This document shows, piece by piece, positions 1-64,000 of a stretch of DNA of 64,000 nucleotides. Position 1 is the stretch's first letter. The number at the start of each line of letters is the position of its first letter. The position numbers and the translations under genes are program-made. The notes under the pieces were generated by a model that saw only the letters and a program-made list of their open reading frames with translations, did not search any database and was not told the origin of the DNA. Source of the stretch: an uncultured Chloroflexia bacterium (GTDB taxonomy: Bacteria > Chloroflexota > Limnocylindria > Limnocylindrales > CSP1-4); contig CAWFXA010000002.1 in assembly GCA_963819655.1 (NCBI GenBank), positions 832,001 to 896,000 of the forward strand. Direction: 5' to 3'.

Positions 1-80
1 ACCTGGTGGTACAGCTCCTCGGCGCGATCGACGCGCCCGAACGACAGGGCCCGCTCCGCTTCGAGCAGCAGCTCGATCAT
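1..80 (-). CDS. TPR-like protein, N-terminal part (runs off the window start)
   Basis: ATG at 80 overlaps the cca stop (ATGA). Reads MIELLLEAERALSFGRVDRAEELYHQV, a TPR-like helix pattern. Confidence 0.6.
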   Translation of the reverse strand, partial: MIELLLEAERALSFGRVDRAEELYHQ

Positions 81-1462
81 CGGCTGGGATCCTGCGCGGC
101 CATCGACCGCGCGACCGCAAGGAGCCGGTCGCGGGTGTTGAGCGTCGGATCGCCGATCACCCGGTCGAGCAGCCGTTGCAGGGTCCGGCCGACGATCGGC
201 CCGGGCTTCCAGCCGAATTCCGTCATCAGGTCGGAGCCGTCGATCGCTAATGCCTTCAGGTCGAGAGCCGCGCCCGAGGTCAGCTGTGCCGCGACGCGGC
301 CCTTGAGCTCGGTGAGACGGCCGGCATCCGGCGGGTTGCCGGACCCGACGTTGTCCGCCTCACGCAGGAGGAACAGGTCGTCGAGTGCATCCTTCCCGAC
401 CTTCACGATGAACCGACGGATCGCAGCGTCGGACCAGGTCGGCACGTATCCGAACATGTGGTTGCGGATGAGATGGACCACGCGCTCCCGCTCGGTTGTC
501 GGCCAGCGCCAGCGATCGAGCACCTCGCGGGCCTGCTGGGCGCCGACGATCTCGTGGCCGACGAACCGACCGTCAGCCATCGTCGATGGCTTGCCCAGAT
601 CGTGCAGCAGGGCTGCCAACCGGATCCGTATCGGCTCCGACACGGCGCCATCGACGGCGCGCAGAGTGTGGTCCCACAGATCCTCGCCGGGAACCTTGTT
701 CTGGGGCACGCCCCGCTGCGCCGCCAGCTCGGGTGTCAGGTGAGCCAAGAGACCGGTGTCGAACAGCGGCCGGAGACCCGTCGACGGCCGTGAGGCCGCG
801 AGAAGCTTGCCCATCTCCGCCCCGATGCGTTCGCCCGACAGGTGGCTGACGAGCTCGGCGCGAGACCCGATCGCGCCCAGCGTTGCCGGCTCGATCGTGA
901 AGTCGAGGGTCGCCACCAGTCGGACGGCTCGGACCATCCTCAGCGCATCCTCACCGAACCGCGTCGCCGGGTCGCCGACCGCGCGGAGGGTGTGCGCCGC
1001 GAGGTCGGCGCGGCCGCCGTACGGGTCGACGAACCGCGGCTCGCTGCCCGGTTCGGCACCCCACGCCATCGCGTTGACCGTGAAGTCGCGACGCGCCAGG
1101 TCCACCTCGATCGAGTCGCCGAACTCCACCCGATGCGGCCGCCGGTAGTCCGCGTAGTCGTGGTCGGACCGGAACGTCGTGATCTCGACCTCGCCGACTC
1201 CTGGGTCACCGCCCCTGACCGCTACGGTCCCGAACTGGTTTTCGTAGGTGGCCCCCGGAAACAGGCTCGCCGTCATCTCGGGGAGGGCCGAGGTGGTCAG
1301 GTCCCAGTCCGTCGCAGGGCGACCCAGGAGCAGGTCGCGCACGGACCCGCCGACCACGTATGCGGCGTGGCCTTCGGACCACAGTGTCCCGAGGAGCTCG
1401 TGGATGGCGGCGGGGATCGCCGATGATGGATCGACCGGGGCTCGTCCCGCGTCGAGCGTCAG
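77..1462 (-). CDS. cca: CCA tRNA nucleotidyltransferase / poly(A) polymerase family with HD domain
   Basis: Motifs VGGSVRD, DWDLTT, EITTFR, DLARRDFTVNAMA, EDALRMVR, LLHDLGK. Start uncertain: CTG at 1462 overlaps the HNH stop; ATG at 1492 is an alternative. Confidence 0.9.
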   Translation of the reverse strand: MTLDAGRAPVDPSSAIPAAIHELLGTLWSEGHAAYVVGGSVRDLLLGRPATDWDLTTSALPEMTASLFPGATYENQFGTVAVRGGDPGVGEVEITTFRSDHDYADYRRPHRVEFGDSIEVDLARRDFTVNAMAWGAEPGSEPRFVDPYGGRADLAAHTLRAVGDPATRFGEDALRMVRAVRLVATLDFTIEPATLGAIGSRAELVSHLSGERIGAEMGKLLAASRPSTGLRPLFDTGLLAHLTPELAAQRGVPQNKVPGEDLWDHTLRAVDGAVSEPIRIRLAALLHDLGKPSTMADGRFVGHEIVGAQQAREVLDRWRWPTTERERVVHLIRNHMFGYVPTWSDAAIRRFIVKVGKDALDDLFLLREADNVGSGNPPDAGRLTELKGRVAAQLTSGAALDLKALAIDGSDLMTEFGWKPGPIVGRTLQRLLDRVIGDPTLNTRDRLLAVARSMAAQDPSR

Positions 1463-1974
1463 TTCCGCCCCAGGAAGAGGTAGGTGCGCCATGCATCGTT
1501 CCGCTCGTCCGTGAGGTACGGCGTGAACAGCGAATAGATGTCGCTGCGCGGCTCGAACGGGGTGCGGTGGAGCCGGAGGCGCGCTTCCTCGAGGGTCTTG
1601 CCGCCCTTGCGGTGATTGCATGACTTGCAGGCGGTGACGAGGTTCTCCCACGTGTGCCCGCCCCCACGATGACGGGGCATGACATGGTCGAGCGTCAGGT
1701 CGTGCGTCTGGCGCCCGCAGTACTGGCAGACATGACGGTCGCGCGCGAATACCTCGCGACGGGACAGTTTCACCCGCGGGCGGGGCCGGCGGATCATGTG
1801 CTGCAGCCGGATGACGGAGGGCGCGCGGAACTCAGTCCGCGGCGTCCGGATCATCTGGTGGTCGTACTCGATCACCTCGGCCTTCTCGCCGAACAGAAGA
1901 CGGAAGGCCCTTGGCAGATTGCAGACGTTCAGCGGCTCGTAGTTCTGGTTCAGAACGAGAACGACGCCGTCCAT
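1459..1974 (-). CDS. HNH endonuclease (McrA-like)
   Basis: VLVLNQNYEPL, RDRHVCQYCG, TLDHVMPRHRGG, WENLVTACKSCNHRKG. TATCCT lies 9 nt before the ATG. Confidence 0.92.
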   Translation of the reverse strand: MDGVVLVLNQNYEPLNVCNLPRAFRLLFGEKAEVIEYDHQMIRTPRTEFRAPSVIRLQHMIRRPRPRVKLSRREVFARDRHVCQYCGRQTHDLTLDHVMPRHRGGGHTWENLVTACKSCNHRKGGKTLEEARLRLHRTPFEPRSDIYSLFTPYLTDERNDAWRTYLFLGRN

Positions 1975-2047
1975 GGTGGGCGGAGGATAACAAGAACGCA
2001 GCGCGCCGCTGGGCGCGTGACCTAATGGTCGGCCAGCACGTGCTCCG

Positions 2048-2992
2048 TCACGCCTCGCGACCGGTCGCGCGGCCAGTCCGCTGGTCCCAGCCACCGGCCT
2101 GGCCCACCTTTGTCGTGAGCGGCTTCCCGAGGGCTTCCGCGATGAAGCGCGCCGCGACGAGGACGCCTTCGAGGGTCACGCCGTGCTCGTATCCGGACGC
2201 GTCGAGCATGTACACGAGATCCTCGGTCGCGAGGTTGCCGGCCGCTCCCGGCGCGTACGGGCAACCACCGGTCCCGCCGGTCGCGGAATCGAACGTCCGC
2301 ACGCCGGCCGCGAGACCCATCGCGACGTTGGCCAGCGCCGTCCCGCGCGTGTCGTGGAAGTGGTAGGCCTGCTGGCTCAGAGGTATCCCCGCCGCCTCCG
2401 CCAAAGCCACGACCTCAGCCACCTGGTCCGGGACGCCCACACCGATCGTGTCGCCGAAACAGATCTCGTCTGCACCGAGCGCGACGAGTCGGACCGCCAC
2501 GTCGACCGCGTCCGCTGGGTCGACTCGACCGGTGTATGGGCATCCGAACGCCGTCGAGACGTAGGCGCGTCGCCACCAACCGAGCTTCCTGGCACGCGCC
2601 AGCACGGGCGCGAACGCGGTAAGCAATTCGTCGACGGTCATGCCGATGTTGTGCCGCGTGAACGCGTCCGTCGCGGCCGTGAAGACGGCGATCGCGTCGA
2701 CGCCTGCCGCCTCTGCGCGAACCATGCCGCGCTCGTTCGGCACGAGGACCGGGTAGCGCACGCCCGGTCGTCGAGGAAGGCGCCCGAGCAGGTCGTCTGC
2801 GTCGGCGAGCTGTGGGATCGCGCGCGGCGACACGAACGAGGTAGCTTCGATCTCCTGGACGCCGGCGTCGACGAGCAACTCGATGAAGCGAACCTTGACG
2901 TCGGTCGGGACGGAGACCGCCTCGTTCTGCAGGCCATCGCGCGGCCCAACTTCGTAGATCCGGACGTGGCGCCCGCCGGGTCCCGGCGTCAT
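2048..2992 (-). CDS. hmgL: Hydroxymethylglutaryl-CoA lyase
   Basis: EVGPRDGLQNE, HFHDTRG, GGCPYAPGAAGNLATED. Confidence 0.95.
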   Translation of the reverse strand: MTPGPGGRHVRIYEVGPRDGLQNEAVSVPTDVKVRFIELLVDAGVQEIEATSFVSPRAIPQLADADDLLGRLPRRPGVRYPVLVPNERGMVRAEAAGVDAIAVFTAATDAFTRHNIGMTVDELLTAFAPVLARARKLGWWRRAYVSTAFGCPYTGRVDPADAVDVAVRLVALGADEICFGDTIGVGVPDQVAEVVALAEAAGIPLSQQAYHFHDTRGTALANVAMGLAAGVRTFDSATGGTGGCPYAPGAAGNLATEDLVYMLDASGYEHGVTLEGVLVAARFIAEALGKPLTTKVGQAGGWDQRTGRATGREA

Positions 2993-3006
2993 CGACCGGT
3001 CGTCAG
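2989..3006 (-). other. Bridging mini-ORF CTG-ACG-ACC-GGT-CGA-TGA
   Basis: Start overlaps the upstream stop (CTGA) and stop overlaps the hmgL ATG (ATGA). Confidence 0.4.
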
Positions 3007-3242
3007 ACGAGCGGCGGGTCCACCGCCCGCTCGATCCGGGCGATCTCGATCTCGATTCGGCCGATCAGCTCGATCGCCTCGACGTGCTCCGAGCTGCCGT
3101 GGGACGCCGCGTTACGACGCGCCCGGGTCTCGCGATGAAGGTCGAGGAGCTCGAGACGGGTCTGCGGCAGGGTGGTCCCTGTGCGCTGGGCGGCCTTCGC
3201 CGCGTGCTTCGTCCGCTTCTCGAGCTTCTTCTTCTCGCCCAC
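3003..3242 (-). CDS. Small hypothetical protein, 79 aa, Lys-rich N-terminus and helical
   Basis: Fills the operon gap exactly, has genome-like codon usage, and has TACGAT 6 nt before the GTG. Confidence 0.75.
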   Translation of the reverse strand: MGEKKKLEKRTKHAAKAAQRTGTTLPQTRLELLDLHRETRARRNAASHGSSEHVEAIELIGRIEIEIARIERAVDPPLV

Positions 3243-3266
3243 GACCGAATCGTACCGCGTCCGCGA

Positions 3267-5264
3267 TCAGGCGGGTTCGACGATCGCGAGCCGCTGGCCG
3301 CGGACGACCTGGTCCCCGGCGCCGACGAACAGGTCGGTGACGACTCCCGCATTGCTGGCCGTCACGGCGTGCTCCATCTTCATCGCCTCGAGGGTCACCA
3401 CGGCGTCGCCCGCCTCGACAGCTGTCCCGACCGGCGTGCCGATCGACAGGACCTGGCCGGGCATCGGCGCCACGAGCTCGACAGGACCCGAGCCATGGGC
3501 GGCCGCGGCGGCGCTCGCCGCTCGGTCGACATCAGGCGATGGCGCCAGGTGAAAGGCGATACTCCGACCGGCCAGGTCCAGGTGCACGGTGTCGCCCTCG
3601 CGGACCATGGCCGCGCGCGTCGTCGCGGTGCCAGGTGCCATGCGGACCGCCCGGACGGCGTCCTCCGCGGCCAGGCGCACGGTGTTCGCAGCATTCAGCC
3701 GAAACCCGTCACCGGCGGCGCGGCCGGCCAGCAGCGTCCGAGCCGCCGCCGCCCACGCCGCATCGGGGATGCGCGTGCGCTGCTGCCAGTCGTCCGGTGG
3801 CCAGATCCGTTCGAGGGTATCGGTCCGCGCTTGTCCGGCTCGAACGACCGGCTCGCGGACGAGCCAGCGCAGGAACCGCAGGTTCGTTGTCAGACCCACG
3901 ATCACGGTCGCGTCGAGTGCCGCGGTGAGGCGGTCGAGCGCCTCACCGCGGTCGCGGCCGTGCGCGACGATCTTGGCGAGCATGGGGTCGAAGCGACCGC
4001 CCACGTCGTCGCCTTCGTCGACTCCGGCATCGACCCGAACGCCGTCGCCGGCGGGCCAGCGGAGCTGGAGGATCGTGCCCGTCGCGGGCAGGAAGTCGTG
4101 CTCGGCATCCTCCGCGTAGACCCTGACCTCAACGGCGTGGCCGTCCCAGCGGATCTCGGACTGATCGACGCCGAGCGGCTCGCCGCCCGCGATGCGGATC
4201 TGGTCGGCGACCAGGTCCCGGCCCGTCACGAGCTCGGTCACCGGGTGCTCGACCTGGAGGCGGGTGTTCATCTCGAGGAACGTCAGATCGCCGTGGTCGT
4301 CGAGCAGGAACTCACAGGTCCCCGCGCTCTCATAGCCCACGGCGCTCGCCAGTCGCACCGCGGCGGCGCCCATCTGCTCGCGGATAGCGGCGTCGACGCC
4401 CGGGGAACCGGCTTCTTCGAGGACTTTCTGGTGGCGCCGTTGGATCGAGCAATCGCGCTCGCCGAGATGGACGCCATTGCCGCGTCGATCGAACAGGACC
4501 TGGATCTCGACGTGCCGCGCCCCCTCGACGAGGCGCTCGAGGATGAGCCGGTCGTCGCCGAAGGCGGCCGACGCTTCGCGCCTGGCGGCCGCGAGCTCGG
4601 GAGGCAGCCGGTCGAGGTCGCGGATGGTCCGCATGCCCTTCCCGCCGCCACCGGCTGCCGGCTTGATCAGAAGCGGTACGCCGATCCGCTCCGCTGCGGC
4701 GATCAATGCGTGGTCGGACTGGTCGGCGTCGTCGTAGCCGGCGGGTATCGGGATCCCGAGGTCAGCGGCGATCCGACGCGCTGCGGCCTTGTCGCCCATG
4801 GTGCGGATGGCCGCCGGCGGGGGACCGATCCAGGTCAGCCCGGCGTCAAGGACCGACTGGGCGAAGTCCGCGTTCTCCGCAAGGAAGCCGAACCCCGGGT
4901 GGATGGCATCCGCGCCGCCGCGCGTGGCTGCTTCGACGACGGCCAGGCCGTCGAGGAGGTCGACCGCGTCCGAGCCGGCGGTGTGTGGCACCACCACGCC
5001 GATGGCAAGCTCGGCGCACGTCCGGGCGATCCGCCGGGCGATCTCACCGCGGTTGGCCACGAAGACCGTGCGGACGGAACCGTGTGACGGCGGCGCGCCG
5101 CTGTCATTAGATGGTTCTAACGCGGCAAACGCGTCAAACGCGACACGCCAGCGTCCTCCAACGCGCCGAGCCGGGAGCCGGCCACTCACGATCCACCGCT
5201 GGACGGTTCTCGTTGAAGTCCTTAGTCGCCGCGCGACCTCACTGGGACTCAGTTCCTCGGCCAT
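3267..5264 (-). CDS. Methylcrotonyl/acyl-CoA carboxylase alpha subunit (biotin carboxylase + BCCP) with N-terminal excisionase-type HTH
   Basis: N-term LSPSEVARRLRTSTRTVQRWIVSGRLPARRVGGRWRV, then VANRGEIA, HPGFGFLAEN, GGGGKGMR, RDCSIQRRHQK, EMNTRLQVEHPVTE and the biotin motif EAMKME. Confidence 0.93.
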   Translation of the reverse strand: MAEELSPSEVARRLRTSTRTVQRWIVSGRLPARRVGGRWRVAFDAFAALEPSNDSGAPPSHGSVRTVFVANRGEIARRIARTCAELAIGVVVPHTAGSDAVDLLDGLAVVEAATRGGADAIHPGFGFLAENADFAQSVLDAGLTWIGPPPAAIRTMGDKAAARRIAADLGIPIPAGYDDADQSDHALIAAAERIGVPLLIKPAAGGGGKGMRTIRDLDRLPPELAAARREASAAFGDDRLILERLVEGARHVEIQVLFDRRGNGVHLGERDCSIQRRHQKVLEEAGSPGVDAAIREQMGAAAVRLASAVGYESAGTCEFLLDDHGDLTFLEMNTRLQVEHPVTELVTGRDLVADQIRIAGGEPLGVDQSEIRWDGHAVEVRVYAEDAEHDFLPATGTILQLRWPAGDGVRVDAGVDEGDDVGGRFDPMLAKIVAHGRDRGEALDRLTAALDATVIVGLTTNLRFLRWLVREPVVRAGQARTDTLERIWPPDDWQQRTRIPDAAWAAAARTLLAGRAAGDGFRLNAANTVRLAAEDAVRAVRMAPGTATTRAAMVREGDTVHLDLAGRSIAFHLAPSPDVDRAASAAAAAHGSGPVELVAPMPGQVLSIGTPVGTAVEAGDAVVTLEAMKMEHAVTASNAGVVTDLFVGAGDQVVRGQRLAIVEPA
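5119..5145. repeat. Three 9-bp direct repeats (AACGCGGCA/AACGCGTCA/AACGCGACA) at the 3' end of the HTH coding region
   Basis: Read directly from sequence. They force TTT/TTA codons, which are unusual for this GC content. Confidence 0.75.
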
Positions 5265-5266
5265 TT

Positions 5267-5302
5267 CGTCGCGAGTGTCGCATACGACGCGGTTTGCGCC
5301 TA
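5267..5302. promoter_or_regulatory. 9-bp-period repeat array (CGTCGCGAG/TGTCGCATA/CGACGCGGT/TTGCGCCTA) at the carboxylase start; candidate operator
   Basis: Same YGHCGC core as 5119-5145, in the opposite orientation. Confidence 0.5.
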
Positions 5303-6112
5303 GTCGCCGTCTCCAGGAGGCGACCATGACGGCCGCCGCTTCTCGTCGAATGCAGCAAAGCCCTCGCGTGCCTCGTCCGTGACGCGTTGGCGAGCGATCA
5401 CGCGCGCCGTGTGCCATTTCGCCGACCCGTGCCCGACGCCACGGACCTCACGAACGATCGCCTTGGCCGCGCGAACCGCGGTCGGGCCGGACGCCAGGAC
5501 ATCCCCGATCGCGGCATCGACCGCGTCATCGAGCGCGCCATCGCCCTCGACGACCTCGTGGACCAGTCCGATCCGCTGCGCGCGGACCGCGTCGAACCGA
5601 CGCCCGCCGGGGAACAGCGCCCGCGCGTGCGAATCGCCGATCTTGGCGACGACGAACGGCGCGATCACCGCGGGGAGGATCCCCAATCGCGTCTCCGTGA
5701 ACCCGAACCGGGTGCCGCTCTCGGCGATCACGAGATCGGACACGGCGCACAGGCCCATCCCGCCGCCGAGTGCCGCACCGTGGACGCGGGCGATCACCGG
5801 CACAGGACAGGTGTCGATGGCCTCGAACATGTCGGCCATCGCCATCGCATCCTGCTCGTTGCCCTCGACGTCGAGTGCCATCGCTGCGCGCATCCACGAA
5901 ACGTCAGCACCAGCGCAGAACGATGGTCCGTCGCCCGCCAGCACCACGACGCGGAGCCGGTCGGCGTCCTCCCGCGCGAGACCGGCAAACGCCGCGCGGA
6001 GTTCGGCGATCACCGACGCGTCGAAGGCGTTGTGGACATCGGGTCGAGCGAGCGTCACGCGTGCGACGACGCCGTCGGGACCGGAGCGCTCGAGACGCAG
6101 GGCCGGGCTCAC
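5300..6112 (-). CDS. Enoyl-CoA hydratase, probably methylglutaconyl-CoA hydratase
   Basis: RPDVHNAF, FCAGADV, ALGGGMGL, FTETRLGILPA; leucine-catabolism context. Confidence 0.9.
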   Translation of the reverse strand: MSPALRLERSGPDGVVARVTLARPDVHNAFDASVIAELRAAFAGLAREDADRLRVVVLAGDGPSFCAGADVSWMRAAMALDVEGNEQDAMAMADMFEAIDTCPVPVIARVHGAALGGGMGLCAVSDLVIAESGTRFGFTETRLGILPAVIAPFVVAKIGDSHARALFPGGRRFDAVRAQRIGLVHEVVEGDGALDDAVDAAIGDVLASGPTAVRAAKAIVREVRGVGHGSAKWHTARVIARQRVTDEAREGFAAFDEKRRPSWSPPGDGD

Positions 6113-6205
6113 CGCCGCATGGTACCGACAGCCGGCGCGTCGGATTCGCGAACCTCCGGTGCCACCAGACACCGAATCACCCCACCAGACAGGTACATTT
6201 CACCC

Positions 6206-6706
6206 ATGGGTCCCGCGAACCCGTGGTCTCCGAACTGGCGGCCCGACCCGACCGGCCGTCGCGCCATCGCGATCCGGTCGAGTCGTCGCGGGGCGCTGCT
6301 GGCCGGCGTGCTGCTCTGGCCACTCGTCCTGCTCGCGACACTGACGACACCCGGCGCGCTCGAGGCCGACGTCCGGCAGGTCGTCCTGGTCGCAGCTTTG
6401 TCGTGGCCGGGCCTGGCGCTGCTCGGCGCGGGGCTCGCCCCAGCCGCCCTCGGTTCCCGGATCGACGCGACAGTGGCGGGGATCGCACTGGGCATCGGCG
6501 CCCCGATCGCCGCCATCACGTCGGCCCTCATCGGGGTCGCCATCATCGCGTCGATCTCGAGCACCGGCGCGGGTGTCGGTGAAGCGCTCGGGATGACGAT
6601 CCGCCTGGGCGTGCTCGGCGCCCTGCGCTGGTCGCCGCTGCTGGTCGTCGTAGTGGTCGTCTGGCTCGTGGTCGTTCGGCAGACGGAGCGCCGACGGACC
6701 GATTAG
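6206..6706 (+). CDS. Hypothetical membrane protein (about 4 TM)
   Basis: Hydrophobic segments; TACATT 6 nt before ATG 6206. Confidence 0.7.
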   Translation: MGPANPWSPNWRPDPTGRRAIAIRSSRRGALLAGVLLWPLVLLATLTTPGALEADVRQVVLVAALSWPGLALLGAGLAPAALGSRIDATVAGIALGIGAPIAAITSALIGVAIIASISSTGAGVGEALGMTIRLGVLGALRWSPLLVVVVVVWLVVVRQTERRRTD

Positions 6707-7467
6707 TCGAGGACCGCCACCGCATCGCCGACGCGGACGCGGCCCGGCTGAGCGACATCGGCGAGGACCCCGAAATCCGCGTGCTTGCCCTCGCGCAGTC
6801 CGCGATAGGCGATGAGTGTGCGCAGCGTGTCGAGGTCACGGGTCCCGCTCTCCGGGTCCTGGGTCGTGATCGCGCAGCGTGCATCGGGCTTGGTGACCTG
6901 CAGCACGGCGTCACCGATGGCGATCCGGTGACCGATCCAGGTGTCCTCCTCGTGCGGCTCGGCATCCTCGAGATCGATGAGCATCCGGAAACGCCGGCCA
7001 TCCACAGACTCGACTCCAGCGTGGTGAGCGAGCTCCCTCAGCGAGCCGTCCGAGATGATGCTTGTCGGGTTGCCGCTCCGCGTGCCGCCCGGCCGGTCGC
7101 AGCGAATGACCCGGATCGGTCGACCGGCGAACGACGCGATCGCCTCGGCCCACGGGCCGATGACGACGCGGCCGACTCCGGTCCTGCCATGGACCGGCGT
7201 CTCGACCGGCTCGCCCAGCCCGACCTCCTCCTCGATGACGGTCCCGTCCGGGAACCGCATCCAGAGCGTCATGCCCGCCGGGTCCGTATGCGTCGAGATC
7301 TTGACGAGCGGGCCGACGATCAATCGATCGACCAGGCGGTTCGCGTCGTCGGTCAGGAAGAACCGCCGATCCTCGACCACGCCGACTTCGGTGATGTCGA
7401 TCTCGTCGGGGTGCTCGAGACCCATGCTGCGGACGGGAGAGATCGAGAAACGGGCGACGCGTGGCAC
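6703..7467 (-). CDS. MOSC domain protein
   Basis: ISPVRSM, DRRFFL, RRFRMLI, EEDTW, RCAITTQDP, GRVRVGD. Confidence 0.9.
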   Translation of the reverse strand: MPRVARFSISPVRSMGLEHPDEIDITEVGVVEDRRFFLTDDANRLVDRLIVGPLVKISTHTDPAGMTLWMRFPDGTVIEEEVGLGEPVETPVHGRTGVGRVVIGPWAEAIASFAGRPIRVIRCDRPGGTRSGNPTSIISDGSLRELAHHAGVESVDGRRFRMLIDLEDAEPHEEDTWIGHRIAIGDAVLQVTKPDARCAITTQDPESGTRDLDTLRTLIAYRGLREGKHADFGVLADVAQPGRVRVGDAVAVLD

Positions 7468-7505
7468 GCGCCGATGCTACCGGACGACGATCGCCGCGAC
7501 GCGCC

Positions 7506-8120
7506 TCACCGTAGCCCGACGCTCGCAAGCTCCGCCTTCGCCAGTCGCCCGTACTGGCCAGCCGCGTAATCGCCGAAGGGGTCCGAGGTGTAGTCGAGCA
7601 GCTCGGGATACGTCAGTCGATTGATCGCCCGCGTCGCGAGAGCGCGTTGCATCATCGCCGTGGAGACATCGACCGGTGCGCGCCGGATGGCCCGATGCGC
7701 GGCGCGGACCGTCGCGAGGCGGTCCGCTCGCCATGGGAGGTAGCGCGCCAGCCACGGGACGAGCATCACGGCAACGACCAGCAACCCGAGGAGCCGGGCG
7801 ATGAAGATCAGCAACGCCTCGAGCTCCTGGCCGGCCTGGACGATCGGCGCGCCGGCGGTGTCGAACGCGCCGGTCGCCAGCGAATCGATGCCCGCACCGA
7901 TGACGGGGACCCCGTTGAGGGCGTCGCCCAGCTGAGCGCCGGCGCCCTGGATGTTCCTGCCGCCGCCCTGGAGGACCCGGCCGGCCTCGGCGAAGCCCGA
8001 GATCGCGTCATGGATGCGCACGCCGATGACCACCCAGAGCGCCACCCAGGCCCATGTCGCCAGGTCGGCGATCAGCTCACGGGTCCTGGCCGTCCCGACC
8101 TCGCTGTAGAACTTGAGCAT
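7506..8120 (-). CDS. Hypothetical membrane protein (TM-helical-TM)
   Basis: SD AGGGAGG; two hydrophobic segments; follows the carboxyltransferase gene. Confidence 0.8.
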   Translation of the reverse strand: MLKFYSEVGTARTRELIADLATWAWVALWVVIGVRIHDAISGFAEAGRVLQGGGRNIQGAGAQLGDALNGVPVIGAGIDSLATGAFDTAGAPIVQAGQELEALLIFIARLLGLLVVAVMLVPWLARYLPWRADRLATVRAAHRAIRRAPVDVSTAMMQRALATRAINRLTYPELLDYTSDPFGDYAAGQYGRLAKAELASVGLR

Positions 8121-8135
8121 CCCGATCCTCCCTGG

Positions 8136-9734
8136 TCACATCCGGAAGACGCCGAATCGTGTTTCGGGTATCGGCGCGTGGAGCGCCGCCTCGAGGCCAA
8201 GGGAGAGGACGCGCCGCGTGTCCACCGGGTCGATGATCCCGTCGTCCCAGAGCCTGGCCGTCGCGAAGTACGGTGAACCCTCGCGCTCGTATGTCTCGAG
8301 GATCGGCGCCTCGAAGGCGTCGCGCTCCGCGTCGTCGGCGAAGTCGCCCCGGACGGTCGACAGGACGCGGGCCGCCTGTTGGCCGCCCATGACCGAGATG
8401 CGGGCGTTCGGCCACGACCACAGGAACCTCGGCTGGTAGGCCCGACCGCTCATCGCGTAGTTCCCGGCCCCGAACGACCCGCCGATCAGGATCGTGAACT
8501 TGGGGACCTCGGCGGACGCCACCGACATCACCAGCTTCGCCCCGTCCTTGGCGATGCCGGCCTCCTCGTACTCGCGACCGACCATGAACCCCGTGATGTT
8601 CTGCAGGAAGACCAGCGGGATGCGCCGCTGGCAGGCGAGCTCGATGAAGTGGGTGCCCTTCAGCGCCGACTGGCTGAACAGGATCCCGTCGTTCGCAAGG
8701 ATCCCGATGGGCACCCCGTCGACGTGCGCGAAGCCCGTGACGAGGGTCTCGCCGTACAGCGGCTTGAACTCGTGGAACCGCGACCCATCGACGAGGCGGG
8801 CGATGATCTCGCGGACCGGCACGGGCCGGCGCGGGTCGGCGGAGACGGCGCCGTACAGGCCCGCCGGGTCGACTTTTGGCGCCTCCGGAGCTCGGCGGTC
8901 CCACGGCGCGGGCGGCGAGGGACGGTTGAGGTTTGCGACGATCGACCGGCCGAGCGCGAGCGCGTGCTCGTCATCGAGCGCCTCATGGTCGGCGACGCCG
9001 GAGCGGCGTGTATGGACCTCCGAGCCCCCGAGCTCCTCGGCCGTGACGTCCTCGCCGGTCGCCGCCTTCACCAGCGGCGGCCCGCCCAGGAAGATCGTGC
9101 CGGTGCCCTTGACGATGACGGTCTCGTCGCTCATCGCCGGCACGTAGGCGCCGCCGGCGGTGGATGAGCCCATGACCAGAGCGACCTGCGGGATGCCGAC
9201 CGCCGACATCCGGGCCTGGTTGTAGAAGATCCGTCCGAAGTGATCGCGGTCGGGGAACACGTCGGCCTGGAGCGGCAGGAACGCGCCGCCGCTGTCGACG
9301 AGGTAGATGCACGGCAGGTGGTTCTCGAGGGCGATCTCCTGGGCACGGAGATGCTTCTTGACCGTCATCGGGTAATAGGTGCCGCCCTTGACCGTCGCGT
9401 CGTTGGCCACGACGACGCACGTCGTGCCCTCGATCCGCCCGATGCCGGTGACGATGCCGGCCCCGGGCGCGTCGTCGTCGTACAGCCCGTTGGCGGCCAA
9501 TGGGCTCAACTCGAGAAAGGCCGACCCGGGATCGAGCAGGTGGTCGATGCGGTCGCGGACCGGAAGCTTGCCGCGCTCCCGGTGGCGCTCGATCGAGCGA
9601 TCGTCGCCGCCGGCGCCTCGGTCGGCGAGCTCCGACTGCCGTCGGCGGAGGTCCTCGACCAGGGCGGCCATCGCGTCGTGGTTGGCGCGGGTGTCTGCGG
9701 CGGCAGGGTCCAGCCGGCTGCGCAGGACGGGCAT
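8136..9734 (-). CDS. Methylcrotonoyl-CoA carboxylase beta (carboxyltransferase) subunit
   Basis: [60 protein letters not shown]. Confidence 0.95.
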
Positions 9735-9780
9735 GGCGCCGATGATAGGTCGCCGGCTGGGTGCCAGGTTCCGGATGCTT

Positions 9781-9830
9781 GGCCCAGGTGCCCGGCCCAG
9801 GTGCCCGACCCAGGTGCCCGACCCGGGTGC
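9781..9830. repeat. 13-bp tandem repeat G[GA]CCCAGGTGCCC, about 4 copies
   Basis: GGCCCAGGTGCCC GGCCCAGGTGCCC GACCCAGGTGCCC GACCCGGGTGC. Confidence 0.9.
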
Positions 9831-9924
9831 ATTGACGTGACCCAGTCTGAGCCCTTGGGTCGCGACGTCGGCACCCCGATCGCCGATATGGTCGTGTGCT
9901 GATCACCGATCGGCCTGGGGGGGC

Positions 9925-9950
9925 GGAACCGCGCGGGAGGCAGCGACGTC
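9925..9950 (+). promoter_or_regulatory. Candidate ECF-sigma promoter GGAAC-N17-CGTC
   Basis: ECF-type boxes ending 8 nt before ATG 9959 (leaderless spacing). Confidence 0.45.
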
Positions 9951-9958
9951 GGGCGCCC

Positions 9959-10423
9959 ATGCTCGTACGGATCGCAAGATTCGCTCTCTTCGTTTCGATC
10001 GGGGCCGCGCTCCTTGGGTGTTCACCGGCGGCCGTCGCGTCGCTCCTTCCCGCGGCCGCAGGCCCGCTCGTCATGGTCACGACCCATGGCGGTGAGTGCG
10101 TCGACGGACCGTGCGGGTCGACGACCGTCATCGAACGCGACGGGCGCATCCATCAGACCGCGCCGGCGGCCGCCGAGCTCGGCACGGTGCCTGCCGACGT
10201 CCTGAGCGCGCTCGACGTGGCGGTCAAGGCGACCGATTTCGACGCCATCCGAGCTCGACCGTTCACCGGGGAATGCCCGGTCGCGTTCGACGGCCAGGAG
10301 TTCATCTACGAGTTCGGCGCGCCCACAGGCGTCGAGCGCATCGCGTCCTGCGAGACCGAGATCGACCCGGACAACCCACTGTTCGCGGCCACGACGGCAG
10401 CGCTCGCGGTCGTTGACCGCTAG
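9959..10423 (+). CDS. Hypothetical lipoprotein with paired cysteines
   Basis: Lipobox LLGC; GGECVDGPC, GECPVAFDG, IASC. Confidence 0.8.
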   Translation: MLVRIARFALFVSIGAALLGCSPAAVASLLPAAAGPLVMVTTHGGECVDGPCGSTTVIERDGRIHQTAPAAAELGTVPADVLSALDVAVKATDFDAIRARPFTGECPVAFDGQEFIYEFGAPTGVERIASCETEIDPDNPLFAATTAALAVVDR

Positions 10424-10435
10424 GTCCCGTCGGCG

Positions 10436-11366
10436 TCAGCCGAGGACGTCGCCGAGCGCGGCGTCGATCGTCGTGTAGCGGAATTCGTAGCCGAGCGCGC
10501 TCGCCCTGGCTGGCGCCACGCGCCGCGATCCGAGCAGAAGTACTGCCTGCTCGCCGAGCACGAGGCGGACGAGCCAGGCCGGGGCAGGGAATCGCGCCGG
10601 CCGATGCAGGACGCGCGCCATCGCGCGGACGAAGTCGATCTGGTGGACGGCGCCCGGGCTGGTCGCGTTGAGAACGCCGTCCGAGATGGCTTCGGTCATG
10701 GCCAGCCGGAAGAGGGCGACCGCATCATCGATATGGACCCAGCTCAGCCATTGCTGACCGCTCCCCAGGCGGCCGCCGAGGAAGAGGCGCACGGGGAGCG
10801 CCAGGAACCAGACCAGGTCCGCCTCGCGGGCGAGGACGTGCCCCATCCGCAATCGAGTCACGCGCACACCGAGGGACTCGGCGCGCCGTGCCTCGTCCTC
10901 CAGGGATCGGGAGACCTGGGCGAGGAACTCCGTGCCCATCTCTGTCTCCTCGGTCATAGGTGCCGGGTCGTCACCGGCCGGCGACTCTGCATAAGCGTCG
11001 ATCCCCGACACGACGACGAGGCGCGATGGACGGCGTTCGGTCGGCAGGCGCCCCAGCGCGTCGACGATCGCCCGGATCGGCGTCCACGCGACTCGACGCG
11101 ATGACGGCCTTCCGGCGGCGAGTCCACGGCCACGGCGCGACGCGCGCGCCGGCGAGGCTGACGACGACATGCGCCCCCGCGATCGACTCGGCCAGGCCCG
11201 GCACATCCTCGGCGGACCACCGGGTGAGCCGGGCTCCGGGCGGGATCACCTTCCTGCGGCGCTGCGGATCTCGTGACAGCACGACGACGTCGGCGTCGTC
11301 CGCCAGGAGCGATCGCGTCAACGCACGACCGACCAACCCGGAACCACCCACGATCGCCACTTTCAT
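10436..11366 (-). pseudogene. TIGR01777-family NAD-dependent epimerase, split by a +1 frameshift near 11078
   Basis: GGSGLVG...SLAGA...SRVDA in one frame. IRAIVDAL...GSGQQWLSWVHIDD...LGYEFRY in the next frame. Confidence 0.85.
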
Positions 11367-11398
11367 CGGGACTCTCGACCTTCCAAGCGTGCTACTCT

Positions 11399-11416
11399 GT
11401 CATAGCAAGTTATGAC
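11399..11416. promoter_or_regulatory. Inverted repeat GTCATA-N6-TATGAC over the regulator start; candidate operator
   Basis: Perfect palindrome in a lower-GC divergent promoter region, directly after TGCTACTCT. Confidence 0.6.
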
Positions 11417-12176
11417 GCAGAAACTCGCTACTGTCAATGCGCATGAATCGATCGGCGATGCCGACCAGGGCGCTCGCCCGTCCACCGCCGAGTCGATCCG
11501 GCTCGATCTCGCCGACGCCTGGGGTGAGATGGGCGCTGCCTGGGGCGTGACGCCGGCGATCGCGCGCGTGCAGGCGTACCTGATGGCGCGTCAGGAGCCG
11601 CTGACGGAGCGCGAGGTCCGCGAGGCGCTCGGGCTGTCGCATCGAGCCGCGAGCCTCGCCCTCGCCGAGGCTGAATCGTGGGGCCTCGTCCAGCGCGTGT
11701 CGGAGCCGCGGCGGGTCGGCCGACGCGGACCGGCGGGTACGGCGTTCCTTGCCGTGAACGATCACTGGCAATGGTTCGGCCGCGTCATCGCCGAGCGCAA
11801 GAGCCGCGAAGGCGATCCGGTCGTCGCGGTGCTCGAGCAGAAGGCCAAGGAGGCGGCGGCGGCCGCCAAGGCCGACCCGGACGACACCGAGCTGGCAGCC
11901 CTCCATGACTGGTTAACGTCGTTTGTCGTGTTCGTCCGGCTGTTCGACCGAGCGGTCGGTATCGTCCCGCAGCTGGAACCGCGCGAGCTCGAGCGGGCCC
12001 TTCAGCTGCTGGATCGCGTGCCGGATGACACGGTCCTGCGCCTGTTCGATCTGCTCGGCGGTCTTGATGACGACGACGTCCTCGAGCTTGTCGAGACGGT
12101 CTCGCGCCTCTCGCCGAAGGCGGCGCGCCGGGCGACCAAGCTGATGTCGGGCGTCGTGCGGACCGTCTCCCGGTAA
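11412..12176 (+). CDS. GbsR/MarR-family transcriptional regulator
   Basis: WGEMGAAWGV...ARVQAYL...EALGLSHRAASLALAEAESWGLV. Confidence 0.85.
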   Translation: MTQKLATVNAHESIGDADQGARPSTAESIRLDLADAWGEMGAAWGVTPAIARVQAYLMARQEPLTEREVREALGLSHRAASLALAEAESWGLVQRVSEPRRVGRRGPAGTAFLAVNDHWQWFGRVIAERKSREGDPVVAVLEQKAKEAAAAAKADPDDTELAALHDWLTSFVVFVRLFDRAVGIVPQLEPRELERALQLLDRVPDDTVLRLFDLLGGLDDDDVLELVETVSRLSPKAARRATKLMSGVVRTVSR

Positions 12177-12185
12177 TCTCGTTCG

Positions 12186-12674
12186 GTGAGCGAACCACGC
12201 GTCGATCGGCCACATGTCCCGGGCTATGGGATCCCGAAGTCGACCAAAGGCGTCCTCCCGTGGTCGTGGGTGGTCGAACGGCTCGAAAAGGCGGAGATCT
12301 ACTGGCTGGCGACGGCCGACGCGGACGGGGCTCCGCATCTCAACCCGATCTGGGGGGCGTGGGTCGACGGCCGCTGGTACGTCGAAGGCGGCCCGACCCG
12401 CTGGAAACGGAACCTCCGTGCCAACCCGCAGATGGCGATCCACGTCGAGACGACGGGCGAGGTCGTGATCGTCGAGGGGAAGGCCGCCGAGGTCGTCGGG
12501 CTCCCGCCCGAGAAGGCGGACAGGATCATGGCCGGCTACGCCAAGTACAAGCCTGGCTACGCGGCCGACCCCGCGAACTGGGCTCAGGGTGGGCTTTGGG
12601 AGCTGCGACCGATCAAGGCCTTCGCGTGGACGACGTTCCCGACCGACACGACGCGGTACACGTTCGACGAATAG
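12186..12674 (+). CDS. Pyridoxamine 5'-phosphate oxidase-like (PPOX / split beta-barrel) protein
   Basis: YWLATADADGAPHLNPIWG, RNLRANP, VVIVEG. Confidence 0.85.
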   Translation: MSEPRVDRPHVPGYGIPKSTKGVLPWSWVVERLEKAEIYWLATADADGAPHLNPIWGAWVDGRWYVEGGPTRWKRNLRANPQMAIHVETTGEVVIVEGKAAEVVGLPPEKADRIMAGYAKYKPGYAADPANWAQGGLWELRPIKAFAWTTFPTDTTRYTFDE

Positions 12675-12801
12675 GCGCCGCCGCCAGTAGCGCATGGGGG
12701 ATCAGTCTGCGATTGACCGGGCCGCGGCGGAGCGCCGAACGGGCGCGGACCGGTCCATCGCAGTCCAGAGCGCGCACCGCGCGCCGATCGGTGCCGATCG
12801 C

Positions 12802-12830
12802 TTGGGCGGAATCGGCCCTCGTGACATAAT
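12802..12830 (+). promoter_or_regulatory. Sigma70-type promoter for pdxS (TTGGGC-N17-CATAAT, extended TG)
   Basis: Canonical spacing; implies a 5' UTR of about 100 nt. Confidence 0.6.
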
Positions 12831-12935
12831 CCTGACCGCGCGCGAGACCGTGGCCGACTCGAACGGGCGAGGACCCCGGGGCCAGAACCGGCCGGCGGGC
12901 CGAGCGCGGATCCTACCTGAGGAACCACAGCCCAC

Positions 12936-13823
12936 ATGACCGTCGAAACCTCCACCTGGGCGACCAAGAAGGGCCTCGCCCAGATGCTCAAGGGCGGCGT
13001 CATCATGGACGTCGTCACCGCCGATCAGGCGAGGGTCGCCGAGGACGCCGGTGCCGTCGCCGTGATGGCGCTCGAGCGCGTGCCCGCCGACATCCGCAAG
13101 GTCGGCGGCGTGGCGCGCATGTCCGACCCGGCCATGATCACCGGGATCATGGACGCCGTGACGATCCCGGTCATGGCCAAGGCGCGCATCGGACACTTCG
13201 TCGAGGCGCAGGTGCTCGAGGCGCTCGGGGTCGACTACATCGACGAATCCGAGGTCCTCACCCCGGCCGACGAGAACAACCACATCGACAAGCACGCCTT
13301 CAAGGTCCCGTTCGTGTGTGGCTGCCGGAACCTCGGCGAGGCGCTGCGGCGCATCAACGAAGGCGCCGCGATGATGCGGACCAAGGGCGAGGCCGGGACC
13401 GGCAACATCGTTGAAGCGGTCCGCCAGCTGCGTGACGTCAACAGCGAGATCCGCCGGCTGCAGGGCATGCGGGATGACGAGCTGTTCGTCGCGGCGAAGG
13501 ACCTCCAGGCGCCCTATGAGCTCGTGGCGGACGTGGCTGCGAAAGGCACGCTGCCGGTCGTCAATTTCGTCGCGGGGGGCATCTCGACGCCGGCCGACGC
13601 GGCGCTCGTGATGCAGCTCGGGGCCGAGGGCGTCTTCGTCGGCTCGGGCATCTTCAAGAGCGAGGACCCGGCCCGGATGGCCAACGCGATCGTCCAGGCG
13701 ACGACCTTCTTCGACGATGCCAAGAAGATCGCGGAAGTTTCGAAGGGCCTGGGAGCCCCGATGCGCGGCATCGCCCTCGAGGAGATCCCGGAGCAGGAGC
13801 GACTCGCCGTTCGCGGTTGGTAG
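12936..13823 (+). CDS. pdxS: PLP synthase lyase subunit
   Basis: [38 protein letters not shown]. Confidence 0.98.
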
Positions 13824-13873
13824 GGAAACGGCCGCTGAGCGGCTGGCGCACCACCGCGTACCATCGGCTCACC

Positions 13874-14509
13874 ATGAGGATCGGGGTCCTCGCCCTGCAG
13901 GGGGCGTTCCGTGAACATCTCGACACGCTTGATGCCATCGGCGTCGAGGGAGTTCGCGTGCGCGAGCCAGGCGACCTCGATGGGGTCAGCGGGCTGATCC
14001 TGCCCGGCGGCGAGAGTACGACCATGCGCCAGCTCATCGAGCGCTGGGGTCTGCGCCAGCCGATCCTCGACCTGGCCGCGAGCGGCGCCCCGATCTTCGG
14101 CACGTGCGCCGGCATGATCGTCCTCGCGCGTGGTATCGCGGGTGACGAGGAGCCGATCCTGCCGCTGCTCGACGTCCGGGTCGAGCGCAACGCCTTCGGG
14201 CGCCAGCTCGACTCGTTCGAGGCCGACCTGGCGGTCGATGTGCTCGGCGACACGCCGGTCCACGCCGTCTTCATCCGCGCGCCGGTCATCGAGCGCACCG
14301 GGCCAGACGTCGACGTGCTCGGCCGGCTCGATGACGGGCGGGTCGTCGCCGTGCGGGAGCGGAACGTGTTCGCGACCGCGTTCCATCCCGAGCTCGCCGG
14401 GGAGACGCGCTTCCATCGACTGCTCGCGACCATGGCGTCCGAACACGACGACCCGGGCGAGGGATCGGGCCGTCGCCACCACCCGACCCGCCGCACGCAG
14501 CTGCGATGA
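13874..14509 (+). CDS. pdxT: PLP synthase glutaminase subunit
   Basis: GVLALQGAFREH, PGGESTT, GTCAGMI, FHPEL. Confidence 0.97.
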   Translation: MRIGVLALQGAFREHLDTLDAIGVEGVRVREPGDLDGVSGLILPGGESTTMRQLIERWGLRQPILDLAASGAPIFGTCAGMIVLARGIAGDEEPILPLLDVRVERNAFGRQLDSFEADLAVDVLGDTPVHAVFIRAPVIERTGPDVDVLGRLDDGRVVAVRERNVFATAFHPELAGETRFHRLLATMASEHDDPGEGSGRRHHPTRRTQLR

Positions 14510-14526
14510 CTGCAAGCAAGCGATGA
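14506..14526 (+). other. Bridging mini-ORF MTASKR*
   Basis: ATGA overlap with the pdxT stop and ATGA overlap with the next gene's start. Confidence 0.55.
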
Positions 14527-15587
14527 CCGTCACGCGGACGCCTCGCAAGCAAGGCAAGGTCCGCGCCGCGCGACTGACGGACCTCGCGGCGCTGGGCGAG
14601 CTGTCGCGCCTGTGCCAGTCGGACGACGCGTCGACCCGCTCGCTCGGACTGCCCGTCAGCGGCCCGCCGATCGGGGTGTTCAGCCTGTTCCGGCTGCCGC
14701 TCGGCGCCTTCCGCCCGAACGACCTGATGTACGTCTACGAAGAGGATGGCCGGATCGCCGGGCTCATCCGCGTGGAGCGCGAGTCGTCCCGCGACGAGTG
14801 GACGATCGTGGAGCTCGATGCTGTCGGTATGGCCGACGCCGGCGACATCCGCTACCGCCTGGTCAATCAGCTCCTGCGCGAGGGTGGCAAGCGCGGAGCC
14901 GCGCGGTTCCACGTCGCGTGTGCCGATGTCGACGGGAACGTGGAGCTGATGATGCAGGCGGGTTTCATCCGCTACGGCGAGGAGCAGATCATGTTCCGCC
15001 CGGACGGCGAGCTGCCCAAGCCGTGGACCGACAAGGCGGCCAGCGACGCGCGCATCCGGCCCGCCCAACCGATCGACGCGCTGGCGCTCAACCGGCTGTA
15101 TACGGCCGCGACGCCCGGCCCGGTGGTCCGGCTCGAGGCGATCCGCCTGCCCGACTGGGAGCGCCAGGGGAACCACTGGCGGGTGCCCCGCTCCAGCCTC
15201 GCGCCGATCCTGCGCTTCGCCGACATCGAGGCGTTCGTGCAGCAGGCGCCGGGCGGGGGCAAGGACGGCACCGTGCTCGACGCGTTCGTCCAGGTCGGCG
15301 TCGCGAAAGAGGACCAGCCGCATTACCTGAAAGTCGTCGTGCGGCCGGAGGCCGACCCCACGGCCATCATCTCGTTCGGACTCGGCATCATCGAGGCCCG
15401 CACGACCCGGGGTAGCGAGCACCGCCACGACCACGGCGTCATCTCACCCGTGCGAACCTATGAGGGGCCTGTCGACCGGAGACTGGAGGATGCTTCCTTC
15501 GGATCGATCGCGAGTGTCACGCTGCTCATGAAAGAGACCCTCGTCCGGGTCGCCGAGCCGGCCCTCGTCCCGGCCGGCGTCCGATAG
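14523..15587 (+). CDS. Tandem GNAT-fold-like protein
   Basis: VRAARLTDLAAL and IRPAQPIDALAL domain starts; VYEEDGRIAG; MMQAGF. Confidence 0.65.
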   Translation: MTVTRTPRKQGKVRAARLTDLAALGELSRLCQSDDASTRSLGLPVSGPPIGVFSLFRLPLGAFRPNDLMYVYEEDGRIAGLIRVERESSRDEWTIVELDAVGMADAGDIRYRLVNQLLREGGKRGAARFHVACADVDGNVELMMQAGFIRYGEEQIMFRPDGELPKPWTDKAASDARIRPAQPIDALALNRLYTAATPGPVVRLEAIRLPDWERQGNHWRVPRSSLAPILRFADIEAFVQQAPGGGKDGTVLDAFVQVGVAKEDQPHYLKVVVRPEADPTAIISFGLGIIEARTTRGSEHRHDHGVISPVRTYEGPVDRRLEDASFGSIASVTLLMKETLVRVAEPALVPAGVR

Positions 15588-15607
15588 CCGTGGAAACGGA
15601 GGCAAGC

Positions 15608-17668
15608 GTGGGTTCCGACGTACGCCAGCGCGAAACGATCGACGATCTCGACGCGATGCTGTCGTCGCTGCCGCCGGAGATCGTCGAGGCCGTGCATGCC
15701 CTGCCGGATCGCGAGGCGCTCATCGAGGTCGTGCTCGACCTCGGCCGTCGCCCGGAGGGGCGCTTCCCCGATGCCGAGGTCAGCCTGCTCGAGCGCGAGA
15801 TCGCCGAGGCCGACATCGCCTTCGTGATCGACCACATCGGCTCGTTCGGGGACGACAACCGCGCAGGCATCGAGCGCACGCTTCACCGGATCAGTGCGAT
15901 CCGCAACCGGAACGGCAAGGTCGTCGGCCTGACGTGCCGGGTCGGCCGCGCCGTCTACGGCACGATCGAGATCATCAACGACTTCGTCGAGACCGGGAAA
16001 TCGATCCTGATCATGGGCCGCCCCGGCATCGGCAAGACCACGATGCTGCGCGAGGCCGCGCGGGTGCTGGCCGACGACCTCGGCAAGCGTGTCGTCGTGG
16101 TCGACACGTCCAACGAGATCGCCGGCGACGGCGACATCCCGCACCCGGCGATCGGCAAGGCCCGCCGCATGCAGGTCCGCACGCCGTCGTTGCAACACGA
16201 GGTGATGATCGAGGCGGTCGAGAACCACATGCCGCAGGTCATCGTCATCGACGAGATCGGCACCGAGCTCGAGGCGCAGGCGGCCCGGACGATCGCCGAG
16301 CGTGGCGTGCAGCTCATCGGCACCGCACACGGCAACAACCTCGACAACCTGATGCTCAACCCGACGCTGTCCGACCTGATCGGCGGCATCCAGAGCGTCA
16401 CCCTCGGCGACGAGGAAGCCCGCCGCCGGCGCACCCAGAAGAGCGTGCTCGAGCGCAAGGCGCCGCCGACCTTCGATGTGATCGTCGAGATCCAGGATCG
16501 CGAGCGGGTGGCAGTCCACAGCGACGTCGCCGAGACCGTCGACGCGTTGCTGCGCGGCGATGCCGTCGCGCCGGAGCTGCGCTGGCGGGACGAGGAGGGC
16601 GTCCATCGATCGCAGGGCCGCCCTCGGCCGTCGCCCCGCGAGCAGCTGGGCGCCGAGCGCTTCGCGGGTCTCGTCGGTGGAGGCTCGCCGTGGCGGATGG
16701 AGCCAGGCTGGCGCGGCGATGGCTCCGCGCGGGCCTCCGGCGGATTCCGCGAGGCGGAGCGCGGCAGCTTCCGGCCCGGCTACCGACCCGGCGCATCCGG
16801 TGGCTGGCGGCAGACCCGCGGCGGACCCGGGCGCGAATCGCCACAGCGTGGCCCGCTCTCGAGCGGCGGCCCGGACGCCATGCCCGGCGAGCGGTTCGCG
16901 AGCCGCCCGGGCGATGCACCGTTCGTCGCCGGCGACATCGCCGATCGCGGACCACTCGAGCGCGGCGGCGCACCGACGGCCCTCGAGGCCCGCGCGCGCG
17001 AGGCGCGCGAACTCGAGCGCCAGAAGGCATGGCGTGATCAGGCATCGCGTGCGATGCAGAGCTTCAAGGCCGAGGAGGGCACCGCACCCGTCAACGCCGA
17101 TGACCTCGACGCGCACGACGACATCGGCTCACTTCCGCTCGGCGCGATCGAGGGCGAGCACGGCGAGACGGTCCTCGAACCGGGCGGGTCACCGCTGCCG
17201 ACGCTGCGCGTGCTCCCGCAAGGCATCAGCCGCAAACGCCTCGAGCAGGCGGTCCGCGACCTCGGCCTGCCTGTCGTGATCGCGCGCGACGTGGACGAGG
17301 CGGACGTGGTCATGACCCTCAAGAACGAGTACAAGCAGAAGACCCCCCTGCTCCGCGAGGCCGAGGAGCGGGCGATGCCGATCTACGTCCTCAAGAGCAA
17401 CACGATCCCGCAGATGCAGTCCAGCCTGACCTCGATCTTCTCGCTCGAGATCGATCCGCGCGAGGCGGCCCTGCGCGAGACCGAGGACGCGATCGACGTC
17501 GTCCTGTCGTCGTCCGAGGCGGTCGAGTTGTCGCCGCAGAACGCCTACATCCGGCGGCTCCAGCATCAGATGGCGGAACGGGCCAACCTCGTCTCGCGCT
17601 CCCGTGGCCGCGAGCCATTCCGGCGGGTGCGCCTCTATCCGGACGCCGCGCGCAGCAGCTGGCGGTGA
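15608..17668 (+). CDS. SpoIIIAA/Ycf45-type AAA ATPase with C-terminal R3H domain
   Basis: GIERTLHRIS, Walker A GRPGIGKT, VDTSNEI, VIDEIG, R3H RRLQHQMAE. SD GGAGG precedes GTG 15608. Confidence 0.92.
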   Translation: MGSDVRQRETIDDLDAMLSSLPPEIVEAVHALPDREALIEVVLDLGRRPEGRFPDAEVSLLEREIAEADIAFVIDHIGSFGDDNRAGIERTLHRISAIRNRNGKVVGLTCRVGRAVYGTIEIINDFVETGKSILIMGRPGIGKTTMLREAARVLADDLGKRVVVVDTSNEIAGDGDIPHPAIGKARRMQVRTPSLQHEVMIEAVENHMPQVIVIDEIGTELEAQAARTIAERGVQLIGTAHGNNLDNLMLNPTLSDLIGGIQSVTLGDEEARRRRTQKSVLERKAPPTFDVIVEIQDRERVAVHSDVAETVDALLRGDAVAPELRWRDEEGVHRSQGRPRPSPREQLGAERFAGLVGGGSPWRMEPGWRGDGSARASGGFREAERGSFRPGYRPGASGGWRQTRGGPGRESPQRGPLSSGGPDAMPGERFASRPGDAPFVAGDIADRGPLERGGAPTALEARAREARELERQKAWRDQASRAMQSFKAEEGTAPVNADDLDAHDDIGSLPLGAIEGEHGETVLEPGGSPLPTLRVLPQGISRKRLEQAVRDLGLPVVIARDVDEADVVMTLKNEYKQKTPLLREAEERAMPIYVLKSNTIPQMQSSLTSIFSLEIDPREAALRETEDAIDVVLSSSEAVELSPQNAYIRRLQHQMAERANLVSRSRGREPFRRVRLYPDAARSSWR

Positions 17669-18354
17669 CGTCCACGCCGACCCCCCTGCGGGCCGTGTTG
17701 CGTCGATTTGCGACCGGCCTCATCGCGTATGGCCTTATCGGCCTCGTCCTGGCACTCGTCGCTCTGATCGCGGTCGTCTGGGCCGGAGGCAGGCTGGCGG
17801 CGGTGGGCGGGCGGGTCGAGACCCAGATCGCCGCAGTCGTCGAGACGCTCGATCGGACGTCAACGGCCCTGGCCGATGCCGGCACGTCGGCGACGTCCTT
17901 CTCGGGCACGATGGAGCGCACCCCACCGGTCGTGCGCCAGACCGCGCAGGCCATCGCCGACGTCCGGACCGACCTGCGCTCGGCCGAGAGCCAGTTCTCG
18001 CAATTCGAGATCCTCGGCCGCCAGCCGCTCGGCGGCGTGGCCGATTCGTTCGGACGCATGGCCGCCAACCTCGACGGACTCGACGAGCGCCTCGACCTGA
18101 TCGCCACGGATCTCGAGAGCAACCGAACCGCGTTGGTCGCGAACGCCACGTCGCTCAGCGCGCTCGGCGTCCGGCTCGGCCTGGTCGCCGATGACCTGCG
18201 CGGCGGGGTGGTCGAGGAGGGCTTCGCCGACGTGCGCTCCAGCGCGACCGTCCTGGCACTCGTGCTGCTCGTGTGGATGACGATCCCCGCGGCCGGTGCG
18301 CTGTGGCTCGGTTGGAGGCTCCGGCGCGAGGTCGGGCACGGGGACGACGACTAG
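17665..18354 (+). CDS. Hypothetical membrane protein with coiled-coil domain between two TMs
   Basis: GTGA coupling; hydrophobic N- and C-terminal segments. Confidence 0.8.
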   Translation: MTSTPTPLRAVLRRFATGLIAYGLIGLVLALVALIAVVWAGGRLAAVGGRVETQIAAVVETLDRTSTALADAGTSATSFSGTMERTPPVVRQTAQAIADVRTDLRSAESQFSQFEILGRQPLGGVADSFGRMAANLDGLDERLDLIATDLESNRTALVANATSLSALGVRLGLVADDLRGGVVEEGFADVRSSATVLALVLLVWMTIPAAGALWLGWRLRREVGHGDDD

Positions 18355-19802
18355 CGCAGGTCCCGGCGCAACGCCGATCTCGCGGCGAGGTGTCCGCTCA
18401 TGCCGTGGACTCCGCCGCCCGGCGCCGCCGATGAGGAGCACAGGTACAGCCCCGGCCCGGCGTGGTAGGGATCCAGGGACACCGCGGGCCGGAACAGGAG
18501 CTGACGGATATCGGAGATGCCGGCGTTGATGTCGCCCCCGACGTAGTTCGAGTCGTAATCCTCCATCTGTGCCGGCGAGTGGGTCCTGCGGGCGAGGATG
18601 CGATCGCGAAAGCCCGGCGCGAACCGCTCGACCTGAGCCTCGATGCGGTCGGTCATGTCGACCTCGGATCCGGACGGTACGTGGCAGTACGCCCACGCGG
18701 TCGTCCTGCCCGCCGGTGCTCGTGACGGGTCCCAGGGGTGGTATTGGACGAGCAGCGTGAGCGGTCGGTCGGGCGGCCGGCCGGCTGCCACTTGCCGCTC
18801 GGATCTGATGACCTCGGCGGACGAGCCGCCGAGGTGGACCGTCGCCGCCCGACGCAGGCCGTCGGCGGTCCACGGCACCGGACCGTCGAGCGCCCAGTCG
18901 ACCTTGAAGACGCCAGCTCCGTAGCGGAAGCCCTCGTAGCGCCGGCGCGTGCGGTCGGGCAGGCGGTCACCGGCGATCGACACGGCTGCGCGAGGTGTCG
19001 TGTCGAGCAGGACCGCGCGGGCCTCCGGCAGGTCGTCGAGGCGTGCGACGGGCTCGCCGGTCACGATCTCGCCACCAAGCTGCCGGAGCTCCGTGGCCAA
19101 GGCATCGGCGATGGCGGCCGAGCCGCCGCGGACCATCGGCCAGCCGACGGCGTGCGCATACGTCCCCAGCACCAGGCCGAACGACGCCGATAGCGGTCGG
19201 TCGAGCGGCACCATCCCGTGGGCCGCAAGTCCCAGGAACAGGGCCTGTGCAGCATCGCCGCGGAAGCGGGCGCGTGCCAGCCCACTGGCGGATCGCAGCG
19301 CAGTCGGCCCGAATCGGGCGATTGCGAGCAGGTGGCGTGGGGCGTGGACGACCGGGCGGAGCAGCTCGCGCCCGAGCTTGTCGGCGTCCCGGGTCAGCGG
19401 TCCGAAGAGGTGCAGCCACGCCGAGCCGTCGTCGGTCCGGCGGTCGCGATCGAGCCCGGCCGCTGTTGCCGTGAACGAGCGCTCGAGGACGACAGCCCGC
19501 CCCTCGTCGAGGGCATGGGCGACCGGGGCATCGGGGTGGATGAACTCGACGCCGCGCGCCGCCCAGTCGATCGTCCGGAAGAACGGCGAGGCGAGCGCGA
19601 GCGGCACGATCGTCGAGCACACGTCGTGGCGGAACCCGGGGAGCGTCAGCTCCGCGGTCCGGGTGCCGCCACCGATCGTCGGAGCGGCCTCGTAGACTCG
19701 CACCGAGCGACCGGCGCGGGCCAGCGTCAGCGCTGCGGCAAGGCCGTTCGGACCCGCACCGACGACGATGGCGTCGAGCGCCGGTCGACCCGACCCGGTC
19801 AC
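18351..19802 (-). CDS. FAD-dependent oxidoreductase, phytoene-desaturase-like
   Basis: VVGAGPNGLAAA, TLPGFRHDVCS, PGGGVHGMSG. Confidence 0.92.
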   Translation of the reverse strand: MTGSGRPALDAIVVGAGPNGLAAALTLARAGRSVRVYEAAPTIGGGTRTAELTLPGFRHDVCSTIVPLALASPFFRTIDWAARGVEFIHPDAPVAHALDEGRAVVLERSFTATAAGLDRDRRTDDGSAWLHLFGPLTRDADKLGRELLRPVVHAPRHLLAIARFGPTALRSASGLARARFRGDAAQALFLGLAAHGMVPLDRPLSASFGLVLGTYAHAVGWPMVRGGSAAIADALATELRQLGGEIVTGEPVARLDDLPEARAVLLDTTPRAAVSIAGDRLPDRTRRRYEGFRYGAGVFKVDWALDGPVPWTADGLRRAATVHLGGSSAEVIRSERQVAAGRPPDRPLTLLVQYHPWDPSRAPAGRTTAWAYCHVPSGSEVDMTDRIEAQVERFAPGFRDRILARRTHSPAQMEDYDSNYVGGDINAGISDIRQLLFRPAVSLDPYHAGPGLYLCSSSAAPGGGVHGMSGHLAARSALRRDLR

Positions 19803-21250
19803 TGTGCTGCGCCGACCGCGCCTGCCCCGGCCTGGAAAGGGATGCCCGCCGTGTACGCGAGGTCAGGCCAGGTGCCGGTGTAGCAGACCGGGCCGTACGT
19901 CCCTTCGTCGAGGTCACCGGCGCCGGGGACGGGCTGCCCCGTCCCCGCCTGGTCGTCGGCCACCGGTCCGGCAACCACCCAGTTCGGCGGGGTGACCGTC
20001 GGATCGAGGCTCGGGAGGAGGGCCAGGAGCTGGGCCCAGCGATAGGGCGGGCGAACGCCGACGATGGCGATGCCGGACGGCGTGCCGGCCATGCCCTCGT
20101 ACTCGAGCAGATGCAGCCCGGTCTCGTCCGACGTCCCGCGGACCGCGCATGTCGACCCATCGAACGACGCTGCCAGCGAGCCCGCCAGTCGGAACGGCGT
20201 CGCGCGCGGCTCGCCCCGGCGTAGAGCCGTCAGGAGTGCCGTCTCGACGGCCGCCCGATCGGCGCTGACCGCGAAACGCACGACCCGGCCGGCGTCGTCG
20301 CGTGTCAGCCGACCGTCGTCCTCGACGATGACCGCTGCGTCCTCCCACGCGACGAGGTCCGTGCCGCTCAGCGTCAGCGCCGCCAGCTCGTCCCACAGGT
20401 GCTGCCCGTCCTCGGGCCGCATCCTGCCCGGGTTCCGGATGAGGGACTCGTACATGAGATCCGCCCCGCCCGCCTGGTGGTCGTCGGCCAGACGATCGGC
20501 GAGGTCGACGGGCACCGGGACGTCGTCGGTGGCATCGAGCGGCACGATCGAGATCGGCACATCGGTCGCCAACACCGCGGCCACCGCGGAGGGATCGGCG
20601 TACGCGTTCCACTGGAGCGGGTCCCCGCCGTCGAGACCGTCGACGAAGACGTTGCCCGGCGCATCGATCGTGCCGAGCATGGCGTGGATCCCGGCCACCC
20701 GATCTGCGAGCGTCGCGTCGGCGGCGAACGCATCCTCGATGTTCGTGAGCGGCCCGAGGGCGACGATGGTCGGGGCGCTCGGACTGGACTCGACGGCCGC
20801 GGCGAGGACGTCGACCGCGTCGCGTGGCACGCCCGCCTCAGCCTGCGGCGGGATGTTCAGCCCGAAGGCCGCATCCGCCCGCGACCGCCAGTCGTCGGGG
20901 AACGGATGGGCATCGGCGCCGCCCTCCTGCCGACCGCAGCCGAACGGGATGTCGGGCGAGCCGAGTTCGTCGATCAGGTAGCGGGTCACCAACCGCCCGG
21001 CCTGGCAGTGCACCAGTCCCGTGCCGGCGATCGTGATGGCCCGGACATCGACCGCGGGGTCCCGCAGCAGGATGAGGATCGCGGCGATATCGCTCAGGTC
21101 GAAGTCGGCGTCGATGATGATCGGCACCCGGCTCATCGGCGGATCGCTCGACAGTGGCGCCGGCGGGCTCCCCGCGCTCGGACCGCACGCGGCGAGCGTC
21201 GACAGGAGGCCGACCACGATCACGCGTCCCGTCGTGAGGATCCGGCGCAT
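19799..21250 (-). CDS. Nucleoside hydrolase (IU-NH family) lipoprotein with C-terminal extension
   Basis: Lipobox LAAC; IIIDADFDLSD, LGPLTN, WNAYADP, VPLDAT, LWDELAA. Confidence 0.85.
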   Translation of the reverse strand: MRRILTTGRVIVVGLLSTLAACGPSAGSPPAPLSSDPPMSRVPIIIDADFDLSDIAAILILLRDPAVDVRAITIAGTGLVHCQAGRLVTRYLIDELGSPDIPFGCGRQEGGADAHPFPDDWRSRADAAFGLNIPPQAEAGVPRDAVDVLAAAVESSPSAPTIVALGPLTNIEDAFAADATLADRVAGIHAMLGTIDAPGNVFVDGLDGGDPLQWNAYADPSAVAAVLATDVPISIVPLDATDDVPVPVDLADRLADDHQAGGADLMYESLIRNPGRMRPEDGQHLWDELAALTLSGTDLVAWEDAAVIVEDDGRLTRDDAGRVVRFAVSADRAAVETALLTALRRGEPRATPFRLAGSLAASFDGSTCAVRGTSDETGLHLLEYEGMAGTPSGIAIVGVRPPYRWAQLLALLPSLDPTVTPPNWVVAGPVADDQAGTGQPVPGAGDLDEGTYGPVCYTGTWPDLAYTAGIPFQAGAGAVGAAQ

Positions 21251-21274
21251 GTGCGCATCGTAGGCCCGCGCCGC

Positions 21275-22528
21275 TCACCCGGGCGCGGCGGCGGCGATCC
21301 CCTCGACGGCCTCGAGCGCGCGGTCGATCTCCTCGTCGGTGTTGTAGTGGACGAGTCCGAGGCGGAGGATCCCTCCGGTGTCCGCCTTGCCTAGCCGCTC
21401 GATCAGCCCGGTCGCGTAGAAATCGCCATCCCACACGTAGATCCCGCGCCTGCCCAGCTCCTCGGCGGCCTCGCGCGGATGGACGCCGTCGATCGAGATC
21501 GACACGGTCGGCACCCGGTCGGCGAACCGCGCGGTGTCGGTGATCCCATGGATCGCCACGTCGGGGATCGCCTCCAGGCCATCGATCAGGCGTGTGACCA
21601 GCGCGCGTTCGTACTCGACGATGGCGGACATCCCGGCTACGAGCTCCGAGCGGCGGTCCGCGGCCGTCGGTGACCCGTATCGGCGTCCGATGTCGCGCAG
21701 GTAGTCGGTCGCGGCGAGGGTACCCGCGATCGATTCGAACGCCGCCGTGCCGGTCTCGAACCGATCGTGCGCGGGTCGAACCTTGAACGCCGGCAGCCCG
21801 TCCAGAACATCGGCCTTGCCGTACAGCGCGCCCAGGTGCGGTCCGAACCATTTGTACGCGCTGCAGACGAGGAAGTCGGCGTCGAGAGCCCGGACATCGA
21901 TCGGGCCGTGGGGCGCGTACGCCACCGCATCGACATAGGCCAGGGCGCCGACCTCATGGGCGCGCGCGACGATCTCTCGGACCGGGTTGACCGAGCCGAC
22001 CGCGTTGCTGGCATAGCCGACGGCGACGAGCTTGGTCCGGCTGCTGAGCTTCGACTCGAGATCCTCGAGATCGAGCGTCACGTCGTCTTCGCGGATATCG
22101 ACCTTGCGGACCGTCAGACCGCGATCCGACGCCATCGCCTCCCACGTGCTGACGTTGGCTTCGTGATCGAGCCGCGTGACGACGATCTCGTCGCCCGGCG
22201 TGAGCGTCGCCCCGATCGATCGGCCGATGTGGAGCGTGAGCGTCGACATGTTGTAGCCGAACTTGATCTCGTCCGGGCTCCCCGCACCGAGGAAGTCGGC
22301 GACGGCCGCGTGTGCCTCGTCGACGATCGCGTCCGATGCCTCGCTCGTGGCGAAGGCGCCACCGGCGTTGGCGTTGGTGTTCGACAGGTAGTCGCCGACC
22401 GCGTCGATGACGCGTTGCGGGACCTGGGTGCCGCCGGGACCGTCGAGGAACGCCACGGCCCGACCGTCCTGTTCGCGCCGCAGGGCTGGGAATTCGGCGC
22501 GGAGCGCCTCGACGTCGAATCGGGGCAT
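21275..22528 (-). CDS. Cysteine desulfurase-like class V aminotransferase (TIGR01976-type)
   Basis: LDGPGGTQVP, DHEANV, VDAVAYAPH, CSAYKWFGPH, RLGLVHYNT. Confidence 0.92.
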   Translation of the reverse strand: MPRFDVEALRAEFPALRREQDGRAVAFLDGPGGTQVPQRVIDAVGDYLSNTNANAGGAFATSEASDAIVDEAHAAVADFLGAGSPDEIKFGYNMSTLTLHIGRSIGATLTPGDEIVVTRLDHEANVSTWEAMASDRGLTVRKVDIREDDVTLDLEDLESKLSSRTKLVAVGYASNAVGSVNPVREIVARAHEVGALAYVDAVAYAPHGPIDVRALDADFLVCSAYKWFGPHLGALYGKADVLDGLPAFKVRPAHDRFETGTAAFESIAGTLAATDYLRDIGRRYGSPTAADRRSELVAGMSAIVEYERALVTRLIDGLEAIPDVAIHGITDTARFADRVPTVSISIDGVHPREAAEELGRRGIYVWDGDFYATGLIERLGKADTGGILRLGLVHYNTDEEIDRALEAVEGIAAAAPG

Positions 22529-22532
22529 CGCC

Positions 22533-23904
22533 TCAGCCGACCGTGACCTGGACGCCGGCTTCCTCGAGGATCCGTTGCGCGCGCCGGGCGATCAGGTCGG
22601 CCATCGAATTGTCCGTCGCCGCGACGATCACCGCCGTGCCGTCGACCTTGGCCAGGGCCGAGCCGTACGCCTCCAGGTCGTCGAGGATCACGTGTTCGGT
22701 CTCACCGTCCATTTCGGCCGTGATCATGCCCCGGGTCGCGACCCGAATCGTCAGATGTGGCGGACCGTCGGCAGTCGCGGGTTCAGGCTCGGGCGCGGCA
22801 ACGATGGGCTCCAGGTCCGCCGCGACCAGGTCCGCCGCGACAGCGTCCGGCGACGACTCGGCTACGGGCGCGGGTTCGGGCGGTGGTCCTGGTTCGGTCG
22901 CAGGCTCGGGCGCCACGGTCGGTCCGTTCGATCCGATCGCCTCAGGCTCGGCGTCGACAAGCGGCAACGAGAAGGAAGCCGCTGACCCGGCCGCCGGTGA
23001 CGGTTCCGATTCGGCGGCCGCCGCCTCGGCCAGCGCGGGTCCGGCGGCCGCGAACGCCGACCGCGTGGACACGACGTCGGGTTCGACCTGTGGCGCCCCG
23101 TTTGGCGCGACGGAGGCCGGGAGCGTCGCGGAGGCGGGGCCCCCCTCCGCGAGCTGTATCGCGCGGCGATGCACGATCCGCCCCTCGATCCACCAGATGA
23201 GGATGACCACGAAGATCGCGCCGACCACCAACAGGCCAGTCGCGATCCCGCTCACCACGACGGCCGTCCGGATGTCACCAATGAAGAAGACCCAGGACGC
23301 GAGGCACGATGAACCCGCCGACGAGACCGATCCAGGCGGCGAAGATGAGGGCCTCGCCGCGGTTGGCCTTCGGGTCGAGGCGATGAACGACGTCGCGGAC
23401 GATCGCCGGGACGCGAAAGAGGTTGAAGATCGGGATGAAGTTCTCGACGAAGGCCATCAGGCCACTCGCCGCCGGATAGCCCAGGCCGAGCGCCGGCATC
23501 GACGTCACAGTCCGACTCAGCCAGAGCGACCACGCGATCAGCGCCAGGAGGGCGATCCCGAAGGCGAGGATCCCGACGCTGCCGACGTACGCGAGCTGGT
23601 CCTCCGTGGGGTCGATGCCGCCAAGGATCTGATCGCCCAGTGTCGCGACGAGGTTCCACTGGACGATCTGCAGCATCGCCACGACCAGGATCAGGATCGA
23701 GGCGAGGAGCGCAGCCCAGCGTGACGACCTGAAGTCGGGAAGTCCGATCTCGCGGAGCTGGCCCTTGCTGGTCGGGTCGATCGTCGCGGGATCCACGGCC
23801 GCGCGATCCTTCGGCGTGCGGCAGTTGTAGCACTGCTTGGCGCCGGCGTTGTTGATCGACCGGCACTGGCCGCAGACCCAGAATTCCCCCGCCAAGGTGC
23901 TCAT
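22533..23904 (-). pseudogene. Zn-finger + DUF4328-like membrane protein with Pro/Glu-rich tail, split by a +1 frameshift near 23289
   Basis: WVCGQCRSIN...CYNC and FIPIFNLFRVP. Removing one base joins VLG to FFIGDIRTAVVVSGIATG (ORF 22533..23258). Confidence 0.7.
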
Positions 23905-25256
23905 CAGTGTTCCGTCGTTCCGGTGAACGTCCAGGCGTCGAGCCGGATGGCCGGCACGACCACTCCTCCAAGGAAGCCCTTGAGCGTCTTGCGCTCGCTG
24001 GCCACCCCGACTGTACACGCCAGTGCCTCGAGGTAGCTCTGGGTGAAACGGAGGTTCCTGACGGGACCCACGATCCGCCCGCCCTCCACGAGGAACGTCC
24101 CGTCTCGCGTCATGCCCGTGATGATCGCGAGCTTCGGGTGGACTGGATTCGTGTAGTGGAAACGCGTGACGAGCAGACCGCGATCCAGGCCGGTGATCAG
24201 GTCATCACGTGACGAGGTGCCTGCCGCCATGAGCATGTTGAGAGGGAACGGGCCCCACGGGTTCGGGGCTGGGAGGCCGTGGCCCGTCGACGTGACGCCG
24301 TCCCGTGCCGCGGTCTGGGCGTCGTGGACGACGCCTCGACAGATACCCTTCTCGAGCAACGTCACGCGCTGCTTCGCCACGCCCTCGTAGTCGAAGGCCA
24401 TCGGCAAGCCGGCCGGGTCGTGTCCGTCGTCCACGATCGATACGAGGTCGCTGCCGATCGTCCGACCGATCTCGACGAAGCTCCGCTCCTCCTGCACGGC
24501 GAGGGCCGAGAAACCGAGGTAGCCGAGCATATCGAGCAGGTCGACGACCGCGTATTCCTCGAGGACGACCGGATAGTCGCCTGCATCGATGCCGACCGCG
24601 TTCGCGGTCGCCCGCGCCTTCTCGGCGGCCTCACGACCGATCGCCCGGGCGTCGAGCGTGGTCGCGTCGACGGAGGCGTGCTCCGCGTAGCCCGAGCCGC
24701 CGTCCGGCCCCATCGACACCGTGAGGAGCTGCGCGACCGTCCGCGTGCCGCCGACCCGGATCCCTGTGCTGCTCGCGACGGCCGTCGTGTCGGTCCCGGT
24801 CGAGAACGACCCGTAAGCGTTGACCCCGACCTCGTCGGCGGCCGCGATCACGGCACGGACGCCGTCGGCGCGGAGTTCCGGCGATGCGTTCGCCGTGGCG
24901 GTGGCGTAGGCGGCCTCGACCTCGTCGACCCTGGTCGGTGCCGGTAGCCCGGCCCAGTCCTCGAGCTCCTCGACGACCCGGGCGATGGCGCCGGCGTTCG
25001 CGGCGAGCCGCCGGAGCCCCTCCTCGTCGGTCCTGCCGGACGATGCGACCCCGACGCGCTTGCCGACCACGAACCGCAGGTTGACGGTCACGTTCGTCTC
25101 GGCGACGTTCTGATGGATCTGGCTGTTCGCGAACCTCGTGAGCGATGCATCCTCTGCAAGCACGAGGGCCTCGGCCTCGGTCGCCCCCTCGGCCAGCGCA
25201 TGCCGAAGGGCACGCTCCGCCAGAGCGAGGGCGTCGCCGGCTCGCTCGTCGTTCAC
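23904..25256 (-). CDS. pmbA: TldE/PmbA family protein
   Basis: TRFANSQIHQN, FDYEGV, GLLVTRFHY, TGMTRDGTF. Confidence 0.9.
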   Translation of the reverse strand: MNDERAGDALALAERALRHALAEGATEAEALVLAEDASLTRFANSQIHQNVAETNVTVNLRFVVGKRVGVASSGRTDEEGLRRLAANAGAIARVVEELEDWAGLPAPTRVDEVEAAYATATANASPELRADGVRAVIAAADEVGVNAYGSFSTGTDTTAVASSTGIRVGGTRTVAQLLTVSMGPDGGSGYAEHASVDATTLDARAIGREAAEKARATANAVGIDAGDYPVVLEEYAVVDLLDMLGYLGFSALAVQEERSFVEIGRTIGSDLVSIVDDGHDPAGLPMAFDYEGVAKQRVTLLEKGICRGVVHDAQTAARDGVTSTGHGLPAPNPWGPFPLNMLMAAGTSSRDDLITGLDRGLLVTRFHYTNPVHPKLAIITGMTRDGTFLVEGGRIVGPVRNLRFTQSYLEALACTVGVASERKTLKGFLGGVVVPAIRLDAWTFTGTTEH

Positions 25257-25267
25257 CGGCCGCTCAC
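25253..25267 (-). other. Bridging mini-ORF GTG-AGC-GGC-CGG-TGA
   Basis: GTGA overlap with the tldD stop and GTGA overlap with the pmbA start. Confidence 0.55.
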
Positions 25268-26712
25268 CACTTGCCCACGCCGACCTGGACGTCCCGGAAG
25301 CGTGCTCCGGGGACAGCGTGACCGACGTGGCCGGTCTGGCCGGGCTCGCCCTTGCCGCAGTTGGGTGTCCCGAGCATCACGTAGCTCCGCTCGTCGCCGA
25401 CCGCGTCGCACGAGCGCCAGAACTCGTAGGTGATGCCGGTGTAGGTCGGGTTCTTGAAGAGCCTGCCCTTCTTGCCGCCCTTGATCTCGTAGGCGACCTC
25501 GGTGGCGAACTGGAAGTTGAGGCGTCGATCGTCGATCGACCACGAGCGATTGGCAGCGAGATAGAGGCCGTCGTCGGTGTCCGCGACGATGTCGTCGAGG
25601 CTCATCCCGGGGCGGGGGAGGAGGTTGATGTTGGTCATCCGGATGAGCGGGATGCGGTTCCAGCCGTCGGCACGCATCGCGCCGCTGCTGGATCGCCCGA
25701 TCCGGGGCGCGGTCTCGCGGCTGCTGAGGTACCCGACGAAGACGCCATCCTGAACGAGCGGGACGGCCTGGGCGGCGACGCCCTCGTCGTCCCAGCCGAA
25801 TGTGCCCATGCCGCCGGAGGCCGTGGCGTCCGCGACGATCGTGACAAGGTCCGACCCGTAGCGGAACCCCTCAGCCAGCTTGTCGGTGGTGAGGAAGCTC
25901 GTCCCGGCGTACGACGCCTCCGTGCCGAACACCCGATCCAGCTCCGTCGGGTGACCGCAGCTCTCGTGGACCTGCAGATAGAGCTGCGACGGATCGAGCA
26001 CGATCGTGAACCGGCCGCTCGGACACTGCGGCGCCGTGAGCAGGGCGACCGCCTCATCGGCGAGTGGTTCGGCACGGTCGCCGAGGCGCAGGCTGCGGAT
26101 GTACTCGTAGCCAGCCGCCTGCCAGCCACCGCCCGAATCCGGATAGGACCGGCGCTGATGCTCGTCACCGTCGACCGCGTTGGCCTCGACCGCCGAGCCG
26201 ACATGGGTGATGGTCTGCTCGGTGTAGGAGCCGTCTGTCGCCGCGAAGGTCTTCCATTCGCGCTGGGCGGCGTACATCGACTCGGTAAATGCGATCCCCT
26301 TCACGCGCGCGGCCGCCTGGTCGGCGGCCAGCAGGTCCCCGATCTTGCGCTCGAGCGGGACACTGAACGGGTCTTCCTCGATCGATGTCTCGTAGCGGCC
26401 ATGGGCCGCCGGTCGTGGGGCGAGGTCTGCCGGCTCGCGCAGCGCCGTGGCGCTCGCACGCGCGATCCGCACGGCCTGGGCGGCCACACGATCGGCCTCA
26501 TCGAGGCTCAGGACGTGGCTGCTGGAAAAGCCCCAGGCGCCATCGACGATGACGCGGACGCCGAACCCCTCACTCTCGTTCGAGGCGACGCCCTCGACGC
26601 GACCGGTCTTGATCGCGATCGATTCATCGAGGCGGCGGACGACCCTCGTGTCGGCGTATCCGGCGCCGAGGGACGTGGCGGTATCGAGTGCGCGCTCGGT
26701 CAGGTCTCGCAT
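25264..26712 (-). CDS. tldD: TldD metalloprotease
   Basis: HESCGHPTELD, WDDEGV, RMTN, CGKGEP. Confidence 0.95.
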   Translation of the reverse strand: MRDLTERALDTATSLGAGYADTRVVRRLDESIAIKTGRVEGVASNESEGFGVRVIVDGAWGFSSSHVLSLDEADRVAAQAVRIARASATALREPADLAPRPAAHGRYETSIEEDPFSVPLERKIGDLLAADQAAARVKGIAFTESMYAAQREWKTFAATDGSYTEQTITHVGSAVEANAVDGDEHQRRSYPDSGGGWQAAGYEYIRSLRLGDRAEPLADEAVALLTAPQCPSGRFTIVLDPSQLYLQVHESCGHPTELDRVFGTEASYAGTSFLTTDKLAEGFRYGSDLVTIVADATASGGMGTFGWDDEGVAAQAVPLVQDGVFVGYLSSRETAPRIGRSSSGAMRADGWNRIPLIRMTNINLLPRPGMSLDDIVADTDDGLYLAANRSWSIDDRRLNFQFATEVAYEIKGGKKGRLFKNPTYTGITYEFWRSCDAVGDERSYVMLGTPNCGKGEPGQTGHVGHAVPGARFRDVQVGVGKW

Positions 26713-26796
26713 CAGGACCGCCCAGCCTAGCAGCGGCTCGATGCGCGGACACTCGGGCGGATGCCGTATCGCCGGAGCCCCTGCGACGGGCGACCG

Positions 26797-28452
26797 TCAG
26801 ACGTTCACGATCCCGCTGAGCGCCTGGGCCGTGAGAACGACGCCGAACCCGAGGACGACGACCGCGGCGGCGAGCGGCACGGCCTGACGGACACGCGCGA
26901 CGCCGCCGTCTGCCTGGATCCGGTCGAACCGATCGCGCGCGGCGACGAGGACCAAGCCGATGCCGGTCATGACACCGGCCATGCCGAGCCCGAACGCAAA
27001 GACCAGGATGAACCCGAACGCCGGGCGGCCTGCCGCGATCGAGCCGAGCAGGATGAGCAACGCGCTGGTCGACGGGATCAACCCGCCGGCGAGGCCGAGG
27101 ACGAACAGGCTTCGCCAGGTGATCGTGGAGCCGGGAGGGGGCCCGTGGCCGTGGTCCCCGGGGTGGTCGGCGCCGTGCGCCTCGTCGACGTCGTGGTCGT
27201 GTGACGGCCCGTGTTCGTGTGCGTGGCCATGGGTGTGTGAGTGCCCGCGGTCGTGGTCATGCCCGTCCTCGTGACCGCCGCCTCCCGCGCGTCGACGCCG
27301 GATCTCGCCGAACAGCATCCAGCCACCGATCGCGACGATCGAGATCGCGGCCACCACGGGCGCCCAGCGCACGACGACATCGGGCGCCAGGGCGTCGCTC
27401 GCTGCCACCACGACCGCAGCGAGAGCCAGGATGCCGGCCGTATGAGACACGCTGACCGAGATCCCGAGCCCGAGTGCGTGCCGCGGCGAGCCGCGGGTGC
27501 CGACGAGGTAGGCCGCCATCAGCGTCTTGCCGTGGCCCGGGGTCAGAGCGTGCCCGGCACCGAGGGCCACCGCCGTGATGAGCGAGATCAGAAGGACAAG
27601 CGGCGTCAGATCGGCCTCTCGGAAGACCTCCGGGACGTCACCACCGCCGATCCCGCCGGGTACGACGGCCGGTTGGTCCGTAGGGCTCGGCTCCGGACTC
27701 GCGGTGGCAGGCGTCGAGGAGGGCGTGACGGACGGGGCAGCGCTCGGTTCCGCCGCGCCCACCGGCTCGCCATCCGGCACGTCAAAGGCCGCCAGGGCCG
27801 GACCCCCGACGGTCGCCTCGACCACGAGCGCGTCGTCCGCCAGCGGGGTGGCGATGCGGTCCTCGGGATACGACAGCAATCGGCCGGACAGCGTCTCGTC
27901 GCGCAGGTCGCCGTCGACTGCGCGCAAGGCCACCCCGGACCCGGTCGCGACGATCTCGCGCCAGCCGAGCCGCTCTGGGTACGAACCCTCGGTGAACGTG
28001 ATCGTCACGGGCGTCGACCCGATCTGCTGACCGAGCCGTGCCTCGTACGCGCACACCTGACGCATCGTCGACAGGCCACCGGCGCCCAGCGGGAACGACA
28101 AGCCAGCTTCGGTGAGGCTGAGGTCGAGCGGAGCGCCATCGACCGCCAGGGCGATCGTCCCGCGAACCTCGTGGCAGGCCGTCAGGCGACCGGCCTCGAC
28201 CTCGGCGTCGGACACGGTCCCGTCCCCGTCCAGATCGAAATCCTGACGCGCCTGGAAGGTCGGGATCTCGGCGTGATCGATGACGACGTCAAGCAGGATC
28301 CGATCGACCTCGACGCGGACTTCGGCGTAGTGATTGATCGTGAAGTTGCCGAGCGGATGAGCGCTGGCGGACGCGGGCACGGCCGTTCCAGCGCCGATCG
28401 CGATGGCGACGGCGAGCAGGCGAAGCGCGGGAGATCGACGCGGGCGTCCCAT
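26797..28452 (-). CDS. Nickel/cobalt transporter (RcnA/NicO-like) with exported N-terminal domain
   Basis: Signal peptide then HPLGNFTINHY; GAGHALTPGHGKT; His-rich loop; GGLIPS. Confidence 0.88.
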   Translation of the reverse strand: MGRPRRSPALRLLAVAIAIGAGTAVPASASAHPLGNFTINHYAEVRVEVDRILLDVVIDHAEIPTFQARQDFDLDGDGTVSDAEVEAGRLTACHEVRGTIALAVDGAPLDLSLTEAGLSFPLGAGGLSTMRQVCAYEARLGQQIGSTPVTITFTEGSYPERLGWREIVATGSGVALRAVDGDLRDETLSGRLLSYPEDRIATPLADDALVVEATVGGPALAAFDVPDGEPVGAAEPSAAPSVTPSSTPATASPEPSPTDQPAVVPGGIGGGDVPEVFREADLTPLVLLISLITAVALGAGHALTPGHGKTLMAAYLVGTRGSPRHALGLGISVSVSHTAGILALAAVVVAASDALAPDVVVRWAPVVAAISIVAIGGWMLFGEIRRRRAGGGGHEDGHDHDRGHSHTHGHAHEHGPSHDHDVDEAHGADHPGDHGHGPPPGSTITWRSLFVLGLAGGLIPSTSALLILLGSIAAGRPAFGFILVFAFGLGMAGVMTGIGLVLVAARDRFDRIQADGGVARVRQAVPLAAAVVVLGFGVVLTAQALSGIVNV

Positions 28453-28558
28453 GCGGGGAGGGTACGCGCGACCGCCCGCAGCGGATGAGCCGCGCAGGCA
28501 CTGCAGGGCGCCCGCTCCGAGACCGATCCGAGACCAAGGGTCGGCTACACTCGCGCCG

Positions 28559-29248
28559 ATGACACGAGCCGACGCCGAGCCCCAGCGTGGAGCGTTCATC
28601 ACGATCGATGGCCCCGACGGTGGCGGCAAGACGACGCAGGCCGGGCTCCTCGCCGCCCATCTGGCCGAGCAGGGGGTGCGCGCGCACGTCACGCGCGAGC
28701 CCGGCGGTACGTGGCTCGGGGAACGGATCCGCGAGCTGCTGCTCGAGCGGACCGGCTCGACCGCCCCGACCGACCCGTTGGCCGATGCCCTCCTGTTCAA
28801 TGCCGCCCGCCGGCAGCTCGTTCGTGAGGTCATCCGCCCGACCCTCGAATCGGGGACGGCGGTCATCTGCGCCCGCTACACCGACTCGACGCTGGCATAC
28901 CAGGGTTACGGCGCCGGCGTCGATCTCGACCACCTGCGATTCCTGGCGGAAGCAGCGACGGACGGGCTGCATCCGGATCTCACGATCATCCTCGACCTGC
29001 CCGTCGACGTCGGCCTTGCCCGCAAGGCGCCCGGCGACGTGACCCGCTTCGAGGCCGAGTACGACCTGGCATTCCATCGGCGCGTCCGCGACGGCTTCCT
29101 GGCCATCGCGCTCGGCGAACCGGGCCGCGTCGCGGTCATCGACGCCACCGGCCCGATCGACGACGTGAGTGCCGAGGTCGCGGATGTCGTCGTTCGGCGG
29201 TCGATCCTCGATGAACCGTCGGTGCCTCCCGTGCGCAATAGCAGATGA
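28559..29248 (+). CDS. tmk: Thymidylate kinase
   Basis: DGPDGGGKTTQ, REPGG, STLAYQGYG, PDLTIILD. Confidence 0.96.
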   Translation: MTRADAEPQRGAFITIDGPDGGGKTTQAGLLAAHLAEQGVRAHVTREPGGTWLGERIRELLLERTGSTAPTDPLADALLFNAARRQLVREVIRPTLESGTAVICARYTDSTLAYQGYGAGVDLDHLRFLAEAATDGLHPDLTIILDLPVDVGLARKAPGDVTRFEAEYDLAFHRRVRDGFLAIALGEPGRVAVIDATGPIDDVSAEVADVVVRRSILDEPSVPPVRNSR

Positions 29249-29832
29249 GCGAGTCGTCGGGCCCGCTTCCGCTCCGCGTGGCGACCGTCACGGACGACGC
29301 GGATCGTGCGGCATTGGAGCGGATCGCCCGCGGCGAACTCGGGGCGCTCGACGACCTGTACGAGCGTTACAAGACCATGGCCTATTCCATCGCATTCCGG
29401 ATCACGAATGACGCGACGCTGGCCGAGGATGTCGTCCAGGACGCTTTCCTCGGTGCGTGGCGGAATGCCGCCCGCTACATCGAGGGCCGCGGCAGCGTCA
29501 AGACGTGGTTGCTGTCGATCGTCCATCATCGCGCGATCGACGCGGTCCGACGCCGCCGAGCGACGGTCGACCTGCCGGACGGCAGCGATGCGCCGCCGCC
29601 GGCGCTGCGCATGCCCGACGTCTGGGCCGAGGTCGCCGCGAGCCTCGACGCGGCTGAGGTGCGCGCCGCGCTCGCATCCCTTACCGACGTCCAGCGCGAA
29701 GCCATCGAGCTCGCCTATTTCGGCGGGCTGACGCAGGTCGAGATCGCCGATCGCACGGGCACCCCGCTCGGGACGGTCAAGAGCCGGATGCGGCTCGGCC
29801 TTCTCGCGATGCGTCGGGTGTTGTCGCCATGA
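29245..29832 (+). CDS. ECF RNA polymerase sigma factor (SigK-like)
   Basis: AEDVVQDAF, WLLSIVHHRAID, LAYFGGLT, PLGTVKSRMRLG. Confidence 0.93.
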   Translation: MSESSGPLPLRVATVTDDADRAALERIARGELGALDDLYERYKTMAYSIAFRITNDATLAEDVVQDAFLGAWRNAARYIEGRGSVKTWLLSIVHHRAIDAVRRRRATVDLPDGSDAPPPALRMPDVWAEVAASLDAAEVRAALASLTDVQREAIELAYFGGLTQVEIADRTGTPLGTVKSRMRLGLLAMRRVLSP

Positions 29833-30671
29833 CCGACCCGCGTCGTCCCGCCGAGCTCACCCACGACGAGGCCGTCGACCTGGCGGCGTCGTTCGTGCTC
29901 GGCGCGCTCGACGAGGACGAGATGGCCGCGGTCCGCGCTCACCTGGCGTCGTGCGCCGAGCCGCACGACGAGTTCGACGAGCTCGGCGGCATGGTGCCGG
30001 TGCTACAGGCAACCCTGCGCCCGGTCGAGCCGCCGCCCGCCCTCAAGGATCGGATCATGGCCGCCGCCGCAGCCGATCTTGAGGCGCGTCGGCGCGAGGC
30101 CGCCGGGACCGAGGCAGTCGAACCGCCGGTCGCCGCCCCGGATGCGCCTGCCACGACACGTCCCTCGGGACCGGTCCCGCTGCGGAGACAACCTCGCTTG
30201 TCGTGGGTCCTCGGGCTCGCCGCCGTGCTCGCGATCGTGGCCCTCGGCGGCTGGAACCTGGCGCTCCAGTCGCAGCTGGGTGAGGCGCGCGCCTATCAGC
30301 AGCAGGTCGCGGCGGTCATCGACGCGGCGGCTGAGCCCGGCGCGCTGACCGCCGTCATGAAGAGCCCGGCCGGAGATGGTGCGACCGGGCTCGCGGTCGT
30401 CGCGCCCGACGGCACCATGAGCATCGCGATGCGCGATCTCGCCCCGACGACAGGCGCCGAGGTGTACGAGGCGTGGGCGATCCTTCCTGACTCAGCGCCG
30501 GTGCCGTTGGGCGGGTTCCAGGTCGGTTCGAACGGCGTGGGCTATCTCGAGACCGGCGGTTCGCCCACCCAGAGCGGGGTCGTGCTGGCGCTCACGCGCG
30601 AGCCCGGCCCGGGCGCGACTGCGCCGACGAGCGACCCCGTCTCTGTCGGGACCGCGACCTCGTCCGGGTAG
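29829..30671 (+). CDS. Anti-sigma factor (RskA-like)
   Basis: FVLGALDEDE...HLASC, PPPALKDRI, TM, YEAW, LTREPGPGATAPT. Confidence 0.88.
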   Translation: MTDPRRPAELTHDEAVDLAASFVLGALDEDEMAAVRAHLASCAEPHDEFDELGGMVPVLQATLRPVEPPPALKDRIMAAAAADLEARRREAAGTEAVEPPVAAPDAPATTRPSGPVPLRRQPRLSWVLGLAAVLAIVALGGWNLALQSQLGEARAYQQQVAAVIDAAAEPGALTAVMKSPAGDGATGLAVVAPDGTMSIAMRDLAPTTGAEVYEAWAILPDSAPVPLGGFQVGSNGVGYLETGGSPTQSGVVLALTREPGPGATAPTSDPVSVGTATSSG

Positions 30672-30693
30672 GCGCGCTCCGGTCGACGCGGAG

Positions 30694-31707
30694 CTAAGCC
30701 GGGGTGTTCGCCCCTGCGACGGATCCGCTGCCAGCGTCTTTGGCCCGCGTGAGCGCCTCGGTCGCGGCCGCGATCAGGGACTCCGCGTCACCGGCGTCGG
30801 CGGGGAACCGTGCGACGCCCGCCGACACGCTCACCTGCCTGCCGGCCACAGCCGGGAGAGCGGCGATCCCGTCCTGGACGCGCTTCGCGACCACGGCCCC
30901 TGCTGCCCCGGGCGCGACGAGCACGAACTCGTCACCGCCGATCCGCCCGACCGTGTCGACCAGGCGGACCGATTCCGCCAGAACGGCAGCCACGCGGCGC
31001 AGGATGTCGTCGCCGACCTGATGGCCGTCGCTCGCGTTGGCAGAGCGGAAGTCGTCGATGTCGAACAGTGCGAGCGATACCTCGCCGCCCTGCCGGCCGG
31101 CGCGCGCCAGCTCGAGCTCCAGGACGCGCGCTACGGTCCGTTCGTTGGCGATCCCGGTCAGCGGATCGGTATGGGCCATCCGCTCGAACCACTCGGAGCG
31201 CTCGGCGGAGCTCGATGCATGTCGCGCCCGGTCGGTGGCGAGGGCGGCCAGCGAGGCCAGCGAGGCGATGACGTCGCGGTCCTCGTCGGAGGTCACGTGC
31301 GGGGCCGGCCAGGTCAGGCCGAGCACGCCCAGCACCGCCTCGACTCCGCCGACGCCGATCACCAGCGGAACGTACGAGCCGATCACCGCGGTGCCGTCTG
31401 GCCCGGGCGACTGGTCGTCGTACGCAGCCCCGCCGCCGGCGGCAGCGACCGCGTACTGGTTCGCTCCGTTCTGCGCCGCATCCGTGAGCGCCACGGCCAT
31501 GTCATCATCGAGGCCGATGGTCGCGGCAACCTGGAGGCCAGGACGATCCGGGTCGACCAGGAAGATGGCGGCGGTGGTCGGGCCGAGCGCTGCGACGCCC
31601 GCGGCGAGGATGCCGGTCAAGGCCGTGTCGAGGTCCTCGGCCGTCGCGGCCTCGATCGCCGCGGGCAGATCGGTTCGGGGATCGCGGGTCGGAGCGTCGC
31701 TCGCCAC
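30694..31707 (-). CDS. GAF + GGDEF diguanylate cyclase
   Basis: TDPLTGIAN, DIDDF, I-site RLVD, RIGGDEF. SD AGGAG precedes GTG 31707. Confidence 0.9.
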   Translation of the reverse strand: MASDAPTRDPRTDLPAAIEAATAEDLDTALTGILAAGVAALGPTTAAIFLVDPDRPGLQVAATIGLDDDMAVALTDAAQNGANQYAVAAAGGGAAYDDQSPGPDGTAVIGSYVPLVIGVGGVEAVLGVLGLTWPAPHVTSDEDRDVIASLASLAALATDRARHASSSAERSEWFERMAHTDPLTGIANERTVARVLELELARAGRQGGEVSLALFDIDDFRSANASDGHQVGDDILRRVAAVLAESVRLVDTVGRIGGDEFVLVAPGAAGAVVAKRVQDGIAALPAVAGRQVSVSAGVARFPADAGDAESLIAAATEALTRAKDAGSGSVAGANTPA

Positions 31708-31812
31708 GGATGGACTCCTGCACGCGTCGGGTTCGGAGGGCGCATCGTACACCGCCCGAATCGCGCGGAGATGCGTTGACCCCGCACGCGCCGTCCCCCG
31801 ATACTCCGCGCG

Positions 31813-32142
31813 ATGAAGCTCGTCGTCGCGATCGTCCACAACGAGGATGCCGGGGCGCTCGTCGACGCGTTACTCGAGAAGGAGTTCCGGGCGACGCGCG
31901 TCTCGAGCTCGGGCGGGTTCCTGAAGCAATCGAACGCCACGATCTTCCTCGGCGTCGAGGAGGGCGAGGTCGAGGAGGTCGTGGCCATCGTTCGAGAGAG
32001 GTGCACGTCACGGACCCAGGTCGTGAACCCGATGCCCCCGATCATGGAGCCGGGCGAATTCTTCATGCCGTACCCGCTCGAGGTCGAGGTCGGCGGGGCC
32101 ACCGTCTTCGTCGTCCCGGTCGACCGATTCGAGCGGCTGTAG
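31813..32142 (+). CDS. darA: Cyclic di-AMP receptor, PII-like (DarA/PstA, DUF970)
   Basis: MKLVVAIV, SSGGFLKQSNAT, VEVGGATVFV. Confidence 0.92.
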   Translation: MKLVVAIVHNEDAGALVDALLEKEFRATRVSSSGGFLKQSNATIFLGVEEGEVEEVVAIVRERCTSRTQVVNPMPPIMEPGEFFMPYPLEVEVGGATVFVVPVDRFERL

Positions 32143-32147
32143 CCGCC

Positions 32148-32765
32148 GTGCGCGACCAGGGCGCTGGGTCACCGATGGCGATCGCGGCCTACGCCTGGGT
32201 CGACGCGCTTCACGACGGTGCGCCGGACGTCGTCGCCGCGTGGCGCGGGATCGAGGAAGGTCGTTTCATCTCCGTCGGGCGCGAGGTTCGGATGCGAGCG
32301 GGAACCGGGACGGCCGAGCGGACGGTCGCGCAGCTCGCGACGCTCGCCAACGCTCTATCGGAGATGGTGAGCCGCATGCCGGACGATCTGCTCGCCGCGC
32401 CGGGCGGGGAGGCCGACTGGAACGTGGCCGAGGCGACCGGCCATGTCGCCGATGCGCGCGCCGGCACGAGCCTGGCCGCCGCGAAGGCCGCGGCGGGCCT
32501 GTGGCCGGCCGATGCCCGCCCGGTCGAGCCCGGGATACCCGGTCCTCCCGGCGCGGACCGCCAGGCGCTCATGAAGCGCATAGCGCAGAGTCAGCGGCTC
32601 GTCGAGCGGGCCGGTCGAACCGTCGCCGGCCACGAGTCGGATCCCTGTCCGCTCGAGCATCCGCTCGTCGGTCGACTCCGTTGCGGGGAGTGGCTGCTGT
32701 TCGCGGGCGTCCACGACCTCATGCACCTCGAGCAGCTGCACGACCTCGTGGCGGCAGCCCGATGA
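32148..32765 (+). CDS. DinB/YfiT superfamily protein
   Basis: WNVAEATGHV, HPLVG, HDLMHLEQL. Start is GTG 32148 or ATG 32175. Confidence 0.8.
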   Translation: MRDQGAGSPMAIAAYAWVDALHDGAPDVVAAWRGIEEGRFISVGREVRMRAGTGTAERTVAQLATLANALSEMVSRMPDDLLAAPGGEADWNVAEATGHVADARAGTSLAAAKAAAGLWPADARPVEPGIPGPPGADRQALMKRIAQSQRLVERAGRTVAGHESDPCPLEHPLVGRLRCGEWLLFAGVHDLMHLEQLHDLVAAAR

Positions 32766-33268
32766 GCCCGATGCGCCCCGACCTCGTCGACTGCTGGATG
32801 TTCCGGGTCGTCCATTCCGCCCGCGATGTGCCGAGCACGGAGATCCTGTTGCTGCGGCGCGCGCCGGGCCGGATCCTGCCCGGGCTCTGGCAATGCGTGT
32901 CCGGATCGGTCGAGTCGGACGTGCGGATCGCCACCGAGGCCCTGCGCGAGCTGAAGGAAGAGACCGGCTTCGGTTCGGAGCAGATCGAGGCCTTCTACGA
33001 TCTCGATTTCGTCAACCAGTTCCATGAGCCGTCCTACGACGCGGTCGTCACGGCCGCGATCTTCGCGGTCCGGGTCAGGGACGGCGCCCAGCCGAGCCTG
33101 TCCCACGAGCACGACGACGCGAAATGGGTCGCCGTGGAGGACGCCTACGTCGAGGTGATCTGGCCCGGCTACCGGACGGCGATCGAGCGCATCCGGGACG
33201 ACCTCATAGATCCCGAGCGTGCCGCCTGGTTCGAGCTCACCCTGGACGGGGACCGGAAGCCGCACTAG
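32762..33268 (+). CDS. NUDIX hydrolase (NudB-like)
   Basis: WQCVSGSVE...ALRELKEETG, LSHEHD. Confidence 0.9.
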   Translation: MSPMRPDLVDCWMFRVVHSARDVPSTEILLLRRAPGRILPGLWQCVSGSVESDVRIATEALRELKEETGFGSEQIEAFYDLDFVNQFHEPSYDAVVTAAIFAVRVRDGAQPSLSHEHDDAKWVAVEDAYVEVIWPGYRTAIERIRDDLIDPERAAWFELTLDGDRKPH

Positions 33269-33347
33269 GTCCTGAGGCGGATGCCCGGTCCCGCGCGGTA
33301 GAATCGGGGTCGAGGCGGCCCACCGTGAGGCGGCACAGGAGGGCGAC

Positions 33348-34553
33348 GTGATCGACCGGACTGACGTACCCGACGCGAGCAGCCCGGCCGCCGCGCGCCG
33401 CGCCGCCGCGCGCCGCGCCTTCCGCTCGAAGGTCGACACGATCCGGCCGACATACGGCTTCGAGGACGTCTCGCTCGCCCCGGGCACCGACACGATCGAG
33501 CCGTCGGACGTCGACCTGGCGCAGGTCTTCTGCGGCATCGACCTTGCGATCCCAGTCCTCGCGTCGGCGATGGACGCGGTGGTCGACGCGCGGATGGCCG
33601 GCGAGCTCGCACGGCTCGGCGGTCTCGCCGTCCTGAACCTCGAGGGGATCCAGACCCGCTACGACGACCCCGACGCGATCCTGGCCCGCATCGCCTCTGC
33701 GGCCGATGCCGACGTCCAGGATCTGCTCGCGCAGGCCTACCAGCGACCCATCCGCGAGGACCTCATCGCTGCCCGTATCGAAGCCATCCATGCCGCGGGC
33801 GCCAAGGCCGCTGTCGCGGCGACCCCCGGCGCCGCCCGTCGGTTCGGGCCGTTCAGCGCCGAGCACGGCGCGGACCTGTTCCTCGTCCAGAGCCAGGTCT
33901 CCTCGGCACGCCACCTGGCCAGTGGCTATGACCCGCTGTCGCTGGAGGAGTTCACGCGTTTCATGCCCATCCCGGTAGCCGTCGGCAACACGACCAACGC
34001 CGACGCGGCGTTCGCGCTGATGGAGCAAGGGGCGGCTGCCGTCTTCGTCGGTGTCGGACCTGGCGCCGCGTGCACGACCCGCGAGGTCCTCGGCATCGGT
34101 GTCCCGCAGGTGACGGCCATCAGCGACGTCGCTGCGGCGCGCGACGCCTATCTCAACGAGACCGGCCGGTATGTCCCGGTCGTCGCCGACGGCGGCATGC
34201 GGCGCGGCGGCGAGCTCGCCAAGGCGATCGCCGCCGGGGCCGATGTCGTGATGCTCGGATCGCCCCTGGCGCGAGCTGCCGAGGCTCCCGGTCGCGGAAC
34301 GAACTGGGGGATGGCGGCGCCATCGCCGACCCTGCCACGCGGGACGCGGATCACGGTCGGCACGGTCGGGCCGCTCGAGCGGATCCTGCTCGGCCCTGCC
34401 CATGTCACGGATGGCAGCGAGAACCTCATCGGCGCGCTGCGCCAGTCGATGGCAGCGCTGGGCGCACGGACGATCCGCGAGATGCAGGGCGTCGAGATGG
34501 TCTATGCCCCATCGACCCAGACCGAGGGCAAGTCCTGGCAGCGAGCCCGCTGA
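33348..34553 (+). CDS. IMP dehydrogenase-related protein, GuaB3 family
   Basis: YGFEDVSLAP, ASAMD, LNLEG, GVGPGAACTTR, ADGG; no CBS pair. Confidence 0.92.
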   Translation: MIDRTDVPDASSPAAARRAAARRAFRSKVDTIRPTYGFEDVSLAPGTDTIEPSDVDLAQVFCGIDLAIPVLASAMDAVVDARMAGELARLGGLAVLNLEGIQTRYDDPDAILARIASAADADVQDLLAQAYQRPIREDLIAARIEAIHAAGAKAAVAATPGAARRFGPFSAEHGADLFLVQSQVSSARHLASGYDPLSLEEFTRFMPIPVAVGNTTNADAAFALMEQGAAAVFVGVGPGAACTTREVLGIGVPQVTAISDVAAARDAYLNETGRYVPVVADGGMRRGGELAKAIAAGADVVMLGSPLARAAEAPGRGTNWGMAAPSPTLPRGTRITVGTVGPLERILLGPAHVTDGSENLIGALRQSMAALGARTIREMQGVEMVYAPSTQTEGKSWQRAR

Positions 34554-34903
34554 CGACGGACGGCATCGGGGCGGATCTCTTCTTCGAGGGCAAGGTCGCG
34601 CGGCTGACGACCCGCGGCCGGCGGACGGGGCTGCCGCGACCCGTCGCGGTCGGCTATGTCGACGAGCCGGATGGATCGATCCTCATTGCCGCTGGCGACG
34701 GCGCGCAGTGGGCCACCAACCTGTTCGATCATCCGACGGCGGAGGTCGAGGTCGGCGACCGGCGGTTCACGGCGAAGGCCGAACCCCTCGAGGGCGCCGA
34801 TCACGCGCGGACCGTCCGCGGGCTGATCCTGCGCTACGGCACGCCCGCCGAGCGGCTCGGACGCGGGCCGACGTTCCGGCTTCGACCGATGGAAGTTCCC
34901 TGA
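34550..34903 (+). CDS. Deazaflavin (F420)-dependent nitroreductase family protein
   Basis: LTTRGRRTGLPR, WATNL, P..EVEVG. The start is a CTG overlapping the upstream stop. Confidence 0.8.
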   Translation: MTTDGIGADLFFEGKVARLTTRGRRTGLPRPVAVGYVDEPDGSILIAAGDGAQWATNLFDHPTAEVEVGDRRFTAKAEPLEGADHARTVRGLILRYGTPAERLGRGPTFRLRPMEVP

Positions 34904-35370
34904 TGGCGATCGAGGTGACGGTCGACACGACGATCGAGCGTTCGCCCGAGGTGGTATTCGAGCGGATCGCGGACGTCGACGCATGGCCCGCGTGGCTTAT
35001 CGCGAGTGGCATCACGGCCGTTCGCCGCTCGAGCTCGGGGCCGATCGCGCGCGGCGAGAGCCTGGTGGTCGAGCAGGTAGCCGCCGGACGGCCCGCGACG
35101 TTCGCGGCGGAGGTGGCGGCTTTGGACGTCCCATCGCGGCTCGTGGTCAGTGGACGCGACGACGACGGCATCTCGATCGAGATCGAAGCCACGCTCGCGC
35201 CGACGGACGGGACATCGGGAACGGCCACCGCCCTGCGCTGGACTATCCGGATCGGCCTGCCTTTCCGACTCCGAGTCTTCGAAGGGATGGCACGCCCGCA
35301 GGTGCAGCGCGCCGTCGCACTCGACCTCGAGGCGCTGCGGCGCCGCCTGGAGTCGACCGCCGAGGACTGA
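34903..35370 (+). CDS. SRPBCC (polyketide cyclase-like) protein
   Basis: IERSPEVVFERIADVDAWPAW, C-terminal DLEALRRRLE; TGATG coupling. Confidence 0.85.
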   Translation: MAIEVTVDTTIERSPEVVFERIADVDAWPAWLIASGITAVRRSSSGPIARGESLVVEQVAAGRPATFAAEVAALDVPSRLVVSGRDDDGISIEIEATLAPTDGTSGTATALRWTIRIGLPFRLRVFEGMARPQVQRAVALDLEALRRRLESTAED

Positions 35371-35440
35371 CATCCGTCCCACTCGCGACAGGACGTTCGC
35401 CCGGTTTCGGCCGGGCGAACGCGCGTGCACCATCGCGTCG

Positions 35441-35566
35441 ATGGATAGCTTCGGGATGGTCCTCATCGCCATCAGCGCCCTCGCCCTGCTGGAGGTTGCG
35501 GCCGCAAACCTTCGCGGTGAGGAGCGTCACCGTCGCGTCCGACGGTCTTCCCGCACCGTCCGCTAG
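35441..35566 (+). CDS. Small single-TM protein, 41 aa
   Basis: MDSFGMVLIAISALALLEVAAANLRGEERHRRVRRSSRTVR; CACCAT 7 nt upstream. Confidence 0.55.
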   Translation: MDSFGMVLIAISALALLEVAAANLRGEERHRRVRRSSRTVR

Positions 35567-35585
35567 GCATCTCGCGGTCCAGAGA

Positions 35586-36233
35586 CTAGGCGCGGCGCAA
35601 CCAGCTCAGCACCGCCAGCACGCGCCGATGATCGTCCGGCGCCTCCTCCAACCCGAGCTTGGAGAGGATGCTCGCGACGTGGGTCTCGACGGTCTTGTCG
35701 CCGACGACCAGCCGTGACGCGATCGCCCGGTTGGATCGGCCCTCGGCCATGAGCTCGAGGACCTCGCGCTCGCGCGGCGTGAGATCGTCGAGCGGGTTTC
35801 GGGCCCGACGCCGACCGACGAGCGCCGCAACGACGGCCGGATCCACTGCGCTGCCACCGCGGGCCACCCTGTCGACCGCGTCGAGCAGGTCGTCCACCGC
35901 CGCGACGCGCTCCTTGAGGAGGTAACCGACCCCACCCCGCCCGTCGCCGAGCAACCGGACCGCGTGGGCCGGTTCCACGTTCTGGGACAGGACGACGACC
36001 GGCACGCTCGGGTCGCGCGCGAGCAGACGCTCGGCAGCGACGAGGCCTTCGTCGGTGTGGGTGGGCGGCATTCGGATGTCGACGATGGCGACATCGACAT
36101 GCTCGCGCTCGATGAGCTCCAGGAGCGCGACGGCGTCGCCGACCGCGCCGACCACCTCGAAACCACCGTCGCGGAGCACGCGCACGATCCCCTCGCGCAG
36201 GAGAACGACGTCCTCCGCTACGGCAACGCGCAT
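35586..36233 (-). CDS. NarL/LuxR-family response regulator
   Basis: AEDVVLLREG, DIRMPP, GYLLK, LTPREREVL, KTVETH. Confidence 0.95.
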   Translation of the reverse strand: MRVAVAEDVVLLREGIVRVLRDGGFEVVGAVGDAVALLELIEREHVDVAIVDIRMPPTHTDEGLVAAERLLARDPSVPVVVLSQNVEPAHAVRLLGDGRGGVGYLLKERVAAVDDLLDAVDRVARGGSAVDPAVVAALVGRRRARNPLDDLTPREREVLELMAEGRSNRAIASRLVVGDKTVETHVASILSKLGLEEAPDDHRRVLAVLSWLRRA

Positions 36234-37993
36234 GGGAGATCCACCTCGAGCCAGGTCCCCGCGCCGTGGCGGCTGTCGATCCGGACGGTGCCCCCAAGGG
36301 CGGCGACGCGATCCTGCATGCCGGTCATGCCGGTCCCCTGCGTGGGATCGGCGCCGCCTCGTCCGTCGTCGCGGACCTCGACCCGAAGGTGATCGCCGGT
36401 CAGCGACGTCCTGACCTCGATCCGACCCGCGTCGGCATGTTTGATGGCGTTCGTCAGGGCTTCCGCGACTACGAAGTACGCGGTGGCTTCGACGGCCGCG
36501 GGAAGCCGCCGGTCGACTCCATCCTCGATCACCACCGGCATCGGGGTGCGGTCCGCGAGGGAGGCGAGTGCGGCCCCGAGGCCGGCCTCCGACAGGATCG
36601 CCGGGTGGACGCCGCGCGCCAGCTCGCGGATGTCGGCGATGGCCGCCGATGCCTCCGCGGTCGCGGCGTCGAGTTCGGCGAGGGTCCCGGCGTCGGCATC
36701 CGGCCCGAGACCGCGTCGGAGCATCTGGAGCGACAACTGCAACGAGACCAGCCGCTGCTGCGCGCCGTCATGGAGGTCTCGTTCGATCCGCCTGCGCTCG
36801 TCGTCCTGCGCCTCGACGATCCTGGCCCGCGATGCCCGCACGGAGTCCAGCTGCGAACGGACCTCTGCCTGGAGGCGCTCGTTCTCGGCGGCGAGGCGGA
36901 CGGCTGCGGCGGCGGCCGAGACCAGACCCGGATCGTCGCGAAGTGACGGATCGTGCTCGATGACGAGGTCTGGAGATGCCCCGTCGCCGATCGTCAGGAC
37001 CGTCCGCCCGGATCCGTCGGTGCCGGGGCGATCGCTGGGCCGGCCTGCCGCATCGGCGAACCCCGCGAATGCCGGCTCCCAGCGATACACCTTCAGGGAA
37101 GGATCGCCCAGGGCGTCCCTCAGCGACGCCTGCAGGACGGGCAACGGCGGGAGCCCGTCCAGGCGGACGACGAGGTCCGCGATCCGGCCACGCGCGGCGT
37201 CGTCGCGCAGGACGCCGATGAGGAGTCCGATCGCCACGAGCACGCGCAGGACCGCCAGGACGATCACCCGCAGCTCGCCGAGTGGCTCTCGCGCGTTGGT
37301 CGGCACGATGGTCTGCAGCAGGAACGTCACGACGAATCCGCCTGCCAGCAAGGCCCCGCCTAGCACGACCGGTGCCAGGCGGCGCCGCGCGGTCCCCGTG
37401 GCGCGCAGCCAGCGAGCCACGACGACCATCAGGACGCCGACGCTGAGGGCTGTCAGGAGCAGCGTCTCGACCCGTCCGATCGGGTCCATCGCGAGGTACG
37501 CCGTGAACCACGCGTCGACGGTCGAGATGCAGGTCGGGCAATCCCACCACGCGATCGGCCGCATGCCGACCGCCTTGACGATCGTCCAACCGGCCTGGAC
37601 CGCGATGAAGCCGATCGCCAGGAATCGGTCCACGCGGCGGTCGATCCGGCCCGTCGGGTAGGCGAGGATCACGAGGGCGAAGAGCGGATCGAACCAGCCG
37701 TGGGCGAGGGTCGCCAGGTACGACACGACTGCCACATCGGAGCTGATGAAGTCGCCGATGAACCAAGCGAAGCCCGTCAGGATCGCAAGGGGCCCGATCC
37801 GGTTGCCCGGTCGGCGATCCGCGATCAGGAGACCCGCGGCGATCATCGACCAGCCGACCGCGAGATCGGCGAGCAGGAGGGCCGGACTGCGCTCGGCCGT
37901 GCGGGTCAGCTGAGACGTCGCGAACGGTCCGCCGACCAGGGCGAGGATGCCGATGGCGGCGAGCCAGATGCGGCGCCTGGGCAGATCGCTCAT
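36218..37993 (-). CDS. Multi-TM sensor histidine kinase (HisKA_3)
   Basis: ERRRIERDLHDGAQQRL, EALTNAIKH, DDGRG, GTG. Confidence 0.95.
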   Translation of the reverse strand: MSDLPRRRIWLAAIGILALVGGPFATSQLTRTAERSPALLLADLAVGWSMIAAGLLIADRRPGNRIGPLAILTGFAWFIGDFISSDVAVVSYLATLAHGWFDPLFALVILAYPTGRIDRRVDRFLAIGFIAVQAGWTIVKAVGMRPIAWWDCPTCISTVDAWFTAYLAMDPIGRVETLLLTALSVGVLMVVVARWLRATGTARRRLAPVVLGGALLAGGFVVTFLLQTIVPTNAREPLGELRVIVLAVLRVLVAIGLLIGVLRDDAARGRIADLVVRLDGLPPLPVLQASLRDALGDPSLKVYRWEPAFAGFADAAGRPSDRPGTDGSGRTVLTIGDGASPDLVIEHDPSLRDDPGLVSAAAAAVRLAAENERLQAEVRSQLDSVRASRARIVEAQDDERRRIERDLHDGAQQRLVSLQLSLQMLRRGLGPDADAGTLAELDAATAEASAAIADIRELARGVHPAILSEAGLGAALASLADRTPMPVVIEDGVDRRLPAAVEATAYFVVAEALTNAIKHADAGRIEVRTSLTGDHLRVEVRDDGRGGADPTQGTGMTGMQDRVAALGGTVRIDSRHGAGTWLEVDLPCALP

Positions 37994-38364
37994 CGATCGG
38001 GCGCTTCGGCGATCAACGCGCGCAATCCCCGGCCGTCGAGCTCGTCCTTCGCGACGAACCCGATCGCCGCGCTGGCAGCCAGACGACCAACGTAGGCACT
38101 CCGATCGCGGCTCGAGACCAGCACGACGGCCGGACCGCCATCCGTCGCCTCGGCGAGCCGCTCTGCGACCCCGAAGCCGTCGAGATCGGGCAGCCCGATG
38201 TCGAGCAGGACGACGTCTGGCTTGAGAGCCGCGATGGCGGTGAGCGCCGAGGCGGCGTTCTCCGCTTCGCCGACCACCGTCCAGCCATCACCCTCGAGCA
38301 GGCGGCGCGCCGTCGCGCGGAATCCCGCGTGATCGTCGACGACGACGACGGTCGTGGCCTTCAT
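37990..38364 (-). CDS. Single-domain response regulator (receiver only)
   Basis: VVDDH, PDVVLLDIGLPDLDG, GFVAK. Confidence 0.9.
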   Translation of the reverse strand: MKATTVVVVDDHAGFRATARRLLEGDGWTVVGEAENAASALTAIAALKPDVVLLDIGLPDLDGFGVAERLAEATDGGPAVVLVSSRDRSAYVGRLAASAAIGFVAKDELDGRGLRALIAEAPDR

Positions 38365-38804
38365 GGCACGCGTACCCACGGTTGGCGATCGAGCATCGCA
38401 AAGAATTCGGCGTCCTCGGGCAACTCGGAATCGACATATGAGGTGACGAGTCGGTCGCCATCGAGCCGCCATCGGTGGCGGTGCCAGCCCCAGAACGACG
38501 GAGCATCGACCTCGATCGTCAGGAGATCGCCGTCGACGGCGTAGCGTCCTCGGGCAGGCCCGGTCAGCAACGTCTGACCCGCGGTCGCCTCCGGGACCTC
38601 GGCCCAGTCGCCGTCCGGCTCGAAGGTCCACGACAGGCGCACGGCTCCGAGGAACGGGTCGACGAACGCCTTGCTGAAGACGCCCGTCGGGAAGCCGTCC
38701 GGGCGCGTGCCGGCGGGCGGTGGCGTGGCAGTGGTGCCGAGGCAGCCCGCGACGGCAAGTGTCAAGGCGAGGATCAGCGCCCGGATGCGTCGCAGATGCC
38801 GCAT
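38361..38804 (-). CDS. Hypothetical lipoprotein (beta-rich)
   Basis: Lipobox VAGC; ATGA coupled to the two-component genes. Confidence 0.75.
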   Translation of the reverse strand: MRHLRRIRALILALTLAVAGCLGTTATPPPAGTRPDGFPTGVFSKAFVDPFLGAVRLSWTFEPDGDWAEVPEATAGQTLLTGPARGRYAVDGDLLTIEVDAPSFWGWHRHRWRLDGDRLVTSYVDSELPEDAEFFAMLDRQPWVRVP

Positions 38805-38839
38805 GGCGGCAACGATACGAGGTCGCTGTGGCTCATCCA

Positions 38840-38855
38840 TCCGGGTATGCCCGGA
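38840..38855. promoter_or_regulatory. Palindrome TCCGGG-TATG-CCCGGA in the divergent promoter region
   Basis: Perfect inverted repeat between the two-component operon and the hydrolase gene. Confidence 0.45.
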
Positions 38856-38955
38856 GGCGCGAATCGTCGCCAGCCCCGATGGCAGGACCGTCAAGGCGAC
38901 CGACTCTGAACCCACCGGCACGGATGTCCGCCGGCCAGGGCAGGAGGATCGGATC

Positions 38956-39876
38956 ATGCGAACGCGCATCGGGCGCCTCGTCGGCGCCACCGTCATCGCC
39001 ATCGTCGCCGGGGCATGTGCCGGCGCGTCGGCTCCCTCAGCATCGCCCGCCGCGACCGCCGCCGCGTCGGCGGCCGGTGGCGACCTCGTGGGCGACATCG
39101 ATATCGGCGGGCGGACGCTGAGCGTCGCCTGTCTCGGACCGGTCGACACCGGGCGGCCGACGGTCATCTTCGAGTCCGGGCTCGGCGCGGATCGGTTCGT
39201 GTGGGCCGACGTCTTCACCGGTCTGATGGCGACGGACCGCGGCTGCAGCTACGATCGGGCAGGCCTCGGCCAGTCTCAACCCGGTCCCAAGCCACAGACG
39301 ACCGACGGCCAGGTCGACGACCTGCACGCGCTGCTCCAGGCCGCCGGCGTCGAGCCCCCGTATGTGTTCGTCGCCCACTCGTCTGGCGGCTGGAACGCCA
39401 TGGTGTACGCCGGGCGGTATCCGCAGGAGGTGGCCGGCGCCGTCATGGTCGACGTCCGACCACCGGCTGCCAGCGAGCAATGGCTCGCCGCGCTGCCGCC
39501 CGAATCGTCGGCGGAGCCCGATGTCCTCCATCAGACTCGCGCGGAGCTGACCGATTTCGAGGGGGACCCGACCCTCAACCCGGAGGGTCTCGACCTGGCT
39601 GCGAGTGCAGTCCAGGCCAAGGCTGCGCCGGGCTTCGGTGACGCACCCCTGGTCGTCCTTACAGCGGGCGACCGCGTGGCGATCACCGAGGGACTGCCCG
39701 CGGATCTCGCCGCGAGTCTCGACGAGATCTGGATGGAATTGCAGACGGGCCTCGTCGGACTCTCGAGCAGCGGACGACAGGAGATCGTGCCGGACGCGAC
39801 CCATGACATGCCGTTCGAGCAGCCAGGTGTCATCGTCGACGCGATCAATGACGTGCTGGGCAAGGCAGCCGGCTGA
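38956..39876 (+). CDS. Alpha/beta hydrolase lipoprotein
   Basis: SD AGGAGG; lipobox AGAC; FESGLG, YDRAGLGQS, AHSSGG, C-terminal His. Confidence 0.9.
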   Translation: MRTRIGRLVGATVIAIVAGACAGASAPSASPAATAAASAAGGDLVGDIDIGGRTLSVACLGPVDTGRPTVIFESGLGADRFVWADVFTGLMATDRGCSYDRAGLGQSQPGPKPQTTDGQVDDLHALLQAAGVEPPYVFVAHSSGGWNAMVYAGRYPQEVAGAVMVDVRPPAASEQWLAALPPESSAEPDVLHQTRAELTDFEGDPTLNPEGLDLAASAVQAKAAPGFGDAPLVVLTAGDRVAITEGLPADLAASLDEIWMELQTGLVGLSSSGRQEIVPDATHDMPFEQPGVIVDAINDVLGKAAG

Positions 39877-39960
39877 CCGGACGCCAATGCGACCGGCCCG
39901 GGCTCGACCTGCCCGGGCCGGTACACTGCTGTCATCGGGTCGGCGCAGCGGAGGGTGGCA

Positions 39961-41703
39961 TTGGCGGACACCGAGGGGTCAACACGGACCCAGCGTGATC
40001 GTGGCAAGACCGTCCACGGAGAGGCGGCGAATGCCGGTCACCGCGTCCTCGCCCCCGATGACGCCGAGGTCGAGGCGTACCTCGAGACAGCCCTCCACGC
40101 GCCCTCGCCGGACCGCACGACCGGCGACGCCGCCACGACGACCACCGGTCCTGTGGTCGTCCTCGATTTCGGGAGCCAGTTCGCCCAGCTGATCGCCCGA
40201 CGCGTCCGCGAGCTCGATGTCTATTCCGAGCTCCTGCCCCACGACACGCCATATGCCGAACTCGAACGGCGCGGGACTCGCGCCATCATCCTGTCCGGCG
40301 GCCCGATGTCGGTATACGACGAGGCAGCCCCGAAACCCGACCCGGCGGTGTGGAGTGGTCGCATCCCCGTCCTCGGCATCTGCTACGGCGCGCAGCTGAT
40401 GGCTCGCGAGCTCGGCGGCGACGTCCTGCCGACCGGCAAGCGCGAGTACGGGCCCGCGAGCGTCCAGCTCGACACCGACGACGGGCTGTTCCGCGGTCTC
40501 GATCGCGTTCAACCGGTCTGGATGAGCCATGGCGACTCGATCACGCGGCTACCCGAGGGCTTCACGTCGACCGCGCAGACCGACGCGACGCCGTTCGCCG
40601 GTCTCGAGGCGCCCGACCGGAACCTGTACGGCATCCAGTTCCACCCCGAGGTCGTCCACACGCCGCGCGGCAAGGACGTCCTGCGCAACTTCGTGACCGG
40701 TATCGCCGGTGTCGAGCCGTCCTGGACGGCGGTGAACTTCATCGAGACGACCGTGACCGGCATACGCGAACGGGTGGACACGCACGCGCGGGAGACCGGC
40801 TCCGATGGGAAGGTCATCTGCGCCCTGTCGGGCGGCGTCGATTCGGCGGTCGCCGCGGCGCTCGTCCATCGCGCAGTGGGCGACCGACTGACGTGCATCT
40901 ACGTCGACCACGGGCTCATGCGCAAGAAGGAGTCGGAGCTCCTGCGCGTCACGTTCGAACGCGATCTCGGCATGCAGCTCGTCATGGTCGACGCCCGCGA
41001 GCGGTTCCTGACTCGGCTGGCCGGGGTCGAGGACCCCGAGGCGAAGCGGCGGATCATCGGTGACGAGTTCATCCGCGTGTTCGAGGAGGAGGCGGCCAAG
41101 CTCGGCCGCATCGACTTCCTGACGCAGGGGACTCTCTATCCCGACGTCATCGAGAGCGCAACCTCCGAGACGAAGGCCGCGCAGAAGATCAAGACGCACC
41201 ACAACGTCGGCGGCCTGCCCGCGGACCTCCGTTTCAAGCTCATCGAGCCGTTGCGCTACCTGTTCAAGGACGAGGTCCGCAAGGTCGGGCTGGAGCTCGG
41301 GCTGCCGGAGGCGATGGTCATGCGCCAACCATTCCCGGGTCCCGGCCTGGCCATCCGCATCATCGGCGAGGTCACCGCCGAGCGGCTCGATACCCTGCGC
41401 GAGGCCGACTGGATCGTCATCGACGAGATCAAGGCCGCCAACCTCTACCGCAGCCTGTGGCAGAGCTTCGCGATCCTGACCCCGGTCCGGTCGGTCGGCG
41501 TCATGGGCGACGGACGGACCTACGCGAACGTCGTCGCCATCCGCGCCGTCACATCGGAGGACGGGATGACGGCCGACTGGGCGAAGTTGCCGTACGACGT
41601 GCTGGGCAAGATCAGCAGCCGGATCGTCAACGAGGTCGCCGGCGTCAACCGGGTCGTCTACGACATCAGCTCCAAGCCCCCGGCAACGATCGAATGGGAG
41701 TGA
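39961..41703 (+). CDS. guaA: GMP synthase (glutamine-hydrolysing)
   Basis: [34 protein letters not shown]. Start uncertain; N-terminal extension of about 60 aa. Confidence 0.97.
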
Positions 41704-41771
41704 TGCGGTACCCCGCACACCCCGGACCGATGGGGTATTCCGGACCGATGGGCGCGCGGTAGCATTCCGCC

Positions 41772-42308
41772 ATGGTCGACGACACGCATCCCGTGGCTGG
41801 GTCGACGGTCTCCGTCTGCCCGTGGTGCTCAGCCAACTACACCGGCGATCCCGAAACCTGTCCTTCCTGCGGCGCCGCGCTCGCGGTCGACCCGGCGACT
41901 GACCCCGCCCTGCCTGGCCTGACTGCCATCGACGCCGCCGCGATCGTCCGGGCGAAGACACCCGTCGCGCGACCGCGCAATCGACTGCTGTCCTGGATCA
42001 GCGGTGAGTACCCCGAGACGTCGCCCAGCGCGACGGAGGCCGGTGCGCTCGCCCCACCCGATCCCAGCGTCCGACGCGAGATGCTCCGTCTCGAGCTCGA
42101 GGCGGAGGTCGCGAACCTCCAGGCCGAGGCTGGCGCGCTCATGGCCGAGGCGACGCTCGAGGGTCACGCGCCCGAGGCATCACCGGAGACCGTGGCCGCA
42201 GCGGCCGCAGCGGTCGCAGACCTGAGCGACGTGTCGACCGAGCTCGCCGAGGTCGACGTGGCGCTCGACACCGACCCGCTCGGCGACGAGGACCGCCAGC
42301 CGGCCTGA
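41772..42308 (+). CDS. Zinc-ribbon hypothetical protein
   Basis: CPWC...CPSCG; acidic helical C-terminus. Confidence 0.8.
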   Translation: MVDDTHPVAGSTVSVCPWCSANYTGDPETCPSCGAALAVDPATDPALPGLTAIDAAAIVRAKTPVARPRNRLLSWISGEYPETSPSATEAGALAPPDPSVRREMLRLELEAEVANLQAEAGALMAEATLEGHAPEASPETVAAAAAAVADLSDVSTELAEVDVALDTDPLGDEDRQPA

Positions 42309-42335
42309 TCCGGACGGCCGCGTAGACTTGCGGTC

Positions 42336-42794
42336 GTGCCCGACCGACTCCCGCCGCCTGGACCGTCGTACCTGCGCGAGCACGAGGTCCGTGTCGGCGA
42401 CCGAGCGCTGCGCGCCGGGATGGCGCGCCCGTCGGAAACTCCCGACGGCTGGTGGATAGCGCTCATGTGGGTGGCCGACGACGACGGCGTGGTCAGCTTC
42501 CGCGATGTCGCGCCCGCGGCCGGCCCGCCACCGGATCCGCCGCTCGCGCGTCTCGGGCCGGCGCTGTCGGGCGCGCTGTCCGGGTTGATCCTCGAGGATG
42601 CCGGGCGGCTCCAGCTGCGCGTCGGCGGGCTGGTCCCGCCGGACGATCCGGCCCGCCCGTGGCGCGCGCCGCTTGCGATCCGCGCAGCATTCCGGTTCGA
42701 GCCGGCGCGCGCGGCCACGATGCGACCCAACGAACTGGCCGAGACGGTCCTCGCCGCGTTTCGCCGCTCCGTGGAGGGCCTCGGTCGGGGGTAG
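42336..42794 (+). CDS. Hypothetical protein
   Basis: TAGACT 7 nt before the GTG; fills the gap. Confidence 0.75.
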   Translation: MPDRLPPPGPSYLREHEVRVGDRALRAGMARPSETPDGWWIALMWVADDDGVVSFRDVAPAAGPPPDPPLARLGPALSGALSGLILEDAGRLQLRVGGLVPPDDPARPWRAPLAIRAAFRFEPARAATMRPNELAETVLAAFRRSVEGLGRG

Positions 42795-42806
42795 CATCGT
42801 CAGGCG

Positions 42807-45800
42807 ATGCGCGACATGTTCGACGATTTCCTGGAGGAGCTCCGACGCCGCGAGGCCGAGGCCCGCGGCGAGGAGCCCGAGGAGAGGCCGCCCCGACGGC
42901 CGCGACCGGTCGGGCCGGACAGCCCGGATGGCGGTCGACGCCCGGGCCGCTTCCGGGCCTCGTGGTGGGTCGTCATCCTGGTCGTCATCGTCACGATCTT
43001 CGTGGCGAGTGCGGTCCTGGACCTGTGGACCGATGCCCTGTGGTTCCAAAGTGTCGGGTTCGACGCCGTGTTCTGGACCCGGTTTGGCGCCCAGCTCGGT
43101 CTGTTCGTCGCCGCGGCGCTGGGCACACTGGCGGTCATCCTGATCAACCTGTCGGTGGCGGGCCGGCTGTCGCCGCCGTCGGTAGGAGGCGGCGCGTCGT
43201 TCTCGGGTTGGTTCGCGCGCCTCAACGACGCCACCGGCTCCCGTCGCGTCGGCGGCCCATCGGACGGGGGACCGCGGACGATCACGTTCGGGCCCGAGGA
43301 CGTCCCGGACCTTACCCCGATCGCCCGGGCCATCCTCGTCGTCGTGGCCGTCCTCGTCGCACTGACGATCGGCGCGTCGGTCGCAGCGTCGTGGGAGACC
43401 ATCCTGCTCTGGGCGAACCGCGTGCCGTTCTCGCCCGAAGGTGCCGCGCCGGTCGTCGATCCGGTCTTCGGACGCGACATCGGGTTCTTCCTGTTCGAGC
43501 TCCCGTTCTTGCGACTGGTCCAATCATTGTTCAACGCGATCGTCATCGCCAGCCTCGTCGCGATCGGTATCCGCTACCTCGTGGCCGCGACCCGCGGGAA
43601 CCTCGAGTTGACCACGCAGATCCGGGTGCACCTCGGGATCCTGGCGGGCTTGCTCCTCCTGTCGATCGCATTCGGGTACCAGCTCGACAAGTTCGAGCTC
43701 GTCTATAGCGGCCGTGGCTTCGTGACCGGCGTGAGCTACACGGACCAGAACGCCCAATTCTTCGCGTACGACGTCCTGACCGTGCTGTCCGGGCTCGCCG
43801 GCGCGCTCCTCGTCGGCGCCGCGTTCACCCGGATGCTGTGGCCGCTCGGCCTCACGCTGGGAATCTGGCTGCTGGCGTCGCTGCTCATCGGACGGGCCTA
43901 CCCCGAGGCGATCCAGCGTCTGACCGTGGACCCGAACCAGTTCGCGCAGGAAGAGCGGTACATCCTGAACAACATCGCGATGACCCGATTGGCGTTCGGG
44001 CTGGACGGTTGGGAGGACGACCGGCCCTTCCGAGGTGAATCGGTCCTGACCGAGGAGGTCATCGAGCAGGAGGCCGCGACGTTCCAGAACGCCCGGCTGT
44101 GGGACTACCGCCCGCTCGCTCAGTCACTCGACCAGCTCCAGACCGTCCGGCGGTACTACGACTTCGTCGACGTCGACACCGACCGATACGAGATCGACGG
44201 CGAGCAGCGCCAGGTGATGCTGTCGGCTCGCGAGTTGGCGCTCGACCAGAACCCCGGCGCGACCGGCTGGGTCAACCAGCGCGTCAACTTCACGCACGGG
44301 ATCGGCGCCACGATGGTCCCGGTCAACGAGGTGGCCAACGAGGGTCAGCCGCGACTGCTGATCGGCAACCTGCCGCCGGTCTCGTCGTCAGGAGCACCGA
44401 CCATCCGCGAGCCGCGGATCTACTTCGGTGAGCGCGATTCGTCGTACATCGTTGTGGGAGCCCGCCAGAACGAGTTCGATTACCCGACGGGCGATGGCGA
44501 CGAAACCGGCGCAGCCGGGACGTCGACCCGGTGGACCGGGTCGAGCGGGATCCGCATCGACACGACCCTCATGCGAGCCCTGTTCGCGCTGCGCTTCCGC
44601 GACCTCGATCTGCTCATCACCGACCAGGTGACCGTTCAGAGCCAGCTGCTGTTCCACCGCTCGCTGCGCGACCGGCTCGGGCAGATCGCCCCCTTCCTGC
44701 TCTACGACAAGGATCCTTACCTCGTCATCGACGGCTCGGGGCGTCTCGTCTACGTCCAGGACGCGTATACGGTCTCGGATCGCTTCCCGCACGCGCAGGG
44801 CTTCGACCCGCGTTCGGCATTCGAGACGACCGGCCTCGGACGACAGCCGTTCAACTACATGCGCAACAGCGTCAAGCTGACGATGGACGCCTACGACGGC
44901 ACGATGCGGTTCTACATCGCCGATCCGGACGACCCGATCGTGCGTGCCTACGCCGGTGTCTTCCCGAGCCTGTTCCGGCCGATGAGCGAGCTGCCCGACG
45001 ACCTGCGGCCCCACCTGCGGGTCCCGGAAGAGCAGTTCAACGTCCAGACGCGGGTGTTCGGCCGGTACCACGTGACCAGCGCGGAGCAATTCTTCCGCAA
45101 CGACGACCAATGGACGGTCCCGCAGGGCCAGACCAGCGAACAGGCCCTCCCGTCCGAGGCCTACTACGTGATCATGCGGATGCCCGGCGAGGAGGAGGCC
45201 GAGTTCCTCCTGCTCCAGCCGATGGTGCCGATCAGCCGCCCGAACATGATCGCCTGGGTGGCGGCCCGCATGGACGAGCCGAACTACGGGGCGACCCGCA
45301 TCTACCGCTTCCCCGCCGAGACGACGATCTTCGGGCCAGCCCAGATCGAGGCGCGCATCGACCAGGACCCAGCCATCAGCCAGCAGCTCACGTTGTGGCG
45401 CAACTCGGGCAGCAACGTCATCCGCGGCAACCTCATCGTCGTCCCGATCACGGATTCGATCTTGTACCTGCAGCCCGTGTACCTGCAGTCCACCGGCTCC
45501 GCCTTCCCTGAGTTCCGGCGGATCGTCGTTGCCTCGCCGCGTGAGGTGGTGTGGGCCGAGACGCTCGCCTCCGCGCTCGATCAGCTGCTCGAGGCCGAAG
45601 GTGGGACGGCCGGCCCGTCACCGACGCCGACGCCGCGGCCGACGACCGGCCCGACCCCGAGCCCGACGACCTCGCCGGACCCTGACGCGCCGTTGCCGGC
45701 CGACGTGCCGGGCCTGATCGAATATGCGAACCAGCACTTCGAGCTGGCCCAGGCCGCCTTGCGGGACGGGGACTTCGGCCGTTATGGCGAGGAGATCGAC

Positions 45801-45872
45801 AAGGTCGAAGCCGCCCTCCGCCGACTCGACGAACTCGCACCTGGTCTGGCCTCCCCGTCGCCCGCACCGTGA
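42807..45872 (+). CDS. UPF0182 family membrane protein
   Basis: WFQSVGF, DPVFGRDIGFF, RLWDYRP, YDFVDVDTDRY, PRIYFGE, NYMRNSVK. Confidence 0.96.
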   Translation: MRDMFDDFLEELRRREAEARGEEPEERPPRRPRPVGPDSPDGGRRPGRFRASWWVVILVVIVTIFVASAVLDLWTDALWFQSVGFDAVFWTRFGAQLGLFVAAALGTLAVILINLSVAGRLSPPSVGGGASFSGWFARLNDATGSRRVGGPSDGGPRTITFGPEDVPDLTPIARAILVVVAVLVALTIGASVAASWETILLWANRVPFSPEGAAPVVDPVFGRDIGFFLFELPFLRLVQSLFNAIVIASLVAIGIRYLVAATRGNLELTTQIRVHLGILAGLLLLSIAFGYQLDKFELVYSGRGFVTGVSYTDQNAQFFAYDVLTVLSGLAGALLVGAAFTRMLWPLGLTLGIWLLASLLIGRAYPEAIQRLTVDPNQFAQEERYILNNIAMTRLAFGLDGWEDDRPFRGESVLTEEVIEQEAATFQNARLWDYRPLAQSLDQLQTVRRYYDFVDVDTDRYEIDGEQRQVMLSARELALDQNPGATGWVNQRVNFTHGIGATMVPVNEVANEGQPRLLIGNLPPVSSSGAPTIREPRIYFGERDSSYIVVGARQNEFDYPTGDGDETGAAGTSTRWTGSSGIRIDTTLMRALFALRFRDLDLLITDQVTVQSQLLFHRSLRDRLGQIAPFLLYDKDPYLVIDGSGRLVYVQDAYTVSDRFPHAQGFDPRSAFETTGLGRQPFNYMRNSVKLTMDAYDGTMRFYIADPDDPIVRAYAGVFPSLFRPMSELPDDLRPHLRVPEEQFNVQTRVFGRYHVTSAEQFFRNDDQWTVPQGQTSEQALPSEAYYVIMRMPGEEEAEFLLLQPMVPISRPNMIAWVAARMDEPNYGATRIYRFPAETTIFGPAQIEARIDQDPAISQQLTLWRNSGSNVIRGNLIVVPITDSILYLQPVYLQSTGSAFPEFRRIVVASPREVVWAETLASALDQLLEAEGGTAGPSPTPTPRPTTGPTPSPTTSPDPDAPLPADVPGLIEYANQHFELAQAALRDGDFGRYGEEIDKVEAALRRLDELAPGLASPSPAP

Positions 45873-46825
45873 GCCTCGGAGCGACCCTCTCCGGCTCGCT
45901 CCTGGCCGTGCTCGACCGGCCGTCCACCTGGCCGCTGGCGCTAGCGGGGTTCCTCATCCGTGGCGGCTGGCTGTTGGTGGTCGCCCCGATCGTCGTCCTG
46001 CCGACCGCGGTCGGGCTGGCGAATGTCATGGCCCCGCTGCTCGAAGACATCGCGTTCGGTCGGCGCATGGGCGAGCTGGTCGTCCTCATCCTCGTGGCAC
46101 TGCTGGTCGTCGTGGGCTGGCTCATCGGCGGTGGGTTGTTCGCGGCATTCGCCGAGCTCGAGGTCGTCCGACGGATCATCGCCGACAGCCCGGACGGTCG
46201 AGCGTCACCGGTCGAGGCCGTCGATCCCTGGACGGCGGCCTGGCGGATCCTGGGCGTTCGCCTCGCTGCCCACGTCCCATTCGCGATCGCCCTGGTGTGG
46301 GGTGCGGCGCGGCTCTCAACCGTCGGGTACGCGGAGCTGACCGTGCCATCGGACGTGACGGTGCCCCTTCCGTGGCGGATCGCGTCGGGTGCTCCCGACG
46401 CCATCGTCGGCATCGTCCTGACATGGCTCCTCGGTGAGGCGATCGGCGCGATGGGTGCGCGGCGTGTGGCGCTTTGGCGGGAGGCGGCCCGACCGGCCCT
46501 GCGCGCGGCGATCGCACGGTTCGCGCGATCGCCGGGCAGGCCAACGCTCCTCGCGCTCCTCCCGACGATCGTCCTCGTGGCCGTCGTCGCCCTGACTGGG
46601 ATCGCTGCCGGGACCGCCCTGGACGCCGTTCGGTCCGCATTCGCCCTGGACGAGGCGTCGGCCGGGACGACAGCGCTTCTGGTGGTGTTCGTGGGCCTGT
46701 TCGCGGGCGGGATCACGCTGCTTGCGCTCACGACGGCGTGGCGCGCAGCGATCTGGACGTTCGACGCGGTCGCTCAGGGGAGCGGGACGTTCGGGGGAGG
46801 CGGTAGCACCCGGACGGGGGACTAG
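45869..46825 (+). CDS. Hypothetical polytopic membrane protein
   Basis: GTGA coupling; about 6 TM segments. Confidence 0.8.
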   Translation: MSLGATLSGSLLAVLDRPSTWPLALAGFLIRGGWLLVVAPIVVLPTAVGLANVMAPLLEDIAFGRRMGELVVLILVALLVVVGWLIGGGLFAAFAELEVVRRIIADSPDGRASPVEAVDPWTAAWRILGVRLAAHVPFAIALVWGAARLSTVGYAELTVPSDVTVPLPWRIASGAPDAIVGIVLTWLLGEAIGAMGARRVALWREAARPALRAAIARFARSPGRPTLLALLPTIVLVAVVALTGIAAGTALDAVRSAFALDEASAGTTALLVVFVGLFAGGITLLALTTAWRAAIWTFDAVAQGSGTFGGGGSTRTGD

Positions 46826-46901
46826 GAGGGCCGTTCCGCCTCTGTCACCCTGACCATCCGTCGACCCGCGGGGAGGGTCGGATGTGAACACGAGGTGATG
46901 G

Positions 46902-48008
46902 ATGACCGCGCAGTCGATCGTCTGCGGATCATGCGCGGCGGATGTCCCGTACGGACGTCTGTCGTGCCCGTCCTGCGGAGAGCTGCTGGCCTCGGTGGCC
47001 GGCAGTCGACGATTCTCGGCGGCCGCAGCGCGATCCAGGGTGCCTGCCGCCCGATCCACGGGGCCTGACGCGCCATCGGCCGTGCCCGACGTGCTCTACG
47101 ACGCGGGCGCCGCACCGAGTGCTGCTGTCGTCGACGGGCAGCTAGCCCTGGAGTCCACACCTCGGGACGCCGATGCGGAGCTGCCGTGGGCGGCGTCCGG
47201 CCATGCCGGAGCCCATGTCGATGAGGCGAACGGAACCGCGGCAGACGACCCAGACGACGCCGCCATCCTGGTCGGTGACGAGGACGCGTCTGTCACGGCT
47301 GGGCCTGCCTGGCCGGCCCTTGGGGCGGGTCTGACCGGGAGCCGGACACCTTCGTACATGCCACGCGGGACCGCCGACACTGGCGGAGCCACCCTACCCG
47401 CCGCCGGCGTGGCCGGGAGCCCGTCTTTCGCCGGTCCGGGTGCATACGTGCCGCCGATGCCTTTCACCGTCGTCTCGGCCGGGCCTCCCGCCCCCGCGCG
47501 CGAGTGGGCCGGCCACGGACCTGAGCCCGGCCGCGCATCCGACGGGGCCGGTTCGGCATCGCCCGGCAGCGCGGCATCACCCGCGTCCACCGCGGATCGC
47601 CAGGCGCGTTTCGCCGAGTTCGTCGGCTGGCTGTCCGTCGCCGGGGCCGCCTTCGCGGCGGTCGGGTTCCTGCTTCCGTGGGGCATGGTCGTGATCGGGT
47701 CGGGGGGCGTCGGCTACTTCGATCGCTGGGGCCTGTCCGGGCCGGGCCACGTGATCATCGCCCTCGGCATGCTGGTCGTCCTCGGTCTCGCTCTGATCAA
47801 GAACGTCATCCCCGTCTGGATCAGGACGGGGCTGGTCGGGCTGGGCCTGGGCGCGTACCTGCTGGGGCTCGTCTGGCCCTACATCTTCGCCCTGCCCGGG
47901 ACCGGGCCGGGTGCGCTGATCGCGGCCATCGGCGCGGTCGCCCTCACGGTGGCCGGCCTGCTCGCCCTGATCACCGAGCGTCACGCCGGGATCGATCGCT
48001 CCGTCTGA
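46902..48008 (+). CDS. Zinc ribbon + low-complexity linker + 4 C-terminal TMs
   Basis: CGSC...CPSCG; SD GAGGTG. Confidence 0.8.
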   Translation: MTAQSIVCGSCAADVPYGRLSCPSCGELLASVAGSRRFSAAAARSRVPAARSTGPDAPSAVPDVLYDAGAAPSAAVVDGQLALESTPRDADAELPWAASGHAGAHVDEANGTAADDPDDAAILVGDEDASVTAGPAWPALGAGLTGSRTPSYMPRGTADTGGATLPAAGVAGSPSFAGPGAYVPPMPFTVVSAGPPAPAREWAGHGPEPGRASDGAGSASPGSAASPASTADRQARFAEFVGWLSVAGAAFAAVGFLLPWGMVVIGSGGVGYFDRWGLSGPGHVIIALGMLVVLGLALIKNVIPVWIRTGLVGLGLGAYLLGLVWPYIFALPGTGPGALIAAIGAVALTVAGLLALITERHAGIDRSV

Positions 48009-48107
48009 CACGGGTCGTCCTCGGTCGACCGGACGGGCGGATGGCTGGGGGACCCCTGCTACACTGCCCCCCGACCAGCACGACCCACGGAGGCGGTCTC
48101 CCGGCGC

Positions 48108-48767
48108 ATGAATCAGATCTTCGATGGTATCGGCAAGACGGTCGGCGACATCGTCGACAGCCCCGTCGTCCAGCTCGGCGTGCGACTGATCTTCATCTAC
48201 ATCGTGGTCCTGTGGATCGCCACGGCCTATTGGGCGTTCCGGGACATGCAGCAGCGGTCCGACAACGCGATCCTGCCCTACCTGGTCGCCGCCGGCATCA
48301 TCCTGTTCACCCCGTTCCTGTTCCTCCTCGCCGTGTGGGTCTACAAGATCGTCCGGCCACACGAGAAGGTCGGCGAGATCTGGGAGCGGAACCTCGCCGA
48401 GGAAGCGCTGCTGAACGAGGTCGAGGCGGTCCACCACTGCCCGACCTGCGAGCGCCGGGTCGACGAGGAATGGATCATCTGCCCCTCCTGCCGAACGCGC
48501 CTGAACCGGGTCTGCCCGAACTGTTCGCGGCTCGTGGGCCTCGACTGGTCGCTGTGCGCGTGGTGCGGCAAGGACTTCGAGCGACGTGACGCGGTCCCGG
48601 CCGGCATGATCCACTCCTTGCCATCAGGCATGGAAGCCACCGGCCGGATCGCGGCGCAGGGCGGCGATGCGACCGCGGCGATCCCGGCCGCCATGCAGCA
48701 GTCGGTCCGTTCGCGCTCTCGCCGATCGCGCCCGACGGCCGCCGGGGATCCGCTGCCCGAGCGTTGA
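48108..48767 (+). CDS. Membrane protein with double zinc ribbon
   Basis: Two TMs, then CPTC/CPSC/CPNC/CAWC. Confidence 0.88.
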   Translation: MNQIFDGIGKTVGDIVDSPVVQLGVRLIFIYIVVLWIATAYWAFRDMQQRSDNAILPYLVAAGIILFTPFLFLLAVWVYKIVRPHEKVGEIWERNLAEEALLNEVEAVHHCPTCERRVDEEWIICPSCRTRLNRVCPNCSRLVGLDWSLCAWCGKDFERRDAVPAGMIHSLPSGMEATGRIAAQGGDATAAIPAAMQQSVRSRSRRSRPTAAGDPLPER

Positions 48768-49756
48768 CGGACCCCACCCCGGACCACAAGGATCGGCCGG
48801 GCGCATCCACGTTCACGATCGAGGGTCGATCGGCACCAGGGCTGTTTGTGGTCGGCTGGCTGGCGACGCTCGTCGGTCTTGGAGTGACCTTCGTCGCGGT
48901 CATGGCTTCTCCGGGTCTGTCGCGCCAGGTCCTGCTGATCGTGGGAGTGCTCATCCTCTCGATCGGGTTGGTCGCCGGAGCCGGCGGGCAGGCGATCGAG
49001 CGCCGGGCGCGCGGCACGCTTCCGTACGCCGGCCCGTCGCCGTTTCTCGTGTTCGCTGCGGCGATCCCGGTGTCCTTCCTGGGCGTCGTCCTCCTCGGGT
49101 TCGTTTTCGAGGCCACGGGCATCCCCATCGACGGACCGTTCGCGCCACTCGCGTCGGTGATCGTGCAGGCCCTCGTGTACATCGGGCTCATCCGGCTTCT
49201 GGTGGTCGACACCGGAGGCCTGTCGTGGGCGGACATGGGCATCCGACGGCCGGACGCTCGCGCGGTGCGGGAGTTCGGCTATGGCGCGTTGTGGGCCGGC
49301 GGCGCGATCCTGGCCACGATCCCCGTCGCGATCGTGCTCTCGCTGGTGTTGCCCGTGCTGCCGACCAGCCCCTTGCCGCGGACCGGCGAGCTGGGTGGTC
49401 TCCTGGTCAACCTGGTGGCCGGGGCGATCGTCGCGCCGATCGGCGAGGAGATCATGTTCCGCGGTCTCGCGACGACGGCGTGGACCCGCGGCATGGGCGA
49501 ACGTCGCGGGCTGATCCGGGCGGCGCTGTTCTTCGCCTTCGCCCACGTCCTGACGATCGGCGGGACCTCGGCAGGCCCGGCCATCGCGCTCGCGCTGGCC
49601 GCGTTCGTGGGCCGTATCCCCGTGTCCCTGATCCTGACCTGGTTGTTCGTACGGCATCGATCGATCTGGGTCCCGCTCGGGCTCCATGCCACGTTCAACG
49701 CCCTCCTGCTCGTCCTCGCTGAGGTCGTCGCACCACTCGCGCCGCCACCGGTCTGA
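48764..49756 (+). CDS. CPBP (CAAX/Abi) intramembrane metalloprotease
   Basis: EEIMFRG, FAFAH, HATFN. Confidence 0.92.
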   Translation: MTDPTPDHKDRPGASTFTIEGRSAPGLFVVGWLATLVGLGVTFVAVMASPGLSRQVLLIVGVLILSIGLVAGAGGQAIERRARGTLPYAGPSPFLVFAAAIPVSFLGVVLLGFVFEATGIPIDGPFAPLASVIVQALVYIGLIRLLVVDTGGLSWADMGIRRPDARAVREFGYGALWAGGAILATIPVAIVLSLVLPVLPTSPLPRTGELGGLLVNLVAGAIVAPIGEEIMFRGLATTAWTRGMGERRGLIRAALFFAFAHVLTIGGTSAGPAIALALAAFVGRIPVSLILTWLFVRHRSIWVPLGLHATFNALLLVLAEVVAPLAPPPV

Positions 49757-49924
49757 GGCGTCCCCGGCGGGCTAAGGCGCCACCAAGCCGCCGATGAGTC
49801 TCCGGTGAGGGTCGCTCGGTAGGCTGCGCGGCGTCCTCGAGGTCCGGATGGCGGGAGGAATTGGCGGGCTCTCGTCGTCCGGGCCGCGGGGACACCCAGA
49901 CCACATGTAACGGAGGCCGCGGTC

Positions 49925-50677
49925 GTGGACCCGAGCACCGTGTCCCGCAGCGGCCACGCGATCCGAGGCGTCGGCCACGCGATCCGCGAGCTGCCGGAGG
50001 CTGAGCGGCCGCGCGAACGGCTCGCCCTCCGCGGCGCGGGTGGACTGACGTCCGCGGAGTTGATCGCATTGCTGTGGGGGAGCGGGGTTCGCGGCCGATC
50101 CGCGGTGGACATCGCCACCGACGCGCTCGCGGCCCACGACGGTCTCGCCGGACTGGCGCGCGCGACCGACATCGAGCTCGCGGCCCTGCCCGGCATAGGC
50201 GCGGTCAAGGCTGCTCAGCTCGTGGCAGCGTTCGAGCTCGGTCGGCGGCTTCTCGCAGACTGGCCGACGGCGCGCTGGTCGATCCGGGGCCCGCGTGACG
50301 TCGCCGACCGGCTCATCCTCCAGATGGGCGGGCTGGAGCGCGAAGAGCTGCGTGTCGTCATCCTCGATACGAAGAACCACGTGCTGCGCGTGGCCACGGT
50401 CTACCAGGGCAACGTGTCGGCCTCACTCGTTCGCGTCGGGGAGCTCTATCGCGACGCGGTCAGGCTCAGCGCCGCGAGCGTGATCCTCGTCCACAACCAT
50501 CCGAGCGGCGACCCCACGCCGTCGCCCGACGACCTGCATCTGACCGCCGAGGCGCTGGCCGCAGGCAGGCTGCTCGACATCGCCCTGCTCGACCACCTCG
50601 TGATCGGTCACGACGCGTACGTGTCGCTACGTGACCGCGGCGTCGATTTCGACCGTCCGACCACGCCGCGGACCTGA
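49925..50677 (+). CDS. radC: RadC / JAB-domain protein
   Basis: ERPRERL, GIGAVKA, HNHPSGDPTPS..D, LLDHLVIG. Confidence 0.95.
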   Translation: MDPSTVSRSGHAIRGVGHAIRELPEAERPRERLALRGAGGLTSAELIALLWGSGVRGRSAVDIATDALAAHDGLAGLARATDIELAALPGIGAVKAAQLVAAFELGRRLLADWPTARWSIRGPRDVADRLILQMGGLEREELRVVILDTKNHVLRVATVYQGNVSASLVRVGELYRDAVRLSAASVILVHNHPSGDPTPSPDDLHLTAEALAAGRLLDIALLDHLVIGHDAYVSLRDRGVDFDRPTTPRT

Positions 50678-50834
50678 CCGCGCGGCCCGTCCGGGGCCAT
50701 CGCCTGACCCTCTGGTAGACTGCGCGGGCCTAACGGCCTGAACCTGACCAACCGCCCGGCGCGACGCGGCCACGATCCCGGCCTGTCGTCACGCCCGACC
50801 CCCATGGCGATCCACGAGGACTCTCTCCCCGACC

Positions 50835-51887
50835 ATGCTCGACCGCCTGCTCGGCCTCTTTTCCCGCGACATCGGCATCGATCTCGGAACCGCGAACACC
50901 CTGGTCCACGTGAGGGACCGCGGGATCGTGATGAGCGAGCCGTCGGTGGTCGCGATCGACGCGAAGACGAAGCGCGTGCTCGCCATCGGCGCGGAGGCGA
51001 AGCGGATGGTCGGTCGCACACCGGCCAACATCATCGCGGTGCGGCCACTGCGCGACGGCGTCATCAGCGACTTCGACGTCACCGAGCAGATGATCAAGTA
51101 CTTCGTGAACCGCGTGCACGACCGGATCGGGCTGATCCCACGCCCGCGCATGCTGCTGGGCATCCCCTCGGGCGTCACCGAGGTCGAGAAGCGAGCCGTG
51201 CGCGACGCCGCCCTCAATGCCGGCGCCCGCTGGGCCCGCCTCATCGAGGAGCCGATGGCCGCGGCCATCGGCGCCGGCCTGCCGGTGAGCGAGCCGTCGG
51301 GCAGTCTCATCGTCGACATCGGCGGCGGGACCACCGAGGTCGCGGTCATCTCGCTCGGCGGCATCGTCGTCAGCCGCTCGATCCGGATCGGCGGCGACGA
51401 GATGGACCAGGACATCGTCACGTTCGCCCGCCGCGAGTACAACCTGTTCCTGGGCGAGCGAACGGCCGAGGACATCAAGATCGCGATCGGCTCGTCGTAT
51501 CCCGGCGAGTGGGACGCCCAGCGTGTGACGCTCCGCGGCCGCGACCTGCTGACAGGTCTGCCGCGCAGCGTGGAGGTCGGTGCCGACCAGATCCGCGAGG
51601 CGATCGAGCCGTCCGTCGCGCAGATCATCGACACCGTCAAGGACACGATCGAGGAGACCCCGCCCGAGCTTGTCGCCGACATCATGGACCAGGGCATCGT
51701 GGTGGCCGGCGGCGGCGCGCTGCTCGCCGGGCTCGACCGGCGCATCGCCGAGGCGACACAGATGCCCGTCCACATCGCCGACGACCCGCTGACATGCGTG
51801 GTGCGCGGGACCGGTGTCGTGCTCGAGGAGCTCGACGCGATGGATCGCGTGCTCGTCGCCGAGACGTACTCGCGACCGCCGCGCTGA
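50835..51887 (+). CDS. mreB: Rod shape-determining protein MreB
   Basis: IDLGTANT, EPSVVA, DIGGGTTEVA, TPPEL. Confidence 0.98.
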   Translation: MLDRLLGLFSRDIGIDLGTANTLVHVRDRGIVMSEPSVVAIDAKTKRVLAIGAEAKRMVGRTPANIIAVRPLRDGVISDFDVTEQMIKYFVNRVHDRIGLIPRPRMLLGIPSGVTEVEKRAVRDAALNAGARWARLIEEPMAAAIGAGLPVSEPSGSLIVDIGGGTTEVAVISLGGIVVSRSIRIGGDEMDQDIVTFARREYNLFLGERTAEDIKIAIGSSYPGEWDAQRVTLRGRDLLTGLPRSVEVGADQIREAIEPSVAQIIDTVKDTIEETPPELVADIMDQGIVVAGGGALLAGLDRRIAEATQMPVHIADDPLTCVVRGTGVVLEELDAMDRVLVAETYSRPPR

Positions 51888-51937
51888 AGGATCCTGGCGG
51901 TCGGCTTGACCGCCGACCGATGATCGACCTTCGATGA
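51884..51937 (+). other. Bridging mini-ORF (L)KDPGGRLDRRPMIDLR* containing a hairpin
   Basis: CTGA overlap with the mreB stop, internal in-frame ATG at 51920, ATGA overlap with the mreC start. Confidence 0.4.
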
Positions 51938-52899
51938 CGACCATCTCCACCGACCGGATCGCGCGCCGCCGAACCATCGTCTTCATCGGCTTGCTGTCGG
52001 TCTGCCTGGTCCTGATGGCCTTCTCCTCGAACCCCCTCATTCGCGAGTTCCAGAACGGCATCGGCTTCGCGTTCCGGCCGATCCAGGGCGTGCTGAACGA
52101 CGTGGCGAGCGGGGTTGCCTCGATCGGAGCGGCCGTCGCGGAGATCGATCGGCTGCGCGTCGACAACGGGACGCTGCGCTCCGACAACGAGCGGTTGCTC
52201 ACCGAGAACACCCGGCTGCAGGAGATCGCCCGCGAGAATGTGCTCCTGACGGACCTGCTCCAGCTGCGGGCGGGATTCGACTACCAGACGGCAGCGGCCA
52301 ACGTCATCTCCCGCGAATCATCGGAGTTCCGCCGCATCATCACGCTCGACAAGGGGACGAACGCCAGCATCAGCGTCGGCGACGTCGTCGTGGCGGGCGG
52401 TGGGGCCCTTGCCGGTCGAGTCATCGAGGTGGGCCCCGACAGCGCGACGGTCGTCCTCCTGACGGACGGCACCTCGACGGTCATCGGTCAGCTTGTCTCG
52501 ACTGCCGCCAGGGGCCAGGTGGTCGGCCAGCTCGGCGGCGTCCTGGTCATGGAACAGATCGACTCGAGCGACGAGGTCGCCCTCGGCGACGAGGTCGTCA
52601 GCGCCGGGATCGAGCTCGGGGGCGGTGTCCGGTCGCCCTATCCGAAGGGCCTGCTCATCGGGCAGGTCGTCGATATCCGGCGAGACGCGAATGCCGTCGT
52701 CCAGACCGCCTACCTGCAGCCGGCGGCTGATTTCGAGAAGCTCGAGTTCGTTTTGGTGATCCTCGACTACGAGGGGGGCCTGCCGCCGCTCTCGGAACAG
52801 CCGATCGACTGCACCGATCCGGACGGCGGCGGGACGCTGCCCGAGGGCGAGCAGCCGTGCATCCCGGCGACGCCACGGCCGAGCGCGAGCCCGCGCTGA
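51934..52899 (+). CDS. mreC: Rod shape-determining protein MreC
   Basis: N-terminal TM, coiled coil, LDKG, YPKGLLIGQV, PAADF. Confidence 0.93.
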   Translation: MTTISTDRIARRRTIVFIGLLSVCLVLMAFSSNPLIREFQNGIGFAFRPIQGVLNDVASGVASIGAAVAEIDRLRVDNGTLRSDNERLLTENTRLQEIARENVLLTDLLQLRAGFDYQTAAANVISRESSEFRRIITLDKGTNASISVGDVVVAGGGALAGRVIEVGPDSATVVLLTDGTSTVIGQLVSTAARGQVVGQLGGVLVMEQIDSSDEVALGDEVVSAGIELGGGVRSPYPKGLLIGQVVDIRRDANAVVQTAYLQPAADFEKLEFVLVILDYEGGLPPLSEQPIDCTDPDGGGTLPEGEQPCIPATPRPSASPR

Positions 52900-52920
52900 T
52901 CGAGGCCGCGGGCGCCTGCC

Positions 52921-52967
52921 GCCACGAGCCAGGCGCGACGAGCCGAGGCGCCACGAGCCAAGGCGCT
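52921..52967. repeat. Degenerate 14-15-bp tandem repeat GC[CG]ACGAGCCRAGGC, 3 copies
   Basis: gccacgagccaggc gcgacgagccgaggc gccacgagccaaggc. Confidence 0.7.
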
Positions 52968-53000
52968 GCGCCGAACCGATCGAATCACCGCTGAGCGGTG

Positions 53001-53264
53001 CTATCGACCACTGAGCGACCCGCGACGTCCCCAGATCGCCCCGAGGCGAGCGTTACTGCGCATCAGCTGTTCGAGCCGCACGTCGCGCAGCAGCCCGCGC
53101 TCGAATCTCTCGACCTGGCTCGGGGAGATGCCGACCGCGCGGCCCACGTCGCCCCGACTCAGCCCGCTCGCGATCCTGGCACCGCGGAACTCGCGCCGCG
53201 TCAGTTCCGCCATCGTCCTCGCGAGGACCACGGCACGCTCGATCCGCCGCATCCGAGCCGTCAT
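53001..53264 (-). CDS. XRE/Cro-type HTH protein, possibly a truncated remnant
   Basis: FRGARIASGLSRGDVGRAVGISPSQVERFERG. Confidence 0.6.
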   Translation of the reverse strand: MTARMRRIERAVVLARTMAELTRREFRGARIASGLSRGDVGRAVGISPSQVERFERGLLRDVRLEQLMRSNARLGAIWGRRGSLSGR

Positions 53265-53328
53265 CGGGCCACCATGACGGTTGCGGCTTACCCCGCGATC
53301 ACCCCATGCGCTGCTACCCTTCGGCGCC

Positions 53329-54090
53329 ATGAAGGGCATCGTGCTGGCCGGTGGGACGGCGACCCGGCTCTTCCCGCTGACCATCGTCACGAACAAGCAT
53401 CTGTTGCCGATCTACGACCGGCCGATGATCTATTACCCGATCGAGACGCTGGCCGGGATGGGCATCCGCGAGGTGATGGTCGTCGTCGGCGGCAAGAGTG
53501 TCGGCGATGTCGTCGAGCTGTTGGGCGACGGCTCCCACTTCGGGCTCGACCTGACGTATCGGTATCAGGCGGGGGCATACGGGATCGCCCAGGCGATCGG
53601 CCTTGCCCGCGATTTCGTCGGCGCGGATGCGTTCTGCTGCGTCCTCGGGGACAACATCCTGCGCGGGCCGGTCCTCGCCGGCATCGCGTCCGAGTTCGAG
53701 GCGAGCGACCACGGCGCCGGGACGCTGCTCTATCGCGTGTCGGATCCGCAGCGGTTCGGTGTCGCGGAGCTGGATGCAGAAGGCACGGTCGTCGGCTTCG
53801 AGGAGAAGCCACAACACCCGAAGAGCGACCTGATCCCGATCGGCGTGTACTTCCTCCGACCCGACGCCTTCGGCGTCATCGACCGGCTGGCGCCGTCCGG
53901 TCGCGGCGAGTTCGAGATCACCGACGTGCTCAATCACTACATCCCCGACGGCCGCCTGTTCACGCGCATCTACGACGGCCACTGGACCGACGCCGGCACC
54001 GTCCCGTCGTTGCTGCGGGCCGCCGAGCTTGCGCGCGACGACGACGCGGCAGGCCGACTGGCGCCGCCGATCGAGCGCCCGCTGGCGTGA
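53329..54090 (+). CDS. rfbA: Glucose-1-phosphate thymidylyltransferase
   Basis: MKGIVLAGGTATRLFPLT, LGDN, EEKP, RGEFEITD, WTDAGT. Confidence 0.93.
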   Translation: MKGIVLAGGTATRLFPLTIVTNKHLLPIYDRPMIYYPIETLAGMGIREVMVVVGGKSVGDVVELLGDGSHFGLDLTYRYQAGAYGIAQAIGLARDFVGADAFCCVLGDNILRGPVLAGIASEFEASDHGAGTLLYRVSDPQRFGVAELDAEGTVVGFEEKPQHPKSDLIPIGVYFLRPDAFGVIDRLAPSGRGEFEITDVLNHYIPDGRLFTRIYDGHWTDAGTVPSLLRAAELARDDDAAGRLAPPIERPLA

Positions 54091-55175
54091 CCGATCCTGG
54101 CGCGAGCGACCCTGGCTTGACCGATCCTGCCGGGCCGCCTGAGCCGCGCCGCCTGCTGGTCACCGGCGGCGCCGGCTTCATCGGCTCGTGCTACGTCCGC
54201 GACCTCCTGGGCCGGCGCGACGGCACGCAGATCACGGTGCTCGACATCCTGACCTACGCCGGCAACGAGGCGAACCTCGCGCCGGTCCGCGCCGATCCGG
54301 AGCAGGGCGGGCGCCTTCGCTTCGTCAGGGGCGACATCGCCGATCCCGCGGTCGTCGAGGAGCTCGTCGCGGAGGCCGACGCCGTCGTCAACTTCGCCGC
54401 CGAGTCCCACGTCGACCGGTCGATCCTCGACCCCGAAGCATTCCTGCGGACAGGCGTCATCGGCGTCCACGTTCTGCTCGAGGCGTGTCGCACCGCCGCC
54501 CATCGACCGCGCTTCCTGCAGGTCTCGACCGACGAGGTCTACGGCTCCGTCGAGGCTGGAGCCTCGCGCGAGGACGATGCCCTCGCGCCGCGCTCGCCGT
54601 ATGCCGCCGCCAAAGCCGCCGGGGAGATGCTCGTCCGGAGCTACGTCGTCACCCACGGGCTGGACGCGGTCGTGACCCGCGGCTCGAACACGTACGGCCC
54701 GTATCACCACCCTGAGAAGCTCATCCCTCTGTTCGTCACGAACGCGATCGACGACCTTCCGCTGCCGCTCTATGGCGACGGTCTCCAGCGGCGCGACTGG
54801 CTGTACGTCGCGGACCACGCCGGCGCGATCGACCACGTGCTGCGTCACGGGACTGCCGGCGAGACGTACAACGTCCCAGGCGGCGTCGAGATGGCGAATC
54901 GGGACACCGTCCGGCTGCTGCTCGAGCGGCTTGGCAAGCCGTGGTCCCTGGTCCGCCACGTCGAGGACCGCCCGGGTCACGACCGGCGCTATGCGATGGA
55001 CGGCGCCAAGATCGCGGCGCTCGGCTGGCGACCGCGGACGTCGTTCGAGGAGGGGCTCGCGGCAACGGTCGAGTGGTTCATCGCGAACGAACCCTGGTGG
55101 CGAGCAGCCCGGTCGGGCGATTGGGACGCCTATTACGAGCGCCAGTACGGATCGCGCCTGCGGTCCGCCGGCTGA
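54087..55175 (+). CDS. rfbB: dTDP-glucose 4,6-dehydratase
   Basis: VTGGAGFIGS, AAESHVDRSI, STDEVYG, YAAAK, DRPGHDRRY. Confidence 0.96.
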   Translation: MTDPGASDPGLTDPAGPPEPRRLLVTGGAGFIGSCYVRDLLGRRDGTQITVLDILTYAGNEANLAPVRADPEQGGRLRFVRGDIADPAVVEELVAEADAVVNFAAESHVDRSILDPEAFLRTGVIGVHVLLEACRTAAHRPRFLQVSTDEVYGSVEAGASREDDALAPRSPYAAAKAAGEMLVRSYVVTHGLDAVVTRGSNTYGPYHHPEKLIPLFVTNAIDDLPLPLYGDGLQRRDWLYVADHAGAIDHVLRHGTAGETYNVPGGVEMANRDTVRLLLERLGKPWSLVRHVEDRPGHDRRYAMDGAKIAALGWRPRTSFEEGLAATVEWFIANEPWWRAARSGDWDAYYERQYGSRLRSAG

Positions 55176-56096
55176 TGCGGGTCGCCGTCACAGGAGCGAA
55201 CGGGCGGTTGGGACGCGCGCTGGTCGGCGCGCTGGGTGATGCCCCATTCACGGGCCCGGCCGGCCCGATCGCCTGGACGCGCACGGACTTCGACCTCGAT
55301 GTGCCGGCGACGATCGGCGAACTCCTCGATCGCGACCGGCCCGAGGTGGTCGTCAACGCCGCGGCGTGGACCGACGTCGACGCCTGCGCGCGCGATCCTG
55401 ACCTCGCGCTGCGCCGGAACGGTGATGCCGTCCGCGTCCTCGCCGAGGCGACCGCATCGCGCGGCGATCGACCTCGTCCAGATCAGCACGAACGAGGTGT
55501 TCGACGGGCGGCGTGCACATGACCGCGGCTATCGACCGGACGACCTTGCGTCGCCGGCCAATCCGTACGGCGCGTCCAAGCTCGCCGGGGAGGCGGCGGC
55601 GGCGGCGGCCTACCGGGATGGTGATGCGAACCTCGCGATCGTCCGGACGTCGTGGCTGTTCGGCCCGCCCGGCAGCGATTTCCCGACGAAGATCCTCGCG
55701 GCCGCGGCCGCGTCCGCGGCTGCGGCGAGTGCGGAGCGGCAGCCGCTGAAGGTCGTCGCCGACGAGTTCGGGTCACCCACCTTCACCCACGACCTGGCCG
55801 AGGCGGTCGCTGCGATGCTCGGCGCGGACATCCACCGGGGCGTTCGGCACATCGTCAACGCTGGGATCGCATCCCGCGCCGACTGGGCCAGCGAGCTCTT
55901 CCGTCAGGCTGGCGTCGACGGCACGATCGAGGCCGTGTCGATGTCGGACTGGACGCGCGCCTCGACCCCACCGGCGTGGGGAGTGCTCGAACCGACGGAG
56001 ATCCCCGGCGTCGAACCCCTTCGGCCGTGGCAGCAGGCCCTGGCCGACTACCTTCCGCTGCTCCGGCGCCAGCGCACGGCCGCGGCCGCCGGATGA
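55175..56096 (+). pseudogene. rfbD: dTDP-4-dehydrorhamnose reductase, +1 frameshift at about 55466
   Basis: TGANGRLG...NAAAWTDVD in one frame. ISTNEVFDG, YGASKLAGE, GSPT in the next frame. Confidence 0.88.
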
Positions 56097-56686
56097 ACGC
56101 CGACGCGGAGGCCTCCGCGATACCGGGCGTCAGGTACGGCACGGTCCAGCGTTTCGCCGACGAGCGCGGTTCCTTTCGTGAGATCTGGCGCGAGAGTGCC
56201 GTCGACCCGATCGCGACCGGGGACGCAGGCGCCATGGCGGGGTCGCGGCCACGCTTCGTCCAGGCGAACCTGTCGACGTCGTCGGCCGGGGTCCTGCGTG
56301 GCCTGCATCTCCACCGACGTCAGCTCGATCGCTGGATCGTCGCGACCGGTCTGGCGTTCGTCGCGCTCGTCGACGTGCGCCCGATGCTGGCTGGCGGTCA
56401 ACGGCCGGCGGTCGAGACGCGCCAGCTTCGCGAGGACGGCTGGGTCGAGATCCCGGTGGGGGTCGCCCATGGGTTCCTCGCCCTCGAGCCGCTCGACCTC
56501 GTGTATCTCGTGACGACCGAGTACGACGGGAGCGACGAGCACGGGTTCGCCTGGGACGACCCGCTCGCGGCCGTCCCGTGGCCCGACGTGTCGGGCGCGC
56601 CGGATGGACGGCCGATCCTGTCCGAGCGCGACCGCACGAATCCCTCGCTGGAAGCGCTGGTCGCTCGGCTCCGTACCACGGCCTGA
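56093..56686 (+). CDS. rfbC: dTDP-4-dehydrorhamnose 3,5-epimerase
   Basis: DERGSFRE, VQANLS, GVLRGLH, PVGVAHGF, WDDP. Confidence 0.94.
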   Translation: MNADAEASAIPGVRYGTVQRFADERGSFREIWRESAVDPIATGDAGAMAGSRPRFVQANLSTSSAGVLRGLHLHRRQLDRWIVATGLAFVALVDVRPMLAGGQRPAVETRQLREDGWVEIPVGVAHGFLALEPLDLVYLVTTEYDGSDEHGFAWDDPLAAVPWPDVSGAPDGRPILSERDRTNPSLEALVARLRTTA

Positions 56687-56841
56687 CCCACTCGACTCCC
56701 GCGTACCGCACCGGTGGATACCAAAGGGCTCCGCGCTGCCCTCTGATGTGGCTAGCACGGTCGGGACCATCCTGCGATTGAGCGGCCTCCTCGCCTTCGG
56801 GAGGCTTGACGGGTTCCTCCACCCCCAGTCGACGGAGCCCC

Positions 56842-59154
56842 GTGCACCGACCTCTCGCCGTCCTGCTGCTCGCCGTGACCGCGGTCGCCGGCACACTTGC
56901 CAGCGCCACGCCTGTCCGCGCGGCCGCTGCGCTGAGCCCCGCAAAGGTCGTCATCGTCGTCGGCGCCACGCATGGCGCGACCGCGAGCTATAGGAGGTCC
57001 GCCGACGCGGCCTACGCCGAGGCGATCAGGCATACGCCGAATGTCGTGAAGGTCTACAGCCCCAATGCCACGTGGTCGAGGGTGAAGGCTGCGGCTGTCG
57101 GCGCGTCGGTGCTGATCTACTTCGGCCATGGCAACGGCTGGCCCAGCCCGTACACCTACGACCCGAACTACACGACGAAGGACGGTTTCGGGCTCAACTA
57201 CGACACGAACCGCAACGGCAAGCTGTCCGACTACGAGAACCGCTATTACGGCGAGCCGTACGTCAAGACCCTCGACCTCGCACCGAACGCGATCGTCCTG
57301 CTCCATCACCTGTGCTACGCGTCGGGCAACTCTGAGCCAGGCCACGCGAACCCGACGATGACGGTGGCCCGCCAGCGCATCAGCAACTACGCGGCGGGCT
57401 TCCTGCAGTCACGCGCCCAGGCGGTGCTCGCGGACGGCCACCGGGGACCGGTCGACTATCTCCGCGCGCTGTTCACGACCGACCAGACGATCGAGGCACT
57501 GTGGCGTACGGCACCGAGTGCCAATGGCCACGTCAGTGCCTTCACGTCGACACGCACCAGCGGCGTCCGGGCGCTGATGGACCCGGAGGGCACGTCGAGC
57601 GGCTTCTATCGCTCGCTCGTGACCGACCCGACACTGACCACGACGATGGTCACCGGCGTCGTCGACACGGGACGTCATCCGACGTCGCTCCTCGTGCCGG
57701 GCCACGCCGCCGTCGTGACCGAAGGCGCCGCCCTCTACCCGGACGTCACCGCCGCCTCGACTGGGACGCCGCCCGGGGCGACGCTTCCTTCCGGCACGAG
57801 GCTGCGGCTCGTGGCGCGCCCGAGCGCGACGGCGTTGGACGGTGCCGCTTTGTACGAGGTCGTCGGGCTCGACGACCCCGAGATCCACGGTGTCATGCGC
57901 GGCCCCGACCTCGCTCCCCGCGACAGCGCGTCTCCGCGCGTCGTCGCGGTCGATCCCGCGAGCCCGCTCGTGTCGCCGAACGACGACGGACTTGCCGACA
58001 CCGTGGGCGTGACTGCGAGCCTGTCCGAGTCGGCGGCGTGGCAGATCCGCGTCCTGGACGGCGATGGGACGACACTCCATGCGACGACCGGCGACGGCGC
58101 GCATCTTGCGGCGACGTGGGACGGCCGCACCGCCGGGGGCGCCCCGGTGCCGGACGGGATCTACGCATATCGGATCGACGCCACGGACGCCTGGACGAAC
58201 AGCGGCTCGAAGACCGGCTCGATCCGGGTGGATACGACAGCCCCAGGGCTCGAGACCACGTCACCCGCCGAGGACAGCCTCACCTGGTTCTCCCCGAACG
58301 GCGACGGCTATCGCGATACCGCCGGTCTGACCGCGTCGACGACCGAGGGCGGCGCGATCCTCGTCCACGTGCGTGACGAGGGTGGCGCCGTCGTCCGCTA
58401 CTTCAGCGTGCCGGCCGGGGCGGCGTCGGTCGCCGTCGCATGGGACGGCAAGGGCAACGACGGACGGGTCGTCGCCGACGGTCGATACGACGTCCGGTTG
58501 ACGCCGCGCGATGCCGCCGGCAACACGGGCGTCGGCGTGACGCGGTCGTTCGGGGTCGCGGCCCTGCTCGGCTTCGTTGCGACCTCGAAGACCCTGTTCT
58601 ACCCGCAGGATCTCGACAACCTCGCGACGGGCACGCGCCTGTCGTTCACCCTGATCCGGCCGGCGAACGTCACCTGGACGATCCGCGACGCCGCCGGCGC
58701 GGTCGTCGCGACGCTCGCCGATGGCGAGGCCATGGCGGCCGGCGCGGTCAGTCGGACCTTCTACGGCAAGCGTCTCGACGGATCGATGTTGCCGACCGGT
58801 CGCTACACGTCGTACGTCAACGCGACCGACGGGACGATCTCGTGGAGCCAGGTCATCGCGTTCGAGATGTCGGCGTTCAGCATCCGGCCGTCGGCCACCT
58901 CGGCCACACGTGGGCGGGCCGTCACGGTCACGGCCGTCTCCGCCGAGACGCTGTCATCGACACCAAGGCTCTACGTCACCCAACCGGGCAAGCCGCTGTG
59001 GTCTGTGGCCATGACGAAGGTGAGCGGGCTGACCTACCGTGCGACGGTCACGATGAAGACCGGCGGCTCGGCCGGCACCGTCACCTTCAAGGTCGTCGCG
59101 TACGACAGTGGCGAGCGCGCCCAGCGCTCCAGCGCGTCGATCCCGCTGCACTAG
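56842..59154 (+). CDS. Secreted protein: putative caspase/gingipain-fold (His-Cys) domain + FlgD Ig-like repeats
   Basis: Signal peptide; LIYFGHGNG...VLLHHLCYASG; repeated SPNxDG and WDG...V.DG.Y motifs. Confidence 0.75.
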   Translation: MHRPLAVLLLAVTAVAGTLASATPVRAAAALSPAKVVIVVGATHGATASYRRSADAAYAEAIRHTPNVVKVYSPNATWSRVKAAAVGASVLIYFGHGNGWPSPYTYDPNYTTKDGFGLNYDTNRNGKLSDYENRYYGEPYVKTLDLAPNAIVLLHHLCYASGNSEPGHANPTMTVARQRISNYAAGFLQSRAQAVLADGHRGPVDYLRALFTTDQTIEALWRTAPSANGHVSAFTSTRTSGVRALMDPEGTSSGFYRSLVTDPTLTTTMVTGVVDTGRHPTSLLVPGHAAVVTEGAALYPDVTAASTGTPPGATLPSGTRLRLVARPSATALDGAALYEVVGLDDPEIHGVMRGPDLAPRDSASPRVVAVDPASPLVSPNDDGLADTVGVTASLSESAAWQIRVLDGDGTTLHATTGDGAHLAATWDGRTAGGAPVPDGIYAYRIDATDAWTNSGSKTGSIRVDTTAPGLETTSPAEDSLTWFSPNGDGYRDTAGLTASTTEGGAILVHVRDEGGAVVRYFSVPAGAASVAVAWDGKGNDGRVVADGRYDVRLTPRDAAGNTGVGVTRSFGVAALLGFVATSKTLFYPQDLDNLATGTRLSFTLIRPANVTWTIRDAAGAVVATLADGEAMAAGAVSRTFYGKRLDGSMLPTGRYTSYVNATDGTISWSQVIAFEMSAFSIRPSATSATRGRAVTVTAVSAETLSSTPRLYVTQPGKPLWSVAMTKVSGLTYRATVTMKTGGSAGTVTFKVVAYDSGERAQRSSASIPLH

Positions 59155-59285
59155 CCGGAAGCCCGCGGGGACCCCTCCGCAGGCCACCGGACCACTCCGT
59201 ACCGGTCCCGACCGGGACCTTCGGCGCCTTGCTCCGGAGGTGTCGAGCGGCGTACCGTCAGCGGTCCGAACTGCCGAGGTGCGCC

Positions 59286-61832
59286 GTGCCCGTGACCCCC
59301 AGCCGACCGCCCGCTTCCTCGCGCCGGATCGGCCTTCGCGCGATCGGTCTGGCTGCCCTCCTCGTGGCCCAGACGACGATCGCTGCTGCCGCGTCGGCGC
59401 CCCGTCCGGCGACCGCAGCGGGAGTCGCCGGGGGCCTGGAGCCGTCCATCCACTGGGAGCAGGCACGGGCGCACGAGAACGACCGGATCTCCTTCACGCC
59501 TGGCGCACGGGTGACGGTCGGGTTCACGCCGCGCTCGACGGATCGCTGGACCGTCGGCGGCGTGGCCCCGCAGCGTCTTCCCGCCGGGCGGCTGGATGGG
59601 AAGGCCATGCGCCAGCAAGGCACCGCGAAGTCGCCGGTCGCTCCCGCGTCGTCCGCGCCCGCCTCGTCCGCCGAGACGATGGCCGAGCCCGCGACCCCGG
59701 ATCCCCCGGTGGATCCGGCGGTCGACCAGCCGATCGTCGACCCCGGCGTCGTCGTCGACGCAGCTCCGGCCTCGTGGTCGTCGCCGACCGATCCAGGCGA
59801 TATCGCGCCGCAGGCCAGAGTCGACCCGGGCGCCCTCCGGCGCGAGGTCTTCGGGTTCCTGCCGTACTGGCAGGTGAACTCGAGTACGTTGCGTATCCAG
59901 TACGACAAGATCTCGACGATCGCGTATTTCGGGGTCGGCGCTGACGCGGCCGGCAACCTGCAGAAGCGCAACAGCAATGGCACGACGACGACCGGCTGGA
60001 GCGGTTGGACCAGCGCGAGGATGACGTCGATCATCAACGACGCCCATTCGACCGGGACGCGCGTCGTGCTGACGGTCCAGAGCTTCGCCTGGAACTCGAC
60101 CGGGAAAGCGCGCCAGAAGGCCCTGCTCGGCAGCTGGAGCGCCCGCCAGAACCTGGCCCGCCAGATCGCGGCGGCGGTGCGCGACCGTGGCGCCGACGGC
60201 GTCAACCTCGACTTCGAGCCGCTCGTCGCCGGCGCCGAGGGTCAGTTCACCGCTCTGGTCCGCACGATCCGGACCGAGCTGAACAAGGTCCGCAAGGGCT
60301 ACCAGATCACGTTCGACACGACCGGTTTCATCGGCAACTACCCGATCGAGAACGCCACCGCCCCGGGTGGCGCCGACGCCATCTTCATCATGGGCTATGA
60401 CTACCGGGGCTCCACGAGCAGCCCCGTCGGGAGCCTGGCGCCGCTGTCGCGGTCGGGCTACGACATCCGCGACACCGTGGCGGCGTACGCCGCCCGGGTG
60501 CCGGCGTCGAAGCTGATCCTCGGCGTGCCGTACTACGGGCGTGCCTGGTCGACCGACACGGACCAGGTCCATGCGCGGAATATCAGCGGCGCGAAGTACG
60601 GCGCCTCGACGACCGTGGTGTACACGAGCGCGTTGCCGTTCTTCACCCAGTACGGCAAGCGCTACGACACCACCGAACAGGTCGCCTGGACGGCCTACCA
60701 CCGCGAGAACTGCACGGGGACGTACGGCTGCGTCAACCCGTGGCGCCAGCTCTACATCGACGACGCCAGGGCCCTTGGGGCCAAGTACGACCTGGTCAAC
60801 AGGTACAACCTGCGGGGCGCGGGGATCTGGGCGCTCGGCTACGACGGGACCCGCACCGAGCTGTGGGGCGCGATCCAGTCCAAGTTCATCACCGACTCGG
60901 TGCCGCCGGCGCTGTCGGGCGGCTCGATCTCGGCCGCGAGATTCTCGCCGAACGGAGACGGCGCGATCGATTCGACCACGATCCGCATGTCCGCCACGGG
61001 CCACGTCAGGTGGGGATACCGCGTCCAGGCCGTGGTCGGCGCGTCACTTGGTCCGAACCTCCGGAGCGGCACGGTCGCGAACAAGACGCTGGCGTTCACC
61101 TGGAACGGCATGGATTCCTCGCCCGCCATCGTGGCGGACGGAGCGTATCGCGTGACGCTGTGGGCGGAGGACGCCTCCGCGAACCGCTCTGAGCGGCCGT
61201 TCACCGTCTTCGTCGACAACCGCGCGTCCACGATCGCGACCAGAGCATCGCGCGGCTTCCTGAGCCCCGACGGCGACGGCCAGTCCGATTCGCTGCCGTT
61301 GGCGTGGACGTCGAGCGAGGCGGTCGCCGGTGCCGTCCGGGTCAGGGACAAGGACGGGCGCGTCCAGCGTGCCTGGTCGTTCACGTCCCGCTTGTCCTGG
61401 AGCGGCACCTGGGATGGCCGCGGACGCGACGGGCTTGCCGTCAAGGACGGCCGCTACACCTACCAGGTCGAGGGCAGCGATCGTGCCGGCAACCCGACCG
61501 TCGCAAACCACACGATCCTCGTCGATCGGACGATCCGCTCGGTGCGCTGGACGGATGGTTCGTTCGACCCGCGCGCCGGCCAGCGCAGCCAGGTCCGCGT
61601 CGACCTGCGGCGCGCGGCTGTCGTGTCGGTCCGGATCTACCGCGGCACCTCGCTCGTTCGGACGGTCTGGACCGATCGCTCGTTCGGGGCCGGAGTCCAT
61701 GCCTGGAACTGGGATGGGCGGTCGTCCGCCGGCACGTACGTCGCACCTGGGACGTACAAGATCGTCGTCTGGGCACGAAGCTGGGTCGGCACGACGTGGT
61801 CCACCGGGACCGTCGTCGTCCAGAGCCACTGA
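59286..61832 (+). CDS. Secreted GH18 glycoside hydrolase with FlgD Ig-like repeats
   Basis: SD GAGGT; FGFLPYW, DGVNLDFE, MGYDY, LGVPYYG, GIWALG; three FlgD-like domains. Confidence 0.9.
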   Translation: MPVTPSRPPASSRRIGLRAIGLAALLVAQTTIAAAASAPRPATAAGVAGGLEPSIHWEQARAHENDRISFTPGARVTVGFTPRSTDRWTVGGVAPQRLPAGRLDGKAMRQQGTAKSPVAPASSAPASSAETMAEPATPDPPVDPAVDQPIVDPGVVVDAAPASWSSPTDPGDIAPQARVDPGALRREVFGFLPYWQVNSSTLRIQYDKISTIAYFGVGADAAGNLQKRNSNGTTTTGWSGWTSARMTSIINDAHSTGTRVVLTVQSFAWNSTGKARQKALLGSWSARQNLARQIAAAVRDRGADGVNLDFEPLVAGAEGQFTALVRTIRTELNKVRKGYQITFDTTGFIGNYPIENATAPGGADAIFIMGYDYRGSTSSPVGSLAPLSRSGYDIRDTVAAYAARVPASKLILGVPYYGRAWSTDTDQVHARNISGAKYGASTTVVYTSALPFFTQYGKRYDTTEQVAWTAYHRENCTGTYGCVNPWRQLYIDDARALGAKYDLVNRYNLRGAGIWALGYDGTRTELWGAIQSKFITDSVPPALSGGSISAARFSPNGDGAIDSTTIRMSATGHVRWGYRVQAVVGASLGPNLRSGTVANKTLAFTWNGMDSSPAIVADGAYRVTLWAEDASANRSERPFTVFVDNRASTIATRASRGFLSPDGDGQSDSLPLAWTSSEAVAGAVRVRDKDGRVQRAWSFTSRLSWSGTWDGRGRDGLAVKDGRYTYQVEGSDRAGNPTVANHTILVDRTIRSVRWTDGSFDPRAGQRSQVRVDLRRAAVVSVRIYRGTSLVRTVWTDRSFGAGVHAWNWDGRSSAGTYVAPGTYKIVVWARSWVGTTWSTGTVVVQSH

Positions 61833-61861
61833 CCGCCAAGAGCGCCAGTACACTGCCGGCC

Positions 61862-62626
61862 ATGACCAACGAGGACGTCCCGGGGTCCGGGACATGGGTC
61901 GTCCTGCCGACCTACGACGAGGCCGATAACATCCGGCCGATCGCCGAGGCGATCCTCGCTGCGGTCCCCGGCGCAACGCTGCTCGTTGTCGATGACGGTT
62001 CGCCGGACGGGACCGGCCGCATCGCCGACGAGCTGGCCGCGACCGACAAACGCATCCGCGTCCGACATCGGGCGGCGAAGCAGGGTCTCGGGCGGGCCTA
62101 CCTGGACGGGTTCGCGATCGCACTCGAAAGCGGTGCGTCGGTGGTCGTCCAGATGGACGCCGATTTCAGCCACGACCCGACCGCCTTGCCGTCGCTCATC
62201 GCTCCCGTGCTCGACGGGACTGCCGACCTCGTCATCGGGTCGCGCTACACCCCCGGCGGTGGCGTCGTGGACTGGGGCCTCGGCCGGCGGCTCGTGTCGC
62301 GCGGCGGGTCGCTGTTCGCGCGGATCGTCCTGGGTCTGTCGGCCCACGATCTCACCGGCGGCTTCAAGGCGTGGCGCGCCAGCACGCTCGGGTCCGTCCC
62401 GTTCGACGGCGTCCATGCCGGCGGCTACGTCTTCCAGATCGAGATGACATTCCGGGCCAGCCGCCTCGGGGCGCGGGTGCGCGAGATCCCGATCACCTTC
62501 CGCGATCGGCGGGTCGGCCAGAGCAAGATGTCGCGGCGGATCGTCATCGAGGCCCTCGTCGTGGTCGTGCAGCTGCGGTTGGAGGATCTCTGGAGCCGTT
62601 TGCGGGGCTCGCGCCAGCCGACATGA
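61862..62626 (+). CDS. Polyprenol monophosphomannose synthase-like GT2
   Basis: LPTYDEADN, VDDGSPDGT, MDADFSH, GSRY, FQIEM. Confidence 0.92.
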   Translation: MTNEDVPGSGTWVVLPTYDEADNIRPIAEAILAAVPGATLLVVDDGSPDGTGRIADELAATDKRIRVRHRAAKQGLGRAYLDGFAIALESGASVVVQMDADFSHDPTALPSLIAPVLDGTADLVIGSRYTPGGGVVDWGLGRRLVSRGGSLFARIVLGLSAHDLTGGFKAWRASTLGSVPFDGVHAGGYVFQIEMTFRASRLGARVREIPITFRDRRVGQSKMSRRIVIEALVVVVQLRLEDLWSRLRGSRQPT

Positions 62627-63867
62627 CCCGAACCCCGGGGGTGCGCGTCGTGATGGACGTGCGCGCGTTGCAGGAGCCGGCGCGCGCACCGCGCACCGCG
62701 GCCTATCTCGACGGACTGCTCGGGGCGTTCGATGCGGACCCGTTGCCGGGCGAATCGTTCGCATTCCTGCTGGCCAGCGACGAAGACGACCCGACCGCCC
62801 GATTCAGGAACCTCGAGGTCATCGGGCGGCGGCTGCTGCCGCCGATCCGTCTACTGCGGTCGGCCGCGCTGACGGTCGACCCGTTCCTGTTGGCTGGCGC
62901 GTCGATCGGAGCGGCATGGCGTGCCGAGCTCGGTGGAGCCGCGGGTGCGGTGTACCACACCGCGGGCGGTGGGCTGCCGATCGGTTCGGGGCTGCCGACC
63001 GTTGCGACGCTGCTCGATCTCGCGCCGTGGGAGCTGCCGCGCTCGTTCCAGCGCGGGACGGCGTCGCGCTTCGGCCAGCGGCTCCGTGCGCGTCTGCTGC
63101 GCGATGCCGCGGCGGTGCTCGTCGGCAGTGACGATGTCGCGCGGGCAGCACGGCGCCTGCTGCGCCTGCGCCGCGATCGCGTCCGGGTGATCCCGCTGGC
63201 GCCGCGACCGGCGTACGCGGTCGGGCCGATCGCGCTCGCCAAGCGGGGCGGGGCTGCGCGAACGATCGCCGATAGGCTCGGCCTGGGGGATCGGTACCTC
63301 GTATATCCCGGTCGCCACGACATCCGCCAGGACGCATCGACGATGCTGGCCGCCTTGGCCTCCCTGGGGCGCGACGGCCGACCCGACGATCTCGACCCGG
63401 CCGTGCCCTGGCCGCCCCGCGTCCTCGTCCTCGATGCGACCCCCGATGATCGTGCCTCCCTGGCGCGCGTCGCCTCCAGGCACGGCGCCGGCGACCATCT
63501 CGTCTACGCGCCGATCATGCCGGTCGAGGATTCAGCGGCCCTGGTGGCCGCATCGCGCGGGGTCGTCCTGCCCATGGTGTCCGAGTCGAGCGGACTCGCT
63601 GCCCTTGACGCGCTGGCCGCCGGCGTGCCTGTCATCGCCTCGGCGGTCGGTGCCCTGCCAGAGGTCGTCGGGACGGCCGGGATCCTCGTGGAGCCGCGCG
63701 ATGCGGATCGGATGGCGGCGGCGCTGGTCGCAGCGTGGGGCGACGATCCGGTCCGCGACGGGATCGTCGAGGCGGCCCGGGAGCGCGCGGCAGCCGGGGC
63801 GCGGACCTGGGGGGATGTGGCCGCCGATGTCCGGGCGGTGTACGCGGAGGTCGGCCGGCGCGACTGA
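62623..63867 (+). CDS. GT4 glycosyltransferase (divergent)
   Basis: ESSGLAALDALAAGVPVIAS...LPEVVG; ATGA coupling. Confidence 0.85.
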   Translation: MTRTPGVRVVMDVRALQEPARAPRTAAYLDGLLGAFDADPLPGESFAFLLASDEDDPTARFRNLEVIGRRLLPPIRLLRSAALTVDPFLLAGASIGAAWRAELGGAAGAVYHTAGGGLPIGSGLPTVATLLDLAPWELPRSFQRGTASRFGQRLRARLLRDAAAVLVGSDDVARAARRLLRLRRDRVRVIPLAPRPAYAVGPIALAKRGGAARTIADRLGLGDRYLVYPGRHDIRQDASTMLAALASLGRDGRPDDLDPAVPWPPRVLVLDATPDDRASLARVASRHGAGDHLVYAPIMPVEDSAALVAASRGVVLPMVSESSGLAALDALAAGVPVIASAVGALPEVVGTAGILVEPRDADRMAAALVAAWGDDPVRDGIVEAARERAAAGARTWGDVAADVRAVYAEVGRRD

Positions 63868-63876
63868 CCGGCAGGC

Positions 63877-63918
63877 CGATCAGGACGGCCCGATCAGGAC
63901 GGCCCAAAAAAGGCCGTT
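63877..63918. terminator. 14-bp tandem duplication plus hairpin between convergent genes
   Basis: CGATCAGGACGGCC x2; GACGGCC-CAAAAAA-GGCCGTT stem-loop. Confidence 0.45.
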
Positions 63919-63928
63919 CGCCATCGCG

Positions 63929-64000
63929 TCAGAGCGCCTCGGTGCGTGCCTGCCGGAACGTCGGGGTGTACTTCGGCACTTTGCCGTCCTTGATCGTGAT
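63929..64000 (-). CDS. C-terminal end of an unidentified gene (partial)
   Basis: Reads ITIKDGKVPKYTPTFRQARTEAL* with high-GC3 codons. Confidence 0.55.
   Translation of the reverse strand: MTIKDGKVPKYTPTFRQARTEAL

Follow-up and report, generated by a model that had tools for sequence, protein, structure and literature searches.

A biotin carboxylase-type enzyme encoded in the window (the whole stretch of DNA analysed, 64,000 nucleotides) carries a DNA-binding domain of the BldC/Xis type at its N-terminus, and its gene contains two arrays of 9-bp units, one overlapping the promoter and the other, in inverted orientation, lying in the codons for the end of that domain. Comparison across genomes shows a genuine fusion that has been conserved among uncultured soil Chloroflexota of one group, and selection on the DNA sequence of both arrays (consensus NAWY-GCGWC). 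On this comparative evidence, drawn from related genomes and thus from samples that are not independent, we consider it rather probable that the enzyme represses its own promoter through the predicted 9-bp sites.

The fusion gene and its cluster

The fusion gene, its domains and its neighbours in the cluster are as follows.

3267–5264, minus strand: fusion gene for a methylcrotonyl-CoA carboxylase (MCC)-type alpha subunit of 665 aa, with HTH_17, linker, biotin carboxylase and biotinyl (BCCP) domain (Pfam, NCBIfam)
5118–5252, minus strand: HTH_17 winged-helix domain, residues 5–49 (Pfam and structure models)
5079–5117, minus strand: flexible linker, residues 50–62, varying in sequence and length, with pLDDT <50 at residues 50–61
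3282–3479, minus strand: biotinyl/lipoyl domain (PF00364, residues 596–661) with the EAMKMEH biotinylation motif, E626–H632 being invariant in 42 sequences
5300–6172 (start uncertain), minus strand: enoyl-CoA hydratase family gene, the upstream neighbour (ECH_1, E 4e-43)
8136–9734, minus strand: carboxyltransferase (beta subunit) gene of the cluster (Carboxyl_trans, E 8e-146)
2048–2992, minus strand: hydroxymethylglutaryl-CoA (HMG-CoA) lyase gene, downstream of the fusion gene (NF004283, 356 bits against a cut-off of 246)

The open minus-strand frame spans 3267–5417, of which the fusion gene occupies 3267–5264. The ATG at 5264 is the true start codon, because the upstream gene ends with TAG at 5302–5300 and M1 was invariant in 43 of 43 aligned orthologue N-termini. 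In the 665-aa product, HTH_17 (PF12728) matched residues 5–48 (E 1.4e-11, 44.9 bits against a cut-off of 27), the NCBIfam model TIGR01764 ('excisionase family') scored 38.8 against a cut-off of 28.8, and Biotin_carb_N, CPSase_L_D2, Biotin_carb_C and Biotin_lipoyl all exceeded their Pfam cut-offs. The latter four domains and the AMKM lysine mark the protein as the alpha subunit (BC plus BCCP) of a biotin-dependent acyl-CoA carboxylase, and the GGGGKGM loop, like the EAMKMEH motif, was invariant among the alpha-subunit orthologues. Both the Pfam assignment and the AlphaFold2 model of the full-length protein (mean pLDDT 86.7) place the catalytic and DNA-binding domains on one polypeptide, as in an enzyme-regulator fusion. 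No conservation of the linker was observed in alignment A2 of the 43 orthologue N-termini, and three relatives (G110, G200 and G206) have longer linkers.

Gene context suggests that the fusion protein is the alpha subunit of a leucine/isovalerate-catabolic, MCC-type enzyme, because the cluster has a carboxyltransferase, an enoyl-CoA hydratase and an HMG-CoA lyase, the last of them above its cut-off. The product of 5300–6172 is probably methylglutaconyl-CoA hydratase, all its NCBIfam matches being below their cut-offs. The alpha subunit itself reached no NCBIfam equivalog cut-off; its homologues are named MCC alpha in some sources, and its substrate may be of the geranyl-CoA type. A terminator-like hairpin (2011–1995) was detected after the lyase gene by the terminator scan. 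The original prediction that no separate regulator lies inside the cluster held for the ORFs scanned from 2048 to 10423, among which no transcription-factor family was found, with the limit that three of these ORFs matched no family at all. Further along, at 11412–12176 (plus strand), MarR_2 was matched below threshold (24.2 against 27 bits).

Distribution of the fusion

The domain was in frame with the carboxylase, as had been read from the window, in 47 of 47 loci from many independent assemblies, and a single in-frame, stop-free match was found in at least 110 of the 251 genomes of the class Limnocylindria (public-record name). A genome was counted as fused if the match ran from query residue 6 or earlier to residue 138 or later; the figure is a hand count among the 150 matches listed, beside which 351 further matches exist, and it includes genomes flagged as unpublished (G159, G123, G249, G087 and G096). 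Leaving out the window's own genome (G000 of family f1, the 110th), the fused genomes among the matches listed were distributed over families f1 (at least 30 of 72) and f4 (at least 79 of 83), with none in f3 (0 of 82) or f2 (0 of 11). The best 120 of 761 proteins sharing the HTH all had a biotin-carboxylase domain. Full-length orthologues were 52–92% identical, and the fusion gene occupies a conserved chromosomal position in the catabolic cluster in both families. In unfused orthologues the hydratase gene is directly followed by the carboxylase gene, which is likely the ancestral arrangement.

An HTH encoded apart from the carboxylase, which would speak against the original prediction, was seen in none of the 47 loci; in two relatives, G074 and protein P0004 (93% identical), the two parts are in different frames. 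This break is either an indel error of the assembly or a real split, and if the split is real, the covalent link between HTH and carboxylase is dispensable.

A winged-helix domain of the BldC/Xis type

In the structure models the domain consists of two helices (residues 7–14 and 18–27), a beta wing (32–42) and a short C-terminal helix. The top fold match was the Xis of mycobacteriophage Pukovnik (4J2N: TM 0.71 on the query and 0.81 on the target, 40% identity), and BldC, including its DNA complex (6AMA and 6AMK), matched with TM 0.75–0.78 on the target, rmsd 1.2–1.5 Å and 36–38% identity; BldC was also the best sequence match of the domain in the PDB (E 0.0015). Only a disordered linker comes after the wing in the model, leaving a MerR-like winged helix without coiled-coil or effector domain, which is the fold of the BldC family. 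A classical MerR protein was not recognized, since the MerR model PF00376 scored only 18.4 against 28.2 bits and the modelled domain has no coiled-coil; the operator geometry of that class, a palindrome in a long -35/-10 spacer, is likewise absent, the direct repeats lying over the -10/start region and not between -35 and -10. The folds agree with the earlier assignment to the excisionase/BldC type. Members of this type with solved structures sit head-to-tail on short direct repeats, the unit being 9 bp for BldC. Xis proteins stack on direct repeats.

Xis-type recombination directionality factors (Pukovnik Xis 4J2N; RdfS 8DGL) are related to the domain by the top fold and by the Pfam and NCBIfam 'excisionase' models. 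Unlike them, it is found at a conserved position in a catabolic cluster, and no mobile-element context was observed among the ORFs scanned, except one HNH endonuclease ORF.

According to the BldC study (PMC5859096), DNA is contacted by K26, R30 and W31 and by the wing residues H46, R47 and R48, the protomers bind head-to-tail with each on one 9-bp direct repeat AATTXXXX(C), the number of repeats is variable, and the wing requires the AT-rich AATT tract. In the HMMER alignment, R19, R23, W24, R38 and R40 of the enzyme stand opposite K26, R30, W31, H46 and R48 of BldC, and W39 stands in place of R47. Among 43 orthologues, R19, R23, W24 and R38 were invariant and R40 was at least 90% conserved. 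The domain resembles Streptomyces BldC in its MerR-like winged-helix fold without dimerisation coil, in its conserved contact residues and in its putative sites, 9-bp direct-repeat arrays of variable number, which here have two and three units. It differs from BldC, described there as a stand-alone 68-residue pleiotropic developmental regulator, in being tethered to a 600-aa enzyme, in having GC-rich units (NAWY-GCGWC, AT-rich part only ~3 bp) where those reported for BldC are AT-rich, and in that its predicted sites were found only in the enzyme's own gene.

Two arrays of 9-bp units

The units are located as follows.

5268–5285, minus strand: promoter site, P1 GTATGCGAC (5285–5277) and P2 ACTCGCGAC (5276–5268), ending 3 nt before the ATG
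5286–5294, minus strand: possible third promoter unit AACCGCGTC, common to the closest relatives L001 and L003 only
5118–5144, plus strand: internal site TAACGCGGC AAACGCGTC AAACGCGAC, three 9-bp units in codons 41–49, inverted relative to the promoter site

The minus strand from 5294 to 5268 reads AACCGCGTC GTATGCGAC ACTCGCGAC, followed by GAA and the ATG. GCGAC-N4-GCG(A/C/T)C was present 0–6 nt 5' of the start codon in 46 of 47 loci, and the pattern ..CGAC[AG][AC]T[CT][GA]CG.C in all 47 fused loci. The original prediction had seen four upstream repeats, of which the two next to the ATG proved to be conserved; the third is restricted to L001 and L003, and the fourth, GCGCA, located where the upstream gene has its stop codon, was not conserved. 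Its reading of this array as an operator needs to be extended, since the conserved units overlap a promoter of the leaderless type, with an extended -10 (TG at 5282–5281, hexamer GACACT at 5279–5274). In the genome, TANNNT peaks 6–9 nt before candidate start codons (158, 103, 55 and 54 against a background of ~12), and the 47 loci had TG only (30), a TTG -35 only (11), both (3) or neither (3). These sequence elements give the fusion gene a promoter of its own (extended -10, or -35 plus -10), positioned so that the mRNA would be leaderless or nearly so.

TGCGACAMT, the first half of the promoter site, is similar to the usual extended -10 of the lineage: TGn[GC]ACA[AC]T boxes of a similar kind precede the MBL-hydrolase gene in many relatives, and GGCGACAAT stands before the ATG of L111, an unfused f3 orthologue in which the second unit is absent. 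HTH specificity is therefore clear only for the second unit and the internal array. The second half, CGCG.C, is not generic; CGCGAC was outside the 15 commonest spacers of 158 leaderless-type sites, in which CGCGCC occurred twice, and CGCG.C was found in just 2 of 30 orthologues of another leaderless gene (MBL-fold hydrolase). Two units near the start were found in none of the five unfused orthologues (f3 loci L111–L113; L122 and L123 of f1 genus g2), so the promoter array co-occurred with the HTH in 47 of 47 fused against 0 of 5 unfused loci, a comparison among related genomes and not among independent samples.

Codons 41–49 (5144–5118) are GTC GCG TTT GAC GCG TTT GCC GCG TTA, confirming the internal repeats with TTT and TTA codons that had been noticed in the window; on the strand opposite to the gene they form units NAAC-GCG(T/A)C, and they encode the end of the HTH. 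The codons used at this site are rare (TTT 3.2% of Phe, TTA 0.2% of Leu and CGT 9.2% of Arg genome-wide, from 2,654 crude ORFs with GC3 >0.8, a selection that exaggerates the bias somewhat). Synonymous sites were almost frozen across codons 40–49 (5118–5147), as predicted for the arrays: codon entropy was 0–0.48 bits at the five conserved 4/6-fold codons of residues 40–49 and 0.63–2.47 bits at the other 43 (n = 37 sequences, Mann–Whitney p = 1.5e-4). The strict internal pattern was retained in 33 of 37 f1 and 8 of 9 f4 orthologues. Family f4 has other residues here (RVSRSSL) in a shifted register, yet in 8 of 9 orthologues GCGAC-N4-GCGAC is retained with strand and location unchanged.

When the 3.49-Mb genome was scanned on both strands for 3-unit arrays, the internal array (36.4) and the promoter array (27.6) ranked first and second, ahead of a next best score of 20.7; the 9-bp-unit matrix was made from 37 orthologues that include the window's own sites and two near-identical relatives. 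The two arrays are oppositely oriented, as had been claimed: two units cover the -10/start region, and two to three inverted units follow ~123 nt further downstream. In 38 of 46 orthologues, 122–126 nt separate the last position of the promoter site from the internal GTCGCG.

Predicted autoregulation and alternative explanations

In the proposed mechanism, the HTH domains of the enzyme would bind the 9-bp units head-to-tail, one domain per 9 bp as in BldC, and occupation of the -10/start site would block RNA polymerase, so that the enzyme would repress its own synthesis. The internal site would contribute cooperativity, acting either through a ~145-bp loop or as a roadblock. More speculatively, occupancy may be set by the state of the enzyme (free alpha subunit versus holoenzyme, biotinylation, ligands), and the enzyme might sense beta-subunit assembly, biotin or methylcrotonyl-CoA. 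A stronger version, which we regard as unlikely, is that the assembled carboxylase itself is the repressor, with the HTHs of several alpha subunits filling the three internal and two promoter units and closing the ~145-bp loop, and with transcription depending on whether alpha is free or in the holoenzyme, on biotinylation or on domain movements driven by ligands. Enzyme assembly or activity would in that case feed back directly on the promoter of the enzyme's gene, through a BldC-type filament templated by the enzyme oligomer, and if the holoenzyme is the active repressor, the subunit stoichiometry of a multi-subunit carboxylase would be policed at the promoter.

Alternatively, the arrays could be real cis elements that are not read by the fused HTH, the upstream one being a promoter only (extended -10 plus discriminator), the internal one serving another factor (e.g. 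a stand-alone HTH_17 protein) or another DNA-level role, and the HTH having another target or function. We hold this explanation, the most probable of the alternatives, to be doubtful. The generic first half of the promoter site, present in unfused L111, fits it, whereas the second unit and the internal array were confined to loci in which the HTH is fused (47 of 47 against 0 of 5). Other potential readers exist, as HTH_17 was matched seven more times in the genome, five times above the Pfam cut-off, the matches including a stand-alone 65-aa open frame. However, the arrays have no counterpart elsewhere in the genome, which leaves no further regulon in view, and the internal array repeats the promoter units in inverted orientation and in the same 9-bp register, which fits a BldC-type reader. 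The HTH-carboxylase link would not be obligatory if the frame-split relatives are real. The invariance of the DNA-contact positions of the fused HTH speaks against this alternative.

The HTH might also be a neutral leftover of a small autoregulated Xis/BldC-like gene. Such a gene would have entered the cluster between hydratase and carboxylase, its stop codon would have been lost, and the enzyme would simply tolerate the extra domain. The gene order of the unfused orthologues, with the hydratase directly before the carboxylase, and the disordered, variable linker are consistent with such an origin. A neutral relic would decay, however, and the in-frame fusion is kept in at least 109 other genomes of two families, down to ~50% identity, with invariant DNA-contact residues and strong constraint on both DNA sites, making this explanation very unlikely.

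Action of the internal conserved sequence as RNA is hardly credible, whether by long-range pairing of the 5' motif with codons 41–45 (11–12 of 14 complementary) or by local ACGCGU hairpins tuning translation or stability of the leaderless mRNA. Pairing between the promoter motif and the internal element is possible at 8–12 of 14 positions (G-U counted), but no compensatory changes were found: where motif positions 1, 10 and 13 vary, pairs are lost and the partner stays unchanged. ACGCGT is self-complementary, yet family f4 retains GCGAC-N4-GCGAC and not the hairpin-forming copies, the RNA fold of 5095–5170 had a z-score of only -0.91, with 35 of 200 shuffles folding at least equally well, and Rfam gave no match. 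The -10/-35 geometry sets the motif upstream of the transcript start, even though read-through from the upstream gene could bring it into RNA in the window's clade. Finally, despite the general risk of metagenome assembly and the frame break in the linker of two relatives, an assembly or frameshift artefact of one genome is refuted by the in-frame architecture in 47 of 47 loci from many independent assemblies and in hundreds of database proteins.

Comparison with known enzyme-regulators

BirA (biotin protein ligase/bio-operon repressor) and PutA are textbook cases of metabolism acting directly back on transcription; to our knowledge, few kinds of such enzyme-regulator fusion exist. BirA is an enzyme of biotin-dependent metabolism whose N-terminal winged helix serves as a transcriptional repressor; its operator is palindromic and is bound by a dimer that forms on biotinyl-AMP. 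The fusion protein differs from it in enzyme family, in its BldC-type domain and direct 9-bp repeats, and in that its own gene is the predicted target. PutA and other 'trigger enzymes' share with it a catabolic enzyme bearing a covalent DNA-binding domain, and autoregulation, predicted here, is known for PutA, which acts on its own locus via a ribbon-helix-helix with a redox/membrane switch; here the domain is a BldC-type HTH. The leucine-catabolic liu clusters provide the same pathway context (carboxyltransferase, hydratase, carboxylase alpha subunit and HMG-CoA lyase), but their regulators LiuR, which is MerR-like, and LiuQ are separate proteins with palindromic operators, whereas here the HTH is part of the enzyme and a separate regulator was not found among the ORFs scanned.

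Full-text searches found no paper on the HTH-biotin carboxylase architecture and no described enzyme-regulator fusion among biotin-dependent carboxylases, and the fusion would represent a lineage-wide case in abundant, uncultured soil Chloroflexota. If the predicted autoregulation is true, the BldC recognition mode (9-bp head-to-tail repeats) would be extended to a GC-rich unit and a tethered domain. The internal site would be a clear example of codons dictated by a predicted DNA site for the very protein that they encode. Since the predicted operators are precisely delimited (two promoter units and three in the coding sequence), they are directly testable with the 60-residue domain and 200 bp of DNA.

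Architecture of the fusion gene and its neighbourhood

The fusion gene lies in a minus-strand open frame extending from 5417 to 3267 and starts at the ATG at 5264. The TAG at 5302–5300 is the end of the preceding enoyl-CoA-hydratase-family gene, and M1 was invariant in 43/43 orthologues, all of which start at the equivalent methionine. The relevant features are as follows.

3267–5264, minus strand: fusion gene, encoding a 665-aa carboxylase alpha subunit
Residues 5–48 of the product: HTH_17 (PF12728), Pfam E 1.4e-11, 44.9 bits against a cut-off of 27
C-terminal of HTH_17: Biotin_carb_N, ATP-grasp domain and Biotin_carb_C, by profile matches
Within the product: biotinyl domain containing EAMKMEH
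5268–5285, minus strand: promoter site, two 9-bp units before the ATG
5118–5144, plus strand: internal site, three 9-bp units
Neighbour in the cluster, same strand: hydratase
6703–7467, minus strand: MOSC-domain gene, between the carboxyltransferase and hydratase genes
7506–8120, minus strand: 204-aa ORF without a Pfam family, between the same two genes
8136–9734, same strand as the fusion gene: carboxyltransferase
Downstream of the fusion gene, same strand: HMG-CoA lyase, above its NCBIfam cut-off

The TIGR01764 'excisionase' model also matched the product (38.8, cut-off 28.8). In an AlphaFold2 model built with 42 homologues as input (mean pLDDT 86.7), a winged helix made of helices 7–14 and 18–27 and a wing at 32–42 (pLDDT 76–84) was connected to the carboxylase by a linker at residues 50–61 (pLDDT <50). 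Biotin_carb_N matched its Pfam profile in two separate stretches, residues 64–103 (window 4958–5075, minus strand) and residues 104–153, the latter aligning to profile positions 61–110; about 19 residues of the usual domain appear to be absent, and homologues are equal in length.

The gene order is that of a leucine/isovalerate (liu-type) catabolic cluster, and the enzyme is named as methylcrotonyl-CoA-carboxylase-type by gene context only; no equivalog cut-off was reached in an NCBIfam search of the product. The candidate regulator nearest the cluster is an ORF at 11412–12176 (plus strand), whose MarR_2 match of 24.2 bits is below the threshold of 27. Elsewhere in the window, a CCA-adding/poly(A) polymerase family ORF (77–1651, minus strand) shares about 190 nt of its 5′ part with an HNH endonuclease ORF (1459–2094, minus strand), probably because one of the two listed starts was set too far upstream.

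Distribution of the fusion in Limnocylindria

The original prediction had placed the HTH in frame with the carboxylase, and the search for this architecture across genomes established the fusion as real and lineage-wide. In a large protein collection, PF12728 was found together with carboxylase domains in most of the best 120 full-length homologues (69–93% identity), the few named ones of which belonged to 'Candidatus Limnocylindrales'. With the HTH region alone as query, 761 proteins of 365–1164 aa were retrieved, and all of the best 120 of these matches carried HTH_17 and a biotin-carboxylase domain. Annotation of these entries in the databases is automatic, under the names 'excisionase family DNA binding protein' and 'biotin carboxylase N-terminal domain-containing protein'.

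Among species-representative genomes, 17 Chloroflexota/Limnocylindria loci aligned from residue 1–3 to the end (52–92% identity); loci of Actinomycetota and Proteobacteria aligned from about residue 60 only. Nine of the 59 non-Limnocylindria loci (L021–L080 except L029) were read, picked mainly because their tblastn match reached furthest upstream of residue 60 (L021, L022, L032, L033, L043, L047, L049, L058 and L064), and in 9/9 the upstream frame had no HTH; a fusion beyond the class was rejected on these nine loci. Within the class, at least 110 of 251 genomes among the matches listed, including five flagged as unpublished, had a single stop-free match from residue 6 or earlier to residue 138 or later of the first 140, as counted by hand over 150 listed matches with 351 more outside them. 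By family, and excluding the genome of the window (G000, family f1), the fusion was found among these listed matches in 30/72 genomes of f1, 79/83 of f4, 0/82 of f3 and 0/11 of f2. Three further genomes (G110, G200 and G206) combined both halves in a single open frame, with a longer linker between them.

In at least 110 of 251 genomes the HTH is not a separate ORF, the alternative that the original prediction had allowed for; such a separation is possible in two relatives. In genome G074 (locus L121, G074:C1:1795900–1797100), the HTH and the carboxylase were read in different frames, the break falling in the linker, and the promoter motif, HTH and internal repeat were otherwise intact. In the relative protein P0004 (93% identical), the two frames also differed, again with the linker as the place of the break, and the N-terminus resembled the +1 frame of the end of the HTH. 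Each break is either an indel of the assembly or a sign that the gene is truly split, and in the latter case would count against an obligatory covalent link. Several further gene calls that are short (MPARRVGGRW..., MANRGEIA...) appear to reflect where the gene caller placed the start. Public reads consisted of short, low-depth Logan contigs of relatives only, and no run contained half of the sampled words; the HTH–linker junction was covered in a single 151-nt DNA contig (X1, 5129–5279), and contigs of two RNA libraries (X19 and X20), which span 5261–5407 and 5268–5363, were uninformative on transcript start or transcription.

The promoter site

The motif ..CGAC[AG][AC]T[CT][GA]CG.C was found directly before the start codon in 47/47 fused loci read, among them the window's copy (L081) and two loci that are near-duplicates of each other. 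With start codons chosen by rule, the gap between the site and the start codon was 0–6 nt in 46/47 loci, and the 31-nt outlier is probably an artefact of the start-codon pick. The remaining upstream region was not conserved and the upstream gene varied among loci.

The position of this site was compared with starts throughout G000 (3.49 Mb, 69% G+C). Here the ORF set was crude (longest ORFs with GC3 >0.8) and its starts were uncertain, so that all in-frame ATG/GTG codons of the first 80 were used as candidate starts. TANNNT ending 6, 7, 8 and 9 nt before candidate starts occurred 158, 103, 55 and 54 times (about 370 in total; the background elsewhere was about 12 at each offset), a distribution which shows that leaderless-type starts are in wide use across this genome. 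In the fusion loci, GACA(A/C)T occupies the expected position of the −10 box. A TG extended −10 alone was found in 30 of the 47 loci, a TTG −35 (16–18 bp) alone in 11, both in 3 and neither in 3; this complementary pattern is as would be expected of a working promoter, the genomes being related and not independent. A strict sigma-70 consensus scan of window 1900–10500 detected no promoter; the window's clade depends on TG + −10, which is outside the scan's model.

A 15-nt matrix scan of G000 gave one look-alike of the promoter site, TGCGACACTCGCGCC followed by g-ATG at G000:C3:214205, before the following gene.

G000:C3:214205–214859, plus strand: MBL-fold hydrolase gene, 213 aa (locus L124), with TGCGACACTCGCGCC 1 nt before the ATG

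This hydrolase was rejected as a regulon member, since the full motif was present in just 2/30 orthologue loci (own copy L127 counted) and many had the TGn[GC]ACA[AC]T box only; TGCGACACTCGCGCC is probably a merely similar extended −10 promoter. The locus then served as a control for a plain promoter of the lineage. The first unit of the promoter site, which in the window reads GTAT-GCGAC, overlaps both the TG and the −10 box, and by this control it is not special, as MBL-fold hydrolase orthologues often have TGn[GC]ACA[AC]T at equal distance. The same comparison singles out the second unit, A[AC]TC-GCG[ACT]C (47/47 fusion loci versus 2/30 MBL loci): it fills the discriminator, which elsewhere in G000 is unconstrained (at the 158 sites, spacers were GC-rich and without consensus, CGCGCC occurred twice and CGCGAC was outside the 15 commonest). 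On this evidence the upstream repeats comprise a promoter and a further element.

The internal site

The question raised with the original prediction, whether the 9-bp arrays are conserved at synonymous sites, was answered in the affirmative for the internal repeats. In 37 non-redundant f1 orthologues, codons 40–49 read CGT GTC GCG TYT GAC GCG TTN GAC GCG TTC with nearly no synonymous change: Arg40 was CGT in 34/35 (CGT at other Arg positions, 2–13 of 37), Val41 was GTC in 37/37, GCG was used at Ala42 in 34/37, Ala45 in 35/35 and Ala48 in 34/36, and GAC at Asp44 in 33/33 and Asp47 in 32/32. Codon entropy was 0–0.48 bits for the five conserved 4/6-fold codons, compared with 0.63–2.47 bits for 43 other such codons in the first 125 residues (Mann–Whitney p 1.5e-4). 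The window's codons CGT, TTT, TTT and TTA in this stretch account for 9.2%, 3.2%, 3.2% and 0.2% of the codons of their amino acids in a high-GC3 ORF sample of G000.

On the opposite strand, this stretch reads as three 9-bp units, NAAC-GCGTC, NAAC-GCGTC and A(G/A)AC-GCGAC, which share the format of the promoter units; the flanking 9-mers were not conserved. The strict pattern GCG[AT]C-N4-GCG[AT]C was found on that strand in 33/37 f1 sequences; the coding strand lacked it throughout the first 240 nt. In family f4 the residues at this position differ (RVSRSSL) and the register is shifted, and GCGAC-N4-GCGAC was kept on the same strand (CDS 123–139) in 8/9. A protein-level explanation cannot fit such strand-specific conservation in f1 and f4 despite different residues, and, judged from this pattern, the internal repeats are under selection at the DNA level. 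In 38/46 loci, 122–126 nt separate the promoter site from the internal GTCGCG.

The promoter motif is approximately the reverse complement of the internal element, with 8–12 of 14 positions pairable (G-U included), and pairing between them as RNA, or hairpin formation, was considered and rejected. Motif positions 1, 10 and 13 carry substitutions that disrupt pairs and are not compensated, no covariation was seen, folding of the internal-site region was no better than that of shuffles (z = −0.91), Rfam gave no match, and the promoter geometry leaves the motif untranscribed. The complementarity is better explained by an inverted DNA site.

Occurrence of the arrays with the HTH

Both strands of G000 were scanned for 3-unit arrays with a matrix built from five unit classes, the window being one of the 37 training sequences and two more being near-identical. 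The internal site ranked first with a score of 36.4 and the promoter site second with 27.6, and the third best scored 20.7. No similar arrays were seen by eye at the stand-alone HTH_17 genes of this genome. In five unfused orthologues, carboxylase genes without the HTH from family f3 (L111–L113) and from genus g2 of the window's own family (L122 and L123), the carboxylase gene came directly after the hydratase gene or had a plain start. A two-unit site was found in 0/5 of them within 250 nt upstream of the conserved start-proximal ANRGE(I/V) motif, and the sole one-mismatch match was inside the hydratase coding region. At L111 (G001:C32), GGCGACAAT lies 8 nt before the ATG and the second 9-bp unit is absent; GGCGACAAT may represent an ancestral −10 box, with the second unit a later addition.

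Resemblance of the HTH to BldC and Xis

The best PDB sequence matches of the HTH were 6AMA and 6AMK (E 0.0015–0.0018), followed by Pukovnik Xis Gp37 and RacA. A model of residues 1–62 (pLDDT 77.5) superimposed on Pukovnik Xis with a TM of 0.81 on target and on BldC–DNA complexes with a TM of 0.75–0.78 (rmsd 1.2–1.5 Å); it also matched RacA and, more weakly, MerR-family heads. According to the BldC report, each BldC protomer takes one 9-bp direct repeat, AATTXXXX(C), protomers are stacked head-to-tail with a variable number per array, Arg30 and Lys26 make base contacts, Trp31 kinks the backbone, and the wing residues His46, Arg47 and Arg48 are placed in the AT-rich minor groove (PMC5859096). 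In the HMMER alignment, BldC Arg30, Lys26, Trp31, His46, Arg47 and Arg48 correspond to R23, R19, W24, R38, W39 and R40 of the query, of which R19, R23, W24 and R38 were invariant and R40 nearly so in 43 orthologues of both families.

The units of the fusion locus share with those of BldC the layout of a short A/T-rich head, four bases and then C, although they are far more GC-rich, and the proposed mode of DNA reading would be that of BldC; unlike BldC, the fusion protein does not stand alone. It also differs from classical MerR proteins in having neither a coiled-coil nor a palindromic site in the spacer. BirA and PutA are enzymes with a built-in repressor domain, and the fusion protein would resemble them in this respect. 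No publication on an HTH–carboxylase fusion was found in a full-text literature search.

Proposed autoregulation

The evidence, all of it comparative and drawn from related genomes, demonstrates that the fusion is conserved, that its gene has a promoter of its own, and that two arrays of 9-bp units, inverted relative to each other and unique in the genome, are conserved and co-occur with the HTH. BldC-type domains oligomerise on DNA only. We propose that the HTH domains bind both arrays head-to-tail. As the promoter array spans the −10 box and the transcript start, which is expected at about 5267–5264, its occupancy should exclude RNA polymerase, and negative autoregulation would be expected. 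The internal array, whose centre lies about 145 bp from that of the promoter array, could add cooperativity via looping or block elongation. More speculatively, because there are several alpha subunits in one holoenzyme, assembly state or ligands could change the number of HTHs that reach the DNA.

A second HTH_17 fusion is encoded in G000 outside the window (G000:C2:64930–67863, plus strand; positions 431–3364 of locus L125), a 977-aa protein with HTH_17/MerR_1 at residues 14–63, three GAF domains and a GGDEF diguanylate cyclase domain.
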